This document shows, one piece after another, positions 1-64,000 of a stretch of DNA of 64,000 nt. How positions within the stretch are numbered: the first letter of the stretch is position 1; every line of letters begins with the position of its first letter. The notes below the pieces were generated by a model. That model had not been told where the DNA came from. It saw only the letters and a program-made list of their open reading frames with translations, and searched no databases. Both the position numbers and the translations under genes were made by a program. The stretch lies in the NCBI GenBank assembly GCA_031398425.1, contig JANNNG010000226.1:9270-73269 (forward strand). Reading direction: 5' to 3'. This DNA comes from Hyphomicrobiales bacterium (GTDB lineage Bacteria; Pseudomonadota; Alphaproteobacteria; Rhizobiales; Aestuariivirgaceae).

Positions 1-2
1 TT

Positions 3-2480
3 ATCAAGGCCGCAGGCGGAAATCCGCAAGCAGCTCTCGCTGAAACCGAAGCAGCACTCCGCAAACAGCCCAAAGTTTCAGGTGGCGGTGCAGGCCAGGT
101 CTACCTTGCCCCCGAACTCGCCCGCGTGTTTGAAACCGCAAACAAACTCGCAACGAAGTCTGGAGACAGTTTTGTCACGGCCGAACGCTTGCTCCAGGCC
201 CTCGCCATGGAAAAAAGCGAGGCCGCCACCGCTCTCAAAAACGCCAATGTCACGCCGCAAGCCCTGAACACCGCCATCAACGAAATCCGCAAGGGCCGCA
301 CAGCTGATTCAGCCTCTGCTGAGCAAAGCTACGACGCGCTGAAAAAATATGCGCGTGACCTCACGCAAGCCGCAACAGACGGCAAGCTTGATCCCGTCAT
401 TGGCCGCGATGAAGAAATCCGCCGCACCATTCAGGTCCTCTCCCGCCGCACCAAGAACAACCCCGTCCTGATCGGCGAACCCGGTGTCGGCAAGACGGCC
501 ATTGCCGAAGGTCTGGCATTGCGCATCATCAAGGGCGATGTGCCGGAAAGTCTGAAGGACAAGAAACTTCTCTCCCTCGACATGGGTGCGCTCATTGCAG
601 GTGCGAAATTCCGTGGCGAATTTGAAGAGCGTTTGAAGGCTGTGCTCTCCGAAGTCACATCGTCTGATGGCGGCATCATCTTGTTCATCGATGAAATGCA
701 CACACTCGTCGGTGCCGGAAAAGCCGACGGTGCGATGGATGCTTCGAATCTGTTGAAGCCCGCTCTTGCCCGCGGCGAACTGCATTGCGTTGGTGCTACG
801 ACACTTGACGAGTTCAGAAAGCATGTCGAAAAAGACGCGGCTCTCGCAAGACGCTTCCAACCCATCTTTGTCAACGAACCATCAGTCGAAGACACGATTT
901 CCATCCTGCGCGGCATCAAGGAGAAATACGAACTGCACCACGGTGTGCGCATCACCGATGCCGCCATCGTTGCCGCCGCCACCTTGTCCAGCCGCTATAT
1001 CTCCGACCGATACCTTCCCGACAAGGCGATCGACCTCATGGACGAAGCAGGCTCACGTCTGCGTATGCAGGTCGACTCAAAGCCCGAAGAACTCGACGAA
1101 CTCGACCGCCGCGTCATGCAGTTGCAGATCGAGCGCGAAGCCTTGAAAAAGGAAACCGACTCTGCATCGAAAGATCGTCTTGTCAGACTCGAAAAAGAAC
1201 TCGCCGACACGGAAGAAAAATCTGCTGTGATGACGCGCAACTGGCAGGCCGAAAAAGAAAAACTCGCCAGCGCTTCGAAGCTTAAGGAAGAACTTGAGTC
1301 AGCACGCCGCGACCTCGAAATCGCCCAGCGCAAAGGCGACTTCGCCAAAGCAGGTGAACTCACCTATGGTAAAATTCCCGAACTGGAAAAGAAGCTCAGC
1401 GCCGCTGAAGCCCAGGGTTCCGGCAATCTGATGGAAGAAGCCGTCACAGCCTCCCACGTGGCCCAGGTCGTCTCGCGCTGGACCGGCATTCCTGTTGACA
1501 AGATGCTGGAGGGAGAACGCGAAAAACTCCTCGCCATGGAAGCCGAGCTGCAAAAGCGCGTCGTCGGGCAGGAAGATGCCGTCATCGCCGTCTCAACCGC
1601 CGTGCGTCGCGCCAGAGCAGGTTTGCAAGATCCCAACCGCCCCATCGGCTCCTTCATGTTTCTGGGCCCCACAGGTGTCGGCAAAACTGAACTCACAAAA
1701 GCCCTGGCCGGCTTCCTCTTCGATGATGAGCACGCGCTCCTCCGCATTGACATGTCGGAATATATGGAAAAGCATTCCGTCTCCCGTCTGATCGGTGCCC
1801 CTCCGGGCTACGTCGGATACGATGAAGGCGGTGCTTTGACCGAAGCCGTGCGCCGCCGCCCCTATCAGGTTGTCCTTTTCGACGAAATCGAAAAGGCCCA
1901 CCCCGATGTCTTCAACATCCTCTTGCAGGTGTTGGATGATGGCCGTCTCACCGACGGTCAGGGCCGCACCGTGGATTTCAAGAATACCCTCATCATCATG
2001 ACCTCCAACATGGGCAGCGAATTCCTCGTGAACCTCGCCGAAGGACAAGATGTTGACGTGGTGAAGGATGAAGTCATGAATGTGGTCAAACGCTCCTTCC
2101 GACCTGAATTCTTGAATCGCGTTGATGACATCATCCTGTTCCACCGCCTGATGCGCCAGCACATGGGCTCAATCGTCGACATCCAACTTGGGCGTCTCAA
2201 GAAATTGCTCAGTGAACGGAAGATTACGGTAGACCTGTCACCGGAAGCAAAACAGCTTTTGGCCGACAAGGGCTATGATCCTGCCTATGGTGCCAGACCG
2301 CTGAAACGCGTCATCCAGAAATCTATTCAAGACCCGCTGGCGGAAGAAATCCTTTCGGGCCGCGTGAAAGATGGCGACACGGTAGAGGTGGACGTAAAAT
2401 CCGGAACCCTCGTCTTCAACGGCACAATACCCGTCCAGCAGGCAACACAAGCCAAACCTGCAGTGGCGACGTTCCACTGA
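3..2480 (+). CDS. clpB: ATP-dependent chaperone ClpB (5' end lies before the window)
   Basis: Frame is open from base 3 (IKAAGGNPQ...[11 protein letters not shown]). Two AAA+ modules ([16 protein letters not shown]), coiled-coil middle domain, [13 protein letters not shown]. Confidence 0.98.
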
Positions 2481-2526
2481 GAATTCCCTCTCCGTCACGC
2501 GTTCCGCGTTGACGGAGAGGGAATTC
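2481..2526. terminator. Palindromic hairpin between convergent clpB and PP2C-like gene (REP-like, probable bidirectional terminator)
   Basis: Perfect 17-bp arms gaattccctctccgtca / tgacggagagggaattc around an inner cgcg-ttc-cgcg hairpin. Confidence 0.75.
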
Positions 2527-3376
2527 AATCACCCAGCACTACTACCGTTGCATCATCCCGGGGCTTGAAGCGCGGATATCTCTGGCACCCCGCATCAGCA
2601 TCCTCAAGCCCTCGCATCGTCTGCAACAATTCTGCCGCACCCTGCTGCGTCTGGCATGCTGCCATCAGCCCAGCATCATCAAACATCCCGTAGTAATCCA
2701 CACAGCGATAAAATCCATCCGTACACAGAAGAAGTGAATGAGGCCGCCCCAGCGTCATGAACTGCGGCATGAACAAAGAGCGCTCATGTGGTTCGACAAT
2801 GCTGTAGCCTCCCGGACGATTGCGGGTGCTGCGATTGGCCAACATCAGGGGAGCAAATTCTGCGGTCAACACCTTGATGTCGAGCTGACCGGCATCTCTG
2901 CGCTTTCGCACCTCGGTTTGCAGCTCGGCTTCAAGGTCGATCAGATTGGAAACAGGCGCCGCGTGGTGACGCACCTCGCTGTTTCGAGTGAGAAGAAAAC
3001 TGTCGCCCAGACGAAGAGCGTTCCACCCCTGGTCGGTTTTCTTCACGATCAACAGGCAACAGGCAGGAAGATCATGGTCGTCAGGAATCTCGAGGCCCTG
3101 CGAAGCAACCCGCCAGTCAGAAAGGATGCGCGACACGAGCTCACTCAGAAGAGCTTGCAGTGAGATGTCACTGGCCGCGAGTTCATGCAGATGCTTTTGC
3201 ACCCGCTCCACGATCCAGATTGCATCCGTGTGTGCAGACAGGATATTGCCCGTGTTGATACCCGTCACACCATCAATCACCCAGGCAGCAGTGATCTCGC
3301 CATCGCGTTCAATGAAGCCCAATGCATCCTCATTGTGCATTCCACTCGGCAAGGTGATCGCACTCACCAGCTTCAC
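2525..3376 (-). CDS. PPM/PP2C-fold phosphatase-like protein
   Basis: Metal-binding motifs in the expected order: NED, WVIDG, LGDS, LLCTDG, PRFKPRDDAT. Confidence 0.8.
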   Translation of the reverse strand: MKLVSAITLPSGMHNEDALGFIERDGEITAAWVIDGVTGINTGNILSAHTDAIWIVERVQKHLHELAASDISLQALLSELVSRILSDWRVASQGLEIPDDHDLPACCLLIVKKTDQGWNALRLGDSFLLTRNSEVRHHAAPVSNLIDLEAELQTEVRKRRDAGQLDIKVLTAEFAPLMLANRSTRNRPGGYSIVEPHERSLFMPQFMTLGRPHSLLLCTDGFYRCVDYYGMFDDAGLMAACQTQQGAAELLQTMRGLEDADAGCQRYPRFKPRDDATVVVLGD

Positions 3377-4437
3377 AGGTCAATCACCTTGCCTGTGCGC
3401 ACGCTTTCATCCGCCGCCAGCACGATGCGCAGTGAATTGATCGCCTCTTCCACATGCAGGGTCATGTCCCGGTCATTGATGATGGCATCCAGAAACAAGG
3501 CCTGCTCGCGGTTGCAAAGTTCCTGATGACCAGGCTCGTCGTCCATAAGGATGAGATCGTCACTGCGAGCGAATGTGCCATCCGGTTTCAACCTACCGTG
3601 ATGCACACGCAACGCCGAAGTTTTGGTGTGTGCATCGACATCTGATGAATCCGCTTTTGCTTCATCCATCGCAATCGACACGGACCCCCTGGGCCCGATC
3701 ATGTCCTTCACGAAAAACGCCGTTTCGCTCATCATTGGACCCCAACCCGCCTCATACCAACCGACAGAGCCATCATCGAACGTCACCTGCAACTGGCCAT
3801 AGTTATACATGCCCTCGTCAATGTCATCAGTCAGCCGAACGCCAATTGCATGCACACGCTTTGGCCTGGCCTCTGTGACCTGACACATCACATCGACATA
3901 GTGAACGCCACAATCCACAATCGGCGAAATAGACTGCATCAACTGCTTGTGCACAGTCCACTGGTCACCTGACGATTGCTGATTGAGGTTCATGCGCATG
4001 ACAAGCGGCTTGCCGAGAGTCTTTCCCACTTCGATGAACTTGATCCATGACGGATGCACACGGAGAATATAGCCAATGACGATCTTTCGGTTCGTTGCCT
4101 TCGCCAGTGCCGCGATGTCCGTCGCCTCGGCAACTGTCGCTGCCAGCGGCTTCTCGATGAAAACATGGGCATTCGTGTGCAACGCCATGCGGGCATATTC
4201 CGCATGAGTGTCTGGCCACGTATTGACGGAGACAGCATCAGGTTTGAGTGTGGCCAGCGCTTGTCCATAGTCGGAGAAGCGGGGAATGCCTGGAAACTCC
4301 TGTACGAGATCACTCCGCTTCTCGATACCGCGCGAACACAACCCTACAATCTCAAATCCGTCATTGCCAGCATAAGCCCGCGCATGCGACAGCCCCATGT
4401 TGCCCAACCCCACCACCAGAACCCTGACCTTGCTCAT
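3373..4437 (-). CDS. Gfo/Idh/MocA family NAD(P)-dependent oxidoreductase
   Basis: N-terminal VVGLGNMG Rossmann motif, HVFIEKP, DCGVHYVD. Confidence 0.93.
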   Translation of the reverse strand: MSKVRVLVVGLGNMGLSHARAYAGNDGFEIVGLCSRGIEKRSDLVQEFPGIPRFSDYGQALATLKPDAVSVNTWPDTHAEYARMALHTNAHVFIEKPLAATVAEATDIAALAKATNRKIVIGYILRVHPSWIKFIEVGKTLGKPLVMRMNLNQQSSGDQWTVHKQLMQSISPIVDCGVHYVDVMCQVTEARPKRVHAIGVRLTDDIDEGMYNYGQLQVTFDDGSVGWYEAGWGPMMSETAFFVKDMIGPRGSVSIAMDEAKADSSDVDAHTKTSALRVHHGRLKPDGTFARSDDLILMDDEPGHQELCNREQALFLDAIINDRDMTLHVEEAINSLRIVLAADESVRTGKVIDL

Positions 4438-5567
4438 TGCCCTTCAATCCATGTTTGTGTGACGTTGAGATCATCATCAAGATGAACAAGGCTGGCAAGA
4501 GCACCCGGAGCAATCAAGCCCAGTTGATTTTGCAAACCAAGAAATCGCGCAGGGTTGGTCGAAGCCATGCGCAGGGCAACACCAAAATCAACACCAAGCC
4601 GGGTTACACAATAGCGGAGTGCTGCATCCATTGTGAGATTTGATCCCGCAAGGGTGCCGTCCTCCAGTGTCAGTCGGTCCAGCACGCGCATGACAGTCCT
4701 GCCTTGCAGCGTGAAGGTGTCTGGCCCACCAGCAGCAGACGCCATGGCATCGGTGATCAACATGAAACGGTCTGACGATGTGGCGACCATGGCAAGCTTC
4801 AGCGCGGTGTCATGGATATGGTGACCATCGGCTATCACGCCGATATAACTCTTGTCGTCAGACAAGGCCGCCCCCACCATGCCGGGTTCGCGGCCACTAA
4901 GCTGGCTCATGGCATTGAACAGATGGGTAAAGCTCGTGGCACCCGCTGCCAATGCGGCCTGTGCCACATCAAAGCTTGCATCAGAATGGCCGAGGCTGAC
5001 AATAATGCCAGCGTCCCTCAGGTTCCGGATCTGATCTGGCGAAACACGATTGGGCGCAACCGTCAGCATCAGCTTTCCGCAATCCGCTTTTCTCAAGAGC
5101 TGAAGATCAGTTTCCGTCAGTGTACGGATTAATGTTGCATCATGCGCCCCTTTCCGCGCCACATCCAGAAACGGACCTTCCACATGAATGCCAAGCACAC
5201 CTGGCACACCCGCATGCCGTGCCTCACGCACGGCAGAAATTGCAGACGACATGATGTCGGGCACATCGGTGATGACGGTAGGCAGCAGCCCCGTCGTGCC
5301 GTGGCGACGATGCGATGTTGCAATCCGGCGGACAACGTCCAATGATGGACCGCTGTTCAGCAGCGCTCCGCCACCGCCATTCACCTGCACATCGATAAAT
5401 CCGGGTGCCAGAATACCGCCTTCAAGCTTGATTTTTTCGTGACCATCTGGAATCGCATTGTCAGCCCCGATGGCAACGATACAGCGGTCTTCAATAACGA
5501 CAGCTTGATGATCATGAAATTCTGCACCATCAAAGACCCGTGCTCCCGTCAATGCAAAGCCCATCAC
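4434..5567 (-). CDS. nagA: N-acetylglucosamine-6-phosphate deacetylase
   Basis: PGFIDVQVNG, IHVEGPF, GAH, THLFNAM, DGHH, ITDAM, LAGSNL motifs. Confidence 0.95.
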   Translation of the reverse strand: MMGFALTGARVFDGAEFHDHQAVVIEDRCIVAIGADNAIPDGHEKIKLEGGILAPGFIDVQVNGGGGALLNSGPSLDVVRRIATSHRRHGTTGLLPTVITDVPDIMSSAISAVREARHAGVPGVLGIHVEGPFLDVARKGAHDATLIRTLTETDLQLLRKADCGKLMLTVAPNRVSPDQIRNLRDAGIIVSLGHSDASFDVAQAALAAGATSFTHLFNAMSQLSGREPGMVGAALSDDKSYIGVIADGHHIHDTALKLAMVATSSDRFMLITDAMASAAGGPDTFTLQGRTVMRVLDRLTLEDGTLAGSNLTMDAALRYCVTRLGVDFGVALRMASTNPARFLGLQNQLGLIAPGALASLVHLDDDLNVTQTWIEGQ

Positions 5568-6568
5568 AGCGTCTCCGTCACCTTTTGCAACAGGCGCGGC
5601 TGATCGGGATTGCGCCCAAGAGCAACGGCAAGTTTTTCAATGGCGAGATAGGCGGTTTGCACCATGAGAATGGGTTCAAGCAGCGGATGCGCAGCCTCGA
5701 TGCTGGGCAAGTCCTCGCCGACGACAAGCACATGCGCCCCGGTTCGTCGCAGGCGTGCAACAGCAGCAAGTGTGCCCTCTCGCGCGGCATCATGTGGCGC
5801 GAAGGCCAGCACGGGAAAACCTTTTTCCACCAGTTCAAGCGGCCCGTGCATCACCTCCGCCGTCGAATAGGCCTCCGCATGAATGGCGCATGTCTCCTTC
5901 AGCTTGAGCGCCGTTTCCGCTGCAACCGGCAGGGCCGGCCCACGTCCCAGCACATAGAGTGATGCAGCATCACGCAAACCATCAACGAAGCGAGGCCACG
6001 ACACCTGACAAGCCTCATGCAGCTGTTGCGGCAACAACGCCACAGCACGCTGCAACGCGCCATCATTCGTCCACGCCGCCACGAGGGCAGCAGCCGCTGC
6101 AAGCGAAACGATGAAGGACTTTGTTGCGGCAACACTCTGCTCTGGTCCGGCATGGAGTGGCAGACACATGTCGGCGGCATCAGCCACCGGAGAGTGCTCG
6201 ACATTGACCAACGCAACAGTGAATGCACCAGATGCTTTGGCGGCCTGCTGCAGGGCCACGATATCAGGACTTTTGCCTGACTGAGAAATTGTGACCATCA
6301 GGCCACCGCGCACTTTCAGCTTCGCTCCATAGACACTGACGACGGAGGCTCCAACAGATGCCACAGGAGTGCCAGTGACGATTTCGGTCAGATATTTGAA
6401 ATAGGCTGCCGCATGATCAGAACTGCCCCTTGCTGATGTCAGCACGACAGTAGGAGGCGAAGTCGCCAACTGCTTGCCGATATCAACAAGACCGCGTGCA
6501 TTCTGGTCCAGAAATCGCTGCACAGCATCCGGTGCTTCGCGCGCTTCGCTCTGCATGAAGCTCGTCAT
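5564..6568 (-). CDS. nagB: SIS-domain glucosamine-6-phosphate deaminase (NagB-II / GlmS C-terminal-like)
   Basis: ARGSSDHA, ISQSGKSPD, VAATKS, LKLKET, EVMHGP, NPDQPRLLQKVTET. No glutaminase domain. Confidence 0.85.
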   Translation of the reverse strand: MTSFMQSEAREAPDAVQRFLDQNARGLVDIGKQLATSPPTVVLTSARGSSDHAAAYFKYLTEIVTGTPVASVGASVVSVYGAKLKVRGGLMVTISQSGKSPDIVALQQAAKASGAFTVALVNVEHSPVADAADMCLPLHAGPEQSVAATKSFIVSLAAAAALVAAWTNDGALQRAVALLPQQLHEACQVSWPRFVDGLRDAASLYVLGRGPALPVAAETALKLKETCAIHAEAYSTAEVMHGPLELVEKGFPVLAFAPHDAAREGTLAAVARLRRTGAHVLVVGEDLPSIEAAHPLLEPILMVQTAYLAIEKLAVALGRNPDQPRLLQKVTETL

Positions 6569-7332
6569 CGCGCCTCCGGAGCCAGCGTCAGTTCCGCCAC
6601 GAAGTCATAACTGTCACCCCGGTAATGCGAACGCGTGTATTCAACAATGCGGCCATCTGCGAGATAGGAGATACGTTCCACAAACAGGGCTGCACTGCCA
6701 TCAGGCTGGTCCAGCCAATCCGCTTCTTGCGCATTCAATGATGTGGCATGCAACCGCTGCAAGGCCCGCACGGGGCGAAGGCCTTTTGCATCCAGCACGG
6801 CGTAGAGCGAGTGCTGCACAACCGTCACATCATTGAGAAAGCGGTGCGGCACCACCGCGTGTTCTATGGCCAGCGGCTCACCATCGGCATGACGCAAGCG
6901 ATGAAAGCGGCAAACATGTTCAGAAGGTGAGATGGAAAGCTTGATCGCCTCCTCCGGCGTTGCAAGTCCAGACGAACGATCAAGCCAGCGGGCTTGCGTC
7001 TTCAAACCTCTCAGTGCCATGTCCTCGGTGAAACTGGTCAAGCGTGACAGAGGAAGTTCGATACGGCTCGTTCGCTCGCGCACATAGGTGCCAGAACCGC
7101 GCCGCTGCACCAGCACACCTTCATCCACCAATTCTGTGAACGCCTTGCGTACGGTGACACGGCTCACATCCAGCAATTCCGCCACATCACGTTCACTGGG
7201 AACAGAATCGCCAGCCTTCAACTCGCCATCAGCAATCGCGTCCTGCACCAACAGCTTGAGGCGCTGATAAAGCGGCGCGTGTTGCCGCGCCTGAAAGCGC
7301 TGTTGTGCAAACACCCGGGCAGCGATAGTCAT
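6565..7332 (-). CDS. nagQ: GntR/HutC-family transcriptional regulator (NagQ-like)
   Basis: PSERDVAELLDVSRVTVRKA wHTH plus UTRA domain. Sits inside a nag operon, with TGGTATT repeats upstream. Confidence 0.8.
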   Translation of the reverse strand: MTIAARVFAQQRFQARQHAPLYQRLKLLVQDAIADGELKAGDSVPSERDVAELLDVSRVTVRKAFTELVDEGVLVQRRGSGTYVRERTSRIELPLSRLTSFTEDMALRGLKTQARWLDRSSGLATPEEAIKLSISPSEHVCRFHRLRHADGEPLAIEHAVVPHRFLNDVTVVQHSLYAVLDAKGLRPVRALQRLHATSLNAQEADWLDQPDGSAALFVERISYLADGRIVEYTRSHYRGDSYDFVAELTLAPEAR

Positions 7333-8213
7333 GACCAGTGCTCTGGCAGACCCTGCGCGCGCCTTGCCATCATGATCGCACCATCAACGGCGTCTGCATC
7401 AGGCAAAACCAGCGCCGCTCGTACATCAGCATCAAGATAGGGCGGATAGACCTGCGCCAACCCTCCCAGGATACAGAGCCGCCCTGCCCCCCGTGCCAAC
7501 AAGGCGTGGCCCAGTTTTGAAATCGCAGCAGCCCCTTCAATCACAATGGTCATGCCCTGCACATCCGCCCGACCTGCATGCTCGAACACCAGCGGTGCGA
7601 AGCTTGCATAGTCACGCGGTGTTGCGGTTTCCGACCAGCGCGACAATGCGTGCCGCGTGCGCCCCGCCCTCCGTAACACCGCTTCAATCAATGCTGTGGG
7701 CTGCAACAATCCATCCAGCGCCAGCGCCGCACGCCGCACAGCATGGTGCCCCAGCCACGCACCCGAACCATGGTCCCCCAATTGAAAGCCCCAGCCCCCC
7801 ACCATATGACGAATGTCATCCACCACGCCAAAACCGATGGACCCCGTGCCCGCAATGACGATGCCGCCATTGCTGCCACTGAACGCTCCCATGCAGGCCG
7901 CATAGGCATCGTTGTCAGCGATCACGGACGCAAACGGCAAATGCGCGGCGTGAATTTTTTCGGCCCCAACCGACGTCACAATACCAGCAAGCCCCAACCC
8001 CGCATGCAGTTGTTCTATCGCAACACCAGCAAGCAAAGCAGCTTCCGCTCCAGCAGCGATGATGTTCGCAATCGAACCGTCAAAGTTCTGATAGATATTG
8101 GCAGGACCACCCGACGCCTCACCCAGCACACGTCCATTCACGTCGCGGATGCGCGCCCGGCACTTCGAACCGCCGCCGTCGATTCCCAGAAAAAACTGCC
8201 GCGAAGTGGTCAT
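7329..8213 (-). CDS. nagK: BadF/BadG/BcrA/BcrD-type N-acetylglucosamine kinase
   Basis: LGIDGGGSKCR, GPAN, NDAYAA, IAGTGSI, GGWGFQLGDHGSGAW. Confidence 0.85.
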   Translation of the reverse strand: MTTSRQFFLGIDGGGSKCRARIRDVNGRVLGEASGGPANIYQNFDGSIANIIAAGAEAALLAGVAIEQLHAGLGLAGIVTSVGAEKIHAAHLPFASVIADNDAYAACMGAFSGSNGGIVIAGTGSIGFGVVDDIRHMVGGWGFQLGDHGSGAWLGHHAVRRAALALDGLLQPTALIEAVLRRAGRTRHALSRWSETATPRDYASFAPLVFEHAGRADVQGMTIVIEGAAAISKLGHALLARGAGRLCILGGLAQVYPPYLDADVRAALVLPDADAVDGAIMMARRAQGLPEHWS

Positions 8214-8222
8214 GCCACCGAC

Positions 8223-8240
8223 AATACCAAAACAATACCA
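8223..8240 (-). promoter_or_regulatory. Tandem TGGTATT repeat (putative NagQ operator) upstream of nagK
   Basis: aatacca at 8223-8229 and 8234-8240 (11-bp period), i.e. TGGTATT x2 on the minus strand. Confidence 0.65.
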
Positions 8241-8333
8241 TATTGAAAAGACATTTTTAACTTATCGTAATCAATTGAATTTATTTCATAATTACGAACA
8301 CAGTGTAGCCAGATAAAATCTCCTCTCGACAAG

Positions 8334-8351
8334 TGGTTTTATTTTGGTATT
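8334..8351 (+). promoter_or_regulatory. Tandem TGGTTTT/TGGTATT repeat (putative NagQ operator) upstream of murQ
   Basis: tggtttt 8334-8340 and tggtatt 8345-8351, same 11-bp period, ending 8 bp before the murQ ATG. Confidence 0.6.
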
Positions 8352-8359
8352 TGTTGACC

Positions 8360-9268
8360 ATGGAAAGTCGAACTTCAACCGAGTCCAGCCTGGCCGATCT
8401 CACGGGCTTCGACACCTGGGATGACCAGCGCATTCTCGCAGCCTTGCTGGCGGGCCAACGGCGCGCACTGGATGCGGTGGAACGCGCCCTTCCCGCCATC
8501 GCGCAGGCAGCAGCACTGGTTACCGATCGCATTGGCAAAAGCGGTCACCTGTTTTATGCTGGTGCTGGCACATCCATCCGCGTCGGCGTCCAGGACGGCA
8601 CGGAACTGCCCGCCACCTTTGGCCTGTCGGAAGACAAGCTTGAATATCTCATTGCCGGTGGCAAGGCCGCCATGTTCGAAACCATGGCCGATGCCGAAGA
8701 TGACGTGGCCGCAGGCCGCACCGCTGCGCAAGTCTGCACCGCTGCAGACGTGCTCATCGCCATCGCCGCATCAGGCCGCACGCCCTACACCATTGCCGCT
8801 GCCGAGCAGGCGCAGGAATTGGGCTGTGCCGTCATCACCATTGTCAATAATGCCGGTTCCCCCCTGTCAATGCTTGGCGACGTGAGAGTCACGATCGAAA
8901 CCGGCGCAGAGGTCATCTCCGGTTCAACGCGATTGTCTGCCGGCACGGCACAGAAGGCCACTCTCAATCTGATCTCGTCCCTCGCCTTCACGCGCCTGGG
9001 TGCCGTGCATGATGGTTTGATGGTGAACGTCGAGGCCGGCAACAGTAAACTCGTTGCAAGGTCGCGTGGCATCGTCATGAAGATTGCGGGCGTAGATGAC
9101 GTCGCGGCAGGTGATGCATTGGAGGAAACCAGCAACGACATCAAATCAGCTATTCTCATTTGCAAAGGTGCTCGTCTTGCTGAAGCGCAACGACTGTTGA
9201 GCGAAGAAAATGGAAATCTGCGACGGGCCCTGGCCACCCACTTGTCGAAACTTCAAACATCGGTGTAG
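8360..9268 (+). CDS. murQ: N-acetylmuramic acid 6-phosphate etherase
   Basis: YAGAGTS, QDGTELPATFG, AED, IAASGRTPY, GAEVISGSTRLSAGTAQK, LMVNV. Confidence 0.88.
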   Translation: MESRTSTESSLADLTGFDTWDDQRILAALLAGQRRALDAVERALPAIAQAAALVTDRIGKSGHLFYAGAGTSIRVGVQDGTELPATFGLSEDKLEYLIAGGKAAMFETMADAEDDVAAGRTAAQVCTAADVLIAIAASGRTPYTIAAAEQAQELGCAVITIVNNAGSPLSMLGDVRVTIETGAEVISGSTRLSAGTAQKATLNLISSLAFTRLGAVHDGLMVNVEAGNSKLVARSRGIVMKIAGVDDVAAGDALEETSNDIKSAILICKGARLAEAQRLLSEENGNLRRALATHLSKLQTSV

Positions 9269-9305
9269 CCTCAATATTATTCAATCATGGAAAGGGAGTA
9301 TAAAA

Positions 9306-10556
9306 ATGAAAACAACGCTGAAAACCCTGTTGCTGGCCGCCGTGGCCACAACGGCACTGGCCTCCGCCGCATCCGCCGGAAAGCTCACCATCGAAAGCTG
9401 GCGCAACGATGATGCGGCGATCTGGAAAGACAAGATCATCCCCGCTTTCAACGCCAAGCACCCCGACATCCAGGTGGAATTCACGCCAACGGCACCGAAA
9501 GAATACAATGCCGCGTTGAATGCACGCCTTGAAGGCGGCACAGCTGGCGACATCATCACCTGCCGCCCCTTTGATGCCTCACTCGAACTCTTTACCAAAG
9601 GCAATCTCGCAGCGTTGAACGATCTGCCATCAATGGCAAATTTCTCTGACGTCGCCAAAAGTGCCTGGACTACGGATGATGGCAAGAGCACATTCTGCGT
9701 GCCCATGGCGTCGGTGATCCACGGCTTCATCTACAACAAGGACATCTTCAAGGAAGTGGGCGTTGAACCGCCGAAGACAGAAGAAGAATTTTTGGCCGTC
9801 CTCGAAAAGATCAAGGCCAATGGCAAATACACGCCCCTCGTGATGGGCACCAACGACCAGTGGGAAGCCGCCACCATGGGCTTCCAGAACATTGGCCCCA
9901 ATTACTGGAAAGGCGAGGAAGGCAGGAAAGGCCTGATTGATGGAACTGCGAAACTCACCGACAAACCCTACGTCGATACCTTTGCAGCACTCGCCAAATG
10001 GTCACCCTACATGGGTGAAGGTTACAAAGCACAAACCTATCCCGACAGCCAGAACCTCTTCGGCCTCGGCAAGGGTGCCGTCTACGCTGCGGGCTCCTGG
10101 GACATTTCCACTTTCCGTGGCCAGAATGTGAACATGGGTGCCTTCAAGGCTCCGCCACCAGCGGGCAGTGATTGCTACATCTCCGACCACACTGACATCG
10201 GCATCGGCCTCAACGCCAAATCAGCCAATGCCGCTGAGGCCAAGATGTTTCTGGATTGGGTGGGATCAGAAGAATTCGCCAACATCTTTGCAAACTCCCT
10301 GCCCGGCTTTTTCCCCTTGTCCAACGCCAAGATCACCCTGTCGGATGATGTGGCGCAGGAATTCGTGAACTGGCGCGGCACCTGCAAATCCACAATCCGC
10401 AACAGCTATCAGATCCTGTCGCGCGGCACGCCGAACCTTGAGAACGAAATGTGGAACGTGTCGGCACAAGTGCTGAACGGCAGCATGACACCGCAAGCCG
10501 CAACAACCCAGCTGCAGGATGGCTTGAAGAAGTGGTACGCCCCACAGCAGAAATAG
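9306..10556 (+). CDS. Carbohydrate ABC transporter (CUT1) substrate-binding protein
   Basis: Signal peptide, SBP_bac_1-like sequence, GGGAG RBS, first gene of an SBP-permease-permease-ATPase set. Confidence 0.92.
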   Translation: MKTTLKTLLLAAVATTALASAASAGKLTIESWRNDDAAIWKDKIIPAFNAKHPDIQVEFTPTAPKEYNAALNARLEGGTAGDIITCRPFDASLELFTKGNLAALNDLPSMANFSDVAKSAWTTDDGKSTFCVPMASVIHGFIYNKDIFKEVGVEPPKTEEEFLAVLEKIKANGKYTPLVMGTNDQWEAATMGFQNIGPNYWKGEEGRKGLIDGTAKLTDKPYVDTFAALAKWSPYMGEGYKAQTYPDSQNLFGLGKGAVYAAGSWDISTFRGQNVNMGAFKAPPPAGSDCYISDHTDIGIGLNAKSANAAEAKMFLDWVGSEEFANIFANSLPGFFPLSNAKITLSDDVAQEFVNWRGTCKSTIRNSYQILSRGTPNLENEMWNVSAQVLNGSMTPQAATTQLQDGLKKWYAPQQK

Positions 10557-10571
10557 TAGTTTGCCCTTAAG

Positions 10572-10703
10572 TCGTCATTCCAAACGCCCGCCCTATCGCG
10601 GGCGATTTGGAACCCCGCTTTCTCTGACGTCAGTTTTACCCGTCAGAGAATAGCGGGGTTCCAGTTCGCGCTCCGCAAGTGCTACGCTTGTCTGGAATGA
10701 CGA
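10572..10703. repeat. Palindromic intergenic element (GTCATTCC...GGAATGAC type, RPE/RIME-like)
   Basis: Terminal inverted repeats tcgtcattcca / tggaatgacga. Inner near-perfect arms tggaaccccgctttctctgacg / cgtcagagaatagcggggttcca. Confidence 0.85.
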
Positions 10704-10736
10704 TTGTATTGAATTGAATGACGATGCAATAGAAAC

Positions 10737-11687
10737 ATGTCCTCACAACAGCACTCCCACCTCGTCGGCATGTCACGCAGCGCCTACACGCGCGCGCTGA
10801 TCTTCTTCCTCGCTCCCGCCATGCTGATCTATTCGCTCTTCTCCATCTACCCACTCATCGCCACCATCGTGAATTCCTTCTACGACAAGCAGGACAACGG
10901 CACTTATCTCTACATCGGTATTGCCAACTTCCGAACCCTGCTCACCGACCCCACATGGTCAGCACCCTTCTGGAATGCGTTCTGGAACAATTGCAAATTC
11001 TTCTTTGTCCACATGCTGGTGCAAAATCCCATCGGCCTCCTGCTCGCGGCACTTTTGAGCCTGCCAGTGCTGCGTTTCCGCTCAACTTACAGAACGCTGA
11101 TCTTCATGCCGACAATGCTCTCCGTCGTCGTCATCGGTTTCACATGGCAACTGATCCTCTCGCCACTCTGGGGCATTGCGAAAATGTTCCTGCAAACCAT
11201 AGGCGTAGGGTTCATGTTCGCACCCTGGCTCGGCGAAGAATCAACAGCACTTCTCACCATCTCACTGATCTCGGTCTGGCAATTCGTGGGCATTCCCATG
11301 ATCCTCATCTATACGGCCCTGCTTGCCATTCCTGAAGAGTTGATCGACGCCGCAACAGTGGATGGCCTCAACCAGTTCGAAGCCTTCGTCTATGTGAAGC
11401 TGCCGCTGATCTGGCCCACCATCGGGCTGGTATCAGTCCTTACCTTCGTCAACAACTTCAACGCCTTTGATCTCATCTACGCCATGAAGGGCGCACTTGC
11501 CGGCCCGAATTACTCTGCCGACATCATGGGCACGCTGTTCTACCGCGTTTTCTTCGGCAACCAGTTGCAGAATGGTGATGTGTCCATGGGTGCCACCATC
11601 GCAACAATGATGCTGTTGATCATCTTGTGCGGCGTCATGCTCTATCTCTTCGCCATCCAGCGCCGCCTGCAGAGGTATTCCTTCTGA
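10737..11687 (+). CDS. Sugar ABC transporter permease (MalF-like)
   Basis: Hydrophobic helices. EAA loop IPEELIDAATVDG. Confidence 0.93.
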   Translation: MSSQQHSHLVGMSRSAYTRALIFFLAPAMLIYSLFSIYPLIATIVNSFYDKQDNGTYLYIGIANFRTLLTDPTWSAPFWNAFWNNCKFFFVHMLVQNPIGLLLAALLSLPVLRFRSTYRTLIFMPTMLSVVVIGFTWQLILSPLWGIAKMFLQTIGVGFMFAPWLGEESTALLTISLISVWQFVGIPMILIYTALLAIPEELIDAATVDGLNQFEAFVYVKLPLIWPTIGLVSVLTFVNNFNAFDLIYAMKGALAGPNYSADIMGTLFYRVFFGNQLQNGDVSMGATIATMMLLIILCGVMLYLFAIQRRLQRYSF

Positions 11688-12514
11688 TGCGAAAACCAGC
11701 CTCCGCCTTCATCGTCCACGCCATTCTCGGGCTTTATACGCTACTGGCCCTGTTCCCCATCATCCTCGTCATCATGAATTCCTTCAAGGCCAAGCGCGCC
11801 ATCTTCAACACGCCGCTGCAACCGCCCATGCCATGGAACTTTGATCCCATCGGTTACACCAAGGTCTTTGGCGATAGTGCCATCGCCACCTACTACATGA
11901 ACTCGATCACGGTCACCGTGGGCACCATCTTCTTCACGCTGCTGTTCGGTGCCATGGCAGCCTGGGCGCTGACCGAATACAAGTTCCGCTTCAACACCGC
12001 ACTGGGACTGTTCCTCGCCATTGGCATCATGGTGCCGATACGATTGGGCTCCGTGTCGATCATTCAACTGGTGGCCAATCTCAACCTCATCAACACGCTG
12101 ACAGCGTTGATCCTCGTCTACATCGCGCAAAATCTGCCGCTTGCCGTGTTCATTCTCTCTGAATTTATCCAGCAAATTCCAAAAGATTTACGCGAAGCCG
12201 GGCGCTGTGATGGCCTCTCGGAATACAACATCTTCTTCTATATCGTGCTGCCGCTGCTGCGCCCCGCTATGGCCACGGTCGCCGTCTTCACCATGATCCC
12301 CGTCTGGAATGATCTCTGGTTCCCGCTGCTCCTCGCCCCCACCGGCGGCAAGCAGACCATCACATTGGGCGTGCAACAATTCCTCGGACAATACATCACC
12401 GACTGGAATGCCGTGCTGGCCGCTCTGAGCACAGCCATCATTCCCGTGCTCATTCTTTATGTCATCTTCTCCCGCCAGTTGATCCGGGGCTTGACCTCGG
12501 GAGCAGTAAAATGA
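11687..12514 (+). CDS. Sugar ABC transporter permease (MalG-like)
   Basis: TGATG overlap with the previous gene. IPKDLREAGRCDG EAA loop, WNDLWFPL. Confidence 0.93.
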   Translation: MRKPASAFIVHAILGLYTLLALFPIILVIMNSFKAKRAIFNTPLQPPMPWNFDPIGYTKVFGDSAIATYYMNSITVTVGTIFFTLLFGAMAAWALTEYKFRFNTALGLFLAIGIMVPIRLGSVSIIQLVANLNLINTLTALILVYIAQNLPLAVFILSEFIQQIPKDLREAGRCDGLSEYNIFFYIVLPLLRPAMATVAVFTMIPVWNDLWFPLLLAPTGGKQTITLGVQQFLGQYITDWNAVLAALSTAIIPVLILYVIFSRQLIRGLTSGAVK

Positions 12515-12521
12515 GTGCGCC

Positions 12522-13580
12522 ATGGCCGAAGTGAAAATCGACAACCTCCACAAATCCTACGGCAAGGTCGATGTGCTGAAAGACATCAACCTCGTCGTCG
12601 AGGACGGTTCCTTCGTCGTCCTCGTCGGCCCATCAGGCTGTGGCAAGTCCACCCTGTTGCGAACCGTTGCAGGCCTTGAACCCATCAACAGCGGCGAAAT
12701 TTCCATAGCAGGCCGCAACGTCAGCACCCTTGCCCCGGCGCAGCGCGAAATCGCCATGGTATTCCAGTCCTACGCGCTTTATCCGCACATGAACGTCGAG
12801 AACAACATGGCCTTCGGCCTGAAGTTTGCGCGCACACCGAAGGACGAAATCACAAGGCGCGTCGCCGAAGCCTCGCGCATCCTGCAACTGGAACCGCTGC
12901 TCAAGCGCCGCCCCAAGGAACTCTCGGGTGGCCAACGCCAGCGCGTCGCCATTGGCCGCGCCATCGTGCGAAAGCCAAAAGTCTTTCTGTTCGACGAACC
13001 CCTGTCAAATCTCGATGCGGCCCTCCGCATCAACACCCGTGTGGAAATCGCAAAGCTGCACAAGCTGCTGAACGCGACAATCCTCTACGTGACCCACGAT
13101 CAGGTTGAGGCCATGACCCTCGCCGACAAGATCGTGGTCATGAACGAGGGCCGCATCGAACAAACCGGAAAACCCCTCGATCTCTACTATAAACCCGCCA
13201 ACCTCTTCGTGGCCCGCTTCATCGGCTCACCCGCCATGAACATTCTTCCAGCAGCCGTAGCGAATACCAACACGGTCGATCTGGGTTCAGGTCTGACGCT
13301 GAAAGTGATCCTGCCCAAACACATGAAGGCAAATGACAAGCTGAGCATGGGATGCCGACCCGAACACATGACACTCACTACTAAAGGCATCCGAGGCACC
13401 ATCGACATCATCGAACGCCTCGGCGAAACCGGCTACGCCCATGTGCGACTGCCGACAGGGCAAGTTGTCGTGGTTGAGGTGCGGGGCGAACCACCCCAGG
13501 GCAAAGACGGCAAGGTGAATGTAGCGTTTTCACCAGATCATATGCATCTGTTTGACCAGAACGGCTTGCGTATCGGCTAA
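12522..13580 (+). CDS. Sugar ABC transporter ATP-binding protein (MalK/UgpC-like)
   Basis: [33 protein letters not shown]-like C-terminus. Confidence 0.96.
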   Translation: MAEVKIDNLHKSYGKVDVLKDINLVVEDGSFVVLVGPSGCGKSTLLRTVAGLEPINSGEISIAGRNVSTLAPAQREIAMVFQSYALYPHMNVENNMAFGLKFARTPKDEITRRVAEASRILQLEPLLKRRPKELSGGQRQRVAIGRAIVRKPKVFLFDEPLSNLDAALRINTRVEIAKLHKLLNATILYVTHDQVEAMTLADKIVVMNEGRIEQTGKPLDLYYKPANLFVARFIGSPAMNILPAAVANTNTVDLGSGLTLKVILPKHMKANDKLSMGCRPEHMTLTTKGIRGTIDIIERLGETGYAHVRLPTGQVVVVEVRGEPPQGKDGKVNVAFSPDHMHLFDQNGLRIG

Positions 13581-13598
13581 AACCAACCTCAAGGTAAC

Positions 13599-13673
13599 TG
13601 GCTGGGGCGGGAGGGATCGAACCTCCGAATGCCGGAATCAAAATCCGGTGCCTTACCGCTTGGCGACGCCCCA
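13599..13673 (-). tRNA. tRNA-Gln(TTG)
   Basis: Reverse complement TGGGGCGTCGCCAAGCGGTAAGGCACCGGATT-TTG-ATTCCGGCATTCGGAGGTTCGATCCCTCCCGCCCCAGCCA folds as a cloverleaf with encoded CCA. Confidence 0.97.
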
Positions 13674-13717
13674 GTAGCGGGGCGCTCTATAGCTGCTTCG
13701 ATTGTGTGTCGCAACAG

Positions 13718-13785
13718 GTCAGAGCACCACACCATTGCGACCAGCATATTCCATCAAATCCCCGCGCAGGGAATGCGCAGGCGAG
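13718..13785 (-). pseudogene. Displaced copy of the ptsP 3' end (SPAHSLRGDLMEYAGRNGVVL-stop)
   Basis: 64/68 nt identical to 17163-17230, same orientation, stop codon retained. Confidence 0.9.
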
Positions 13786-14063
13786 GTGAAATTGACAAGC
13801 TGCACAGCCCTGGCATCGCCGGAGGCTTGTTGGTCCAAGTTAGGCCGCCATGGAATCGAGCACCATGGCAAAGCGGATTGCCGCATCGGTCAGCGCCCCC
13901 ACCTTGTGGATGTAAGAGAACATCGCCCCCGACATGCCAGCAAGCTGAAAAACCGCCGCCGCGCGCGTTCGTCGGATAAATTGCATTGTGCAATGCGGCA
14001 TGCTAGGAGCGCGGCAATCTCAAGCCTCTACAGCAAGCCCTCACAGAAAGTCACAGCACTCCT

Positions 14064-15890
14064 ATGGATCTGCGCAATATCGCCATTATCGCCCACGTTG
14101 ACCACGGCAAGACAACGCTGATCGACCGTCTGCTCAGCCAGTCCGGCACCTTTCGCGACAACCAGAAGGTGGGCGAACGCGTCATGGATTCGAATGATCT
14201 TGAGCGTGAACGCGGCATCACCATCCTCGCCAAGGTCACTTCGCTGCAATGGCACGACACCCGCATCAACATCGTTGACACGCCGGGCCACGCCGATTTT
14301 GGCGGTGAGGTTGAACGCATTCTCAACATGGTCGATGGTTGCGTGCTGCTGGTGGACGCCGCCGAAGGCCCGATGCCACAGACCAAGTTCGTGCTGCAAA
14401 AGGCCTTGAAACTCGGCCTCAAGCCTATCGTCTGTATTAACAAGATCGACCGTCCGGATGAACGTCACATCGAAGTGGTGAACGAAGTTTTCGATCTGTT
14501 CGCAGCACTTGATGCATCAGAAGAACAACTCGACTTTCCGATCATCTATGGGTCGGCAAAACACGGCTGGATGGCTGACAAGCCGGAAGGCCCGCAGGTC
14601 AACATGGACCCGCTGTTTGCCCTGGTGGTCAAGCATTTCGCACCCCCTGTGATTGAACCCGGCGAATTTCGCATGCTGGCCACCACACTCGAAGCCAACG
14701 CTTTCCTCGGCCGCATTCTGACAGGCCGCATCCGCTCAGGCTCGGTAAAGCCAAACCAACAGGTCAAGATTCTGGCCCGTGACGGTTCGGTTGTTGAAAC
14801 CGGCCGCGTGTCAAAAGTGCTGTCCTTCCGTGGCATTGAACGCGTCCCCGTCGAAGAAGCCCATGCGGGTGACATCGTGGCCATCGCAGGTCTCGTGAAA
14901 GCGACCGTGTCCGACACCTTCGTTGATCCTGCAATCACCGAACCCATCGCCGCCACTCCAATCGATCCTCCAACACTCGCGATGGCCTTCCGCATCAATG
15001 ACGGACCACTGGCTGGCAAGGAAGGCGACAAGGTGCAATCCCGCGTCATCCGTGAACGCTTGTTGCGCGAGTCAGAAGGCAACATTGCGCTGCGCGTCAC
15101 CGCATCCGAAACCGAAACCGATGCTTTTGAAGTGGCGGGCCGTGGTGAATTGCAGTTGGGCATCCTGATTGAAACCATGCGGCGCGAAGGCTTTGAACTC
15201 ACGGTGGGGCGACCGCGCGTGGTCTATCAAATCGACGAAACCACCGGCGAAAAAATGGAACCCGTCGAAGAAGTCATCATCGACGTGGATGAAGCTTACG
15301 CAGGCGTCGTCGTCCAGAAAGTCTCGGAGCGCAAGGGCGAACTCCGCGATATGCGGCCCTCCGGCACCGGTCGTCAGCGTCTCGTCTTCCATGCGCCAAC
15401 GCGCGGCCTCATCGGTTACCAGTCTGAACTGTTGTCAGACACGCGCGGCACCGCCATCATGAACCGCCTGTTCCATTCCTATGCCCCTTTCATGGGCAAC
15501 ATTGCCAGTCGCCACACCGGTGCCCTCATCTCCAATGGTGAAGGCGAAGCCGTGGTTTACGCCATGTTCAACCTACAGGATCGTGGGCCCATGTTCATTG
15601 AGCCCGGCGCCAAGGTCTATGCTGGCATGATCATCGGCGAACACACGCGCGGCAATGACCTTGAGCTTAATGTGCTGAAGGAGAAAAAACTCTCCAACGT
15701 ACGTTCAAAGGGCGCAGAAGAAGCACAGATTTTGACGCCGCCGATCAAGATGTCGCTGGAAAAAGCGCTCGCCTATATCGGCGAAGATGAGTTGGTGGAA
15801 ATCACGCCAAAGTCTATCCGGCTGCGCAAGACCATTCTTGATCCCACGGAAAGAAAGCGCCTGTCGCGGCAGAAAGAGGCTGCGGCCTAA
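14064..15890 (+). CDS. typA: Translational GTPase TypA/BipA
   Basis: [47 protein letters not shown]. Confidence 0.98.
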
Positions 15891-16477
15891 TCACTTTCAC
15901 ATCCTCCCTGAGGTGCCACACCATCAACGGATGTGCCGGGGTTGGCAAAAAAAATTGTCTTTCCCACTTTGCAGGAAAAGACTTCCGCTGCTGTATCCGC
16001 CAGCCAGCGCGCCTTCTCATTGGCATTGGGATAGCTGCCTTCGACATAGCCCACATGGCAGGATTGGCGTTCGTCCACCTTGGTCACAACAAGCCAGTCC
16101 TTGGTCTTGCTTCCATCGTCAGGGTCGTAAGACACCTTCCAGCGCAGAATGGTGGCAATGGCCTTGTCCCCCTTCAACCGCCATTCGATCTTGTTGCCCA
16201 CGGAATTGAAGCCTGAAAAGGTCTGACGAAAAGCGCAGTGATTGCGCCCGTCCCGGCCATAGGCCACGAGCGCACGCAGATCACCTTCGGCAAAAGTGAC
16301 GGCCACACCCTTGTATCCCCGGCATTCATAAGTCGGGCTGAACTCGCCCTCACCAGGTGCCGAACCGGGCTCGATCTCTCTGCATTTCTCTGGATTGAAA
16401 TCCGTATAGGCACTGTCGTTTCCCGCCAGCGCCGAACCGCAAAGCAGCGTTGCGATTATCAAAACCAAGCCGCGCAT
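15887..16477 (-). CDS. Secreted cysteine-containing hypothetical protein
   Basis: Signal peptide (MRGLVLIIATLLCGSALA), six Cys in the mature part, plausible coding composition. No family recognised. Confidence 0.75.
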   Translation of the reverse strand: MRGLVLIIATLLCGSALAGNDSAYTDFNPEKCREIEPGSAPGEGEFSPTYECRGYKGVAVTFAEGDLRALVAYGRDGRNHCAFRQTFSGFNSVGNKIEWRLKGDKAIATILRWKVSYDPDDGSKTKDWLVVTKVDERQSCHVGYVEGSYPNANEKARWLADTAAEVFSCKVGKTIFFANPGTSVDGVAPQGGCESD

Positions 16478-16531
16478 GTCACTCTCCCAAACATGCCCCC
16501 GAAAGTAACGCTATCAGCAATTGGCGTGGCG

Positions 16532-16822
16532 TCACACCGCATATTTGAGCATTGCTTCGATGATGAAGCGGCGCAGGAATTCAAGGCCGATCAGCAGCAC
16601 GATAGGTGACAAATCAATGCCGCCGAGGTTGGGCAGAATGCGGCGGATCGGAGCCAGCAACGGTTCCGTCAACCGCGACAGGCCATGGGAAATCTGTCTG
16701 ACAGTTGGATTGTTCACGTTCACGATATTGAAGGCAAAGAGCCAGCTCAACACGACGGAAGCGAGGATCAGCCACCACACCAGATTGAAAAGATTATTGA
16801 TCAGCCAGATGATCGACAACAT
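16532..16822 (-). CDS. YggT family membrane protein
   Basis: Hydrophobic N-terminus, LSWL, RLTEPLLAPIRRILPNLGGIDLSPIV. Confidence 0.93.
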   Translation of the reverse strand: MLSIIWLINNLFNLVWWLILASVVLSWLFAFNIVNVNNPTVRQISHGLSRLTEPLLAPIRRILPNLGGIDLSPIVLLIGLEFLRRFIIEAMLKYAV

Positions 16823-16926
16823 GAGCGGTATCCTTGTTCGCGCCGTATGTAAGGGCTTGTACCCTGAATCGCAACCCGTGCAGCTTGACGTGAAAACCCG
16901 CCGCTCGTAAAGCACAAAGCCTGGTG

Positions 16927-17002
<76 letters not shown>

Positions 17003-17163
17003 TCCAGTGCGGTGACTGGCAGGCCAGACACTGATCCCGAATTGATCCAAATGAACCAAACATTCATTGCAGGCGAGCCAAGACGTCGACTGCCTCCCAG
17101 AAATAACGGCACCTGGGAAGCGGTCTTGTGATCAAACAGAAGTCTTCTGCAAACCAATCGCAG

Positions 17164-19428
17164 TCAGAGCACAACACCATTGCGACCGGCAAATTCCATC
17201 AAATCCCCCCGCAGGGAATGCGCAGGCGAGCGCATCAGCGGCTCCATGAAGGCCCAGAGCTTGCCTTGGTCCAGGGTGCGGATCATCGCCTTTACGGGAC
17301 CAATACCTGAGGGCACCATGCTCATGGAGGTCATGCCAATCCCAACAAGCCCCATGGCTTCCAGAGGCCTGCCACCCAGTTCACCGCACAACGTCACCTT
17401 CCTGCTATGTTGCTTGCCCTTCTCGACAATGATGCGCATGGCACTCAGCGCCGATGGACTCAAAGGATCATAGCGCCCCGACAGTTTCGGATTGCCGCGA
17501 TCGCTCGCAAACAGGAACTGCACCAGATCGTTCGACCCGATCGAAGCAAAATCCACCATCGGCAACAATTGGTCCAACTGCCAGATCAGCGATGGTATTT
17601 CGATCATCACACCGATCTGTAGCGATTTCGGCAGAGCATGTCCTCGCGCCGCGAGGTAAGCCTTTTCCTTGTCAACAGCAGCCTTCGCCAGAACATACTC
17701 TGAGACATCGGCAATCATCGGGAACATGACCTTCATGTTATGCCCCGCACCCGCCATCAACATGGCGCGCAACTGCAACCGCAACAATGCCGGCCGTTCC
17801 ATCGACATTCGGATGGAGCGCCAGCCCATGGCCGGGTTTTCTTCCTTGGGCTGCCTGAGATAGGGCAGGATTTTATCGGCCCCGATATCCAGTGTGCGGA
17901 ACACGACGGGCTTGCCCTCAGCCTGCTCTATCACCTGTTTATAGTGATTGATCTGCGCCGTCAGGCGGGGAAACCGCTGTGCCAGCATGAACTGCAATTC
18001 GGTTCGGTAAAGCCCTACACCATCGGCCCCCGACTCCGCCAGATGCGGCATGTCGACAATCAGACCCGCATTGATGTTGAGACTGACCGTGACACCATCC
18101 TTGGTGACCGACGGCAGATCCTTGAGGGCGGCAAACTGCGCCTGCCGCTTGGCATAGAAGCGCACTTTCTCGGCATAGGCCTTTTGCAAATCCTGTGACG
18201 GCCTGACGAAGATTTCTCCGGTGCTGCCATCGACAATGATTTCATCGCCGGGGTCCACGAGATCAACAATGCCATTGGCCTGGCCGATGGCGGGAATACC
18301 AAGAGCCCGCGCCACGATTGCCACATGGCTGGTCTTGCCCGCCTCTTCGAGAATGACGCCGCGCAATTTCGAGCGATCATAGTCCAGCAATTCCGCAGGC
18401 CCCATATTGCGGGCCACCACAATCGAGTTGTCGGGAAGATCGGTCCGCGACGCCGTGGCCACCGCACCTGTCAGGATGCGCAGCAATCGGTTCGACAGGT
18501 CGTCGAGGTCATGCATGCGCTCGCGCATGTAGGCGTCCTGCATGCGCTGCATGCGGGCGCGATTGTCATTCTGAACCCGCTCGACAGCCGCTTCTGCCGT
18601 GAGGCCCGAATGCACGGCTTCTTTCAACCGGTTCACCCAGCCCTTGTCATGGGCAAACATGCGGATGGTTTCCAACACGTCGGAATAGTCCGTGGCGCGA
18701 TTGTTTTCCGAGCCGTCCAGCAATTCATCGACTTGCGCCCTGAGCTGTTCCACGGCCGCCATGAGGCGCTGTTCTTCCAGCGGAACATTCTCGGCGATGA
18801 GATTGTGAATCTCGACGCGTGGCTCATGCAGCACGACAAAGCCCAGGGCGATGCCATCAGCCAGATTGTCAGCCTCGATGTGGTGGCTGCGAATATGGGC
18901 AACATCAATCGCCACCTCCCGCGCCACTTCCTTGAGCTCGCCCGATGCAATGATTTCGGCCAGCACCATGGCCGTGGTTTGCAGCGCCTCCTCTTCTTCC
19001 TCGGAATAATGCCGTTGCGTGCGGTTCTGCACCACGAGCACACCAATGACCGAGCCGCCACGCATGATGGGAACACCGAGGAATGACTGATAAATCTCTT
19101 CGCCCGTCTCAGGCAGATACTTGAACGATGGATGATGTTGCGCGTCAGAAATATTGAGCCCGATCGCCTGTTCGGCAATCAAGCCCACCAGACCTTCACC
19201 GGATTTCAGCACCGATTTGTGAACCGCCTCGGCCTTCAACCCTTCCGTTGCATAAAGCTCTAGAATATTTCCGGCCCGCATCACATAGATCGAACAGACC
19301 TCCGCCACCATGTTGGCAGCAATCAGACGAACGATCTTGTCGAGTTTGGCCTGGGCCGTCTCCGGCTCCGCCATCACCGCCCGCAGGCGTCGGAGAAGGA
19401 CACGCGGGCCAAGTGCGGAGCTGGGCAT
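17164..19428 (-). CDS. ptsP: Phosphoenolpyruvate-protein phosphotransferase EI-Ntr (GAF + EI)
   Basis: N-terminal GAF domain, TSHVAIVARALGIP phospho-His motif, GVGLYRTE, FRTLDIGADK, GWRSIR, SIGSNDL. Confidence 0.97.
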   Translation of the reverse strand: MPSSALGPRVLLRRLRAVMAEPETAQAKLDKIVRLIAANMVAEVCSIYVMRAGNILELYATEGLKAEAVHKSVLKSGEGLVGLIAEQAIGLNISDAQHHPSFKYLPETGEEIYQSFLGVPIMRGGSVIGVLVVQNRTQRHYSEEEEEALQTTAMVLAEIIASGELKEVAREVAIDVAHIRSHHIEADNLADGIALGFVVLHEPRVEIHNLIAENVPLEEQRLMAAVEQLRAQVDELLDGSENNRATDYSDVLETIRMFAHDKGWVNRLKEAVHSGLTAEAAVERVQNDNRARMQRMQDAYMRERMHDLDDLSNRLLRILTGAVATASRTDLPDNSIVVARNMGPAELLDYDRSKLRGVILEEAGKTSHVAIVARALGIPAIGQANGIVDLVDPGDEIIVDGSTGEIFVRPSQDLQKAYAEKVRFYAKRQAQFAALKDLPSVTKDGVTVSLNINAGLIVDMPHLAESGADGVGLYRTELQFMLAQRFPRLTAQINHYKQVIEQAEGKPVVFRTLDIGADKILPYLRQPKEENPAMGWRSIRMSMERPALLRLQLRAMLMAGAGHNMKVMFPMIADVSEYVLAKAAVDKEKAYLAARGHALPKSLQIGVMIEIPSLIWQLDQLLPMVDFASIGSNDLVQFLFASDRGNPKLSGRYDPLSPSALSAMRIIVEKGKQHSRKVTLCGELGGRPLEAMGLVGIGMTSMSMVPSGIGPVKAMIRTLDQGKLWAFMEPLMRSPAHSLRGDLMEFAGRNGVVL

Positions 19429-19451
19429 CAGCCTATCCTCAAATCATCATC

Positions 19452-19506
19452 TTCCTCGCCCGCTTGCGGGAGAGGTGGCATCGCGCAAGCGATGACGGAG
19501 AGGGAA
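19452..19506. repeat. REP-like GC-rich hairpin element
   Basis: cctcgcccgcttgcgggagagg plus catcgcgcaagcgatg hairpins. Ends in tgacggagagggaa, identical to 2510-2523. Confidence 0.75.
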
Positions 19507-19527
19507 AGTCACAGCGCAACCCCATGT

Positions 19528-20781
19528 CTACTTCTTGTCCAATCCATAGGCCGTATGCAAGGCCCGCACGGCAAGTTCCGTATAAGCCTCGTCAATCAAG
19601 ACCGACACCTTGATTTCCGACGTCGTGATGGCCTGGATGTTGATGCCCTTGTCGGCGAGCGATGAAAACATGCGCGACGCCACGCCAGCATGACTGCGCA
19701 TGCCGATGCCGACAACCGATACTTTCGCCACATCAGCCGAATGCATCACCTCGGAAAAATCCACCTTGTCCTTGATGCCGTTGATGATCTCGATGGCTTT
19801 TCGCAAATCCTTGCGCGCCAGTGTGAAAGTGATATCGGCAAACGACCCGTCGGCAGAAACGTTCTGTACGATCATGTCGACGGAAATATCCTGTTCCGCC
19901 AGAGGTCCGAAGATGGCAGCGGAAATACCTGGCTTGTCCTTTACATGGCGGATCGAAACCTTCGCCTCATCCCGCGAATAGGCAATTCCACTCACTACAT
20001 GCTGTTCCAAGATCTTGTCCTCTTCACAAACAATTGTTCCAGGTCCCGTGCCATCGGGCTTATTCTGATTCGGTGCATCCGGCGCTTCGAAAGATGAACG
20101 AACCTGCAACGGCACCCGCTTCACCATGGCCAGTTCAACCGAGCGGGGCTGCAACACCTTGGCGCCAAGCGAAGCCTGCTCCAGCATTTCCTCATAGGAG
20201 ATCCGGTCAAGCTTGTGCGCAGCCGTCACGATGCGGGGGTCCGCCGTATAGACACCATCCACATCGGTGTAGATGTCACAGGACGCATCAATGGCCGCAG
20301 CAACAGCAACCGCAGATGTATCAGACCCGCCGCGACCCAGTGTCGACAGACGCTTGTCCGGGCCAACCCCCTGGAAGCCGGTGATGACCGCGACTTGCCC
20401 CTGTTCCATGCGTTTCAGGATTTCCGAACCATTGACCCCGGTCATGCGGGCGGCACCATGCACGCCATCGGTTTCGATTGGGATTTGCCAGCCCGCCCAG
20501 GACCGCGCAGGAATGCCCATGTCCTGCAACACGATTGCCAACAAGCCAGCGGTGATCTGCTCACCCGTGGCCAGCACGGCATCATATTCCCGCGCATCAT
20601 GCACAGCAGCAGCCTGGCGGCACCAGTCCACCAGCTGGTTGGTGGTGCCCGCCATGGCAGACACGACCACGGCCACATGGTGACCTGCCTTTACTTCCCG
20701 TTCCACATGGCGGGCCACGTTGCGGATGCGTTCCACATCCGCCACCGACGTGCCCCCGAATTTCATGACCAGACGGCCCAT
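19528..20781 (-). CDS. lysC: Aspartate kinase
   Basis: VMKFGGTSV, TLGRGGSDTSA, YTDVDGVYTADPR, two ACT domains. Confidence 0.98.
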   Translation of the reverse strand: MGRLVMKFGGTSVADVERIRNVARHVEREVKAGHHVAVVVSAMAGTTNQLVDWCRQAAAVHDAREYDAVLATGEQITAGLLAIVLQDMGIPARSWAGWQIPIETDGVHGAARMTGVNGSEILKRMEQGQVAVITGFQGVGPDKRLSTLGRGGSDTSAVAVAAAIDASCDIYTDVDGVYTADPRIVTAAHKLDRISYEEMLEQASLGAKVLQPRSVELAMVKRVPLQVRSSFEAPDAPNQNKPDGTGPGTIVCEEDKILEQHVVSGIAYSRDEAKVSIRHVKDKPGISAAIFGPLAEQDISVDMIVQNVSADGSFADITFTLARKDLRKAIEIINGIKDKVDFSEVMHSADVAKVSVVGIGMRSHAGVASRMFSSLADKGINIQAITTSEIKVSVLIDEAYTELAVRALHTAYGLDKK

Positions 20782-20786
20782 AAACC

Positions 20787-20818
20787 AAACCCCGAAAAAC
20801 CAAAACCCCGAAAAACCA
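20787..20818. repeat. Perfect 16-bp tandem duplication next to the lysC start
   Basis: aaaccccgaaaaacca x2. Confidence 0.85.
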
Positions 20819-20960
20819 AAATCAAGCCTACCGGGACAATATGCGCCCCGCGCGTCAATCCAGAATGTGCTACGTAACCCCCGAAGTGGCTCGGGGCTCT
20901 CATAGTGGACGCTATCAGGCGATGCAACATAAGGGCCAACGAAATTTGGACGTAAAGGTC

Positions 20961-21716
20961 ATGACAATCGATACAAAAGCCCTGCCCCCCAGCCTGGACC
21001 CCGCCGAAGTCGAGAAATTCTCGAAACTCGCCGCCGAATGGTGGAATCCCAAGGGCAAATTCGGCATACTGCATGTCTTCAACCCGGTTCGCCTCGACTA
21101 TATCAAGGAACAGGTGTGTGCGAGGCTCGCCCGCGACCCCTATGAGCGCGAACCCCTGAAAGGCCTCCGCTTCCTTGACATCGGTTGCGGCGGCGGCCTG
21201 CTTTGCGAACCGATGGCACGCCTCGGAGCCACCGTCGTCGGCGTCGATCCATCCGAGAAAAACATCAAGACTGCCTCCGTTCACGCCCTCGAAATGGAAC
21301 TCGACATCGACTATCGCACCGGCCTCGCCGAAGACCTGGCCGCCGCCGGAGAACAGTTCGACGTCATTCTCAACATGGAAGTCATCGAACACGTCGCCGA
21401 CCCGAAAGCCTATACAGCCACATGCTGCTCTATGCTGAAACCCGGCGGGCTGATGTTCGTGGCCACCCTGAACCGCACGATGAAAAGCTTCGCCCTCGGC
21501 ATCGTGGGAGCCGAATACATCCTGGGCTGGCTCCCCAAGGGCACGCACCAATGGGAAAAGTTCATCACGCCGGAGGAGTTGAAGGCATGGCTCGCGGACA
21601 ACGGGACCAACACTGTTGCAGAAAGCGGCGTCACCTATCATCCGCTGGCCAATGAGTGGCGGCGGTCGAATGATATGGGTGTTAATTACATAGTGGTTGG
21701 AGAGAAAATCAGTTGA
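20961..21716 (+). CDS. ubiG: Ubiquinone biosynthesis O-methyltransferase
   Basis: EVEKFSKLAAEWWNPKG, LDIGCGGGLL, EVIEHV, LPKGTHQWEKF. Confidence 0.97.
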   Translation: MTIDTKALPPSLDPAEVEKFSKLAAEWWNPKGKFGILHVFNPVRLDYIKEQVCARLARDPYEREPLKGLRFLDIGCGGGLLCEPMARLGATVVGVDPSEKNIKTASVHALEMELDIDYRTGLAEDLAAAGEQFDVILNMEVIEHVADPKAYTATCCSMLKPGGLMFVATLNRTMKSFALGIVGAEYILGWLPKGTHQWEKFITPEELKAWLADNGTNTVAESGVTYHPLANEWRRSNDMGVNYIVVGEKIS

Positions 21717-22011
21717 AGAGTTTCGGAAGATCCATGGCCCCGTGAACGACCCGAATAATTTCAACACTGATGCCGCGCACGCGATAAAAAATCAGATAGT
21801 TGCCTTCCACCAACATCCGCAGGCCTTTGCGCAGATCGTCACGCGGTGAGCCGCGATCCGGAAAATCAGTTAAACTCAAAACGCGTCGATCAAATCTGTC
21901 GAGAATTTTGTCAGCGGCGACCAGGTTTTGCAAGGATATGTCGAACCAAATTTTGTAGATGTCCCGTTTAGCACGAGGCAGAACAACGACTCGATAAGTC
22001 TTTTCTGTCAT
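21709..22011 (-). CDS. parE: Type II toxin, RelE/ParE family
   Basis: AKRDIYKIW, RGSPRDDL, GNYLIFYR, IIRVVHGAMDL. 4-nt overlap with the antitoxin. Confidence 0.9.
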   Translation of the reverse strand: MTEKTYRVVVLPRAKRDIYKIWFDISLQNLVAADKILDRFDRRVLSLTDFPDRGSPRDDLRKGLRMLVEGNYLIFYRVRGISVEIIRVVHGAMDLPKLFN

Positions 22012-22295
22012 GCAGACTTCTTCAGTTTGGTCCGGGCAGCATATTCAGCATGAAGTTCGCGCTTCATTTTCTCCATATCCCACTCTTCACCTGGACCTGA
22101 ATCGATACCTTCCTTGATCAAAGCACGCATATGGGCGAGGGCCTGCTTTTTTGCCTTTTCAAAAGTCTTCCAACGCCGTAACGCCTCGCGCACAACTTCG
22201 CTGTTGGTTGCATAGTCTCCAGACGCTACCGCTTTCTTGACCATCTCGTTTAATTCTGGCGTCAGGGCAATTGAGATTTTCTGAACTTTGCTCAT
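22008..22295 (-). CDS. parD: Type II antitoxin, ParD (ribbon-helix-helix) family
   Basis: KISIALTPEL...SGDYATNSEVVREALRRW...IKEGIDSG. Confidence 0.92.
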   Translation of the reverse strand: MSKVQKISIALTPELNEMVKKAVASGDYATNSEVVREALRRWKTFEKAKKQALAHMRALIKEGIDSGPGEEWDMEKMKRELHAEYAARTKLKKSA

Positions 22296-22302
22296 TGCAG
22301 TC

Positions 22303-22320
22303 TGGTAGCATATCTTACCA
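22303..22320. promoter_or_regulatory. Imperfect palindrome upstream of parD (probable autorepression operator)
   Basis: tggta-gcatatct-tacca, 7 bp from the parD start codon. Confidence 0.5.
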
Positions 22321-22330
22321 CCAATGTCAC

Positions 22331-23362
22331 TCAGTTCCGCGCCACCGGCTTCGACCTAAACCGCTGCACCGTCTCCCTTTCCGCTTGCCGCATCGCCTGT
22401 GGTGGCAGCCCGCGTGACATCAGTTGCAAGTCCTCCAGCACCATGCGACCCATGTCCTTGAACGCTGAGGCCAGCGCCCCGGCGCGGTGGGCGGAAAGAA
22501 TGAAATTTTCAAGACTTCGCACCGGATGATTGAGTGGCAAGGGTTCTTCCGGATAGACATCGCTCGCAGCCTGGATATGACCAGATGATACAGCCGCCAT
22601 CAGCGCATCAAAATCCAACACACCCGCACGGCTCAACAACACGAAACTCGTGCCGCGCCGCATCTTGGTGAATGCATCGGCTCCCAGGAAGCCGCCGTTT
22701 TCGGTGGTGACACCGGCGACGACGAAGATCACGTCACTTGATGTCAGAACTTCATCGAGCGAGGCGGGATCAACGCCTGCGTCTCGCAAGGCACTTGGCG
22801 GCAACCAGGGGTCATAGGCGCGAACTTTAGCGCGGAATGGTACCAGCAGCCTGTTCAAAGCCCGGCCCAGATCACCAAAGCCGATGAAGCCGATGTCGCC
22901 ACCGGACAATAACCGCGCCGACCTGTTGCTGTCACCACCCCAGACTTCGCGGCCTTGGCGAAAATCCCGGTCGGCGCCCACGATGTTGCGTTCCAGCGCC
23001 AAGGCCAGACCAAGTCCGATTTCGGCAACGGGTTGCGCGAAGACCTTGCCGGTTGACAGCACATGAATGCCGCGTGCGAAGCATTGGCCGTAATCCATGT
23101 TGTCGAGAAAGTTTGACTCGACATTGAGAATGCCGCGCAGCCGTGTGGCCTGCGCCAGCAATGCCGCCGACAAGGGCGGCTGCCCGATGATGAAATCAAT
23201 TTCGGCAACTTGGTGTTCAAGCAACGCAAGTCCTGCAGCGCCTTCGCCTTCGATGAGGCGGAAATCTTGATGCAAGGTTTGCAGGTCAGCCGCTGTGAAT
23301 ATCAGATCAAGCGTGCGCGGCTCTGGGATGCAGAACAACAGGGGCCGGCTGTCCACACTCAA
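22331..23362 (-). CDS. D-isomer-specific 2-hydroxyacid dehydrogenase
   Basis: GFIGFGDLG, YDPW, LSRAG, DVYPEEP, SAHRAG catalytic His. Confidence 0.92.
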   Translation of the reverse strand: MSVDSRPLLFCIPEPRTLDLIFTAADLQTLHQDFRLIEGEGAAGLALLEHQVAEIDFIIGQPPLSAALLAQATRLRGILNVESNFLDNMDYGQCFARGIHVLSTGKVFAQPVAEIGLGLALALERNIVGADRDFRQGREVWGGDSNRSARLLSGGDIGFIGFGDLGRALNRLLVPFRAKVRAYDPWLPPSALRDAGVDPASLDEVLTSSDVIFVVAGVTTENGGFLGADAFTKMRRGTSFVLLSRAGVLDFDALMAAVSSGHIQAASDVYPEEPLPLNHPVRSLENFILSAHRAGALASAFKDMGRMVLEDLQLMSRGLPPQAMRQAERETVQRFRSKPVARN

Positions 23363-23802
23363 TTCCCATCCTCCGGCAACATCGGCAGCGGATGTACTTC
23401 AATGCCCTCTTCCAGCAACTCCTGTGCTTCCACGGGCGTGGCCTTGCCGGTAATGCCGCGGGCCTCGGCTTCCTTGTAGTGAATCTTGCGCGCTTCTTCG
23501 GCGAAATTTTCACCGACGTTTTCGGTGTGTTTTTCCACATGCGCCCGGAACTCACGCATCATCTGCATCATCGCCTGCGCACGCGGATCGACGGGTCCTG
23601 CCACCATGGGCTTTGCCACATCCGACATCCTGTTGGATTTTGCCGGAATGCCCGGGGCCATGATCTGCTTTTCAATTTTGACAGAGCCACAGACCATGCA
23701 TTCGACAAGCTGCCGCTTCACCTGCTTGTCATAGGCATCACTATTGGAAAACCACGCATCAAATTCATGGCCCTTGTCACATTGGAGATCGTAACGGATC
23801 AT
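23359..23802 (-). CDS. DUF1178 family protein
   Basis: MIRYDLQCDKGHEFDAWF, CMVCGS, ENVGENFAEEARKIHY, LLEEGI. Confidence 0.93.
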   Translation of the reverse strand: MIRYDLQCDKGHEFDAWFSNSDAYDKQVKRQLVECMVCGSVKIEKQIMAPGIPAKSNRMSDVAKPMVAGPVDPRAQAMMQMMREFRAHVEKHTENVGENFAEEARKIHYKEAEARGITGKATPVEAQELLEEGIEVHPLPMLPEDGN

Positions 23803-23803
23803 C

Positions 23804-24625
23804 TCAGGCCTGTTTCAGACCGAAAACACGGGCATGAACAAGTGCGGGAATGCGTGCACGCACCTCGGCTACCCTGTCCACATCGATATCAACAACCAGC
23901 ACGCCCGGCTCCTCGTCCAATTCCGCCAGAACTTCACCCCAAGGCGAAATCACGATGGAATGGCCATAGGTGGCGCGGCCCGCCTCATGCATGCCACCCT
24001 GTGCGGCGGCAATCACATAACTTCCCGTCTCAATGGCCCTCGCCCTCAGCAACACATGCCAGTGCGCTTGCCCCGTGGGCACCGTGAAGGCAGCAGGATA
24101 TGCAATCACTGAACATCCCGCATTGGCCAGGGCATTGGCCAGACGCGGAAATCGCATGTCATAACAAATGGCAAAGCCCAGTTTGAAATCGGGCAATTGC
24201 GCTGTGACAGCATTCTCGCCGGGGTCATAGGTCTCAGACTCGCGATATGACAAGCCATCAGGCAGATCAATGTCGAAGAGGTGAATCTTGTCGTAAGCAG
24301 CAACCAGTCCGCCATCCGGCCCGAAGAGCAGGCTGCGATTGGCCAGCTTTTCCTGACCCGCATTCAGGGCCAGTGACCCTGCATGCAGATAAATCCCAAG
24401 CTCCCGCGCCAGTGCAGAAAAACCGTGCACGAAAATATCATCAGCCTCAGACATGGCCACCGCTTTCAACCGCTCCTTGTCAGGCTCGAAAATATTGCTG
24501 ACCTCGGGCGTCAACACATAAGCGGCACCTTTCGAGGCCGCCTCGCGCACCAGTGCTGTCGCGTCCGCAAAATTGCCTGCCATGTCGCGACCCGAACGCA
24601 TTTGCACAATGCCGATTCTTGTCAT
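23804..24625 (-). CDS. Carbon-nitrogen hydrolase (Nit1-like amidase)
   Basis: TPE, YDKIHLFD, ICYDMRFP triad, LLRARAIE. Confidence 0.93.
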   Translation of the reverse strand: MTRIGIVQMRSGRDMAGNFADATALVREAASKGAAYVLTPEVSNIFEPDKERLKAVAMSEADDIFVHGFSALARELGIYLHAGSLALNAGQEKLANRSLLFGPDGGLVAAYDKIHLFDIDLPDGLSYRESETYDPGENAVTAQLPDFKLGFAICYDMRFPRLANALANAGCSVIAYPAAFTVPTGQAHWHVLLRARAIETGSYVIAAAQGGMHEAGRATYGHSIVISPWGEVLAELDEEPGVLVVDIDVDRVAEVRARIPALVHARVFGLKQA

Positions 24626-24882
24626 GCTGCTTCCAGCAATGTGTCGAGCCTGCCCTCGGACTCAAGGGCAAGAATATCATCGCATCCCCCGACATGGGTG
24701 GGGCCGATGAAAATCTGCGGTACAGTGTTGCGGCCACCGGCGCGGGTTCGCATAGCTGCGCGCTGTGCAGCATCGCCGCTGACATCGATTTCCGTGTAGG
24801 TCACATTCTTGCTCTTCAACAGCCGTTTCGCCATGGCGCAATAGGAGCAAAGCGGCGTGGTATAAATCGTAACATCAGTCAT
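24622..24882 (-). CDS. grxC: Glutaredoxin 3
   Basis: CSYC, TVPQIFI, GGCDD. Confidence 0.95.
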   Translation of the reverse strand: MTDVTIYTTPLCSYCAMAKRLLKSKNVTYTEIDVSGDAAQRAAMRTRAGGRNTVPQIFIGPTHVGGCDDILALESEGRLDTLLEAA

Positions 24883-24892
24883 CAATCCGTCC

Positions 24893-25690
24893 TCAATCGA
24901 CAATATGCAATCGCGCCGGTTCCAAAACAAGGGCGAAGCTCAGCAAAAGCACACGCGCTGCCCCTGCTTTTTTGAGCGCCCCGGCACAGGCATTGGCCGT
25001 GGCCCCTGTTGTGCGCACATCATCAACAAGCAGAACGGTTTTACAGTCAACGGCCGGAAGCTTTTCGATTGCCACAGCAAAAGCCCCGCGCACGTTTTTC
25101 CGCCGGGCCACGGCGTCGAGCCCCACCTGTGAGGCTGTTGCCTCCACCCGGAGAAGCACATCATGCGCCCATGGTTTGCCACAGCGGTCAGCGAGGCGCT
25201 GTGCCAGAAATGCCGCCTGGTTGAAGCGACGCTGCCACAGGCGCTTTCTGTGCAGGGGCACTGGCACAATCACATCGGCCTCCATCAAAAACCGTCGACC
25301 GGCTCCCGCCATCATCCGCGCCATGGCAAGGCCAGCTTCGGCATTGTCCTGATATTTGAAAAGATGCACGAGATGGCTCGATGCCTCGTCAAACGCCACC
25401 GCCGCCCGTGCACTGTCCCACTGGGGTGGCTCTGCCATGGCCGCCGGAGACACGGCACCCTCACCTTCATCATAGGCAAAAGGTGTGCCGAGCACGGCAC
25501 AAACCGGGTCATCAATGAACGTCAGCCTGGACCAGCATGACAGACACAAGGCTGCTCCCGTACCTACGGGCGTCTGACAAGAAAGACAGAGCGGTGGCGT
25601 CACCACATCAACAAGACCCCGCCATGCTTCTGTGGCTGAACGCTTGAAGCGCTGGAACAAAAGGTCCTGATCGGCTATCGGCTCTCGCAT
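24893..25690 (-). CDS. comF: ComF family amidophosphoribosyltransferase-like protein (start uncertain)
   Basis: CxxC zinc motifs, VPVPLH, RRFNQA, LLVDDVRTTGAT. Confidence 0.92.
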   Translation of the reverse strand: MREPIADQDLLFQRFKRSATEAWRGLVDVVTPPLCLSCQTPVGTGAALCLSCWSRLTFIDDPVCAVLGTPFAYDEGEGAVSPAAMAEPPQWDSARAAVAFDEASSHLVHLFKYQDNAEAGLAMARMMAGAGRRFLMEADVIVPVPLHRKRLWQRRFNQAAFLAQRLADRCGKPWAHDVLLRVEATASQVGLDAVARRKNVRGAFAVAIEKLPAVDCKTVLLVDDVRTTGATANACAGALKKAGAARVLLLSFALVLEPARLHIVD

Positions 25691-25691
25691 C

Positions 25692-26522
25692 ATGAACACC
25701 ATCCCAGATGTCTTTGACCGGCAAGCCTACATCTTGCGTCAGTCCCGCGCCAGCGGCAACGCAGTGGCGCAGTTGGACGCGCAGATCACCGCTGAGTTGA
25801 TGGATCGGCTGACGCTGATCAACCGCAGTTTTGAACGCGCTCTGATCATGGCTCCGCGTGCAGAAACCTTCGCAACAGCCTTGGCAGCCAGCGAAAAATT
25901 CGGAAAAATCGTGGCGCAACAACTGCAGCTGACGGATCATCTCAACCTCGCTTCGGCGTCTTTTGATGCCGTCATCAGCCTGCTTGATCTTCATACCATC
26001 AATGATGTACCAGGCTATATGGCACAGATCGCCCATGCGCTTGCGCCCGACGGACTTGCCATGTTTGCTTTTTTTGCTGGCGAAAGCTTGCTCGAATTGC
26101 GCGAGGCCTGGTTGCAGGCGGAACAGCTGGTGAGCAGTGGTGCCAGCCCCCGGGTGGCCCCAATGATCGATCTTCGCGAGGCTGGTGGCCTGTTACAGCG
26201 AGCAGGCCTTGCCTTGCCGGTGGCCGATGTGGATCGTGCAACCCTCAGATACAGCGATGCCATGTCCCTGATGCGCGAAATCAAGTCGCTCGGATTTTCA
26301 AATTGCATGACGGGTCGTCTGCGCCATGTGACCATGCCTCGCCTGCTGTTGCAGAGCGCCCTCGCCTATCCCGCAGACGCCGATGGTCGCATCAGTGCAA
26401 CAGTGGAGATCGCCTGGGCCACCGCCTGGAAACCTCACCCCTCGCAGCAGCAGCCCTTGAAACCCGGATCCGCAAAAGCGCGATTGGCCGATGCCCTGAA
26501 TGTTCAAGAGACGAAACCGTGA
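25692..26522 (+). CDS. SAM-dependent methyltransferase-like protein (BioC/NDUFAF5-like)
   Basis: VFDR, ELMDRL, LHTIND, SPRVAPMID, LLQRAGLALPVAD. Usual divergent partner of comF. Confidence 0.88.
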   Translation: MNTIPDVFDRQAYILRQSRASGNAVAQLDAQITAELMDRLTLINRSFERALIMAPRAETFATALAASEKFGKIVAQQLQLTDHLNLASASFDAVISLLDLHTINDVPGYMAQIAHALAPDGLAMFAFFAGESLLELREAWLQAEQLVSSGASPRVAPMIDLREAGGLLQRAGLALPVADVDRATLRYSDAMSLMREIKSLGFSNCMTGRLRHVTMPRLLLQSALAYPADADGRISATVEIAWATAWKPHPSQQQPLKPGSAKARLADALNVQETKP

Positions 26523-26621
26523 CTTCGACCGGCTGTGAAACCCGGGACCACCAAGACGCTTGTTTCGTGCTGCTTTGAGCCCTATGTGACAGTGAGTTGA
26601 AGCAGCACCGGAAGCCTGATT

Positions 26622-27311
26622 TTGTTAGAAAGCCTGATGAGCAGTGAAGCCCTGATTGCCCTGGGGCAGGTCATCATGATCGATCTGGTGCTGGCTGGCG
26701 ACAACGCCATCGTGATTGGTTTGGCAGCGGCAGGTTTGCCAAGGGAGCAGCGAAACCGGGCCATTCTGATCGGCATCATCGCAGCAACAGTTCTGCGCAT
26801 CTTCTTCGCCCTGACCACGACCTGGCTGCTTGACCTTGGCCCCGGCCTTCTGGTCGGCGGGGGATTGTTGCTGCTCTGGGTGTGCTGGAAGATGTGGCGC
26901 GAATTGAGCGACGGTGGGTCACACAACGAAGGCGCTGAAGCCGTGGCCGGCGAAGACCTGGACAAGGATGGTGCCATTGCCAGCAATGTTCCGCGCAAGA
27001 CCTTTGCCCAGGCAGCCTGGCAGATTGTCATAGCCGACGTGTCGATGTCGCTGGACAATGTGCTGGCCGTTGCCGGATCAGCTAAGGATCATCCCAACGT
27101 GCTCATCATCGGGTTGGTGCTGTCGATCGCCTTGATGGGCTTTGCGGCCACATTTGTGGCACGTCTGCTGAACAATCATCGCTGGATTGCCTATGTGGGC
27201 CTGGCCATCATCCTCTATGTGGCTGTTCAGATGACGTGGGAAGGCGGACATAAAATGCGTCCGGATCTGATCCCCGAACCCTTTACGTTGAGTTCATTGA
27301 TGTCGCTTTAG
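26622..27311 (+). CDS. TerC family membrane protein (YjbE subfamily)
   Basis: IDLVLAGDNAIVI and IADVSMSLDNVLAVAG motifs. Confidence 0.94.
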   Translation: MLESLMSSEALIALGQVIMIDLVLAGDNAIVIGLAAAGLPREQRNRAILIGIIAATVLRIFFALTTTWLLDLGPGLLVGGGLLLLWVCWKMWRELSDGGSHNEGAEAVAGEDLDKDGAIASNVPRKTFAQAAWQIVIADVSMSLDNVLAVAGSAKDHPNVLIIGLVLSIALMGFAATFVARLLNNHRWIAYVGLAIILYVAVQMTWEGGHKMRPDLIPEPFTLSSLMSL

Positions 27312-27973
27312 ACTTGGCGCAGGCAGGCGTTGCGCAAGGCTCTGATCGCTTCGGCGTGCTGGCCCTTGAAAATGGCTGAGCCCGCAACCAGCACATTGGC
27401 CCCGGCCTGAACTGCTGCACCTGCCGTATCAACAGTAATCCCACCATCCACTTCAAGATCAATGTCACGCCCGCCGATCATCAGTCTGGCCTGACGGATC
27501 TTGTCAAGCATGGCGGGAATGAAGCGCTGGCCACCAAAGCCGGGGTTCACCGTCATGATCAGAATGAGATCAAGCTCATCAATCACATGATCAAGCGCTG
27601 AAAGTGGCGTTCCGGGATTAAGCGACACACCCACTTTTTTCCCGAGCGCCTTCACCGCCTGAACCGACCGGTGCAGATGCGGGCCCGCTTCTGCATGGAC
27701 GGTGATGAGGTCAGCTCCGGCATCGGCAAACTGCTGCAGGTAGCGGTCCACGGGAGCAATCATCAAATGCACGTCAAACAGCATTTTCGTCTGTGCACGG
27801 ATGGATTGCATGATGGGCGCACCAAAAGAGATGTTGGGCACAAAATGCCCATCCATGACATCAATGTGAACCCAGTCGGCTCCACCCTGCTCGATGGCAT
27901 CAATTTCCGCGCCAAGCTTGGAAAAGTCTGCGGCGAGGATGGAAGGGGCGATACGCAAGGGGCGGATTTTCAT
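27308..27973 (-). CDS. rpe: Ribulose-phosphate 3-epimerase
   Basis: IAPSILAADF, HIDVMDGHFVPNISFG, MTVNPGFGGQ, VDGG. Confidence 0.98.
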   Translation of the reverse strand: MKIRPLRIAPSILAADFSKLGAEIDAIEQGGADWVHIDVMDGHFVPNISFGAPIMQSIRAQTKMLFDVHLMIAPVDRYLQQFADAGADLITVHAEAGPHLHRSVQAVKALGKKVGVSLNPGTPLSALDHVIDELDLILIMTVNPGFGGQRFIPAMLDKIRQARLMIGGRDIDLEVDGGITVDTAGAAVQAGANVLVAGSAIFKGQHAEAIRALRNACLRQV

Positions 27974-28027
27974 AACGACCTTCCTATCAAATCCACAATG
28001 TTGCCCCAACGCAAACGAAATCTCATG

Positions 28028-28048
28028 CCCCTCCCTGACAGGGAGGGG
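28028..28048. repeat. Short GC hairpin between gap and rpe (REP-like or terminator)
   Basis: cccctccct-gac-agggagggg. Confidence 0.6.
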
Positions 28049-28057
28049 AGAAGATGT

Positions 28058-29074
28058 TTAAGCAATCAGCTTGCCGAAATGCACCGCCGTATCGCTCATG
28101 CGGTTGGAGAAGCCCCATTCGTTGTCGTACCAGCTGAGGATGCGCACGAAGTTTCCGGCAACCACCTTGGTCTGGTCCATGTGGAAGTTGGAGGAATGCG
28201 GATTGTGGTTGAAGTCGATCGAGACGTTTGGTTCATTGGTATAGCCGAGAATGCCCTTGAGCGGTCCTGCATCAGCGGCAGCCTTGATGGCGGCATTGAT
28301 TTCTTCCATTGTAGTGTTGCGCTTGGCAACGAACTTGAAATCGACCACCGACACATTGGGCGTCGGCACGCGAATTGATGTGCCGTCAAGCTTGCCCTTC
28401 ATTTCCGGGATCACAAGTCCAATGGCCTTGGCGGCACCGGTTGACGTGGGGATCATCGACATGGCGGCAGCGCGGGCGCGGTAGAGATCCTTGTGCATGG
28501 TATCAAGCGTTGGCTGATCGCCCGTATAGGCGTGGATGGTGGTCATGAAACCATGCTCGATGCCAACAGCATCATTCAACACCTTCACCACGGGGGCGAG
28601 GCAGTTGGTGGTGCAGGACGCATTCGAGATCACCATATGGTCGGACGTCAGTGTGTTGTGGTTGACACCGTAGACGATGGTATTGTCGGCACCATCGCAG
28701 GGTGCTGACACAATCACACGCTTGGCACCGGCGGCCAGATGCGCCGAGGCCTTGTCCTTCGCCGTGAAAATGCCGGTGCATTCCATCACGATGTCAACGC
28801 CGTTTTCCTTGTGAGGCAGCTGCGACGGATCCTTGACGGCGGTCACCTTGAAGGTGTCGCTGCCGATGGAAATCGCATCACCCTTCGTCGTCACCTGGTG
28901 CGGAAAGCGACCGTGCACACTGTCATAGCGCAGCAAGTGGGCGTTGGTTTCGACGGGTCCCAGATCATTGACGGAAACGATGTCGATGTCCTTGCGGCCT
29001 GATTCATAAATGGCGCGGACAACATTGCGGCCGATGCGGCCAAACCCGTTGATTGCGACGCGAACTTTCGCCAT
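28058..29074 (-). CDS. gap: Type I glyceraldehyde-3-phosphate dehydrogenase
   Basis: [30 protein letters not shown]. Confidence 0.99.
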
Positions 29075-29155
29075 GGTTTTCTCCTCTGAGGTTTGAATGA
29101 GGAGGCCTTATAGAGATTTTATGTCGTTGCGGAAGCGGAAAATGAGGAGCGCACC

Positions 29156-29201
29156 TCAACCCTCTTTGAGCTTGGCCCTCAACCTTCCTTGAGCTTGGCC
29201 C
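29156..29201 (-). repeat. 23-bp imperfect tandem duplication of the TadD-like gene 3' end
   Basis: tcaaccctctttgagcttggccc (29156-29178) followed directly by tcaaccttccttgagcttggccc (29179-29201). Confidence 0.9.
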
Positions 29202-29961
29202 AGGTATTGTTGCTGGCCAGCATCTGCTGCAGATAGGCCATGTTGGCTTCCACCTGATCCGGTGGCAAATCTTCGCTGGCAATTTTCTTGGCTTCGTCAA
29301 AGCGACCTTGCAAACCCACAACCAGCGCCAGATTCTGGCGGATGCGCGGTGTGGATTTTGAATTGGGATGCGCCGCAGCTTTCCTGAGAACGCTTTCCGC
29401 TTCCGGCAATTTGCCCTGCAACGAATAGGACATGGCGAGGTTGTTCATCACACCCACATCATCGGGCGCAATGGCAAGGGCAGCCTGATATTTTTCACGC
29501 GCCTCCGTATGTTTGGTCTGCTGGTCAAGCGATGCGCCGAGCACCGACAGGGCCTGTGCGTCACGCGGGTTGAGTGCTGCTGCCCTGGAGAGAGCTTCAC
29601 TTGCACCTTCTGCATCGCCGGCCTTCAGAAGCGCGCGCCCCAATTCGGCCTGGGCCACGGCGTCGTCGCGGGTTTGCGCCACTGACGTTCGCAAGACCTC
29701 GATCTGTGTTGGCTTTTGGCCCAGTTCGTCCAGGCTGTTGCCATAGGCAATGGCGACTTTCACCTGCTTGGGATCAGATTTCCACCGTCTACTCAAGGCT
29801 TCGGTCTTCTTGAAAGATGGCCCTGCAATCGCCGTTGATGCTGTCGCCATGGGATCGGTTTCAAGGCTGGCCGACTTGTTCTGGCATCCCGCCAGCAGCA
29901 GGGTAGCTATGCCAAGCGCTGCAAGCCTGCGCGAAAAATTCCCAATCCTGATGCCCATCAT
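29179..29961 (-). CDS. TPR lipoprotein, TadD/CpaO-like (Flp pilus assembly)
   Basis: Lipobox LLAGC, TPR repeats, NNLAMSY, RIRQNLALVVGLQGRFDEA. Confidence 0.85.
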   Translation of the reverse strand: MMGIRIGNFSRRLAALGIATLLLAGCQNKSASLETDPMATASTAIAGPSFKKTEALSRRWKSDPKQVKVAIAYGNSLDELGQKPTQIEVLRTSVAQTRDDAVAQAELGRALLKAGDAEGASEALSRAAALNPRDAQALSVLGASLDQQTKHTEAREKYQAALAIAPDDVGVMNNLAMSYSLQGKLPEAESVLRKAAAHPNSKSTPRIRQNLALVVGLQGRFDEAKKIASEDLPPDQVEANMAYLQQMLASNNTWAKLKEG

Positions 29962-30005
29962 GCCGCACTCCACCCCGCGAAGTATCGAAGATGGACGCTC
30001 ATGTC

Positions 30006-30021
30006 TCAACAAATCCTTAAC
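30006..30021. promoter_or_regulatory. CtrA-like box upstream of the TadD-like gene
   Basis: TCAA-N7-TTAAC versus consensus TTAA-N7-TTAAC. Confidence 0.5.
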
Positions 30022-30057
30022 CATAGACGTCAAGGATTGAAAAACTGATTTGGAGAA

Positions 30058-31446
30058 ATGCTTGTGATTGATGCCGCCGAGATTTTGCTGCCTGCCAGAA
30101 CCAGGGGTGCCGTGCCGCTGCGGGTGATTGCCGCTGCGGACTGGAAGCAGGTCAAGGCGGGTCTGCCCCCACTCGTGCAGACCTGGGCCGAGGTGCTGGG
30201 CTTCGAGGCCATGCCCTTGTCTCTTCTGCATGTTGCAGACAAGGCGGGCGGCCTGGCGGAAATCTTCGTCGGTGCTCCGCGCCCCGATGATGACCCCTTC
30301 GCCCTGGGTGCGATTTCATCAAAGCTGCCGCAGGGGAATTATCGTTTCGCAACCGAACCAATCCATGCAGAACTGGTGGTACTGGGTTGGTGCCTTGAAC
30401 TCTACCGGCATGACCCATTCCGGCCACTCAAGATCAAGGCCGTCAAGCTCGTTTGTCCCAAGGCTGTCGATCAGCGTTTGGTCGTTGCCTTGGCAAATGC
30501 CAGTTTCGCTGTCCGGGACCGGGTCAACATGCCTTCCAACCTGTTTGGACCGAATGAACTTGAGGCGGCGGCCCGCTCACTGGCCAAGACCCATGGCGCA
30601 AAAATCACTGTCACATCTGGCGCCAAACTCGAACGGGAATTTCCACTCGTGCATGTGGTGGGCGCCGCCTCGCCACGCAGACCCCGCCTGATTGATGTGA
30701 CTTGGGGCAACCCGAAACATCCGAAGGTCACCCTCGTGGGCAAGGGCGTGTGCTTTGATACTGGCGGCCTCGACATCAAACCCTCATCCGGCATGTTGCT
30801 GATGAAGAAGGACATGGGTGGCGCCGCCAACGTTCTGGGTCTCGCCCAATTGGTGATGGGTGCCAAGCTGAAGCTGCGCTTGCGTATGCTGATCCCTGCC
30901 GTTGAAAATTCCATCGCAGGCAACGCCTTTCGCCCCGGCGATGTGTTCAGGACGCGGAAAGGTTTGACGGTGGAGATCGGCAACACCGATGCAGAAGGCC
31001 GCCTCGTTTTGTGCGAGGCCCTGGCCTTGGCCGACGAAGAACAGCCGGACCTGATTGTCGACATGGCCACGCTCACGGGGGCTGCCCGTGTGGCCTTGGG
31101 ACCGGATCTGCCGCCCTTCTACACCGACGATGATGATCTTGCTGCTACATTGATTACGCATGCAATCAAAACCAATGACCCCCTGTGGCGCATGCCGTTG
31201 TGGCGGCCTTACGGCGCAATGATCGAGTCAGCTTCAGCCGATATCAACAATGCGGGCCAGGGCGGCTTTGCCGGATCAATCACTGCAGCACTGTTCCTCC
31301 ACCGCTTTGTGGAAAAAGCCAAAGCGCATGTTCATTTCGATATCTTTGCCTGGGTCCCCACAGCAAAGCCCGGACGCCCCAAAGGCGGCGAGCAACAGGC
31401 CATGCGCGCAGTCTTCAGTTATCTCAACCAACGCTACGGAGCATAA
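30058..31446 (+). CDS. Leucyl aminopeptidase family (M17)
   Basis: VGKGVCFDTGGLDIK, MKKDMGGA, NTDAEGRL, ATLTGA. Confidence 0.96.
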   Translation: MLVIDAAEILLPARTRGAVPLRVIAAADWKQVKAGLPPLVQTWAEVLGFEAMPLSLLHVADKAGGLAEIFVGAPRPDDDPFALGAISSKLPQGNYRFATEPIHAELVVLGWCLELYRHDPFRPLKIKAVKLVCPKAVDQRLVVALANASFAVRDRVNMPSNLFGPNELEAAARSLAKTHGAKITVTSGAKLEREFPLVHVVGAASPRRPRLIDVTWGNPKHPKVTLVGKGVCFDTGGLDIKPSSGMLLMKKDMGGAANVLGLAQLVMGAKLKLRLRMLIPAVENSIAGNAFRPGDVFRTRKGLTVEIGNTDAEGRLVLCEALALADEEQPDLIVDMATLTGAARVALGPDLPPFYTDDDDLAATLITHAIKTNDPLWRMPLWRPYGAMIESASADINNAGQGGFAGSITAALFLHRFVEKAKAHVHFDIFAWVPTAKPGRPKGGEQQAMRAVFSYLNQRYGA

Positions 31447-31522
31447 TATGCTTGCCAAGTCCGACCAATTGGAGTGGAATGAAACGGTTCCGAAACGAGT
31501 TTTCAGAAATGGTTTGCGTACC

Positions 31523-31867
31523 ATGGCCATGCGTTTTTCATCCACCCAGTCCCTGCAACTTTGGCACGACGTGGCCCTGGCGCAGGTGCGGGACGATGAA
31601 CCTGATCTTTCTGTGCGGCAGGTCTGCATTCTCCTGACCATCTATCTCGAAGCGCCGCCACACACCGTGCGAGATCTCGCCCGTAAACTCGATGTCTCGA
31701 AACCCGTGATCACCCGCGCCCTCGACTCGATGGGAAAGCTTGGTCTGGTCTCCAGGCGACGCGATGAGGAGGACAGACGCAATGTACTGGTGCAACGCAC
31801 CGTCACAGGTGCGCTTTTTCTCGAGCGCCTGTCTGATCTCGTCGCCATGAAAGCCGACAGCGTGTGA
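31523..31867 (+). CDS. MarR family transcriptional regulator
   Basis: TVRDLARKLDVSKPVITRALD, SRRRDEEDRRNV wing. Confidence 0.92.
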   Translation: MAMRFSSTQSLQLWHDVALAQVRDDEPDLSVRQVCILLTIYLEAPPHTVRDLARKLDVSKPVITRALDSMGKLGLVSRRRDEEDRRNVLVQRTVTGALFLERLSDLVAMKADSV

Positions 31868-32700
31868 GTGCCCTTGATAAAAGACTGCATGCCGTCAGGC
31901 CTGACCTCGCCGATGCGCGGTTGCAGGGACTGTGCGAAGCCACACGATTTGTGGAAGGCACGCGCGGGCAATGTGGGGTGCCCGTCGCCAGGGTGCACCT
32001 CAAGGCGGACACCGAATCCATGCAGGTCACGCAAATGCTGATGGGGGAAGCCTTGCTGGTTTTTGAGCGAACCGAAGAGTGGTCCTGGGTCCAACTCGTC
32101 AAGGACGGTTACGTGGGCTATGTGCGCCCCGGCTGCGTGCGTGCCGCCAAGATCGCGACAACCCACCGGATCACCGTGCCATTGGGCCATCTCTATCCAA
32201 AGCCTGATATCAAATCCCAACCCGCCGTCGCCATGCCCATGAATGCCGAACTTGCCGTTGCTTACACCGACGGCGATTTTCATTGTCTGGCCTCGGGCGG
32301 GTTCATCCACACAGCGCAGGCAAGAACCTCTACGCCAGGCGACTTCGTTTCAGTTGCAGAACAATTCCTGCACGTGCCTTATCTCTGGGGCGGTAGAACC
32401 GCGATCGGCATTGATTGTTCGGGCCTGGTGCAGACGGCACTTCATGCCTGCGGCATCGATGCGCCGCGCGACAGTGACATGCAGGAGAATAGGCTGGGCA
32501 CCGATGCATCGGCCGAGAAACGCAAACGTGGTGACCTCATCTTCTGGAAAGGTCACGTCGGCATCATGCAAAATGAAATCACTCTACTTCACGCCAATGG
32601 TCATCACATGAAGGTGGTGAGCGAGCCATTGCAAACTGCGATTGACCGGATCGCAGCCAAGGGTTCGGCGGTGACGTCGATCAGGAAAATTGTATCGTGA
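31864..32700 (+). CDS. SH3 + NlpC/P60 (C40) peptidoglycan endopeptidase
   Basis: PYLWGG, GIDCSGLVQ, GDLIFWKGHVG, HANG. Confidence 0.94.
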   Translation: MSALDKRLHAVRPDLADARLQGLCEATRFVEGTRGQCGVPVARVHLKADTESMQVTQMLMGEALLVFERTEEWSWVQLVKDGYVGYVRPGCVRAAKIATTHRITVPLGHLYPKPDIKSQPAVAMPMNAELAVAYTDGDFHCLASGGFIHTAQARTSTPGDFVSVAEQFLHVPYLWGGRTAIGIDCSGLVQTALHACGIDAPRDSDMQENRLGTDASAEKRKRGDLIFWKGHVGIMQNEITLLHANGHHMKVVSEPLQTAIDRIAAKGSAVTSIRKIVS

Positions 32701-32711
32701 ACTTACCACAA

Positions 32712-32727
32712 TTGTCATGACCGGACT
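32712..32727. repeat. Truncated arm of the GTCATGACCGG repeat family
   Basis: ttgtcatgaccggact is the exact reverse complement of 45961-45976. Confidence 0.65.
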
Positions 32728-32730
32728 GGT

Positions 32731-33678
32731 TCAGTACCCCCGCTCGCGATCCACCAGATTATACAAGCGACCATCAACCTCAAAACGCTCGATCTGCCCT
32801 GCCACATATTTGCAGATCGTTGCAGGATCAGAGTCGGCCGCGGTGTGCGGTGTGAGCAAGACCTTTGGATGATGCCAAAACCGGCTGTCTGCTGGCAAAG
32901 GCTCCTTGCGGAACACATCGAGCGAAGCACCGTGCAATTCACCCGCCTCAAGTGCTGCAAGAATGTCGTCTTCAACCTGTTGTCGGCCCCGGCCTGCGTT
33001 GATCAGGACAGGTGCGCCAAACGGGCCACTGCGCGAGAGCTTTTTGATCAGTGTACGGTTTAACATGCCGTCGGTCTCGGCGGTTGCGGGCAACAGGCAC
33101 ACCAGCACATCGGTGCGGGACAGAAAATCATCCAACTCCGCCGCCCCCGCAAAACACTGAACGCCCTCAACGGATTTCCGTGTGCGGCTCCAGCCTGCGG
33201 TTGGAAAGCCGATCACGCTCAGCTTGCGTGCTGCATCCGCTCCCAGCACACCAAGACCCATGACGCCGACACGCAGCGCCGATGCGGCATGCTGTGGAAA
33301 CTGATCCCATATCCTGGCTTCTTGATTGGCATCAAGCCTGCGTTGCTGGCGATGATGCAGCAACACCTGCAAGACAACATGTTCCGACATCCGCATTGTG
33401 AGATCAGGGTCATTGACGCGCACGATGGGTTTGTCCTGAGGCAGCGACGGGTCAGACAAGATCGCATCAACACCAGCGCCGAGTGAAAAAATCACTTTCA
33501 GGTTGGGCAGGGATTTCACCACATTGGCTGGTGGCAACCAGGCTGCCACATAATGCACGTCCTCGACGTTGCCCACATCAGGCCAGACGCGAATGGATCG
33601 CTCTGGCATTGCCCTGCGCATGTGATTGGCCCAGGCCTTGCCATCCCACGTGGGCGTCACAAACAAAAACGCACTCAT
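32731..33678 (-). CDS. ghrA: Glyoxylate/hydroxypyruvate reductase A
   Basis: FSLGAGVDA, GVMGLGVLG, GWSR, INAGRG, TPH. Confidence 0.9.
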   Translation of the reverse strand: MSAFLFVTPTWDGKAWANHMRRAMPERSIRVWPDVGNVEDVHYVAAWLPPANVVKSLPNLKVIFSLGAGVDAILSDPSLPQDKPIVRVNDPDLTMRMSEHVVLQVLLHHRQQRRLDANQEARIWDQFPQHAASALRVGVMGLGVLGADAARKLSVIGFPTAGWSRTRKSVEGVQCFAGAAELDDFLSRTDVLVCLLPATAETDGMLNRTLIKKLSRSGPFGAPVLINAGRGRQQVEDDILAALEAGELHGASLDVFRKEPLPADSRFWHHPKVLLTPHTAADSDPATICKYVAGQIERFEVDGRLYNLVDRERGY

Positions 33679-35270
33679 GCTGCAAGCGGCTTCAAATTCA
33701 AGGACGCTGCCAGCAGTGCCTTGGTATAGTCGTGTTGCGGGTTCGCAAAAATCTCCTGTGATGAACCGCGTTCGACGACAACACCATTGCGCATGACAAT
33801 GAGTTCATTGGCGAGCGCCTTGACCACTTTCAAATCATGGCTGATGAAGAGATAGCCGAGATTGTGTTTCGCCTGCAGCTTGCGAAGAAGATCAACGACT
33901 TGCGCCTGCACCGACATATCAAGCGCCGAAGTCGGCTCATCCAGCATGATGAATTTGGGTTCAAGGGCAAGGGCACGCGCAATGGCAATGCGCTGGCGCT
34001 GGCCACCGGAAAATTCATGCGGGTAACGGTCCATGGTTTCAGGATCAAGCCCGGTTTCCATGAGCGACGTGGCGACACGGGCGCGGCGGTCAGCGGCGGA
34101 CATGCCGGGATTCTGAATCATCAACCCCTCCTCCACGATCTGTAAAACCGAAAGCCGAGGAGACAATGATCCAAACGGGTCCTGAAACACCACCTGCATG
34201 TCGCGCCGCAAGGGCCGCATGGCCTTGTTGTTGAGGCCGTCGATGCGTCGGCCACGATAGGTAATGGCACCTTGCGATGAGATGAGCCGCAGAATCGCAA
34301 GTCCTAGTGTGGTTTTGCCCGAACCTGATTCACCCACGATGCCCAGCGTCTGCCCCGCTTTGACCTCACAGGTGAGGCCATCAACAGCCTTGATGTGTCC
34401 CGTCACCTTGCGGAAAAAACCACGCTTCACCGGAAACCAGACCTTGAGATTGTTGGTCGCCACCAGCGTTTCAGCCGACGCATCAACGGGCGGCGGCTTG
34501 CCCTTGGGCTCCGCCGCCAGCAGCATCCTGGTGTAGGCATGCTGCGGCTTGGCGAACAAGGCCTTCGCAGGCCCCTGTTCCACGACCTTGCCCTTCTGCA
34601 TGACGACAACAGTGTCGGCCATGTGCCGGACGATGCCCAGATCATGGGTGATCAGCAACAGCGCCATGCCGAATTCTTTTTGCAAGTCCTTCAGCAATTT
34701 CAGAATCTGCGCCTGCACTGTCACGTCAAGTGCTGTCGTTGGTTCATCGGCGATCAGAAGATCAGGATTGTTGGCAAGCGCCATGGCAATCATCACCCGT
34801 TGCCGCTGACCGCCTGAAAGTTGATGTGGATAATCCTGCAACCGCGTTTCCGGATCACGAATGCCTACTTTGCCCAAAAGTTCGATGATGCGTTCGCGGG
34901 CTTTGGCACCACCCAGGCCCTGATGCAAATCCAGAATTTCACCAATCTGCTTTTCCACTGTGTGCAAGGGATTGAGCGACGTCATCGGCTCCTGAAAAAT
35001 CATGGTGATGTCGCGCCCGCGCACACGGCGAAGGTCAGCTTCGTCGGCATCCAGAAGGTTTTCACCGTTAAACAGGATTTCGCCGGATGGATGCGACGCA
35101 GCGGGATAGGGCAGCAACTTCAGAATCGAATTCGCTGTCACCGATTTTCCCGAACCCGACTCCCCCACAAGTGCCAGGGTTTCGCCTTTATCCAATGTGA
35201 ACGACACGCGATCAACGGCCAGACTATTGCGAAACGCCACCGACAAGTCCTTGACCACAAGCAGGCTCAT
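33675..35270 (-). CDS. yejF: Peptide ABC transporter double ATPase
   Basis: Two GESGSGK Walker A and [16 protein letters not shown] motifs. Confidence 0.92.
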
Positions 35271-36379
35271 TGAAACGTCTTCCTTGGATCAAGCGCATCG
35301 CGCACGGCTTCACCGGAGAACACCAGCAGTGTGAGCAGCGTTGTCACAACAAAGAAGGCGGTGAAGGCAAGCCAGGGCGCGAACAGGTTTTCCTTGCCCT
35401 GCTTTACCATTTCTCCGAGTGATGGCGAACCCGGTGGCAGGCCATAACCCAGAAAGTCCAGCGCCGTCAGCGTGCCCACAGAACCTGAGAGGATGAAAGG
35501 CATGAAGGTGATGGTGGATACCAGCGCATTGGGCAGCAGATGCCTCCACATGATCTTGGTATCACTCAGGCCCAGGGCGCGCGCGGCCCGCACATATTCA
35601 AAATTCCGTGCACGGAGGAATTCAGCCCGCACCACTCCCACAAGCCCGGTCCAGGAGAACAGCACGAGGATGAACAACAGAATCCAGAAGCCCGGCGTGA
35701 TGAAGGCCCCCATGATCAGCAGAATGTAAAGTACAGGAAGCGCCGTCCAGATGTCGATGAAACGCTGAAACAAGAGATCAGTCCAGCCGCCGAAGTAGCC
35801 CTGCACAGCCCCTGCCGCGAGACCTATGATCGAGGAGACAAACGTGAGAATCAGACCAAATGCCACGGAAATGCGAAAGCCATAGATCATCCGCGCCACC
35901 ACATCGCGTCCCTGGTCATCGGTGCCAAGCCAGTTCATGTTGCCAAAGATACATTGCGGGTCTTCGGCCTTCAGTTGATACTTGATACACGTGGTTTCAC
36001 GGTCCATGCGAAAGGCTGGACGCGAGGGAGCCGGTGCAGGAATTTCCCGGTTCACGGTGTTGTAGGAATACCGGATCGGCGGCCAGATCATCCAGCCATT
36101 GGCGTTGATCTCATCCTGATTGACCGTGTCGCGATAGTCCGTGTTGGCGAGAAAACCGCCGAACATGGATTCGGGATAGTCCCTGAACAGCGGGTAGAGC
36201 AGTTCGCCCTTGTAGGACGCGAGAATCGGCCTGTCATTGGCGATCAGCGGTGCAAGTACCGACAACACAAACAGCGTTGTGAAAATCACGCAAGACCAGA
36301 AGCCCCGCCTGTTCGCCTTGAACAGATCGAGGCGACGACGGTTGATGGGGGAGAGATTGTTGAACAGCACGATCCTCAA
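35267..36379 (-). CDS. yejE: Peptide ABC transporter permease
   Basis: LGTDDQGRDV, RAEFLRARNFEYV, LDFLGYGLPPGSPSLGE. Confidence 0.92.
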   Translation of the reverse strand: MRIVLFNNLSPINRRRLDLFKANRRGFWSCVIFTTLFVLSVLAPLIANDRPILASYKGELLYPLFRDYPESMFGGFLANTDYRDTVNQDEINANGWMIWPPIRYSYNTVNREIPAPAPSRPAFRMDRETTCIKYQLKAEDPQCIFGNMNWLGTDDQGRDVVARMIYGFRISVAFGLILTFVSSIIGLAAGAVQGYFGGWTDLLFQRFIDIWTALPVLYILLIMGAFITPGFWILLFILVLFSWTGLVGVVRAEFLRARNFEYVRAARALGLSDTKIMWRHLLPNALVSTITFMPFILSGSVGTLTALDFLGYGLPPGSPSLGEMVKQGKENLFAPWLAFTAFFVVTTLLTLLVFSGEAVRDALDPRKTFQ

Positions 36380-37455
36380 GTCTCGCGCGATTCAAAATCA
36401 ATGCGGGGATCAATCCACGTGTAGACAAGGTCGCTGATCAGCCCCACGATCAACCCAAGCATGGTCATGATGTAAAGATTGGCGAAGACCACGGCATAGT
36501 CGCGCTTCTCGATGGATTTGAACGTGAGAAGGCCCAACCCGTCAAGCGAGAACACCTGTTCGATCAATAGCGATCCTGTGAAGAAGGCCGTGAGAAAGGC
36601 ACCCGGAAAACCGGCGATCACCAGCAGCATTGCGTTGCGGAATACGTGTCCATAAAGCACCTTGGTTTCCGTCAAGCCTTTGGCCCGCGCCGTCGTCACA
36701 TATTGTTTCTTGATCTCGTCCAGAAACGAATTCTTGGTCAGCAGCGTCATGGTTGCAAAGCTCGACACGCCAAGGGCAACAAGCGGCAATACCAGATGCC
36801 AGACATAGTCTTTCAGTTTGCCAAACCACGACAGGTCGGCAAAATTGTCTGACTTCAAACCGCGCAACGGGAACCAGTCCCAGTAACTGCCGCCCGCGAA
36901 CAGCACGATCAGGATCACGGCAAAGATGAAGTTGGGAATCGCATAACCCAGAATGACAATCGCCGATGTCCAGATGTCGAAACTCGTGCCATCGCTCACA
37001 GCCTTCTTGATGCCCAGCGGCACCGAGACCAGATAGGTGACCAGTGTCAACCACAGGCCCAGCGAAATCGACACCGGCATTTTTTCGATGATCAAGGAAA
37101 TCACAGAACGACCGCTGAAATAGCTGGTGCCGAAATCAAAGCGCAGATAGTTCCACACCATGGTGAGAAAGCGTTCCGTGGGCGGCTTGTCGAAACCAAA
37201 CTGCACTTCAAGCTTCTTGATGAATTCCGGGTCCAGCCCTTCAGCACCCCGATACTTGGTACTCGCCGCATCGGAACCAATATTCTCGTTGCCCGCATCA
37301 AGCCTCGAACCGGACTCGCCGGGATTTTCAATCTGCGCAATGATCTGTTCAATGGGACCACCGGGCACAAATTGCACGATGCAGAAGGTCAGCAACAACA
37401 CCCCCAGTATGGTGGGTATCATCAGCAACAGCCGCTTCAGAATATAGCTACCCAT
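36376..37455 (-). CDS. yejB: Peptide ABC transporter permease
   Basis: YILKRLLLMIPT, FGFDKP, TKNSFLDEI, IDPRIDFE. Confidence 0.93.
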   Translation of the reverse strand: MGSYILKRLLLMIPTILGVLLLTFCIVQFVPGGPIEQIIAQIENPGESGSRLDAGNENIGSDAASTKYRGAEGLDPEFIKKLEVQFGFDKPPTERFLTMVWNYLRFDFGTSYFSGRSVISLIIEKMPVSISLGLWLTLVTYLVSVPLGIKKAVSDGTSFDIWTSAIVILGYAIPNFIFAVILIVLFAGGSYWDWFPLRGLKSDNFADLSWFGKLKDYVWHLVLPLVALGVSSFATMTLLTKNSFLDEIKKQYVTTARAKGLTETKVLYGHVFRNAMLLVIAGFPGAFLTAFFTGSLLIEQVFSLDGLGLLTFKSIEKRDYAVVFANLYIMTMLGLIVGLISDLVYTWIDPRIDFESRET

Positions 37456-39302
37456 CAGGTCTTCGAAATCGTTGCCGCAGTCTCAGGGTTGAACCACCAT
37501 ATGGCGGGATAACCCAGGCCATAGCCCGGCAGCGGCTGTGGATGTGCTACGCGCTTCCAATAGGCCAGACGCTCGTCGGAGATGAACCACATCGGCACCA
37601 CATAGTGGTTCCACATCAGCGCACGGTCCAGTGCGCGGCAGGCGGCGATCAGTGTCTTTCGATCTTTCGCGGCAATCAACTGTTCGACAATCCCATCAAC
37701 CGCCGGGTTCTTGATGCCGGAGCTGTTCTTGCTGCCTTTCTTGTCGGCAAAGTCCGACGTGAAGAACTCGCGTTGTTCATTGCCGGGAGACAGCGATTGC
37801 CCGAAGCTGCCGACAATGACGTCGTAGTCAAAATCTTCCGTGCGTCGCTCATATTGTGAAAGATCAATCGTCCGTATACTGACTTTGAAGCCGAGGAGTT
37901 GAAGCTGCTCCTTGTATGGCAGCGTGATGCGCTCGAAGGCCGGGGAGTAAAGCAAGAAATCGAGGGTGAATTCCTCTCCCTTGGCGTTCTTCAAAATGCG
38001 TGAATTGCCTTGCACTTCCGATTTCCACCCCGCTTCCGCCAGCAGTGCCTGTGCGGCGCGCAAATTCTTGCGGCGCTCCTGCGATGTGGCATTGATCGGG
38101 TTGGCATACTCCGTGGTGAACACCTCAGGCGGCAATTTGTCTTTCAAGGGATCGAGAATGGCCAGTTCCTCGGGCAACGGCAGCCCCTTGGCTTCCAGTT
38201 CGGAATTGTTGAAGTAACTGCGCGACCGTGTGTATTGTCCATAGAACAGGTTTTCACGGGCGAATTCAAAATCAAACGCAAGGTTCAGCGCACGGCGCAC
38301 GCGCACATCCTGAAATTTTGCACGGCGCAGATTCATCACATAGGCTTGCATGCCCTCGACACCTTCCTGCGGCACATTCTGCTTGATGACGCTGCCATTC
38401 TTGACGGCGGCGAAATCATAACCCGTGGCCCAGTTCTTCGCCGTGCTTTCACGCTGGATGTCAAACTGGTCGCCCTTGAAGGCCTCGAACATGATGGTCT
38501 GGTCTTTGTAGATCTGATATTCGACCTCGTCGAAATTGTTCTGCCCCACATTGACGGGCAGTGCTGCGCCCCAATAGTCGGGATCGCGCACCAGCATGAA
38601 GGATTGCCCCGATACGATCTTCCCCATCTTGTAAGCACCAGAGCCCAGCGGCGCTTCAAGTGACGACGCAGAGATATCACGCTGTTTGCCGTCAGCATCT
38701 TTCGCCATCCACCAGTGCTTCGGCTGAATTTTCAACTGCCCGATGATCTGCGGCAACTCGCGGTTCCCTTTGACGCCGAACGCAAACGTGACATCGCGCT
38801 CTCCGCTTTGTTCAACCGACGTCACATCCTTGTAATAGCCCTGCGCTTGCGGCAGGTTGGCTTTCAGGCTTTCAAATGAGAAAATCACATCCTCTGGCTT
38901 CACCGGCTCGCCGTCTTGAAACCGCGCTTCGCGGCGCAGACGATAGACCACGCGGGCGTAGTCCTCAGGAAACCAGAGGCCTTCTGCCAACAGCCCGTAT
39001 TCACTCGAAGGTTCATCCAAAGCCCGCGCCAGCAGCGTTTCCGCAACACCGGGGTCTATGGGGTCACCCTTGAGGGTGGACGCATTCAGACTGTCGAATG
39101 AACCCAGTACCCCCAGCCGCAACTTGCCGCCCTTTGGCGCTTGTGCGTTCACATAGTCGAACTGCTTGAAGCCCTCGGGATATTTCAAACTCTCGAACAG
39201 GGTGGCGCCATATCGAAACACCATGTCCTCAGCTGCCGCGGGCCCTGCCACCAGTGGCAGTACTGCCATGCCCTGCAAGGCCTGTCGTCGCGTGAGCGCC
39301 AT
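37455..39302 (-). CDS. yejA: Peptide ABC transporter substrate-binding protein (Tat signal)
   Basis: LTRRQAL Tat motif, FDYVNAQAPKGG, YGLLAE, LDRALMWNHY. Confidence 0.92.
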   Translation of the reverse strand: MALTRRQALQGMAVLPLVAGPAAAEDMVFRYGATLFESLKYPEGFKQFDYVNAQAPKGGKLRLGVLGSFDSLNASTLKGDPIDPGVAETLLARALDEPSSEYGLLAEGLWFPEDYARVVYRLRREARFQDGEPVKPEDVIFSFESLKANLPQAQGYYKDVTSVEQSGERDVTFAFGVKGNRELPQIIGQLKIQPKHWWMAKDADGKQRDISASSLEAPLGSGAYKMGKIVSGQSFMLVRDPDYWGAALPVNVGQNNFDEVEYQIYKDQTIMFEAFKGDQFDIQRESTAKNWATGYDFAAVKNGSVIKQNVPQEGVEGMQAYVMNLRRAKFQDVRVRRALNLAFDFEFARENLFYGQYTRSRSYFNNSELEAKGLPLPEELAILDPLKDKLPPEVFTTEYANPINATSQERRKNLRAAQALLAEAGWKSEVQGNSRILKNAKGEEFTLDFLLYSPAFERITLPYKEQLQLLGFKVSIRTIDLSQYERRTEDFDYDVIVGSFGQSLSPGNEQREFFTSDFADKKGSKNSSGIKNPAVDGIVEQLIAAKDRKTLIAACRALDRALMWNHYVVPMWFISDERLAYWKRVAHPQPLPGYGLGYPAIWWFNPETAATISKT

Positions 39303-39416
39303 GAAGCCACTATTCTCCCTGCTGATTCGCGACTTATTCATACGCCGCCTCCACCTCAAAACAAAACACCGGCCAAAACTGTGCCGGTGCATCGTGGTCG
39401 AATCTGGGCGGTAAGC

Positions 39417-39962
39417 TCAGGGGGCCGGAAACGGCTTGGGCACATCAGAGAGAGAAGCCAGATAGGCAATGAGATCAGCCCGCTTCTTGTCATTGCCAAT
39501 GCCGCCAAAGGCCATCTTTGTGCCTGCAGCGTATTTCTTCGGCGCTTTCAGAAAGGCATTGAGATTGTCATAGCTCCACTTTTCGGCCTTCTTGCCCAGC
39601 AGGGCTTCCGAATAGGCAAAGCCTTCATGACCAGCGATGCCGCGATCAACCACGTCGTAAAGCCCAGGCCCGGTCTTGTTGGCGCCACCTTTTTCAAAGA
39701 CATGGCAGGCCGCACAGGCTTTGGCAACGGTGACCCCCTTGGTGGCATCGGCGGAGGCCAGCAGTGCGCCGAGCGAAACAGCTGGACCTGCTTCTGCTGC
39801 ACCCGCTTCCGTTGCTTCCGCCACCTCAATCAGAAAGCCCTGCTTGTCGGCAGCAGGCCGCTCGGCGTGGTAAATACCGTCACTAAGAGCCTGGAGGCCA
39901 AACACCATCAGAAAGGTTGCCAAAACCGCGCCCGCAATCTTGTTGAAAGTCCAGCTGTCCAT
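39417..39962 (-). CDS. cycM: Membrane-anchored cytochrome c (CycM/c550-like)
   Basis: N-terminal TM helix, CAACH heme motif, GTKMAF. Confidence 0.88.
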   Translation of the reverse strand: MDSWTFNKIAGAVLATFLMVFGLQALSDGIYHAERPAADKQGFLIEVAEATEAGAAEAGPAVSLGALLASADATKGVTVAKACAACHVFEKGGANKTGPGLYDVVDRGIAGHEGFAYSEALLGKKAEKWSYDNLNAFLKAPKKYAAGTKMAFGGIGNDKKRADLIAYLASLSDVPKPFPAP

Positions 39963-40073
39963 CGTCGGTCCCGAAAAAACGTTAGTGTCCGAGCGCTAAC
40001 TAATACGTTGCCCCAAAGCCTGCAACTCATATAAAGGTCGCAGAGCATTTTGCCGCCCTGCCTTTCCAAGTCC

Positions 40074-40820
40074 ATGATAGATCACCAGAATACCATCATC
40101 GTCATCCCCGCCCGCATGGCTGCCACCAGGCTGCCAGGAAAGCCCATGGCGGATATCAACGGCATTCCCATGATCGTGCATGTCTGGCGCCGGGCCATCG
40201 AGGCGAAGCTTGGCCACGTATTGGTGGCGGCGGGGGAAAGCGAGATTGCAGCTGCCGTAAAAGCGGCGGGCGGCGATGCCATCATCACCCCCTCGGGTCT
40301 CAGATCAGGCTCGGACCGGGTGGCAGCGGCACTCGCCCTGCGCGATCCCGACCAGCAATTTTCCCACGTGGTGAATATCCAGGGCGACCTTCCGACCATT
40401 GATCCCCTGACCATCAGGCGCTGCCTTGCGGGCCTCACCAACGACATGGTTGATATCTCGACTGCTGCAACCGAGATCCACAGCGACGCAGACCGCGACA
40501 ACCCCCATATCGTCAAAGCCATCGCACCCCTGGGGCAGGACCGCGAGGTCGCATTCGCGCGAGATTTCGTCCGTACACTGACGGACGCACACCAGGCCCC
40601 CCATTGGCATCATATCGGTATCTACGCCTACAAGCGCGCGTCGCTGGAACGCTTTGTCGATCTGCCCCAGTCCCCGCGAGAAAAACAACGTTCTCTCGAA
40701 CAGATGCGCGCCCTCGACAATGGCATGAAAATCGCCGTGGTACAGGTTGACTCATCTCCCCTTGGCGTCGATACGGCGCTCGATCTTGAAACCGCTCGCC
40801 GCCTGCTGAAAGACCTCTGA
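40074..40820 (+). CDS. kdsB: 3-deoxy-manno-octulosonate cytidylyltransferase
   Basis: IPARMAATRLPGKP, SGSDR, NIQGD, HIGIYAY, SLEQMRAL, VDT. Confidence 0.96.
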   Translation: MIDHQNTIIVIPARMAATRLPGKPMADINGIPMIVHVWRRAIEAKLGHVLVAAGESEIAAAVKAAGGDAIITPSGLRSGSDRVAAALALRDPDQQFSHVVNIQGDLPTIDPLTIRRCLAGLTNDMVDISTAATEIHSDADRDNPHIVKAIAPLGQDREVAFARDFVRTLTDAHQAPHWHHIGIYAYKRASLERFVDLPQSPREKQRSLEQMRALDNGMKIAVVQVDSSPLGVDTALDLETARRLLKDL

Positions 40821-40824
40821 TGCC

Positions 40825-41688
40825 ATGACTGCGAAGCCGAAAATTGCCTACCAGGGCGAACCCGGGGCCAATTCCCATATCGCCTGTGTTGAAGCCGAAC
40901 CCGACCATGAACCCATGGCCTGCCCCACCTTCGAGGATGCCTTTCAGGCCGTTGAAACGGGCAAGGCAGCACGCGCCATGATCGCCATTGAAAACACAAC
41001 GGCGGGCCGCGTGGCCGATGTGCATCACCTTTTGCCCGGATCGCACCTCAGCATCATTGGCGAACATTTCCTGCGCATTGAGTTTCATTTGATGGCGGTG
41101 CCTGGTGTGAAACTTGAAAACATCAAGGACGTGCACAGCCACGTTCATGCGCTGGGCCAGTGCCGCAAGTTCATTCGCGAACACAAGCTGAAGCCCGTGG
41201 TCGCCGCTGATACGGCAGGTGCCGCAAGAGAACTTTCAGAAACCCGCACAACAACCCAGGCCGCCATCGCCACCAGACTTGCCGCCGAAACCTACGGCCT
41301 CAAGATTCTTGCCCGCAACATCGAGGACGAAGACCACAACACCACGCGCTTTGTCATCCTGTCGAAAAAACCAAAGCCCAAGACGTCAGCCAAACAGAAG
41401 ATGATCACCAGCTTTGTCTTCCGTGTACGCAATGTTCCCGCCGCACTTTACAAAGCCATGGGCGGCTTTGCCACCAACGGCGTCAACATGACCAAGCTTG
41501 AAAGCTATCAACTCGAAGGCCAGTTCTCCGCCACACAGTTCTATGCCGATATCGAAGGTCACCCCGATGATGCGAATGTAAAGCTGGCACTGGAAGAGTT
41601 GGGCTTCTTCACGTCCTATGTGCGTGTGCTGGGAGCCTATCCCGCCAGCCCCTACCGCGCGGAAATCGCGAAGAAGAAATTGGGGTAA
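40825..41688 (+). CDS. pheA: Prephenate dehydratase
   Basis: YQGEPGANS, IENTTAG, NTTRFV, NMTKLES, ACT domain. Confidence 0.96.
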   Translation: MTAKPKIAYQGEPGANSHIACVEAEPDHEPMACPTFEDAFQAVETGKAARAMIAIENTTAGRVADVHHLLPGSHLSIIGEHFLRIEFHLMAVPGVKLENIKDVHSHVHALGQCRKFIREHKLKPVVAADTAGAARELSETRTTTQAAIATRLAAETYGLKILARNIEDEDHNTTRFVILSKKPKPKTSAKQKMITSFVFRVRNVPAALYKAMGGFATNGVNMTKLESYQLEGQFSATQFYADIEGHPDDANVKLALEELGFFTSYVRVLGAYPASPYRAEIAKKKLG

Positions 41689-41692
41689 ATCC

Positions 41693-42556
41693 CTACCCCC
41701 CAATCCTCGCCAAAGCAGCCTGCACCAAATGCCAGGCAATCGCATCAGGCCGCGAGGCATGCAAACCCGCCGGGTGCGTGCGCTCCAGCATCATCCTGAC
41801 CTCATCGGCCCCAAACCAGCGCGCCGATTCAATTTCACTTTCGTCAATCCTCAACACATCATCCAGCGCTTCACCAATCATGCCGATCATCAGACTTGCG
41901 GGAAACGGCCAGGGCTGTGACGCCACATAGTTGATTTCGCCCACGGTGATGCCAACCTCTTCCTTCACCTCGCGGCGCACCGCGGCTTCCAGCGTTTCGC
42001 CGGGTTCCACAAATCCAGCAAGTGTCGAATACATGTGTTCAGGCCAGGCCTTTTGCCGTCCTAGCAAGGTGCGCTTGCCATGGCACACCGCCATGATCAC
42101 GACGGGGTCAGTGCGAGGAAAATGATCGATGCCGCATCCCGCACAATGGCGGCGATAGCCCGCGTCCAGCATTTCCGAATCAGCACCGCACTTTGCACAA
42201 AAGCCGTGGGTTTCGTGCCAGTGCAAGAGACTGCGGGCCTGGGCGATGATCGAAAGCAAGTCGCGCGGCAACAGCTGCTCAATCATCACTGTACGGATGG
42301 ATTTCAACGAATCACTTAACGGCGCTTTAACAGCAAACCATGGGATGGCCTTGTCATCGACGCCCAGAAACACGGCGTCGTGAAAAGAATTTGGCCGCGA
42401 CACGTCAAGTTTCTCACCGCGAAACAACACGGCATCCCCATGTACTGAAACAAATTGCGTCGCCTGGTTTAGCCTGTGTTTCTCCACCTCGGCGGTTTCG
42501 CTGCGGATCTGGGCCATGCGGTCAAGCGGCGAGTGGGCATAGGCAAAATGCGGCAA
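41693..42556 (-). CDS. nudC: NAD(+) diphosphatase / NADH pyrophosphatase
   Basis: Zinc CxxC pairs, FPRTDP, GFVEPGETLEAAVRREVKEE Nudix box, SQPWPFP. Confidence 0.95.
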   Translation of the reverse strand: MPHFAYAHSPLDRMAQIRSETAEVEKHRLNQATQFVSVHGDAVLFRGEKLDVSRPNSFHDAVFLGVDDKAIPWFAVKAPLSDSLKSIRTVMIEQLLPRDLLSIIAQARSLLHWHETHGFCAKCGADSEMLDAGYRRHCAGCGIDHFPRTDPVVIMAVCHGKRTLLGRQKAWPEHMYSTLAGFVEPGETLEAAVRREVKEEVGITVGEINYVASQPWPFPASLMIGMIGEALDDVLRIDESEIESARWFGADEVRMMLERTHPAGLHASRPDAIAWHLVQAALARIGG

Positions 42557-42610
42557 GAACTTTCTTCTCCCATGCTGCGATGCGATTGAATTCAGCTGTG
42601 GATCAACACC

Positions 42611-42626
42611 TTAACTGAATCTTTAC
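42611..42626. promoter_or_regulatory. CtrA-like box containing a GANTC site, upstream of podJ
   Basis: TTAA-ctgaatc-TTTAC, with a further gttaac at 42634-42639. Confidence 0.5.
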
Positions 42627-42732
42627 CAAAAACGTTAACTTTCGGGCCACGAATTTTGCTGGCGTGGGCCTTTGAACGGCATCCCAGCCCATTGGTTGAA
42701 GGGCCTTTCTGGGGCCTTGGGGAGTGAACGGA

Positions 42733-45700
42733 ATGAAGCCTGGTATGCCCTGGAGTGTCAAAGGCATCGAGCCCGATGTGCGCGAAGCAGCAAAGGTGGC
42801 CGCTCGCCGCTCTGGCATGACCTTGGGCGAATGGTTGAACAGCAAGATTCTCGAAACCGCCGACGATGTTTCAGATTCCTACGCACGCGCCAATCCGGCA
42901 CCAAGCCACGCTCTCGAACGCACAGCCAGTCGCCTTGAGGATATTGCCGAGCAACTCTCCAGGCTGTCGCGCCGCGATTCGGAAACCGCCCAGCGTGTGG
43001 CTGCTCCCGTCGAGCAACGCCTCAGCGATGACAACGCATTTGTGCACAAGATCATCAGCCGTGTTGACGCCAACGAACGCCAGACCGTTGAAGCCTTCAC
43101 CGCCGTCAATGACCGTTTGTCGGTGCTGGGCCGCCAGATCACGCAAGCCGGCAAGTCCCGGACCGAGGAAAGTCCCGGTTACGTGGCGCTTGAAAAAGCC
43201 GTGCGCAACATCGTCGAGCACATGGAAAGCTCGGAAAAGCGCACCCGCGACAATTTCAAGTCCCTGCATGACCGCATGGCCTCGCTGTCGCAGAAAGCCG
43301 CAACTGCACCTTTGGATTCCGTCAGCAAGCAGGCGCCCGCATTTTCGCAACTCGAATCCCGTCTGGCGGATTTGGCAAAACGTGTGGAGCGCAGTGAAAG
43401 CGGTTCCACACAAACCACCTTGCCCGATCTTCTGAAAACCGAACTCACGGAACTCGCCAACCGCATCGACACCGTGCGTGAAACGGCCGAAAACCTCGCC
43501 ACACGAGCACAGACGCAAGCCGTGCAGACCTCGCAGCAGGAACTCCGCGCCATTGAAAGTCGCATCGTCGGCCTCGTCAAGGAAGCCCAGGCATCGCTCT
43601 CGGGATCGGGTGCAGGCCCTGCGGAAATGCAGCGCTTGCGCGGTGAGGTCGAGCGTCTCAATGCCCGCATCGACGAAGCCCACAAGGCGCAAGCCAGTGG
43701 CGGCGACGTGATGGCACTGCGTGCCGCCGTCGAACAACTCTCTACGCGCGTGGCGCAAGGGCCGGATATGCGCCCGCTTGCGGATATGGACCGCCGCATT
43801 CTCGATATCACCCAGCGTCTGGAACAGCAGCAGGCGCAAACCCGCAATTCACCCCAGCTCAGCGAACTCGAACGCCGCATGGCTGAGCTTGATTACAAGC
43901 TCAGCGAAGCCGTGACCGATCGCGCGGGCGTGCAAGGTGCAGAAATCGAAGAGCGGCTCAATGACATCGCGTCCCGTGTGGGCCGCACCGAAGCGCAACT
44001 GGGATCGCTCGAAACCATCGAACGCGCTGTGAACCAGCTTTTCGACAGCATCGAACAGCAGCGCAAATGGACGCAGGACGTGGCCGACGGTGCTGCCCAC
44101 CGCGTGGCCCAGGAAGTCATGTCAGCGGTGCCACAGCCTGTGTCACTTTCAGGCGCACCGGAAATCCAGGCCCTGCATGAGGGCCTGCAGGCCGTGCGCC
44201 AGGCGTCGGAATATGCCGAAGGTCGCAACCAGGAAACCCTGGAAGCCGTGCACGAAACGCTGGAGCAGATTGTCACCAAGCTGGCGGAACTCGAAACCGC
44301 AGCCATCGGTCAACGCGTGGCCCACGCCGCCCATGCTCCGGTCCATGCCCCCGTGATGCCGGAAACGCCAGCCTTCGCACCCGCCTTTGCACAAGCGCCC
44401 GTCTCCCACCCCGATTGGGATCCGCCTGTTGATGAGAAGCCTTCGGATGAAAACCCCTTCGCCGAAGCGAGCGCACCTGCCATTGATCCTCTGCAAGTGC
44501 AGCCAGAACCTCCCCTGTCCAATCCGTTTGACAGCATTGTGCAGCAGTCCCGTGGACTCGATGCAGCACCCCCGCAAGCGGCCATTGGCGATGCTGACGA
44601 CTTCATCGCTGCGGCCCGCCGTGCAGCCCAAGCCTCGGCACAGCCAAGAAGCGTACTTTCCGGCCTATCACCCGGAGCAGCGCGAGCGAGCGAGGAAGCA
44701 TCGAAAAAACTGCTGGGCGGCTTCCTGAAGCGCGGTAAAAAAGCAACGCCGAAGGTCATGCCCGCAGCCGCACTGAACGGCGATCTGCAACACCCCCCGG
44801 GCTTCAAGGCCGCCAACAACAACGACACCCGCAAGCGCAAATACATCATCATGGGCATCGCCCTGTTGGCTGCCGTGTCTGTCTTCACGTTCAACATGCT
44901 GGGCCAGGCCAACAAGTCACCAGGCCCGGCACAGCCCGCCGCCATCGAACAGCAACTGGCCCCCGCTGCTCCTGCACAACCCGAAGCGATTGTACCGGCC
45001 CCTGATGCCTCGAAGGCAAAGCCACCCCAGGCCAAGCCCGCTGAACTTGAAAGCATGCTGCTCCCAGATGACGCGGACCCGCTGCTGACAGGGTCAGTCG
45101 AAAAGCCAGCGCTCGATGCCCTCTCGAACATCGTTTCAGGCAATGCTGCCGCTGATGACACCCTGGCACCTGCTGCCATAGGCTCGCTGCAATTGCGTGA
45201 AGCCGCCGCCATGGGCAATGCGGAAGCCCAGTTCGTGATCGCCACGCGTTATCTCAATGGCGAGAATGGCGTGAAGCAGGATTTCGCCAAGGCCGCCTAC
45301 TGGTATGGCAAATCCGCCGCCGCCGGCAACGCGCCGGGGCAATATCGCCTGGGCACATTGTATGAGCGCGGCAAGGGTGTGGCACGCGACATGAATGCCG
45401 CCCTGGGCTGGTATGAGCGGTCAGCAGCGCTTGGCAACATCAAGGCCATGCACAACGCTGCCGTGCTGTCGGCCAACACCGATCAGAAAAAACCGGACTA
45501 TGCTCGCGCCTTCAAATGGTTTTCGCTGGGTGCAGCGCACGGCCTGAAAGACAGCCAGTTCAATCTCGCAGTGTTGCTCGAGCGTGGTCTTGGCACCAAG
45601 GCCAATGCCAGGGAAGCACTGTTCTGGTATTCCATGGCGGCCAAGCAGAACGACGCCGATGCCAACAAGCGTGCAGGCGTACTTGCCAAGACCCTGTCCT

Positions 45701-45825
45701 CCGCTGATCTTGCGAGCACCGAACGGCGACTACGTGAGTTCAAACCGGAAACCGCCCCCGACGTTGCAAACACGGTCGCGGTGACAGACCCAGCCTGGAA
45801 AGCCGACTCGCCCGACGCATCGTGA
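42733..45825 (+). CDS. podJ: Polar localization factor PodJ-like (coiled coils, TM helix, Sel1 repeats)
   Basis: PWSVKGI...REAAKVAARRSGMTLGEWLN N-terminus, long coiled coil, TM helix (YIIMGIALLAAVSVF), four Sel1 repeats. Confidence 0.9.
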   Translation: MKPGMPWSVKGIEPDVREAAKVAARRSGMTLGEWLNSKILETADDVSDSYARANPAPSHALERTASRLEDIAEQLSRLSRRDSETAQRVAAPVEQRLSDDNAFVHKIISRVDANERQTVEAFTAVNDRLSVLGRQITQAGKSRTEESPGYVALEKAVRNIVEHMESSEKRTRDNFKSLHDRMASLSQKAATAPLDSVSKQAPAFSQLESRLADLAKRVERSESGSTQTTLPDLLKTELTELANRIDTVRETAENLATRAQTQAVQTSQQELRAIESRIVGLVKEAQASLSGSGAGPAEMQRLRGEVERLNARIDEAHKAQASGGDVMALRAAVEQLSTRVAQGPDMRPLADMDRRILDITQRLEQQQAQTRNSPQLSELERRMAELDYKLSEAVTDRAGVQGAEIEERLNDIASRVGRTEAQLGSLETIERAVNQLFDSIEQQRKWTQDVADGAAHRVAQEVMSAVPQPVSLSGAPEIQALHEGLQAVRQASEYAEGRNQETLEAVHETLEQIVTKLAELETAAIGQRVAHAAHAPVHAPVMPETPAFAPAFAQAPVSHPDWDPPVDEKPSDENPFAEASAPAIDPLQVQPEPPLSNPFDSIVQQSRGLDAAPPQAAIGDADDFIAAARRAAQASAQPRSVLSGLSPGAARASEEASKKLLGGFLKRGKKATPKVMPAAALNGDLQHPPGFKAANNNDTRKRKYIIMGIALLAAVSVFTFNMLGQANKSPGPAQPAAIEQQLAPAAPAQPEAIVPAPDASKAKPPQAKPAELESMLLPDDADPLLTGSVEKPALDALSNIVSGNAAADDTLAPAAIGSLQLREAAAMGNAEAQFVIATRYLNGENGVKQDFAKAAYWYGKSAAAGNAPGQYRLGTLYERGKGVARDMNAALGWYERSAALGNIKAMHNAAVLSANTDQKKPDYARAFKWFSLGAAHGLKDSQFNLAVLLERGLGTKANAREALFWYSMAAKQNDADANKRAGVLAKTLSSADLASTERRLREFKPETAPDVANTVAVTDPAWKADSPDAS

Positions 45826-45866
45826 TTGACTTTGCTTGAACGCGTTGTTTGATCAAGCTCTCAAAA

Positions 45867-45976
45867 TTGTCATTGCCGGATTTATTCCGGCAATCCATGG
45901 CACAGCAAGCGTGATTTCAGCTGATAATGCTCTCTCGCACCACGATGGATGACCGGAACAAGTCCGGTCATGACAA
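45867..45976. repeat. Palindromic intergenic element (GTCAT..CCGG..ATCCA / TGGAT..CCGG..ATGAC type)
   Basis: ttgtcattgccggatttattccggcaatccat ... atggatgaccggaacaagtccggtcatgacaa. Confidence 0.88.
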
Positions 45977-46078
45977 ATCTGGAAAGTTCGTCAGTATTAA
46001 AAAGCTCTGCATTTCCCCAACCGGACAGCCGCAGAACATACCTGGCCACGACAGTCGTGACGAAGACTGTGTTGAACC

Positions 46079-46777
46079 CTACCCCAACCGTTTCCACGGA
46101 AAACAGTGCATCGCACTTCGCCCGATCATCCACACCTTCGCCTCGGTTTCATCAAACAACCCGGCGAACGCTGCTGACAGCACGTTGACAGCCCCCGTGT
46201 AACTGCCGAAGGCCGGCAAGATCAACCGCTTCTGGTCACCCACAAAGCACTTAGTGCGGACATGGGAGCCACGCTGTGTGATCGCAGCACCGGGGTGCAG
46301 ATGACCTGAAATTTCCAACTCATGCTTTTTCAGGCGCGCGGGAATGTGTCTGAGCGTGATCGCACCAAACATCATCTCATCCACGCAGGTGCCACCCAAC
46401 GCATCATGCGCCTTGGGATCATGATTGCCGGAAATCCAGATGGTTTCAACCGATGTCGTGATGTGGCGGAGGCGCTCTGCATCCTGCGGCCTGATCGCGT
46501 CATGCGCCGACGCATCATGAAAACTGTCGCCCAGCAAGATCAGCTTGCGTGCACCGGTGTTCGCCAGAACCCGCTCCAGCATGGCCAGCGTCGCTTCGGT
46601 ATCATAGGGCGGAACGTGCAGGCCCCGCCGTGCCAGGCTCGCCCCCTGTTCCAGATGCAAGTCGGCAATCAGCAACAGGCTTGTCTCCGCACAGAACAAT
46701 GCCCCGGACATATCGGGCGTGAAAGCGAGGCCACCCATTGTGATCGCGTGTTGCTTAGACAAGCCGTGTGGCCTCAT
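46079..46777 (-). CDS. pdeM: Ligase-associated DNA damage response endonuclease (metallophosphoesterase)
   Basis: ADLHLE, PPYDT, GDSFHD, GNHD, SGHLHP, LPAFG. Directly downstream of Lhr. Confidence 0.92.
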   Translation of the reverse strand: MRPHGLSKQHAITMGGLAFTPDMSGALFCAETSLLLIADLHLEQGASLARRGLHVPPYDTEATLAMLERVLANTGARKLILLGDSFHDASAHDAIRPQDAERLRHITTSVETIWISGNHDPKAHDALGGTCVDEMMFGAITLRHIPARLKKHELEISGHLHPGAAITQRGSHVRTKCFVGDQKRLILPAFGSYTGAVNVLSAAFAGLFDETEAKVWMIGRSAMHCFPWKRLG

Positions 46778-49226
46778 CGATAAGGGCGTCGGCGGCTTCG
46801 GCGAGAAGGGCATCATGGGCTTCGCCGCTAACTGATTCGCGCGAGATTTCCAACAAAACCGGCACGGCAAGCGGCGACACCCGTTCCAGCGGCTGGTGCA
46901 GGATATGGTTCTTGATGCGCTTCAGCATGGCCCCCAGCCTGTGCACGTCGATCAAACCCTCCGCCGCATCATCCCACGCCGCACGCAGCAGAATGTGATC
47001 AGGCTGATGCGTGCGCAGCGCATCATAGATCAGATCCGTGTTGACCGTCACCTGCCGCGCCGTGCGCTCCTTGCCGGGCATGCGTTTTTCGATGAGACCC
47101 GCAATCAGCGCCACATTGCGGAAGGTGCGCTTCATCAAGTTGGACTCGGCAAGCCACGCTTCCAGATCATCGCCCAGCATGTCTTCATCAAACAGTTTTC
47201 CCAGCGAAATCCGCCCCGTCGCAATCATGTGCGAGAGATCACTGACCATCCAGATCGCAAGGGAATATTCCGTGGCAACAAAGCCCAGGGGCTTCGCCCC
47301 CCAGCGTTCCAGCCTGCGCGTCAACAACATGCCAAGTGTTTGCTGCGCCAGCCGACCTTCAAAAGGATAGCACACGAGATAATGTTTCTCGGCGCGTGGG
47401 AACGTTTCGACCAGCATCTGGTCAGCCCGCGGCAGCACTGAGGCAAAGCGCTGTGTCGAGAGCCAATCCTGCACCTGCGATGGCAAATGTTTCCAGCGCT
47501 CTGGCGACGCAAGGATTTCTCGAACACGCTGTGCCAGAAAGGTAGAGAGCGGAAACCTGCCGCCTTGATAGGACGGAATTTTGGGCTCTGCCCCCGGTGC
47601 CCGCGTCGCCAGCGCACCAAATTCGTCCATGCCCTCAAAACGCAGCACCTGGCCCGAAAACAAAAACGTGTCTCCGATGGTGAGTTGGCTCAAGAACCAC
47701 TCCTCCAATTCGCCAAGCGGGAACCCACCGGTCACCACCCGCTTTCCCGCAACCCGCCGCACCTTGGCCAGCCGCACCTTGAGCAAGCCCTCCTCAACAA
47801 TGGTGCCGATGTTCATGCGCCAATCCTGCGCGATGCGCGGATGCGCGAGACGCCACATGCCATCGGTCTGCAATTTCAGTTTTGCATAGCGCGTGTAGGA
47901 CTTGAGCGCGTAACCTCCCGTGGCGCAGTAGTCGAGAACCTGATCAAATATTTCCCGCGACAAGCGCCGAAAGGTGAAAGCGGAAATCACTTCTGCATAC
48001 AGCGCGTCAGCATGAAACGGCCCTGAACAGGCACAGCCCATGATGTGCTGCGCCAGACAATCCAGTTTCATCACGGAGGGATATTGCGTGTCCTGCGCAT
48101 TTTCCCGCGCGGCCTCGACAGCGGCTTCACATTCCAGCACTTCAAAACGATTGGACGGCACGAGTATGGCATTGCTCGATTCATCAAGCCGATGATTGGC
48201 GCGACCGATGCGTTGCAACAACCGACTGGACCCCTTGGGCGCACCAATATGCACAACAAGATCAACATCACCCCAGTCAATTCCAAGATCAAGCGTTGAG
48301 GTACACACCACTGCCCGCAGACGATTATCCGCCATGGCCTGCTCCACCTTGCGGCGCTGGTTTACATCCAGCGAACCATGATGCAGGGCAATGGGCAAAT
48401 TCGCTTCATTCGCCGTCCACAATTCCTGAAACATCATCTCAGCCTGGGCGCGTGTATTCACAAAAACCAGCGCCATTCGAACTTTCGATATTTCGGCATA
48501 AACATCCTTCACCGCATAGCGCGTCATATGGCCTGCCCACGGCACGCGCTCTTCTGATTCCATCACATGAATGGTGGGTGGCGCACCGGGCTTGCCAACA
48601 ACCAGCGGCACAGGCGGCGATCCCGTCGGTGCCAACCACGCACACAAGGCCTCAGGGTCAGCCACCGTTGCCGACAATCCCACCAATCGCACCTGAGGTG
48701 CCAGCGCCCGTACCCGCGTCAAGGCCAGCGACAGCAACACACCACGCTTGTTGGTGACCAGTGCATGCAACTCATCGATAATGATGCACTTCAAACTGCG
48801 CAGCAGATGTGCTGCCGCAGGATCAGCCATCATCAGCGTCACTTGTTCAGGCGTGGTGATCAGAACATCCGGCGGATGCGTGCGGATGCGCTTGCGTTTG
48901 GAAACCGGCGTGTCCCCCGTTCGGGTTTCGATGGTGATGGGCAAATCCATCTCCATCACTGGCTTTTCAAGGTTGCGCGCAATGTCAACCGCGAGAGCCT
49001 TCAAGGGCGAAATATAAAGCGTGTGAATGCCATCGCTCTCATGTGGCTCAGCCAGTTCATTCAGCGTCGCCATAAACCCCGCAAGCGTCTTGCCACCCCC
49101 CGTGGGCGCAATCAGCAAGGCACTCTCTCCCATCGCACCATGCCCCAGCATGGCCAACTGATGCGTCCGCGGCGTCCAGCCCTTGGCCTGAAACCAGCTG
49201 CCAATCCTGTGATGCAAATCAACCAT
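46755..49226 (-). CDS. lhr: Ligase-associated DEXH-box helicase (Lhr-core)
   Basis: APTGGGKT, YISPLKAL, IIDELH, LSAT, LQRIGRANH, RMNIGTI. Confidence 0.93.
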   Translation of the reverse strand: MVDLHHRIGSWFQAKGWTPRTHQLAMLGHGAMGESALLIAPTGGGKTLAGFMATLNELAEPHESDGIHTLYISPLKALAVDIARNLEKPVMEMDLPITIETRTGDTPVSKRKRIRTHPPDVLITTPEQVTLMMADPAAAHLLRSLKCIIIDELHALVTNKRGVLLSLALTRVRALAPQVRLVGLSATVADPEALCAWLAPTGSPPVPLVVGKPGAPPTIHVMESEERVPWAGHMTRYAVKDVYAEISKVRMALVFVNTRAQAEMMFQELWTANEANLPIALHHGSLDVNQRRKVEQAMADNRLRAVVCTSTLDLGIDWGDVDLVVHIGAPKGSSRLLQRIGRANHRLDESSNAILVPSNRFEVLECEAAVEAARENAQDTQYPSVMKLDCLAQHIMGCACSGPFHADALYAEVISAFTFRRLSREIFDQVLDYCATGGYALKSYTRYAKLKLQTDGMWRLAHPRIAQDWRMNIGTIVEEGLLKVRLAKVRRVAGKRVVTGGFPLGELEEWFLSQLTIGDTFLFSGQVLRFEGMDEFGALATRAPGAEPKIPSYQGGRFPLSTFLAQRVREILASPERWKHLPSQVQDWLSTQRFASVLPRADQMLVETFPRAEKHYLVCYPFEGRLAQQTLGMLLTRRLERWGAKPLGFVATEYSLAIWMVSDLSHMIATGRISLGKLFDEDMLGDDLEAWLAESNLMKRTFRNVALIAGLIEKRMPGKERTARQVTVNTDLIYDALRTHQPDHILLRAAWDDAAEGLIDVHRLGAMLKRIKNHILHQPLERVSPLAVPVLLEISRESVSGEAHDALLAEAADALIDEATRLV

Positions 49227-49287
49227 GTTGCAGTGGACCTTGACGCACAAAGAACAAACGCGCAACGGGAGACATGACAAATCAACG

Positions 49288-49389
49288 CCCTCCTCCCGGC
49301 TTTGCCGTATTCCCCCAACAAGTTGGGGGAGATATCACCACGGATCCTTCCCCAACTCGTTGGGGAAGTGCCCGAAGGGCGATGGGGGC
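49288..49389. repeat. REP-like hairpin cluster between lhr and the MATE gene
   Basis: tcccccaac-aa-gttggggga, ttccccaac-tc-gttggggaa, gccc-gaa-gggc. Confidence 0.8.
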
Positions 49390-49398
49390 CTTGCTTTC

Positions 49399-50724
49399 AT
49401 GACAACCCTCACCCAACAACCCGTCAATCACGCCACCATCCTGCGCATTGCGGTTCCCATCATGCTGTCGAACGTGACAGAGCCCATGATCGGTGTGGTG
49501 AATACCGCCGTCGTCGGACAGTTGCCGGAAACCCATCTCATCGGTGGCGTGGCCGTCGGCTCGCTGATCTTCTCGTTCCTGTTCTGGGGCTTTGGCTTTT
49601 TGCGCCTGTCCACCAGTGGCCTCTCCGCGCAAGCCACAGGTGCGGGTCACGCCGAGGAAGTCGGTGCCATTGTCTGGCGCAGCCTGCTCATCGCTCTGCT
49701 CATTGGCCTCACCCTGATCGCTTTATCACCGATCCTCAAACCACTCGCCATTTCGTTGATGGGCGGTTCAAAAGATGTGCAGGCCGCAGCCACGACCTAT
49801 TTCAGCTATCGCATCTGGGCGGCACCCGCAGCACTTGCCAATTTCACCATCCTCGGCTGGTTCATCGGCCAGGGCCGCACCAAGGTTGCCCTGATCACGC
49901 AGCTTGCCCTGAACCTCACCAACATGGCGCTCAGCATCATCCTTGTCCTCCACTTCAACATGGGCATAGCAGGCGTCGGACTCGCAGTGCTGATTGCCGA
50001 ATATGCCGCTGTCGGTCTGGGCCTCATCATGGTGCTGCAGCGCCTGCGCGAATTGCGGCAACCGTTTGATCGCTCAGCAGTGCTGAACCGCGCAAAGATC
50101 ACGTCCCTCATCACCGCCAACGCCGACATGATGATCCGCACCATCTGCCTGCTCTTCGCCTTCGCCTGGTTTACCGCGCGGGGCGCCCGCAATGGCGACA
50201 CCACGGTCGCCGCAAATTCCATTCTCCTTCACATGTTCGAAGTCGCGGCCTATCTGCTCGATGGTTTTGCCTATGCGGCAGAAGCCCTGGTGGGGCAGGC
50301 CATCGGCGCAAAGAATCGCCAGAGTTATGGCAGAGCCATCACACTCTCGACAGGATATGTCATGCTGTTCGGCGCACTCGCATCCCTGTTGATCCTGTTC
50401 TCCGGCCCAGGCTTCATCGCCCTCATGACAGTGAATGAAGACATCCGCACATATGCAAACCAATACCTCTATTGGGCCGCCATCACACCTTTCCTCGGTG
50501 CTGCGTGCTTCCTCTACGACGGCATCTTCACGGGCGCCATGGCGACACGCGACATGCGCAACATGATGCTGCTGTCATTGGCGGCCTACATGCTGGCCTG
50601 GTATGTGTTGGAACCACCCTACGGCAACCACGGGTTATGGGCAGCGCTGAGCATATTCTTCATTGTACGGAGCATTTCGTTTGCCACAAGACTGCCTGCG
50701 ATCAGGGCGCGGGTGTTTGCGTGA
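49399..50724 (+). CDS. dinF: MATE family efflux transporter (DinF-like)
   Basis: About 12 TM helices, NTAVVG, FGFLRLSTSGL, LDGFAYAAE, DGIFTGA. Confidence 0.88.
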   Translation: MTTLTQQPVNHATILRIAVPIMLSNVTEPMIGVVNTAVVGQLPETHLIGGVAVGSLIFSFLFWGFGFLRLSTSGLSAQATGAGHAEEVGAIVWRSLLIALLIGLTLIALSPILKPLAISLMGGSKDVQAAATTYFSYRIWAAPAALANFTILGWFIGQGRTKVALITQLALNLTNMALSIILVLHFNMGIAGVGLAVLIAEYAAVGLGLIMVLQRLRELRQPFDRSAVLNRAKITSLITANADMMIRTICLLFAFAWFTARGARNGDTTVAANSILLHMFEVAAYLLDGFAYAAEALVGQAIGAKNRQSYGRAITLSTGYVMLFGALASLLILFSGPGFIALMTVNEDIRTYANQYLYWAAITPFLGAACFLYDGIFTGAMATRDMRNMMLLSLAAYMLAWYVLEPPYGNHGLWAALSIFFIVRSISFATRLPAIRARVFA

Positions 50725-50740
50725 GATCTTGTTTGTCGCA

Positions 50741-50847
50741 ACACCCCCTCCCCCCATAGGGGTACAACCCCGGCGAAGACGCCGAGGGAGAAAGATCTTT
50801 ATCTCCCTCCCCGGAGGCGGGGGAGTACCCCGAAGGGGGAGGGGGTG
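50741..50847. repeat. REP-like composite palindrome
   Basis: Perfect 13-bp terminal inverted repeat acaccccctcccc / ggggagggggtgt with internal hairpins, including cccc-gaa-gggg. Confidence 0.8.
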
Positions 50848-50866
50848 TCTCAGCAGGCGAACCCTC

Positions 50867-51280
50867 TCAAGCCCCCCGATAGCGTGCAATCGCCGACCTC
50901 TCCAGCGCTGCCGTCACCAGTTTGTCCAACCCCAGAGCATCGCGCAAGATCGCCAGAAACCGCAACTCTTCCTTGCCCACCGCCAGATCAACGGCTGCTA
51001 CCTCTACCGCAATCGCATAGGCCGTCTCGCGCAAAGGCGGTGACAACTGATCTGCGACAAGTTCCAGCACCGTCTCCATGCCCTCGTTCAATTGCAGCAT
51101 GTCGCCGGCTTCCTGCGCCACCGTGGCCAGCCGTGTGCGATCAAAATTCTTGAACACCGGCAGCGTGTGGACCAGCACATCAATCTCCGCCAGTTCCTCC
51201 GCCTTGATCGCCCCTTCGACGCCCGACATCATCACCATGACATAGATGAGCGCCTGTTCATTGCTGATCGTCCCCGACAT
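50867..51280 (-). CDS. TerB (tellurite resistance) family protein
   Basis: ALIYVMVMMSGVEG, LRETAYAIAVEVAAVD, ELRFLAILRDAL. Confidence 0.88.
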   Translation of the reverse strand: MSGTISNEQALIYVMVMMSGVEGAIKAEELAEIDVLVHTLPVFKNFDRTRLATVAQEAGDMLQLNEGMETVLELVADQLSPPLRETAYAIAVEVAAVDLAVGKEELRFLAILRDALGLDKLVTAALERSAIARYRGA

Positions 51281-54090
51281 TACCTGCTCCTGTTTGCTTT
51301 GACGGCAGTATTGCAGAACGAACCCACCACCTCAATCGCGTCAACAAGTCCCATCCGTTCAATGGCAACACCATCGGGAAATGCCGTCGAGAAGCGCGAC
51401 GCCAGACGCGGATCAAGCACCACGAAACATCCCTTGTCCGTATCCGAGCGGATCAGACGCCCGAAAGCCTGGCGCAGCCGCAAGCGCACCGTCATATCCA
51501 CATAGGCATTTCCGCCAAAGGCATGCTTCCTGGCCTTTTCCAGAATATTGGGCGTGGACCAGGGCACCCGGTCCATTACGATGAGCCTGAGCGAATCTCC
51601 CGGCACATCCACACCATCCCTCACCGCATCAGTACCCAGCAGACAGGCATCCTGTTCCGCGCGAAACAGATCAACCAGTGTGGCCGTGTCCATCGGGTCC
51701 ACATGCTGGGCATAAAGCGGCAAGCCCCGCTCACTCAAGGGCTGGGCGATGCGCTTGTGCACCGCGCGCAAGCGCGAAATCGCCGTGAACAATCCGAGTG
51801 CACCACCACCTGAGGCAAAAAACAATTCGCGATAGGCCGCCGCCAGTTGGTCCATGCTCTCGCGGCCCACATCATTGACGACAATGACACGCGCTGATTT
51901 GGGATAGTCAAACGGCGAGTCGAAATGCTCGCGCCTCACGGGATACGGCAGATGCACAGCTCCCGTGCGCATCTCCGCATTCTCCCAGTCATCAGGCACA
52001 TTGGGCGGGCGGTCTTTCAGCGTGGCCGATGTAATGATCACACCATCGGCAGGCCGCAACACCGCAAGGGCGAGCGGCTCTGTGGGGTCCAGCCAGTGGG
52101 AATGCAGGCCCACATCGACCTGCCATTGCCCCTGCTGCTCCACCGAGAACCATTCCACCATCAACACGTGGGGTGGACCATTCAGGCGTTGCAACATGGC
52201 AAGCCAGCCACTCAGCATCAACTCGCCGCGCCGCCGCAGCGAACGCGACATGGCTTCGATGCGACCCCGCTCATGGCTTGATAATTCTGCCGCCTCATCA
52301 TCAAGCTTTGCCGCCAGCGCCTTGGCCAATTTCTCCATGGGGCGTTTGAGATTTTCCAGCGCCTTGGCCAAGGCCAAAGCCGCTTCACCCAAACCGTCAA
52401 TCAAGGGCAGACACGCCGTTTCCAATGCGAAACCAGACTCGCTTTCATCCCGCGCCACCACCTGTTGCCGCACAAGCGCAAAGAATTCCTCTGCCACGCC
52501 ATCAGGCCGTCCATCATGAATGCGGCGCATGTGGCCAGCCGTCGGTAACACCCGTGCCGCCCGCACCACCTCGTCGAGCAGCGCGTTGCTGCCATCTTCA
52601 TCACCAACGAGATCAGCCAGTCGATCAACCAACCCACGGCCACGCCGCCGCTCGGTTTCAGGCCCACGCAACCAGCGCCGCAACTCTGCCGCTTCCTGCG
52701 CTGAGAGATGCGATGAGAAAGCTCCATCCGCTGCATCAAACAAGTGATGCCCCTCATCGAACACAATGCGCTTCAAGCCACCCGGTGCCGCCTCTTCTTC
52801 GTCAGTGACAGCAGCGCCCAAGGCAAAATCCACCGCAGCCTGATGCATCACCAACGCATGGTTCGCAATCACCAGCGACGCATTGCGAGCGGCCCTCTGG
52901 TTTTTCTCGATGAAGCAGCGCTTGTAGTGCGCACAGGCCACATAGATACATTCGCCGCGTCGATCCGTGAGACCAAGCGATTGGGGCGTTGGATGCTTTA
53001 CGTCACCGTCGAACCCATTTTCGGGAAACAGCCCAAAGATCCACGACGGAAAATCACCGCCGACCAGATCGCCATCACGCGAATGCCGCGCCCACCTTGC
53101 CAGCAACACGGCCAGCAATGCACCACGCGGACCCTGGGCCTGCAAGCGACCAAAGGTTTCCTGCATATTGAGCAGACAGAGATAATTCTCACGCCCCTTG
53201 CGAATGACGATCTTGCCTGCCCGCTCCTCGGGATCAGGAACCAGTCGCACGGTTTCTTGGTCCAGTTGCCGCTGCAAGTTCTTGGTATAAGTGGAAAGCC
53301 AAACCGGTCGCTTGTTCTTCTGCGCCCACACCCAGGCCGGCGAAAGATAACCCAGCGTCTTGCCGAGACCCGTTCCGGCTTCTGCCAACAAGATATTATT
53401 GAACGCCGGAGACTGCCGTGCGGCAAAACCATGAATGGCCTTGGTTGCATAGTCGCGCTGCTGCTGCCGCACCTCAGCATCGGACCCCAGCGCATTGCGC
53501 AAAACCGACAGGGCTTCCTGTGGTGTCACCTCCTGATGATCTCCCTTTGCAGGCGGCCCGTCATCCTCCCATTCGTCCAGCCGGTCCCAGATATTCAACC
53601 CCGTGGCAAAGGCCCCCACATCCAGTTTCGGATTGGCCTTCAGCAGCGCCTTCATCACATGCGGCGCCCAGGGCCAATTCGCCCGCGCCAGAAAAGTGGC
53701 ATGTTCCGCCGTCTCGCGGATCAATCCCTGCTTCGGGTTTTCAAGTCGCCGCAGCAAAGCCTCAGCCACAGCTTTCAAAGCCGCCGCATTATCGTCAATA
53801 TCAATCCGCAATACGCGCGCCAGACCACGCGGTGTCGGCACCGCCGCTTGCGCTGGGCACACAAAGGAAAACAATTCCGCCACATCGAGATGCCTTGGAT
53901 CCAGCGCTGACCGTCCGAGATCAGCCTTGGCATCAGCCGCCTGCGCAAGCCGCGCCACCAGAAATCCGGCATGACACAGAAGATGCGGTGCCGCTGTCAA
54001 GGCCGCCAAGGCAGGTCTGGGCGCGAGCACCACCCCATCAAGGGCAGCACCCCTGCCATGCGCAATCGCGGTGGGAAGTTTCATCGGCAC
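51280..54090 (-). CDS. dinG: DinG family ATP-dependent DNA helicase
   Basis: EAGTGLGKT, KGRENYLCL, Cys cluster (ECIYVACAHYKRC), VFDEGHHL, TSATL, DGVDVPG, LRQAFGRLIR. Confidence 0.94.
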   Translation of the reverse strand: MPMKLPTAIAHGRGAALDGVVLAPRPALAALTAAPHLLCHAGFLVARLAQAADAKADLGRSALDPRHLDVAELFSFVCPAQAAVPTPRGLARVLRIDIDDNAAALKAVAEALLRRLENPKQGLIRETAEHATFLARANWPWAPHVMKALLKANPKLDVGAFATGLNIWDRLDEWEDDGPPAKGDHQEVTPQEALSVLRNALGSDAEVRQQQRDYATKAIHGFAARQSPAFNNILLAEAGTGLGKTLGYLSPAWVWAQKNKRPVWLSTYTKNLQRQLDQETVRLVPDPEERAGKIVIRKGRENYLCLLNMQETFGRLQAQGPRGALLAVLLARWARHSRDGDLVGGDFPSWIFGLFPENGFDGDVKHPTPQSLGLTDRRGECIYVACAHYKRCFIEKNQRAARNASLVIANHALVMHQAAVDFALGAAVTDEEEAAPGGLKRIVFDEGHHLFDAADGAFSSHLSAQEAAELRRWLRGPETERRRGRGLVDRLADLVGDEDGSNALLDEVVRAARVLPTAGHMRRIHDGRPDGVAEEFFALVRQQVVARDESESGFALETACLPLIDGLGEAALALAKALENLKRPMEKLAKALAAKLDDEAAELSSHERGRIEAMSRSLRRRGELMLSGWLAMLQRLNGPPHVLMVEWFSVEQQGQWQVDVGLHSHWLDPTEPLALAVLRPADGVIITSATLKDRPPNVPDDWENAEMRTGAVHLPYPVRREHFDSPFDYPKSARVIVVNDVGRESMDQLAAAYRELFFASGGGALGLFTAISRLRAVHKRIAQPLSERGLPLYAQHVDPMDTATLVDLFRAEQDACLLGTDAVRDGVDVPGDSLRLIVMDRVPWSTPNILEKARKHAFGGNAYVDMTVRLRLRQAFGRLIRSDTDKGCFVVLDPRLASRFSTAFPDGVAIERMGLVDAIEVVGSFCNTAVKANRSR

Positions 54091-54153
54091 GCCTCCCCTT
54101 TGCCAGATTCTGGCGTAAGATCAAAATTCACCCGACGAGGAGTTGCAGGCATC

Positions 54154-55014
54154 ATGGACCAAAAGATCATCACCCTGTTCGATAGCTACACCCACGGCGG
54201 CATGTCGCGCCGTACATTCCTGGACAAGCTGACCTTGATGGCAGGCTCTGCAGCGGCGGCTTCAGCACTGTTGCCCGTACTCGAAAACAACTACGCCCAT
54301 GCAGCCCTGGTGCCGGAAGATGATCCGCGCCTTGTCCTCACCGAAGGCGAAATCGCCCCCGGCATCAAAGGCCTCCTCGCCATTCCAAAGGACGCCAAGG
54401 CAAAACTGCCCAGCGTTCTCGTCATCCACGAAAACCGCGGCCTCAACCCCCACATCAAGGACGTGACCCGCCGCATGGCACTGGAAGGCTTCGTAGCCTT
54501 CGGCGCTGACTATCTCGCCCCCCTCGGCGGTACGCCAACAGACGAAGAAAAAGGCAAGGAGATGATCGGCACATTGAAACCGGAAGACACCATTGCCTAT
54601 TCACAAGCCGCCCTCAAAGCCTTGATCGCCCATCCGCAAGGCAGCGGCAAAGCCGGTGCCATGGGCTTCTGCTGGGGCGGTGGAGCGGTCAACGCACTAG
54701 CAGTTGCCGACCCCACACTCGCAGCGGGCGTTGCCTACTATGGCCGCCAGGCGCCCACCGCCGATGTGCCAAAGATCACCGCACCCCTGATGCTGCACTA
54801 TGCTTCACTGGATGAACGTATCAACGCGGGCATTCCCGAATTTGAAGCCGCACTGAAGGCCAACAACAAAACCTACGAACTCCATATGTACGAAGGCGCC
54901 AATCACGCCTTCAACAACGATACCAATGCAGCAAGGTACAACAAGGAAGCCGCGGATCTGGCCTGGGGACGGACAGTGGGGTTCTTGAAGAAGTTTGCGG
55001 GTGGAGCTGTCTAG
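54154..55014 (+). CDS. Dienelactone hydrolase family protein (YghX-like, Tat-like N-terminus)
   Basis: SRRTFL, VIHENRGLNPHI, GFCWGG nucleophile motif, HAFNND. Confidence 0.93.
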   Translation: MDQKIITLFDSYTHGGMSRRTFLDKLTLMAGSAAAASALLPVLENNYAHAALVPEDDPRLVLTEGEIAPGIKGLLAIPKDAKAKLPSVLVIHENRGLNPHIKDVTRRMALEGFVAFGADYLAPLGGTPTDEEKGKEMIGTLKPEDTIAYSQAALKALIAHPQGSGKAGAMGFCWGGGAVNALAVADPTLAAGVAYYGRQAPTADVPKITAPLMLHYASLDERINAGIPEFEAALKANNKTYELHMYEGANHAFNNDTNAARYNKEAADLAWGRTVGFLKKFAGGAV

Positions 55015-55160
55015 AGCGTGACCATTTTTGGTTGAAGCAGTTGGGGACTGCTTGCTTTTTATTGCAAGCTGTTCCCAAACTTCAAGTTCAGGGACAGTTT
55101 GCCAAAGAGCAAACAGTCCCTCTGTTTGCCGTTGAGCCAACCAAAAATGATCACGTTCTA
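55012..55160. mobile_element. MITE-like element with 23-bp terminal inverted repeats and TA ends
   Basis: tagagcgtgaccatttttggttg ... caaccaaaaatgatcacgttcta (21/23 match). Two internal hairpins, no coding capacity. Confidence 0.75.
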
Positions 55161-55303
55161 ATTCGGCAACCGATCAAAAATGATACAGCGTTTGCGCTTT
55201 TGCTTTGTTTCACCAAATTTTCTTACTGAAGATTTTCAAGGTTGGCGTTGACGTGCCTGGGCTGCATTCACTATGCACCACGAAAGCAAAGAAAGCCTCT
55301 CCC

Positions 55304-56926
55304 ATGCCCACCTCCCCCGCACTCCGCGCCGCAGCCCTCGAGTCCCGCGCCTGGCCTTTCGAAGAAGCGCGCAAGATTTTGAAGCGGGTGGAGAAGTCGG
55401 GGCAGAAATCTGTGTTGTTTGAAACCGGCTATGGTCCCTCAGGCCTCCCCCACATCGGCACCTTCGGTGAAGTGGCGCGCACCACGATGGTGCGCAAGGC
55501 CTTTTCGCTGATGAGCGATTTGCCAACACGACTCCTCTGCTTTTCCGACGACATGGATGGCATGCGCAAGATTCCCGACAACGTGCCGGACAAGAATTTT
55601 CTCATCCCCCATCTGCACAAGCCGCTCACGTCGGTGCCAAATCCCTTCGGCGGCGACTTTGAAAGCTTCGGTCACCACAACAACGCCATGCTCCGGCGCT
55701 TTCTCGATACCTTCGGTTTCGACTACGAATTTGCGAGCGCCACCGACTATTACAAGTCCGGCCGTTTCGATGACATGCTGATTCATGCGCTCGAAAAATA
55801 CGACGCCATCATGAACGTCATGCTTCCAACCCTGGGCGAAGAGCGCCAGGCCACCTACTCCCCCTTCCTGCCAATCTCGCCGATCTCGGGTCGTGTCCTC
55901 TATGTGCCGATGAAGGCCATCGATGCCAAGCAAGGCACCATCACCTTCGCTGATGAAGATGGCACTGACGTGACGCTCGACGTGCGCGGTGGTCGCACCA
56001 AGCTGCAATGGAAGCCGGACTTCGGCATGCGCTGGGCAGCGCTTGAAGTGGACTTTGAAATGTTCGGCAAGGACCATCAAACCAACGCGCCGGTTTATGA
56101 TGCGATCAGCATCATTCTCGGTGCTACAGCGCCGGAACACTATGTCTACGAACTCTTCCTCGACGACAAGGGCCAGAAGATTTCAAAGTCGAAAGGCAAT
56201 GGCCTCACTATCGATGAATGGCTGACCTATGCGGACCCGAACTCGCTGGCACAATTCATGTACAACAAGCCGCGTGAGGCCAAAAAGCTCCACTTCGATG
56301 TGATCCCCCGGGCCGTCGATGAATATGCGCAATTCCTTGCCGCATACCCCAGGCAGATCGAGCCGAAAGACCAGTTGATGAATCCGGTCTGGCACATACA
56401 CGCAGGCCATCCGCCAGAGCCTGAATCAGGTGGAGTCAACTTTTCGCTACTGCTCAATCTCGCGGCCGTCGCCAACACTGAAGAAAAATCGATCATGTGG
56501 GCCTTCCTGCAACGCTACATGCCGGCACTCAGTCCGACCACACACCCGCGCCTTGATTCGCTCGTGGGCTACGCCATCCGCTATTTTCAGGATTTCGTGA
56601 AACCAGCCAAGCAATATCGTCAGCCTACGGACGAAGAAGCTTCTGCCTTGCGTGACCTCGCAGCAGCCCTCGCCATGCTGCCCGAAGGCTCAACCCCCGA
56701 GGCCATCCAGACCGAAGTCTACACCATCGGCCGCCGCGACCCCTACACTACAACACAAAAGGACGGTTCCATCGGTGTGGCGCAAAGCTGGTTCAACATG
56801 CTGTATCAGGTGTTGCTGGGCGAAGAACGTGGACCGCGCTTTGGCTCATTTGCAGCACTTTATGGGATACGCAATACGCAAGAATTGATTGCCAAGTCAC
56901 TGCGCGGTGAACTCGTCAGATCTTAG
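55304..56926 (+). CDS. lysS: Lysine--tRNA ligase, class I
   Basis: [39 protein letters not shown]. Confidence 0.96.
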
Positions 56927-57030
56927 TTCCCGCCACTCTATCCGGATGACCCTTCGGCAGGGCGGGGTGATTTCCTGTTTTGGAAATCACTTCGCTTGCC
57001 TCGTTGCCAGAAGCATGTTCAACCCAGCCA

Positions 57031-57993
57031 ATGTATGACTCCCAGCGCCGCAGTCTTTATCCCGCCGTCGAACCCTTTGCCCGTGGTCGGTTGGAAGTCT
57101 CTGATGTTCACGAAATTTATTTCGAACGTTGCGGCAATTCGAAGGGCAAGCCCGTCGTCGTGCTGCATGGCGGGCCGGGGGGTGGCATCTCGCCATTTCT
57201 CCGACGCTTTCACGATCCCCAACACTACCAGATCATTCTCTTCGACCAGCGCGGATGCGGCAACTCCACACCCCATGCCTCGCTGATCGACAACACCACA
57301 TGGCATCTTGTCGACGACATGGAGAAATTGCGCAAACACCTGAAGATCGAAACCTGGCAAGTCTTCGGTGGCTCCTGGGGGTCCACCCTTGCCTTGGCCT
57401 ATGCGCAAACCCACGCGCACCGCGTGACCGAACTTGTGCTCCGGGGCATTTTCGCCATTCAGGAGTGGGAAGTACGCTGGCTCTATCAAAGCGGTGCAAG
57501 CCAGATGTTTCCCGAAGCCTTCGCACAGTTCAAAGACCTCATCCCGGAAACTGAACGCGACGATCTCATCGCGGCCTATCACAAGCGGTTGCATGACCCC
57601 GATGAAGCAGTCCGGCTGCAACATGCCAGGGCTTGGAGTCAGTGGGAGGGCTCGTGCCTGTCGTTGCTGCCGGACCCGCAGCGGGTTGCAAATTTTGGCG
57701 AGGACAGGTTTGCCGCTGCCTTTGCCGCCATCGAATGCCATTACTTCATCAACAAGGGCTTCATGGCCCATGATGGTGCCTTGCTTGATGGGCTCGAAAC
57801 AATGAAACATCTGCCCGGCATAATCGTTCAGGGGCGTTACGATGTGGTGACCCCTCCCGCGACGGCCTTTGAATTGGCCAGGCGCTGGCCTCGTGCGGAA
57901 CTGCATATGATCCCTGACGCTGGCCATACGGCCATGGAACCGGGGATTTCTGACGCCCTGGTGCGGGCCACGGACAAATTTATTTCGGACTGA
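57031..57993 (+). CDS. pip: Proline iminopeptidase
   Basis: LHGGPGGG, DQRGCG, FGGSWGSTL, QGRYD, AGH. Confidence 0.96.
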   Translation: MYDSQRRSLYPAVEPFARGRLEVSDVHEIYFERCGNSKGKPVVVLHGGPGGGISPFLRRFHDPQHYQIILFDQRGCGNSTPHASLIDNTTWHLVDDMEKLRKHLKIETWQVFGGSWGSTLALAYAQTHAHRVTELVLRGIFAIQEWEVRWLYQSGASQMFPEAFAQFKDLIPETERDDLIAAYHKRLHDPDEAVRLQHARAWSQWEGSCLSLLPDPQRVANFGEDRFAAAFAAIECHYFINKGFMAHDGALLDGLETMKHLPGIIVQGRYDVVTPPATAFELARRWPRAELHMIPDAGHTAMEPGISDALVRATDKFISD

Positions 57994-58189
57994 CCAAAAA
58001 ACGGGCAGGCATGTTGCACTGCGTGAAGTCCCTCAAATGCCTTGTGGCTTTTCAACTTTCAATGACTTAGCCCGTCACGCCGCCGCAAAATTGCCTTGAA
58101 ATGGTCAAGTCTCGGCCTTGCCAGCGTGACCTTCCTGCCCCGATTGGCAGGCACTTTTGCTCCAACGCAAGCGGCGGAGTAATACGGAA

Positions 58190-58335
58190 ACAAGCTTCAA
58201 GTCCTTGGACTAAAAGTACTTTCCTCCTTCCACCGCATCTTGAATTGATCCGCTTTGGGCTCTTGTCGCCGTCCCGAGCTCCAAGCGGATCATACGGGCC
58301 CGCTCTGACCGGTTGCGGTTGGGGCGGGCCTTTTT
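58190..58335 (+). ncRNA. Candidate small RNA (5' end uncertain)
   Basis: Consecutive stem-loops, an exposed TTTCCTCCTTCC tract and a strong U-tailed terminator in a 390-bp intergenic region. Confidence 0.45.
58297..58335 (+). terminator. Rho-independent terminator
   Basis: ggcccgctctgacc / ggttggggcgggcc stem (with G:U pairs) followed by TTTTT. Confidence 0.8.
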
Positions 58336-58384
58336 CATGGCGCAAACGAAAGCTGGGAACAAAGCACGAATCTGTTAGAGTGTC

Positions 58385-59551
58385 ATGATGACTCTTGATT
58401 CCACCCTGTTCGTTCTGGGCGGCCGTGCCGTCACCCTGTTTGAAGTTGGAGCGGCCTTGGCGCTGCTCGCCTTGCTGCTGTTGATCATTGCAGTCGTTAT
58501 GGTCTGGCGCGGCTCGCGCGGACGAGCACAAGCAGAGCAGGAGTCGAAACGCCGGACAAATGAACTCGAATTGCGGCTCGCTGAAATGATGGGGTCGCTG
58601 CAAAGCTTTGCAACGCAGGCACAAGGGCACACAGTGCATCTCCAGCGCACATTGGATGAGCGCCTGAACGCCGTGGGCCAGCGCGTGGGCACAGGGCTGC
58701 AGGAACAGGCCGAACGCACAGCGCTTTCGCTGGGCCAGCTCAACGAACGCCTCGCGGTCATTGATGCGGCCCAGAAAAACATCACCTCTCTTTCTTCGGA
58801 AATGGTGGGCCTCAAGGACATTCTCAACAACAAGCAATCCCGCGGTGCCTTCGGTCAGGGCCGGATGGAAGCCATCATCAAGGACGGCCTGCATGCCTCG
58901 TCCTATGCCTTTCAGGCCACCTTGAGCAACGGCATGCGGCCTGATTGCGTGATCATTCTGCCCGACTCCACCTTGCGATTGGTCATCGATGCGAAATTCC
59001 CGCTTGAATCCTATTCTGCCATCAAATCAGCCCAAGATGACCCAACGCGCAAAGCCGCAGAGGTGCGCCTGCGTGGCGACATGGCCAAACACGTGAAAGA
59101 TATTTCCGAGAAATATCTCCTCTCAGGCGAAACCCATGAAACGGCAATCATGTTCGTGCCATCGGAATCGATCTATGCCGAGATCCATGAGGGCTACGAC
59201 GATATTGTGCAGAAGGCCCACCGCGCCCGCGTCATCCTCGCTTCGCCAAACGTGTTGATGCTGCTGGTGCAGACCATGCAGGCCATCTTCAAGGACGTGA
59301 CCATGCGCGATCAGGCCCACATCATCAAGGCCGAGGTTGGCAAGCTGATGGAGGACGTGGGGCGCCTCAAGGAACGCGCCTCCGATCTCCGCCGCCATTT
59401 CGACATGGCCAATACGGACCTCGAAAAACTCGGGGCCTCCGCCGACAAGATCACCAAGCGCGGCACCCGCATCGAAAGTCTTGATCTCGAAGACAAGCCA
59501 TTGGGCGAGACACTGGAAGCACCCCGCCCACGACTGGTCAATCTGAACTGA
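58385..59551 (+). CDS. rmuC: DNA recombination protein RmuC
   Basis: N-terminal TM helix, coiled coil, RGAFGQ, RPD, IDAKFPLE, MFVPSE. Confidence 0.94.
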   Translation: MMTLDSTLFVLGGRAVTLFEVGAALALLALLLLIIAVVMVWRGSRGRAQAEQESKRRTNELELRLAEMMGSLQSFATQAQGHTVHLQRTLDERLNAVGQRVGTGLQEQAERTALSLGQLNERLAVIDAAQKNITSLSSEMVGLKDILNNKQSRGAFGQGRMEAIIKDGLHASSYAFQATLSNGMRPDCVIILPDSTLRLVIDAKFPLESYSAIKSAQDDPTRKAAEVRLRGDMAKHVKDISEKYLLSGETHETAIMFVPSESIYAEIHEGYDDIVQKAHRARVILASPNVLMLLVQTMQAIFKDVTMRDQAHIIKAEVGKLMEDVGRLKERASDLRRHFDMANTDLEKLGASADKITKRGTRIESLDLEDKPLGETLEAPRPRLVNLN

Positions 59552-59552
59552 G

Positions 59553-60812
59553 TTACTTGCTTAGGAACACCTGATCGGCAATCGCCGTTTTCACGGCTTC
59601 GAAGGCCGAGGACAAACCGGCTGGATCATTCACAACAAAGAAGTCGCGCACAGGGTCGGTTGCGCAATTCTGCAAGCGTTTGCGCGTGTCGGTGTCATCA
59701 AGGTCAAATGCCATGGTCATGATGGTGATGCCATCGGCCTTGGCATTCTTGCAAAGCTGTTCGAGATTGGCCTCGCCATCTTCCTTGGTGCGCGAACCTC
59801 CAGGGCCGAAGGAAGACATGGTCTGCATGCCGTCGGTCAACACAACCAGGAATTTCTTGGTCTCTTTGTCGTTGAACGGCTGGCCTCTTGTGAATGGCGC
59901 ATTGGGAGACAGCATGTGATAGCCAAACTCCACGCCCAGCGCGATGTGCGTATACTCGTAGGGACGCATGATATCCAGCTGGCCCGTGACAGAATCAAAG
60001 TCCTTTGTCAGGTCGAGTGTTTTCAGGTTGCGCGACTTGTAATCAGCACAAGCACCGCCAAACGCCATGTCCCAGGGCTGGTTCCATTTCGTCGTCACAG
60101 ACACAGTGGGGGTGGCTGCACCAAGATTGGCGGGATAAGGACGGTCCTGTGTGCAACCTGTCCATGATGCGCCGGTGCCGCCCAGCACATGTGATCCGGG
60201 CAGTGTGGTGTAGACATGGTGCGAGAAAGGCACGAGGCCAAACTGCACCTTGTCGGGGTCGCTCGCCTTCAGGTCATTGACCATCTTTTTTGCAGCGTCC
60301 TTCATGGCGACATACTTGACCTTGCCACCCACGCGGTCCCGCATGGAACCGGAATAATCGAGCACCAGGGCAATCTCAGCTTTCTTGTCGCCATTGATAC
60401 CAACTTCGGCCCGGCTCACGCCCTCCATCTCATTGATACCGGCAACCTGCATGAGGGCTGTCGGCACCTTTACTTTGACTTCGCCGACAAACTTGTCCTT
60501 GACCACCTTGAACACGGGATCTTCCGTCATTCCCTTGGCGGGGCCTTTCGCCATGTTCTGTTTGAACATGGCTTCGGCAATTTCAACGCGCTTGGCATCC
60601 GTTACCTTCTTCGCGGCAGCGCCGGCAAGGGCCGCTGAATCGAGAGCGGCCTGCACATGGGTTTGCCCGGAATTGAAGCGCACGAAGTCAATCGCCGCAC
60701 CCGAAGCAACCGTCATCGGAATGACCGCCAAGCCCATCATCACGGCAATTGTGCCTTTCTGGTCATTGGTAAAACGTTTCCACAGGGTTTTCACTGTCAA
60801 TGCGCGCGTCAT
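59553..60812 (-). CDS. TadG/CpaL-like pilus-associated protein with VWA domain
   Basis: Prepilin-like N-terminus (DQKG-TIAVMMGL), LVLDYSGSM MIDAS motif, LTDG. Confidence 0.88.
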   Translation of the reverse strand: MTRALTVKTLWKRFTNDQKGTIAVMMGLAVIPMTVASGAAIDFVRFNSGQTHVQAALDSAALAGAAAKKVTDAKRVEIAEAMFKQNMAKGPAKGMTEDPVFKVVKDKFVGEVKVKVPTALMQVAGINEMEGVSRAEVGINGDKKAEIALVLDYSGSMRDRVGGKVKYVAMKDAAKKMVNDLKASDPDKVQFGLVPFSHHVYTTLPGSHVLGGTGASWTGCTQDRPYPANLGAATPTVSVTTKWNQPWDMAFGGACADYKSRNLKTLDLTKDFDSVTGQLDIMRPYEYTHIALGVEFGYHMLSPNAPFTRGQPFNDKETKKFLVVLTDGMQTMSSFGPGGSRTKEDGEANLEQLCKNAKADGITIMTMAFDLDDTDTRKRLQNCATDPVRDFFVVNDPAGLSSAFEAVKTAIADQVFLSK

Positions 60813-60916
60813 AAGTCTCTCCTGTTTCATTCCGGCACAAGGGCCGGGGTCATGAAACAGGAGGAGCAAGCACTGTGACGGATTGGGCGGTCAGCATCGG
60901 CAAGGTCAAATGCTGG

Positions 60917-60932
60917 TTATCGAAGTCTTAAC
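60917..60932. promoter_or_regulatory. CtrA-like box upstream of the TadG-like gene
   Basis: TTAT-cgaagtc-TTAAC. Confidence 0.5.
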
Positions 60933-60940
60933 GAGACGTA

Positions 60941-61543
60941 TCAGAACGGGCGTCTAGCGCGGATGGCTTGCGTGAGCGTGCCCTCATCGAGATAGTCAAG
61001 TTCGCCGCCCACGGGCACACCATGGGCCAGGCGAGACGTGGCAAGACCGCGTTCTTTCAGCCGTTCGGTGATGTAGTGTGCCGTGGTCTGGCCTTCGACC
61101 GTGGCATTGGTCGCGAGCACCACTTCCTTGACAATTCCATCGCTGGCACGATCAACCAGTTGACCGATCGACAGATCATCCGGCGTCACACCACCGAGAG
61201 CCGACAGGGTGCCACCAAGCACGTGATACAATCCACCCCAGGCATTGGCCCGCTCCAGCGCCCACACGTCGCCCACTTCTTCAACGACACAGAGCAGGCT
61301 GCGATCCCGGCGCGGGTCAATGCAGACAGAACACGGATTGAGCGTATCGACATTGCCACAATCCCGACAAACCGAAACCTTCTCCCGGGCATCCTCAAGC
61401 GCGCGAGTCAGCGGCGTCAAAAGTTTTTCGCGATTTTTGACCAGGTGCAAAACCGCCCGCCTGGCCGAACGCGGCCCCAACCCCGGCAGCCGCGCCAGGA
61501 GCTGGATCAGCTTTTCAATTTCAGGCCCGGCCTGGCGCTTCAT
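60941..61543 (-). CDS. recR: Recombination mediator RecR
   Basis: [12 protein letters not shown]4 zinc finger, Toprim ([12 protein letters not shown]), YLDEGTL. Confidence 0.98.
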
Positions 61544-61545
61544 GC

Positions 61546-61869
61546 TCAAAACGGCAGCTTCATCCCCGGCGGCAGCTGCATTCCACCGGTGATCGACTTC
61601 ATTTCCTCAGCCGCCGCCGTTTCAACCTTGCCCTTTGCGTCAGCATGGGCCGCCACCAGCAGGTCTTCGAGGATTTCGCGCTCATCCTCTTTCATCAGAG
61701 AGGGATCAATCGACACCGACTGTAACGCCGCCTTGCCATTCATCGTGACTTTTACAAGTCCACCCCCCGACTGCCCGGTAATGACAAGACTTTCGAGCTT
61801 GGTCTGCATGTCGCCCATCTTGCTTTGCATGGACGAAACCTGTTTCATGATGTCAGCGAGATTCTTCAT
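61546..61869 (-). CDS. ybaB: YbaB/EbfC nucleoid-associated protein
   Basis: [28 protein letters not shown]. Confidence 0.96.
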
Positions 61870-63562
61870 CTTGATCTTCCGTTGGGGTTTCAATTGTGGT
61901 GAAGCTGTCGGGGTCGCGGACCTTGACGATCTCGGCTCCGGGGAAAGTTTTGAGAATGGCCTGCACATCGGGCATCTCGCGCACTTCGCGGTCCGCCGTC
62001 AGGCGCGCTTCCTTCTTCTGACTGGCCAAGGTGGCAGCGCCACCGGATGAGGCCACCAGCACCATGAAGCGGCGTCCCGTCCAGGCCTCCAGCTTGCGGC
62101 TCAATTCATTGGTGAGTGATGTGGGCGCTCCGGGTTCCAGCGACAATTCGATTCTGCCATCGGACACTGAAATAGGCCGTACATAACGCTCCAGGTCCGA
62201 CTTCAATTTCAGGTCGCGTTTTTCGTTGGCCAAAGCCACGATCTCATCAAAGCGCGACATCATCGGGGCGGATGCGGGCACTTCAACGCGGGGCGGTTCT
62301 ACAGTTTTCAACGCAACCGCAGAGCCACCTGCGCCGCTGGAAAACTCCGTACGCTGAATATCACGGCGCAGCGGCGTGGGTGTTGAAGACGCGGATGGTT
62401 GCTCCTTCACAAGCCTTGCAAGGTCATCCCCCACCGGCAAGTCCGAAGCGTGGCAGAGGCGGATCAGAACCATTTCAGCGGCCTGGTCCGGTCGTGACGC
62501 CACAGCCGTTTCGGCAATGCCCTTGAGCAGCATTTGCCAGGCGCGGGCGAGATGCGGCACTGTCAGACTGTTGGCAAACGCTGCTCCCCGCTGTTTTTCA
62601 ATACTGCTCCGTGTACCATCCTGCGCAGCGGAGGCAGGCACAATCTTGTTGCGCGTCACCCAATGGGTGAAATCTGCAAGATCAGTCAAGATCGTCTGCG
62701 GGTCACCGCCACCATCATATTGCGCGGCAAATTCAGACAGCGCTTTTTCGGTATCGCCCTGCATCACGGCCTCAAACAATTCAATGACCCGCGTGCGGTC
62801 CATGACCCCCAACATCGACAGCACGTCGGCCGTTTTAACCGTGCCATCACCATAGGCAATCGCCTGATCCAGCAGCGACAAGCCATCCCGCACAGAGCCC
62901 TCGGCAGCCCGCGCGATCATCCGCAGCGCCTCTTCATCCGCTTCAGTATTTTCAAGTTTCGCAATGCGGGCGTAGTGCTCGGTGAGCAATCCCGCGTCCA
63001 GCCGCTTCAAATCAAAGCGCTGGCAGCGCGACAGAATGGTGACGGGAACTTTCCGAATTTCAGTCGTGGCAAAGATGAACTTCACATGCGGCGGTGGTTC
63101 TTCCAGCGTTTTCAGAAGCGCGTTGAACGCACTCTTAGACAACATGTGCACTTCGTCGATGATGTAGACCTTGGTGCGCACTTCGAGCGGTGCATAACGC
63201 ACCGACTCGATGATCTCGCGCATATTGTCGACGCCCGTATTGGAGGCCGCATCCATCTCGATCACATCAATATGGCGCGATTCCAATATAGCTTCGCACT
63301 GGGGCGTGATCTCGCCCATGTCGACGCTGGGACCAGAAGGATAGTTCAAGGCCCGGGCAATCAAACGCGCCGTCGTGGTCTTGCCAACACCGCGCACGCC
63401 CGTCAGCATATAGGCCTGCGCAATGCGGCCCGTGGCAAAGGCATTGGTGAGCGTGCGCACCAGCGCCTCCTGGCCGATCAGGTCGGCAAAGGTCTTCGGG
63501 CGGTACTTGCGCGCCAGAACGCGATAACCTGCGGGGTTCGAAGCTGTGGCCTGATCAGACAT
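61853..63562 (-). CDS. dnaX: DNA polymerase III subunit gamma/tau
   Basis: VLARKYRP, GVRGVGKTT, IIDEVHML, SRCQRF. Confidence 0.98.
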   Translation of the reverse strand: MSDQATASNPAGYRVLARKYRPKTFADLIGQEALVRTLTNAFATGRIAQAYMLTGVRGVGKTTTARLIARALNYPSGPSVDMGEITPQCEAILESRHIDVIEMDAASNTGVDNMREIIESVRYAPLEVRTKVYIIDEVHMLSKSAFNALLKTLEEPPPHVKFIFATTEIRKVPVTILSRCQRFDLKRLDAGLLTEHYARIAKLENTEADEEALRMIARAAEGSVRDGLSLLDQAIAYGDGTVKTADVLSMLGVMDRTRVIELFEAVMQGDTEKALSEFAAQYDGGGDPQTILTDLADFTHWVTRNKIVPASAAQDGTRSSIEKQRGAAFANSLTVPHLARAWQMLLKGIAETAVASRPDQAAEMVLIRLCHASDLPVGDDLARLVKEQPSASSTPTPLRRDIQRTEFSSGAGGSAVALKTVEPPRVEVPASAPMMSRFDEIVALANEKRDLKLKSDLERYVRPISVSDGRIELSLEPGAPTSLTNELSRKLEAWTGRRFMVLVASSGGAATLASQKKEARLTADREVREMPDVQAILKTFPGAEIVKVRDPDSFTTIETPTEDQDEESR

Positions 63563-63604
63563 GGCTTGGTCTTAGCGCAGGCTGTGAGCCGATTGCGAGG
63601 GGGA

Positions 63605-63702
63605 AAGTGGAAGGCCGGCAACAACCCGCTAAAATCTCGTTGGGGCTGCTACCTTCCGGTCCTGACCCGGTTGGCGAGCCTAACGCCTGCACCAACCTTC
63701 CG
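63605..63702 (-). ncRNA. ffs: Signal recognition particle RNA (4.5S)
   Basis: Minus strand contains CCGGGTCAGGACCGGAAGGTAGCAGCC (helix 8) within a long hairpin, upstream of dnaX. Confidence 0.95.
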
Positions 63703-63824
63703 GGCCGCTATATGGTGGTTTTGGCGGCGAATGGCAAGCGTTGGAACAAAACCTTGTCAGGGCCTGGATTTGCCCTTAGAGACCGCCGTGATTTTGCCAA
63801 GCAGACAGAGTGTGTTCTCCTCCA

Positions 63825-64000
63825 ATGTCCGTCGCCAATACACTCAAACAATCGGCCAAGCGTCTCTTCGGAAAAAATGCCGTACGTGATGTCCGTGCGT
63901 TGAAACTGAACGTCGAGAAAAAACTTTACACAAAACCAATCACCAGAGACGATTTGCGCACAGCACTCGAACAGGTGGGCACTTGGCGCAATCAGGTTGT
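63825..64000 (+). CDS. Partial ORF running off the window, possibly aminoglycoside 3-N-acetyltransferase family
   Basis: MSVANTLKQSAKRLFGKNAVRDVRALKLNVEKKLYTKPITRDDLRTALEQVGTWRNQV. The last part resembles the AAC(3)-family N-terminal helix, but the family-defining motifs lie beyond the window. Confidence 0.4.
   Translation, partial: MSVANTLKQSAKRLFGKNAVRDVRALKLNVEKKLYTKPITRDDLRTALEQVGTWRNQV

Follow-up and report, generated by a model that had tools for sequence, protein, structure and literature searches.

A PPM-fold phosphatase-like gene as the last cistron of an amino-sugar catabolic operon in Alphaproteobacteria

Two HAD-IIA enzymes provide the precedent for phosphatases in sugar catabolic operons: NagD/UmpH, a nucleotide and sugar phosphatase encoded last in nagBACD of E. 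coli, where its role is still unclear, and AraL of B. subtilis, a sugar phosphatase of the arabinose operon with a proposed role in detoxifying sugar phosphates that accumulate (PMC3207120). Another HAD enzyme, the MurNAc-6P phosphatase MupP of Pseudomonas, is not encoded in nag or murQ operons; in Caulobacter it was assigned to a protein of the Gph-like HAD type (CCNA_02390; PMC13046382). Here we describe a gene that likewise ends a GlcNAc catabolic operon but specifies a protein of an unrelated fold, PPM, that of the bacterial Ser/Thr protein phosphatases PstP (1txo), MspP (2jfs), tPphA (2j86) and Stp1 (5f1m).

The gene, PP2C_2, lies in a 64,000-nucleotide stretch (the window) of contig JANNNG010000226.1, from a Hyphomicrobiales bacterium of the Aestuariivirgaceae whose assembled genome of 3.53 Mb is 95% complete. 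Six minus-strand genes form the unit: a BadF/BadG-type N-acetylhexosamine kinase (NagK/MurK-like; 7329-8213; PF01869, with NF046058 matched at 227 bits, under its cut-off of 370); a GntR/HutC-family repressor with a UTRA domain (NagQ-type; 6565-7332; PF00392 and PF07702); a NagB-II-type glucosamine-6-phosphate deaminase with two SIS domains (5564-6568), matching NF046059 over its full length at 334 bits, under the cut-off of 430; the GlcNAc-6-phosphate deacetylase NagA (4434-5567; TIGR00221, 309.6 bits, exceeding the cut-off of 225.65); a Gfo/Idh/MocA NAD-dependent oxidoreductase (3373-4437; PF01408, PF22725, PF02894), for which no close characterised homolog was found, the best PDB match being at E 6e-17; and PP2C_2 itself (2525-3376), specifying a single-domain, phosphatase-like protein of 283 aa (PF13672). 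The ORF coordinates bear out an earlier, sequence-only reading in which each junction is a 4-nt stop/start overlap: all five are (7329-7332, 6565-6568, 5564-5567, 4434-4437, 3373-3376), PP2C_2 beginning with a GTG that overlaps the gfo stop (GTGA, 3376-3373).

Divergent from nagK on the plus strand is murQ (8333-9268), for MurNAc-6-phosphate etherase (NF003915, 293.8 bits, exceeding the cut-off of 168), followed by a CUT1-type sugar ABC importer (9210-13580; PF01547/PF13416) recognised also by tblastn synteny across loci: a binding protein (9210-10556), two permeases (10737-11687, 11627-12514) and an ATPase (12522-13580) whose score with the UgpC/MalK-type model NF008653 is 483.6 bits. Upstream of nagK, a tandem TGGTATT-N4-TGGTATT (8223-8240, minus strand) is a perfect match to the candidate NagQ operator, and a second operator-like site with one mismatch lies at the start of murQ (8334-8351, plus strand). 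These are the only two matches to the motif in the 3.53-Mb genome; among NagQ-bearing loci, 26 of 34 carry it upstream of nagK. At the other end, between the PP2C_2 stop and that of the convergent clpB, a perfect hairpin with 16-bp arms (2481-2526; RNA fold -39.8 kcal/mol, z = -7.0 versus shuffles) is predicted to mark the end of the transcription unit. PP2C_2 shares strand and candidate operator with the nag genes, is separated from them by no gaps and keeps this synteny across species: the nagK-nagQ-nagB-II-nagA-gfo operon has it as a last cistron, coupled in translation to the gene before.

PF13672 is the sole match of the PP2C_2 protein (43.1 bits, cut-off 24, residues 10-251). No HAD fold or motif was found in it, so that its resemblance to NagD, AraL and MupP is one of functional analogy only. 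It retains the whole set of PPM metal-binding motifs, as had been claimed: N15-E16-D17, D35-G36, G124-D125-S126, T219-D220-G221 and D274-D275. Residues E16, D17, D35, G36, G124, D125, D220, G221, D274 and D275 are invariant across 55 homologs, and D17, D35, D125, D220, D274 and D275 are present in 100% of 137 wider-family sequences. Canonical PPMs have a phosphate-binding Arg a few residues N-terminal to NED; at this place the consensus of this family is GSGxVNED, without Arg. Outside the catalytic core, W32, T38, D51, W54, R182, N186, G190, Y191, R224, R255, E258, D261, R269 and K271 are also conserved, and are common to family members in widely differing gene contexts. In homolog pairs dN/dS is 0.11-0.33, and the gene is intact and under purifying selection.

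Structure prediction, proposed earlier as a check, gave a confident PPM fold (AlphaFold2; pLDDT 93.9, pTM 0.92), in which residues 144-182 form a helical hairpin where the flap would lie and about 40% of the protein is outside the core common to known PPM structures. Foldseek searches of the PDB with this model returned 122 matches at E<=0.001, headed by PstP, MspP, tPphA and Stp1 (E about 1e-9); the best 50 of the 122 are all of PPM fold, being PPM phosphatases except for TAB1, a PPM-like pseudophosphatase. With the four leading structures the PP2C_2 protein shares its fold (TM 0.56 for the query, 0.66 for the target), its acidic metal-binding motifs and the build of a single-domain cytoplasmic enzyme, but it is only 14-17% identical to them, has no HMM-level match to a PDB sequence, and is encoded within a catabolic operon rather than beside a kinase, with no partner kinase in the genome; no solved relative emerged from PDB searches with the protein or with a profile of the 55-sequence alignment. 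Judged from sequence and model, it is a cytoplasmic, catalytically intact PPM-fold metallophosphatase of a distinct family of about 283 aa.

The remark that no Ser/Thr kinase is visible in the window holds, and extends to the entire 3.53-Mb genome, where PF00069 has no match at E<=0.001. The genome also yielded no HPr kinase (HprK), no SpoIIE-type PPM (no PF07228 match), no free STAS protein, its lone STAS match being in a frame of 580 aa, as is usual for a SulP transporter, and no RsbW-sized kinase, its HATPase_c_2 matches falling in histidine-kinase-like frames of 358-833 aa. Among 14 other carrier genomes, six gave no Hanks-kinase match whatever and a seventh gave only one below threshold; at some 20 loci with domain-annotated neighbours, no kinase gene is adjacent. 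The protein scores 22.3 bits with the Stp1/IreP equivalog model NF033484, whose cut-off is 230. Judged by equivalog similarity and by a Hanks kinase in the genome or adjoining, PP2C_2 does not look like a phosphatase with an eSTK partner; nor, judged by a STAS substrate and an RsbW-type kinase, does it look like part of a partner-switching system of the RsbU/SpoIIE type. The lack of a matching protein kinase suggests that its substrate may be a sugar phosphate or a nucleotide.

Tabulation of homolog neighbourhoods, on which the sequence-only reading had staked the linkage, leaves it standing: of 74 informative loci from other species, 57 have the PP2C_2 homolog immediately after nagA or gfo and on the same strand, which is far beyond chance. 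At another 12 the homolog adjoins a CutC-amidase-ABC module, itself sometimes abutting murQ or nag genes. The gfo gene immediately precedes the homolog in 41 loci, 36 of these pairs being translationally coupled; in Dongiaceae and in genome G168 it closes the ABC operon. Most loci have murQ as divergent neighbour, and many that retain the homolog are missing nagQ. Aestuariivirga-type and Dongiaceae-type sequences fall in a single clade, for which nag linkage is ancestral; the linkage is kept across two orders, with context switches inside the clade, and arose a second time in a distant member. In G168 a 24%-identical family member ends a related, minimal NagK-NagQ operon, divergent from the orthologous ABC-Gfo operon. 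The operator motif is absent from cutC/PP2C intergenic regions, and so the relocated copies are not visibly within the NagQ regulon.

Members of the wider family, of over 500 clusters at 50% identity (E<1e-10), border CUT1 sugar ABC operons (L089, L113), close a rhamnose operon (L059), follow PDH E2, lie next to SGL-type lactonases, M20 peptidases, YjgF or kynureninase, or belong to a TauD-PP2C-NUDIX-MFS cluster, and some stand alone; in a single cluster PP2C is fused to a Ham1/ITPase domain. Two further candidate fusions (P0389, P0395) were rejected as having no PP2C domain. An APH-type kinase neighbour at L039 resembled AmgK but proved choline-kinase/GntI-like. The distribution is sparse and patchy (15 of 401 Pseudomonadota genomes), and genomes of the same order have the same nag operon without PP2C_2; in these relatives no phosphatase gene was found after nagA. 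Because they run the operon without the gene or a replacement phosphatase, PP2C_2 is accessory, needed for no pathway step, and an overflow valve or a regulatory role fits this status better than an obligatory step.

With somewhat less than even confidence, we favour the reading that PP2C_2 is an auxiliary small-molecule phosphatase that does on a PPM fold what NagD and AraL do on theirs. AraL, also accessory and operon-embedded, is our working model; it differs in fold and in sugar, and its activity has been measured. Made alongside the kinase and catabolic enzymes when amino sugar is present, PP2C_2 would hydrolyse a small phosphorylated metabolite tied to the pathway, GlcNAc-6P, GlcN-6P, MurNAc-6P or a nucleotide monophosphate such as UMP being candidates; as an overflow or reset valve it may limit build-up of toxic sugar phosphates and lower the level of phosphosugar inducer. 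The junction overlaps, genome-unique operator sites, terminal hairpin and conserved linkage argue for such a role, as do the NagD and AraL precedents and the lack of Hanks kinase, HprK, SpoIIE-type PPM and free STAS protein. The Ham1/ITPase fusion, the TauD-PP2C-NUDIX-MFS cluster and the YjgF neighbour lend the wider family a small-molecule flavour, though the fusion counts for less in being one cluster only. Simple replacement of NagD was rejected, a NagD-type HAD being present: two HAD-IIA-type genes lie elsewhere in the genome, and its HAD_2 and Hydrolase_6 genes are not at the nag operon.

Weighing against a small-molecule substrate, all PPMs that to our knowledge have been characterised structurally or biochemically are protein phosphatases, as are the top Foldseek matches; the CutC-type context has no sugar kinase; and the non-catalytic residues conserved across differing contexts point to a common substrate rather than a nag-specific one. 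We know of no PPM with an established physiological small-molecule substrate, and it is with slightly greater reserve that we suggest this family, of about 283 aa, might be the first such PPM-fold enzymes, its nag clade a convergent, non-homologous counterpart of NagD. Literature searches yielded nothing on a PPM in a nag or mur operon, in agreement with the sequence-only reading, which knew of no such gene as a standard member of these operons, nor on small-molecule PPMs or a new function for CutC; a 2025 classification of PP2C_2 makes no mention of kinase-less or orphan PPMs or of Alphaproteobacteria, and its passages on PF13672 are silent on gene context.

A serious rival, and the strongest, though less probable than the reading above, is that PP2C_2 is a pathway-specific protein phosphatase, expressed with the nag genes and dephosphorylating a protein that regulates or carries out the use of amino sugars; this takes in the sequence-only suggestion that it dephosphorylates a regulator of the pathway. 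The same conserved residues would fit one common protein target. Its target might be the ABC importer ATPase, NagK, NagQ, the phosphoserine enzyme GlmM or a PTS-Ntr component, phosphorylated by a non-Hanks kinase or by itself. Flaps mediate the choice of protein substrate in known PPMs, and this protein has an enlarged flap region (about residues 139-204) with conserved R182, N186, G190 and Y191, besides the complete catalytic set and nearest structures that are all Ser/Thr protein phosphatases; the minimal NagK-NagQ-PP2C operon of G168 looks regulatory, the CUT1 importer is a recurrent partner across the family, and regulators are often accessory. Set against this are the kinase searches, in this genome, in the other carriers and among the neighbours of the gene, the many loci that have the gene without NagQ, and a patchy distribution unlike that of a core signalling module.

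Mixed contexts could also mean that the gene rides on well-expressed catabolic operons and has no specific role in amino-sugar use. It would then encode a hydrolase for general housekeeping or metabolite repair, such as a nucleotidase that removes damaged or surplus nucleotides, or else an enzyme of other metal-dependent chemistry. The range of wider-family neighbours, the Ham1 fusion, the NUDIX neighbour and the context switches within the nag-linked clade are in favour of this, but a linkage both kept over two orders and gained a second time by a distant member, together with coupling of 36 of 41 Gfo-PP2C pairs, is more than hitch-hiking predicts, and we regard this explanation as improbable.

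The sequence-only suggestion that PP2C_2 is a non-homologous MupP equivalent presupposes AmgK and MurU, and both occur in the genome, where a gene for a TsaE-AmgK fusion precedes that for MurU (full-length matches of 252 and 234 bits, short of the equivalog cut-offs). By converting MurNAc-6P to MurNAc, for return to UDP-MurNAc by AmgK and MurU, such an enzyme would set a branch point at which muramic acid, imported or recycled, goes either to catabolism by MurQ or to cell-wall synthesis, and would share its metabolic neighbourhood with MupP. Despite the divergent murQ at most loci and a best score in the genome of 121.5 bits for the MupP equivalog model NF009696 (cut-off 359), this is very improbable: the genome has canonical HAD candidates of its own, which weakens the idea, namely two Gph-like proteins of the Caulobacter MupP type, one a gene away from a GH3 gene; the G168, CutC-only and rhamnose loci retain a PP2C-like gene without murQ; relatives with AmgK-type biology do without PP2C_2; and free MurNAc imported by the ABC system could feed AmgK directly, with no 6-phosphate detour.

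The routine annotation of a PPM/PP2C gene is Ser/Thr protein phosphatase, and its presence is taken as a sign of eukaryote-like signalling, yet here a whole PP2C_2 family sits in metabolic operons, including those of genomes without matching kinases. The recurrent CutC-amidase module offers a testable lead on the long-unexplained CutC family. If the nag-linked enzyme acts on proteins, it would point to post-translational control of amino-sugar uptake or catabolism in Alphaproteobacteria, with phosphorylation from a source other than a Hanks kinase. If it acts on a metabolite, as we tentatively favour, it would widen the known chemistry of the PPM fold and correct many annotations; it would also lend weight to the idea that phosphatase valves such as NagD and AraL belong to the general design of sugar catabolic operons, and imply that such a valve recurs as a working part of amino-sugar ones.

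The PP2C-like gene is the last of six minus-strand ORFs, which encode a BadF-type N-acetylhexosamine kinase (nagK, 7329-8213; NF046058, 227 bits, under the equivalog cut-off), a NagQ-type repressor with GntR and UTRA domains (6565-7332; profile search), NagB-II (5564-6568; NF046059, 334 bits, under cut-off), NagA (4434-5567; TIGR00221, 309.6 bits, over cut-off), a Gfo/Idh/MocA oxidoreductase (3373-4437; profile search) and the 283-aa PP2C_2 protein itself (2525-3376; PF13672, 43.1 bits, cut-off 24). All five junctions are 4-nt stop/start overlaps, at exactly the coordinates that the sequence-only reading had assigned them; that between the Gfo and PP2C-like genes is GTGA. Divergent from this operon are murQ (NF003915, over cut-off) and the genes of a CUT1-type ABC importer, its ATPase included (profile search); clpB is convergent with the PP2C-like gene. 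Between the two convergent stops lies a perfect hairpin (2481-2526; 16-bp arms, -39.8 kcal/mol, z = -7) that overlaps the PP2C-like stop codon; lacking a T-run, the hairpin could serve as a bidirectional terminator or stabilise RNA. Within the nag operon, terminator-like and promoter-like matches are no more frequent than in shuffled sequence. We infer that the PP2C-like gene is induced together with the genes for the kinase and the catabolic enzymes.

One perfect TGGTATT-N4-TGGTATT (8223-8240) and a second copy with one mismatch (8334-8351) lie in the nagK/murQ intergenic region; the whole 3.53-Mb genome has no other match. From the comparative-genomics literature we take this motif to be the putative NagQ operator. 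The tandem also precedes nagK in 26 of the 34 loci from other species that carry NagQ; in nagQ-less loci a TTTGCTAGCA-like motif stands in its place.

The gene encodes an intact PPM-fold enzyme under purifying selection, dN/dS being 0.11-0.33 for close homolog pairs. The full set of PPM metal-binding motifs, already recognised in the sequence-only reading, is present (N15-E16-D17, D35-G36, G124-D125-S126, T219-D220-G221 and D274-D275), with catalytic residues invariant among 55 homologs. PDB sequence and profile searches gave no match. The AlphaFold2 model built on the 55-homolog alignment (pLDDT 93.9, pTM 0.92) has as its first Foldseek matches in the PDB the bacterial PPM protein phosphatases PstP, MspP, tPphA and Stp1 (E ~1e-9; TM 0.56 by query, 0.66 by target; identity 14-17%). 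Roughly 40% of the chain falls outside the shared PPM core, and the flap position is occupied in the predicted structure by a helical hairpin (144-182) and loop. Conserved beyond the core are W32, T38, D51, W54, P104, R182, N186, G190, Y191, R224, R255, E258, D261, R269 and K271. The protein is a member of a distinct family, with 1,296 clusters at a cut-off of E<=1e-3, of which 517 reach E<=1e-10; among the best 150 listed, almost every cluster is 265-320 aa long.

Linkage of this gene to the NagQ-type operon has been conserved, goes back to the ancestor of its clade, and arose a second time in a distant relative. A homolog scan at one genome per species yielded 80 loci, belonging to Aestuariivirga and other Hyphomicrobiales, Parvibaculaceae, Dongiaceae and one Rhodospirillum MAG, and the window's proteins were placed by tblastn on the 74 with usable upstream DNA. 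The PP2C-like gene follows directly, on the same strand, the Gfo gene in 41 loci (36 with the same 4-nt overlap) and nagA in 16, so that 57 of the 74 have one of these arrangements; it is divergent from CutC in 10, precedes CutC in two, and has other contexts in five, one of which (L017) keeps nag genes nearby. A quick maximum-likelihood tree placed all nag-linked, CutC and odd-context loci in one clade (81 rows, SH-aLRT 88), which splits into subclades of Aestuariivirga type (73 rows, support 100) and of Dongiaceae type (8 rows, support 99). Because the CutC-only and odd contexts are nested within the nag-linked ones, the nag linkage is ancestral and the relocations secondary. In genome G168 a distant-branch member (24% identity) is the last gene of a NagK-like/NagQ operon, which is without nagA, nagB and murQ and is transcribed away from an orthologous ABC-Gfo operon (identity 65% for the SBP, 60% for Gfo).

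The neighbouring CutC (PF03932), absent from the window's own genome, belongs to a module with an amidase (PF01425), an SDR and a CUT1 ABC importer (L082:8862-11095; L003, L023, L029, L033, L034, L056, L072, L075-L080, and L049, L051 and L053, in which it adjoins murQ); in Dongiaceae, nagA and the PP2C-like gene have CutC between them. This adjacency to murQ and nag genes in some genomes suggests a part in amino-sugar or muropeptide catabolism for CutC, which is annotated for "copper homeostasis". The Gfo gene is likewise a mobile member of the system: it follows nagA in 41 loci and ends the ABC operon in Dongiaceae and G168 (L114:1466-2512; L075, L079, L080). Its product has no characterised close homolog (best PDB match, E 6e-17).

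Same-order genomes without the PP2C-like gene have the same murQ-ABC / nagK-Q-B-A architecture (SBP 65-69% identical), and one of them still has the Gfo gene after nagA. Never does a phosphatase follow nagA in these genomes; its place is taken by a DAO oxidoreductase, a SIS protein, M23 peptidases or transporters. The DAO-type FAD oxidoreductase (L142:5845-6957; L143) is another lineage-specific operon add-on. NagD-type HAD-IIA genes are present elsewhere in the window's genome. The PP2C-like gene is therefore an accessory, neither an obligatory step nor a stand-in for a missing enzyme. The most economical reading, to which we lean tentatively, is an accessory phosphatase that would dephosphorylate a small phosphorylated metabolite and so act as an overflow or inducer-reset valve. 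NagD of Escherichia coli nagBACD and AraL of the Bacillus subtilis ara operon offer the analogy, although theirs is a HAD fold and this a PPM fold (PMC3207120).

Rather less probably, the enzyme is a pathway-specific protein phosphatase, for which speak the strong prior of PPMs acting on proteins, conservation of the enlarged flap, and a NagK-NagQ-PP2C operon that looks regulatory. The lack of a Ser/Thr kinase partner noticed in the window extends to the whole 95%-complete genome, in which no Hanks kinase, HPr kinase or SpoIIE-type PPM was found; its single STAS match lies within a 580-aa frame of the kind seen in SulP transporters, and HATPase_c_2 matches solely histidine-kinase-like frames of 358-833 aa. 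The known PPM partner systems are therefore absent. A protein substrate may be phosphorylated by some other route. Of 14 other carrier genomes, six give no Hanks-kinase match and a seventh only a sub-threshold one, and no protein kinase gene adjoins the family member in any of ~20 loci with domain-annotated neighbours.

That it is a general housekeeping enzyme with no nag-specific role we consider improbable. The family is sparsely distributed: among the Pseudomonadota genomes sampled, 15 of 401 carry it, in 11 of 212 genera. Some members stand alone; others are found at the margins of CUT1 ABC operons (L089, L113), as the last gene of a rhamnose operon, following RhaI (L059), adjacent to genes for SGL-type lactonases (L110, L118), flanked on both sides by M20 peptidase genes (L119), 5' of a YjgF gene (L112), within a Pseudomonas coronafaciens cluster of the form TauD-PP2C-NUDIX-MFS (L084), or, in Tepidibacter, between an epimerase and a GT4 glycosyltransferase. 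One metagenomic cluster only (P0268, 470 aa) has the domain fused to a Ham1/ITPase nucleotide house-cleaning domain. In one alphaproteobacterial genus a family member follows the genes for E1beta and E2 of pyruvate/2-oxoacid dehydrogenase (PDH; L116:7995-12995, L117:6384-8819; gap 174-220 bp), an arrangement reminiscent of the PPM-type phosphatases of mitochondrial PDH and BCKDH, possibly by coincidence.

A MupP-equivalent role needs the MurU shunt. On contig C58 of the same genome, outside the window (~14000-16500), a 508-aa TsaE-AmgK fusion is followed directly by a MurU-like nucleotidyltransferase, both full-length matches under equivalog cut-offs, and these genes make it probable that the genome has a MurU shunt for salvaging MurNAc beside the catabolic MurQ route. 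No protein of this genome reaches the MupP equivalog cut-off (359; top score 121.5 bits). It has two Gph-like HAD proteins, one a gene away from a GH3 gene; in Caulobacter, MupP has been assigned to such a protein (PMC13046382). The presence of these two proteins weakens, without refuting, the proposal of a non-homologous MupP equivalent, and we regard this specific role as very unlikely.

In the literature we found no PPM-fold protein described as belonging to nag/mur operons. Operon-embedded phosphatases are already known, but they are of HAD fold; a PPM fold in such a place is, to our knowledge, new. Since we know of no small-molecule PPM established physiologically, a metabolite substrate for the putative valve enzyme, if shown, would raise this novelty.
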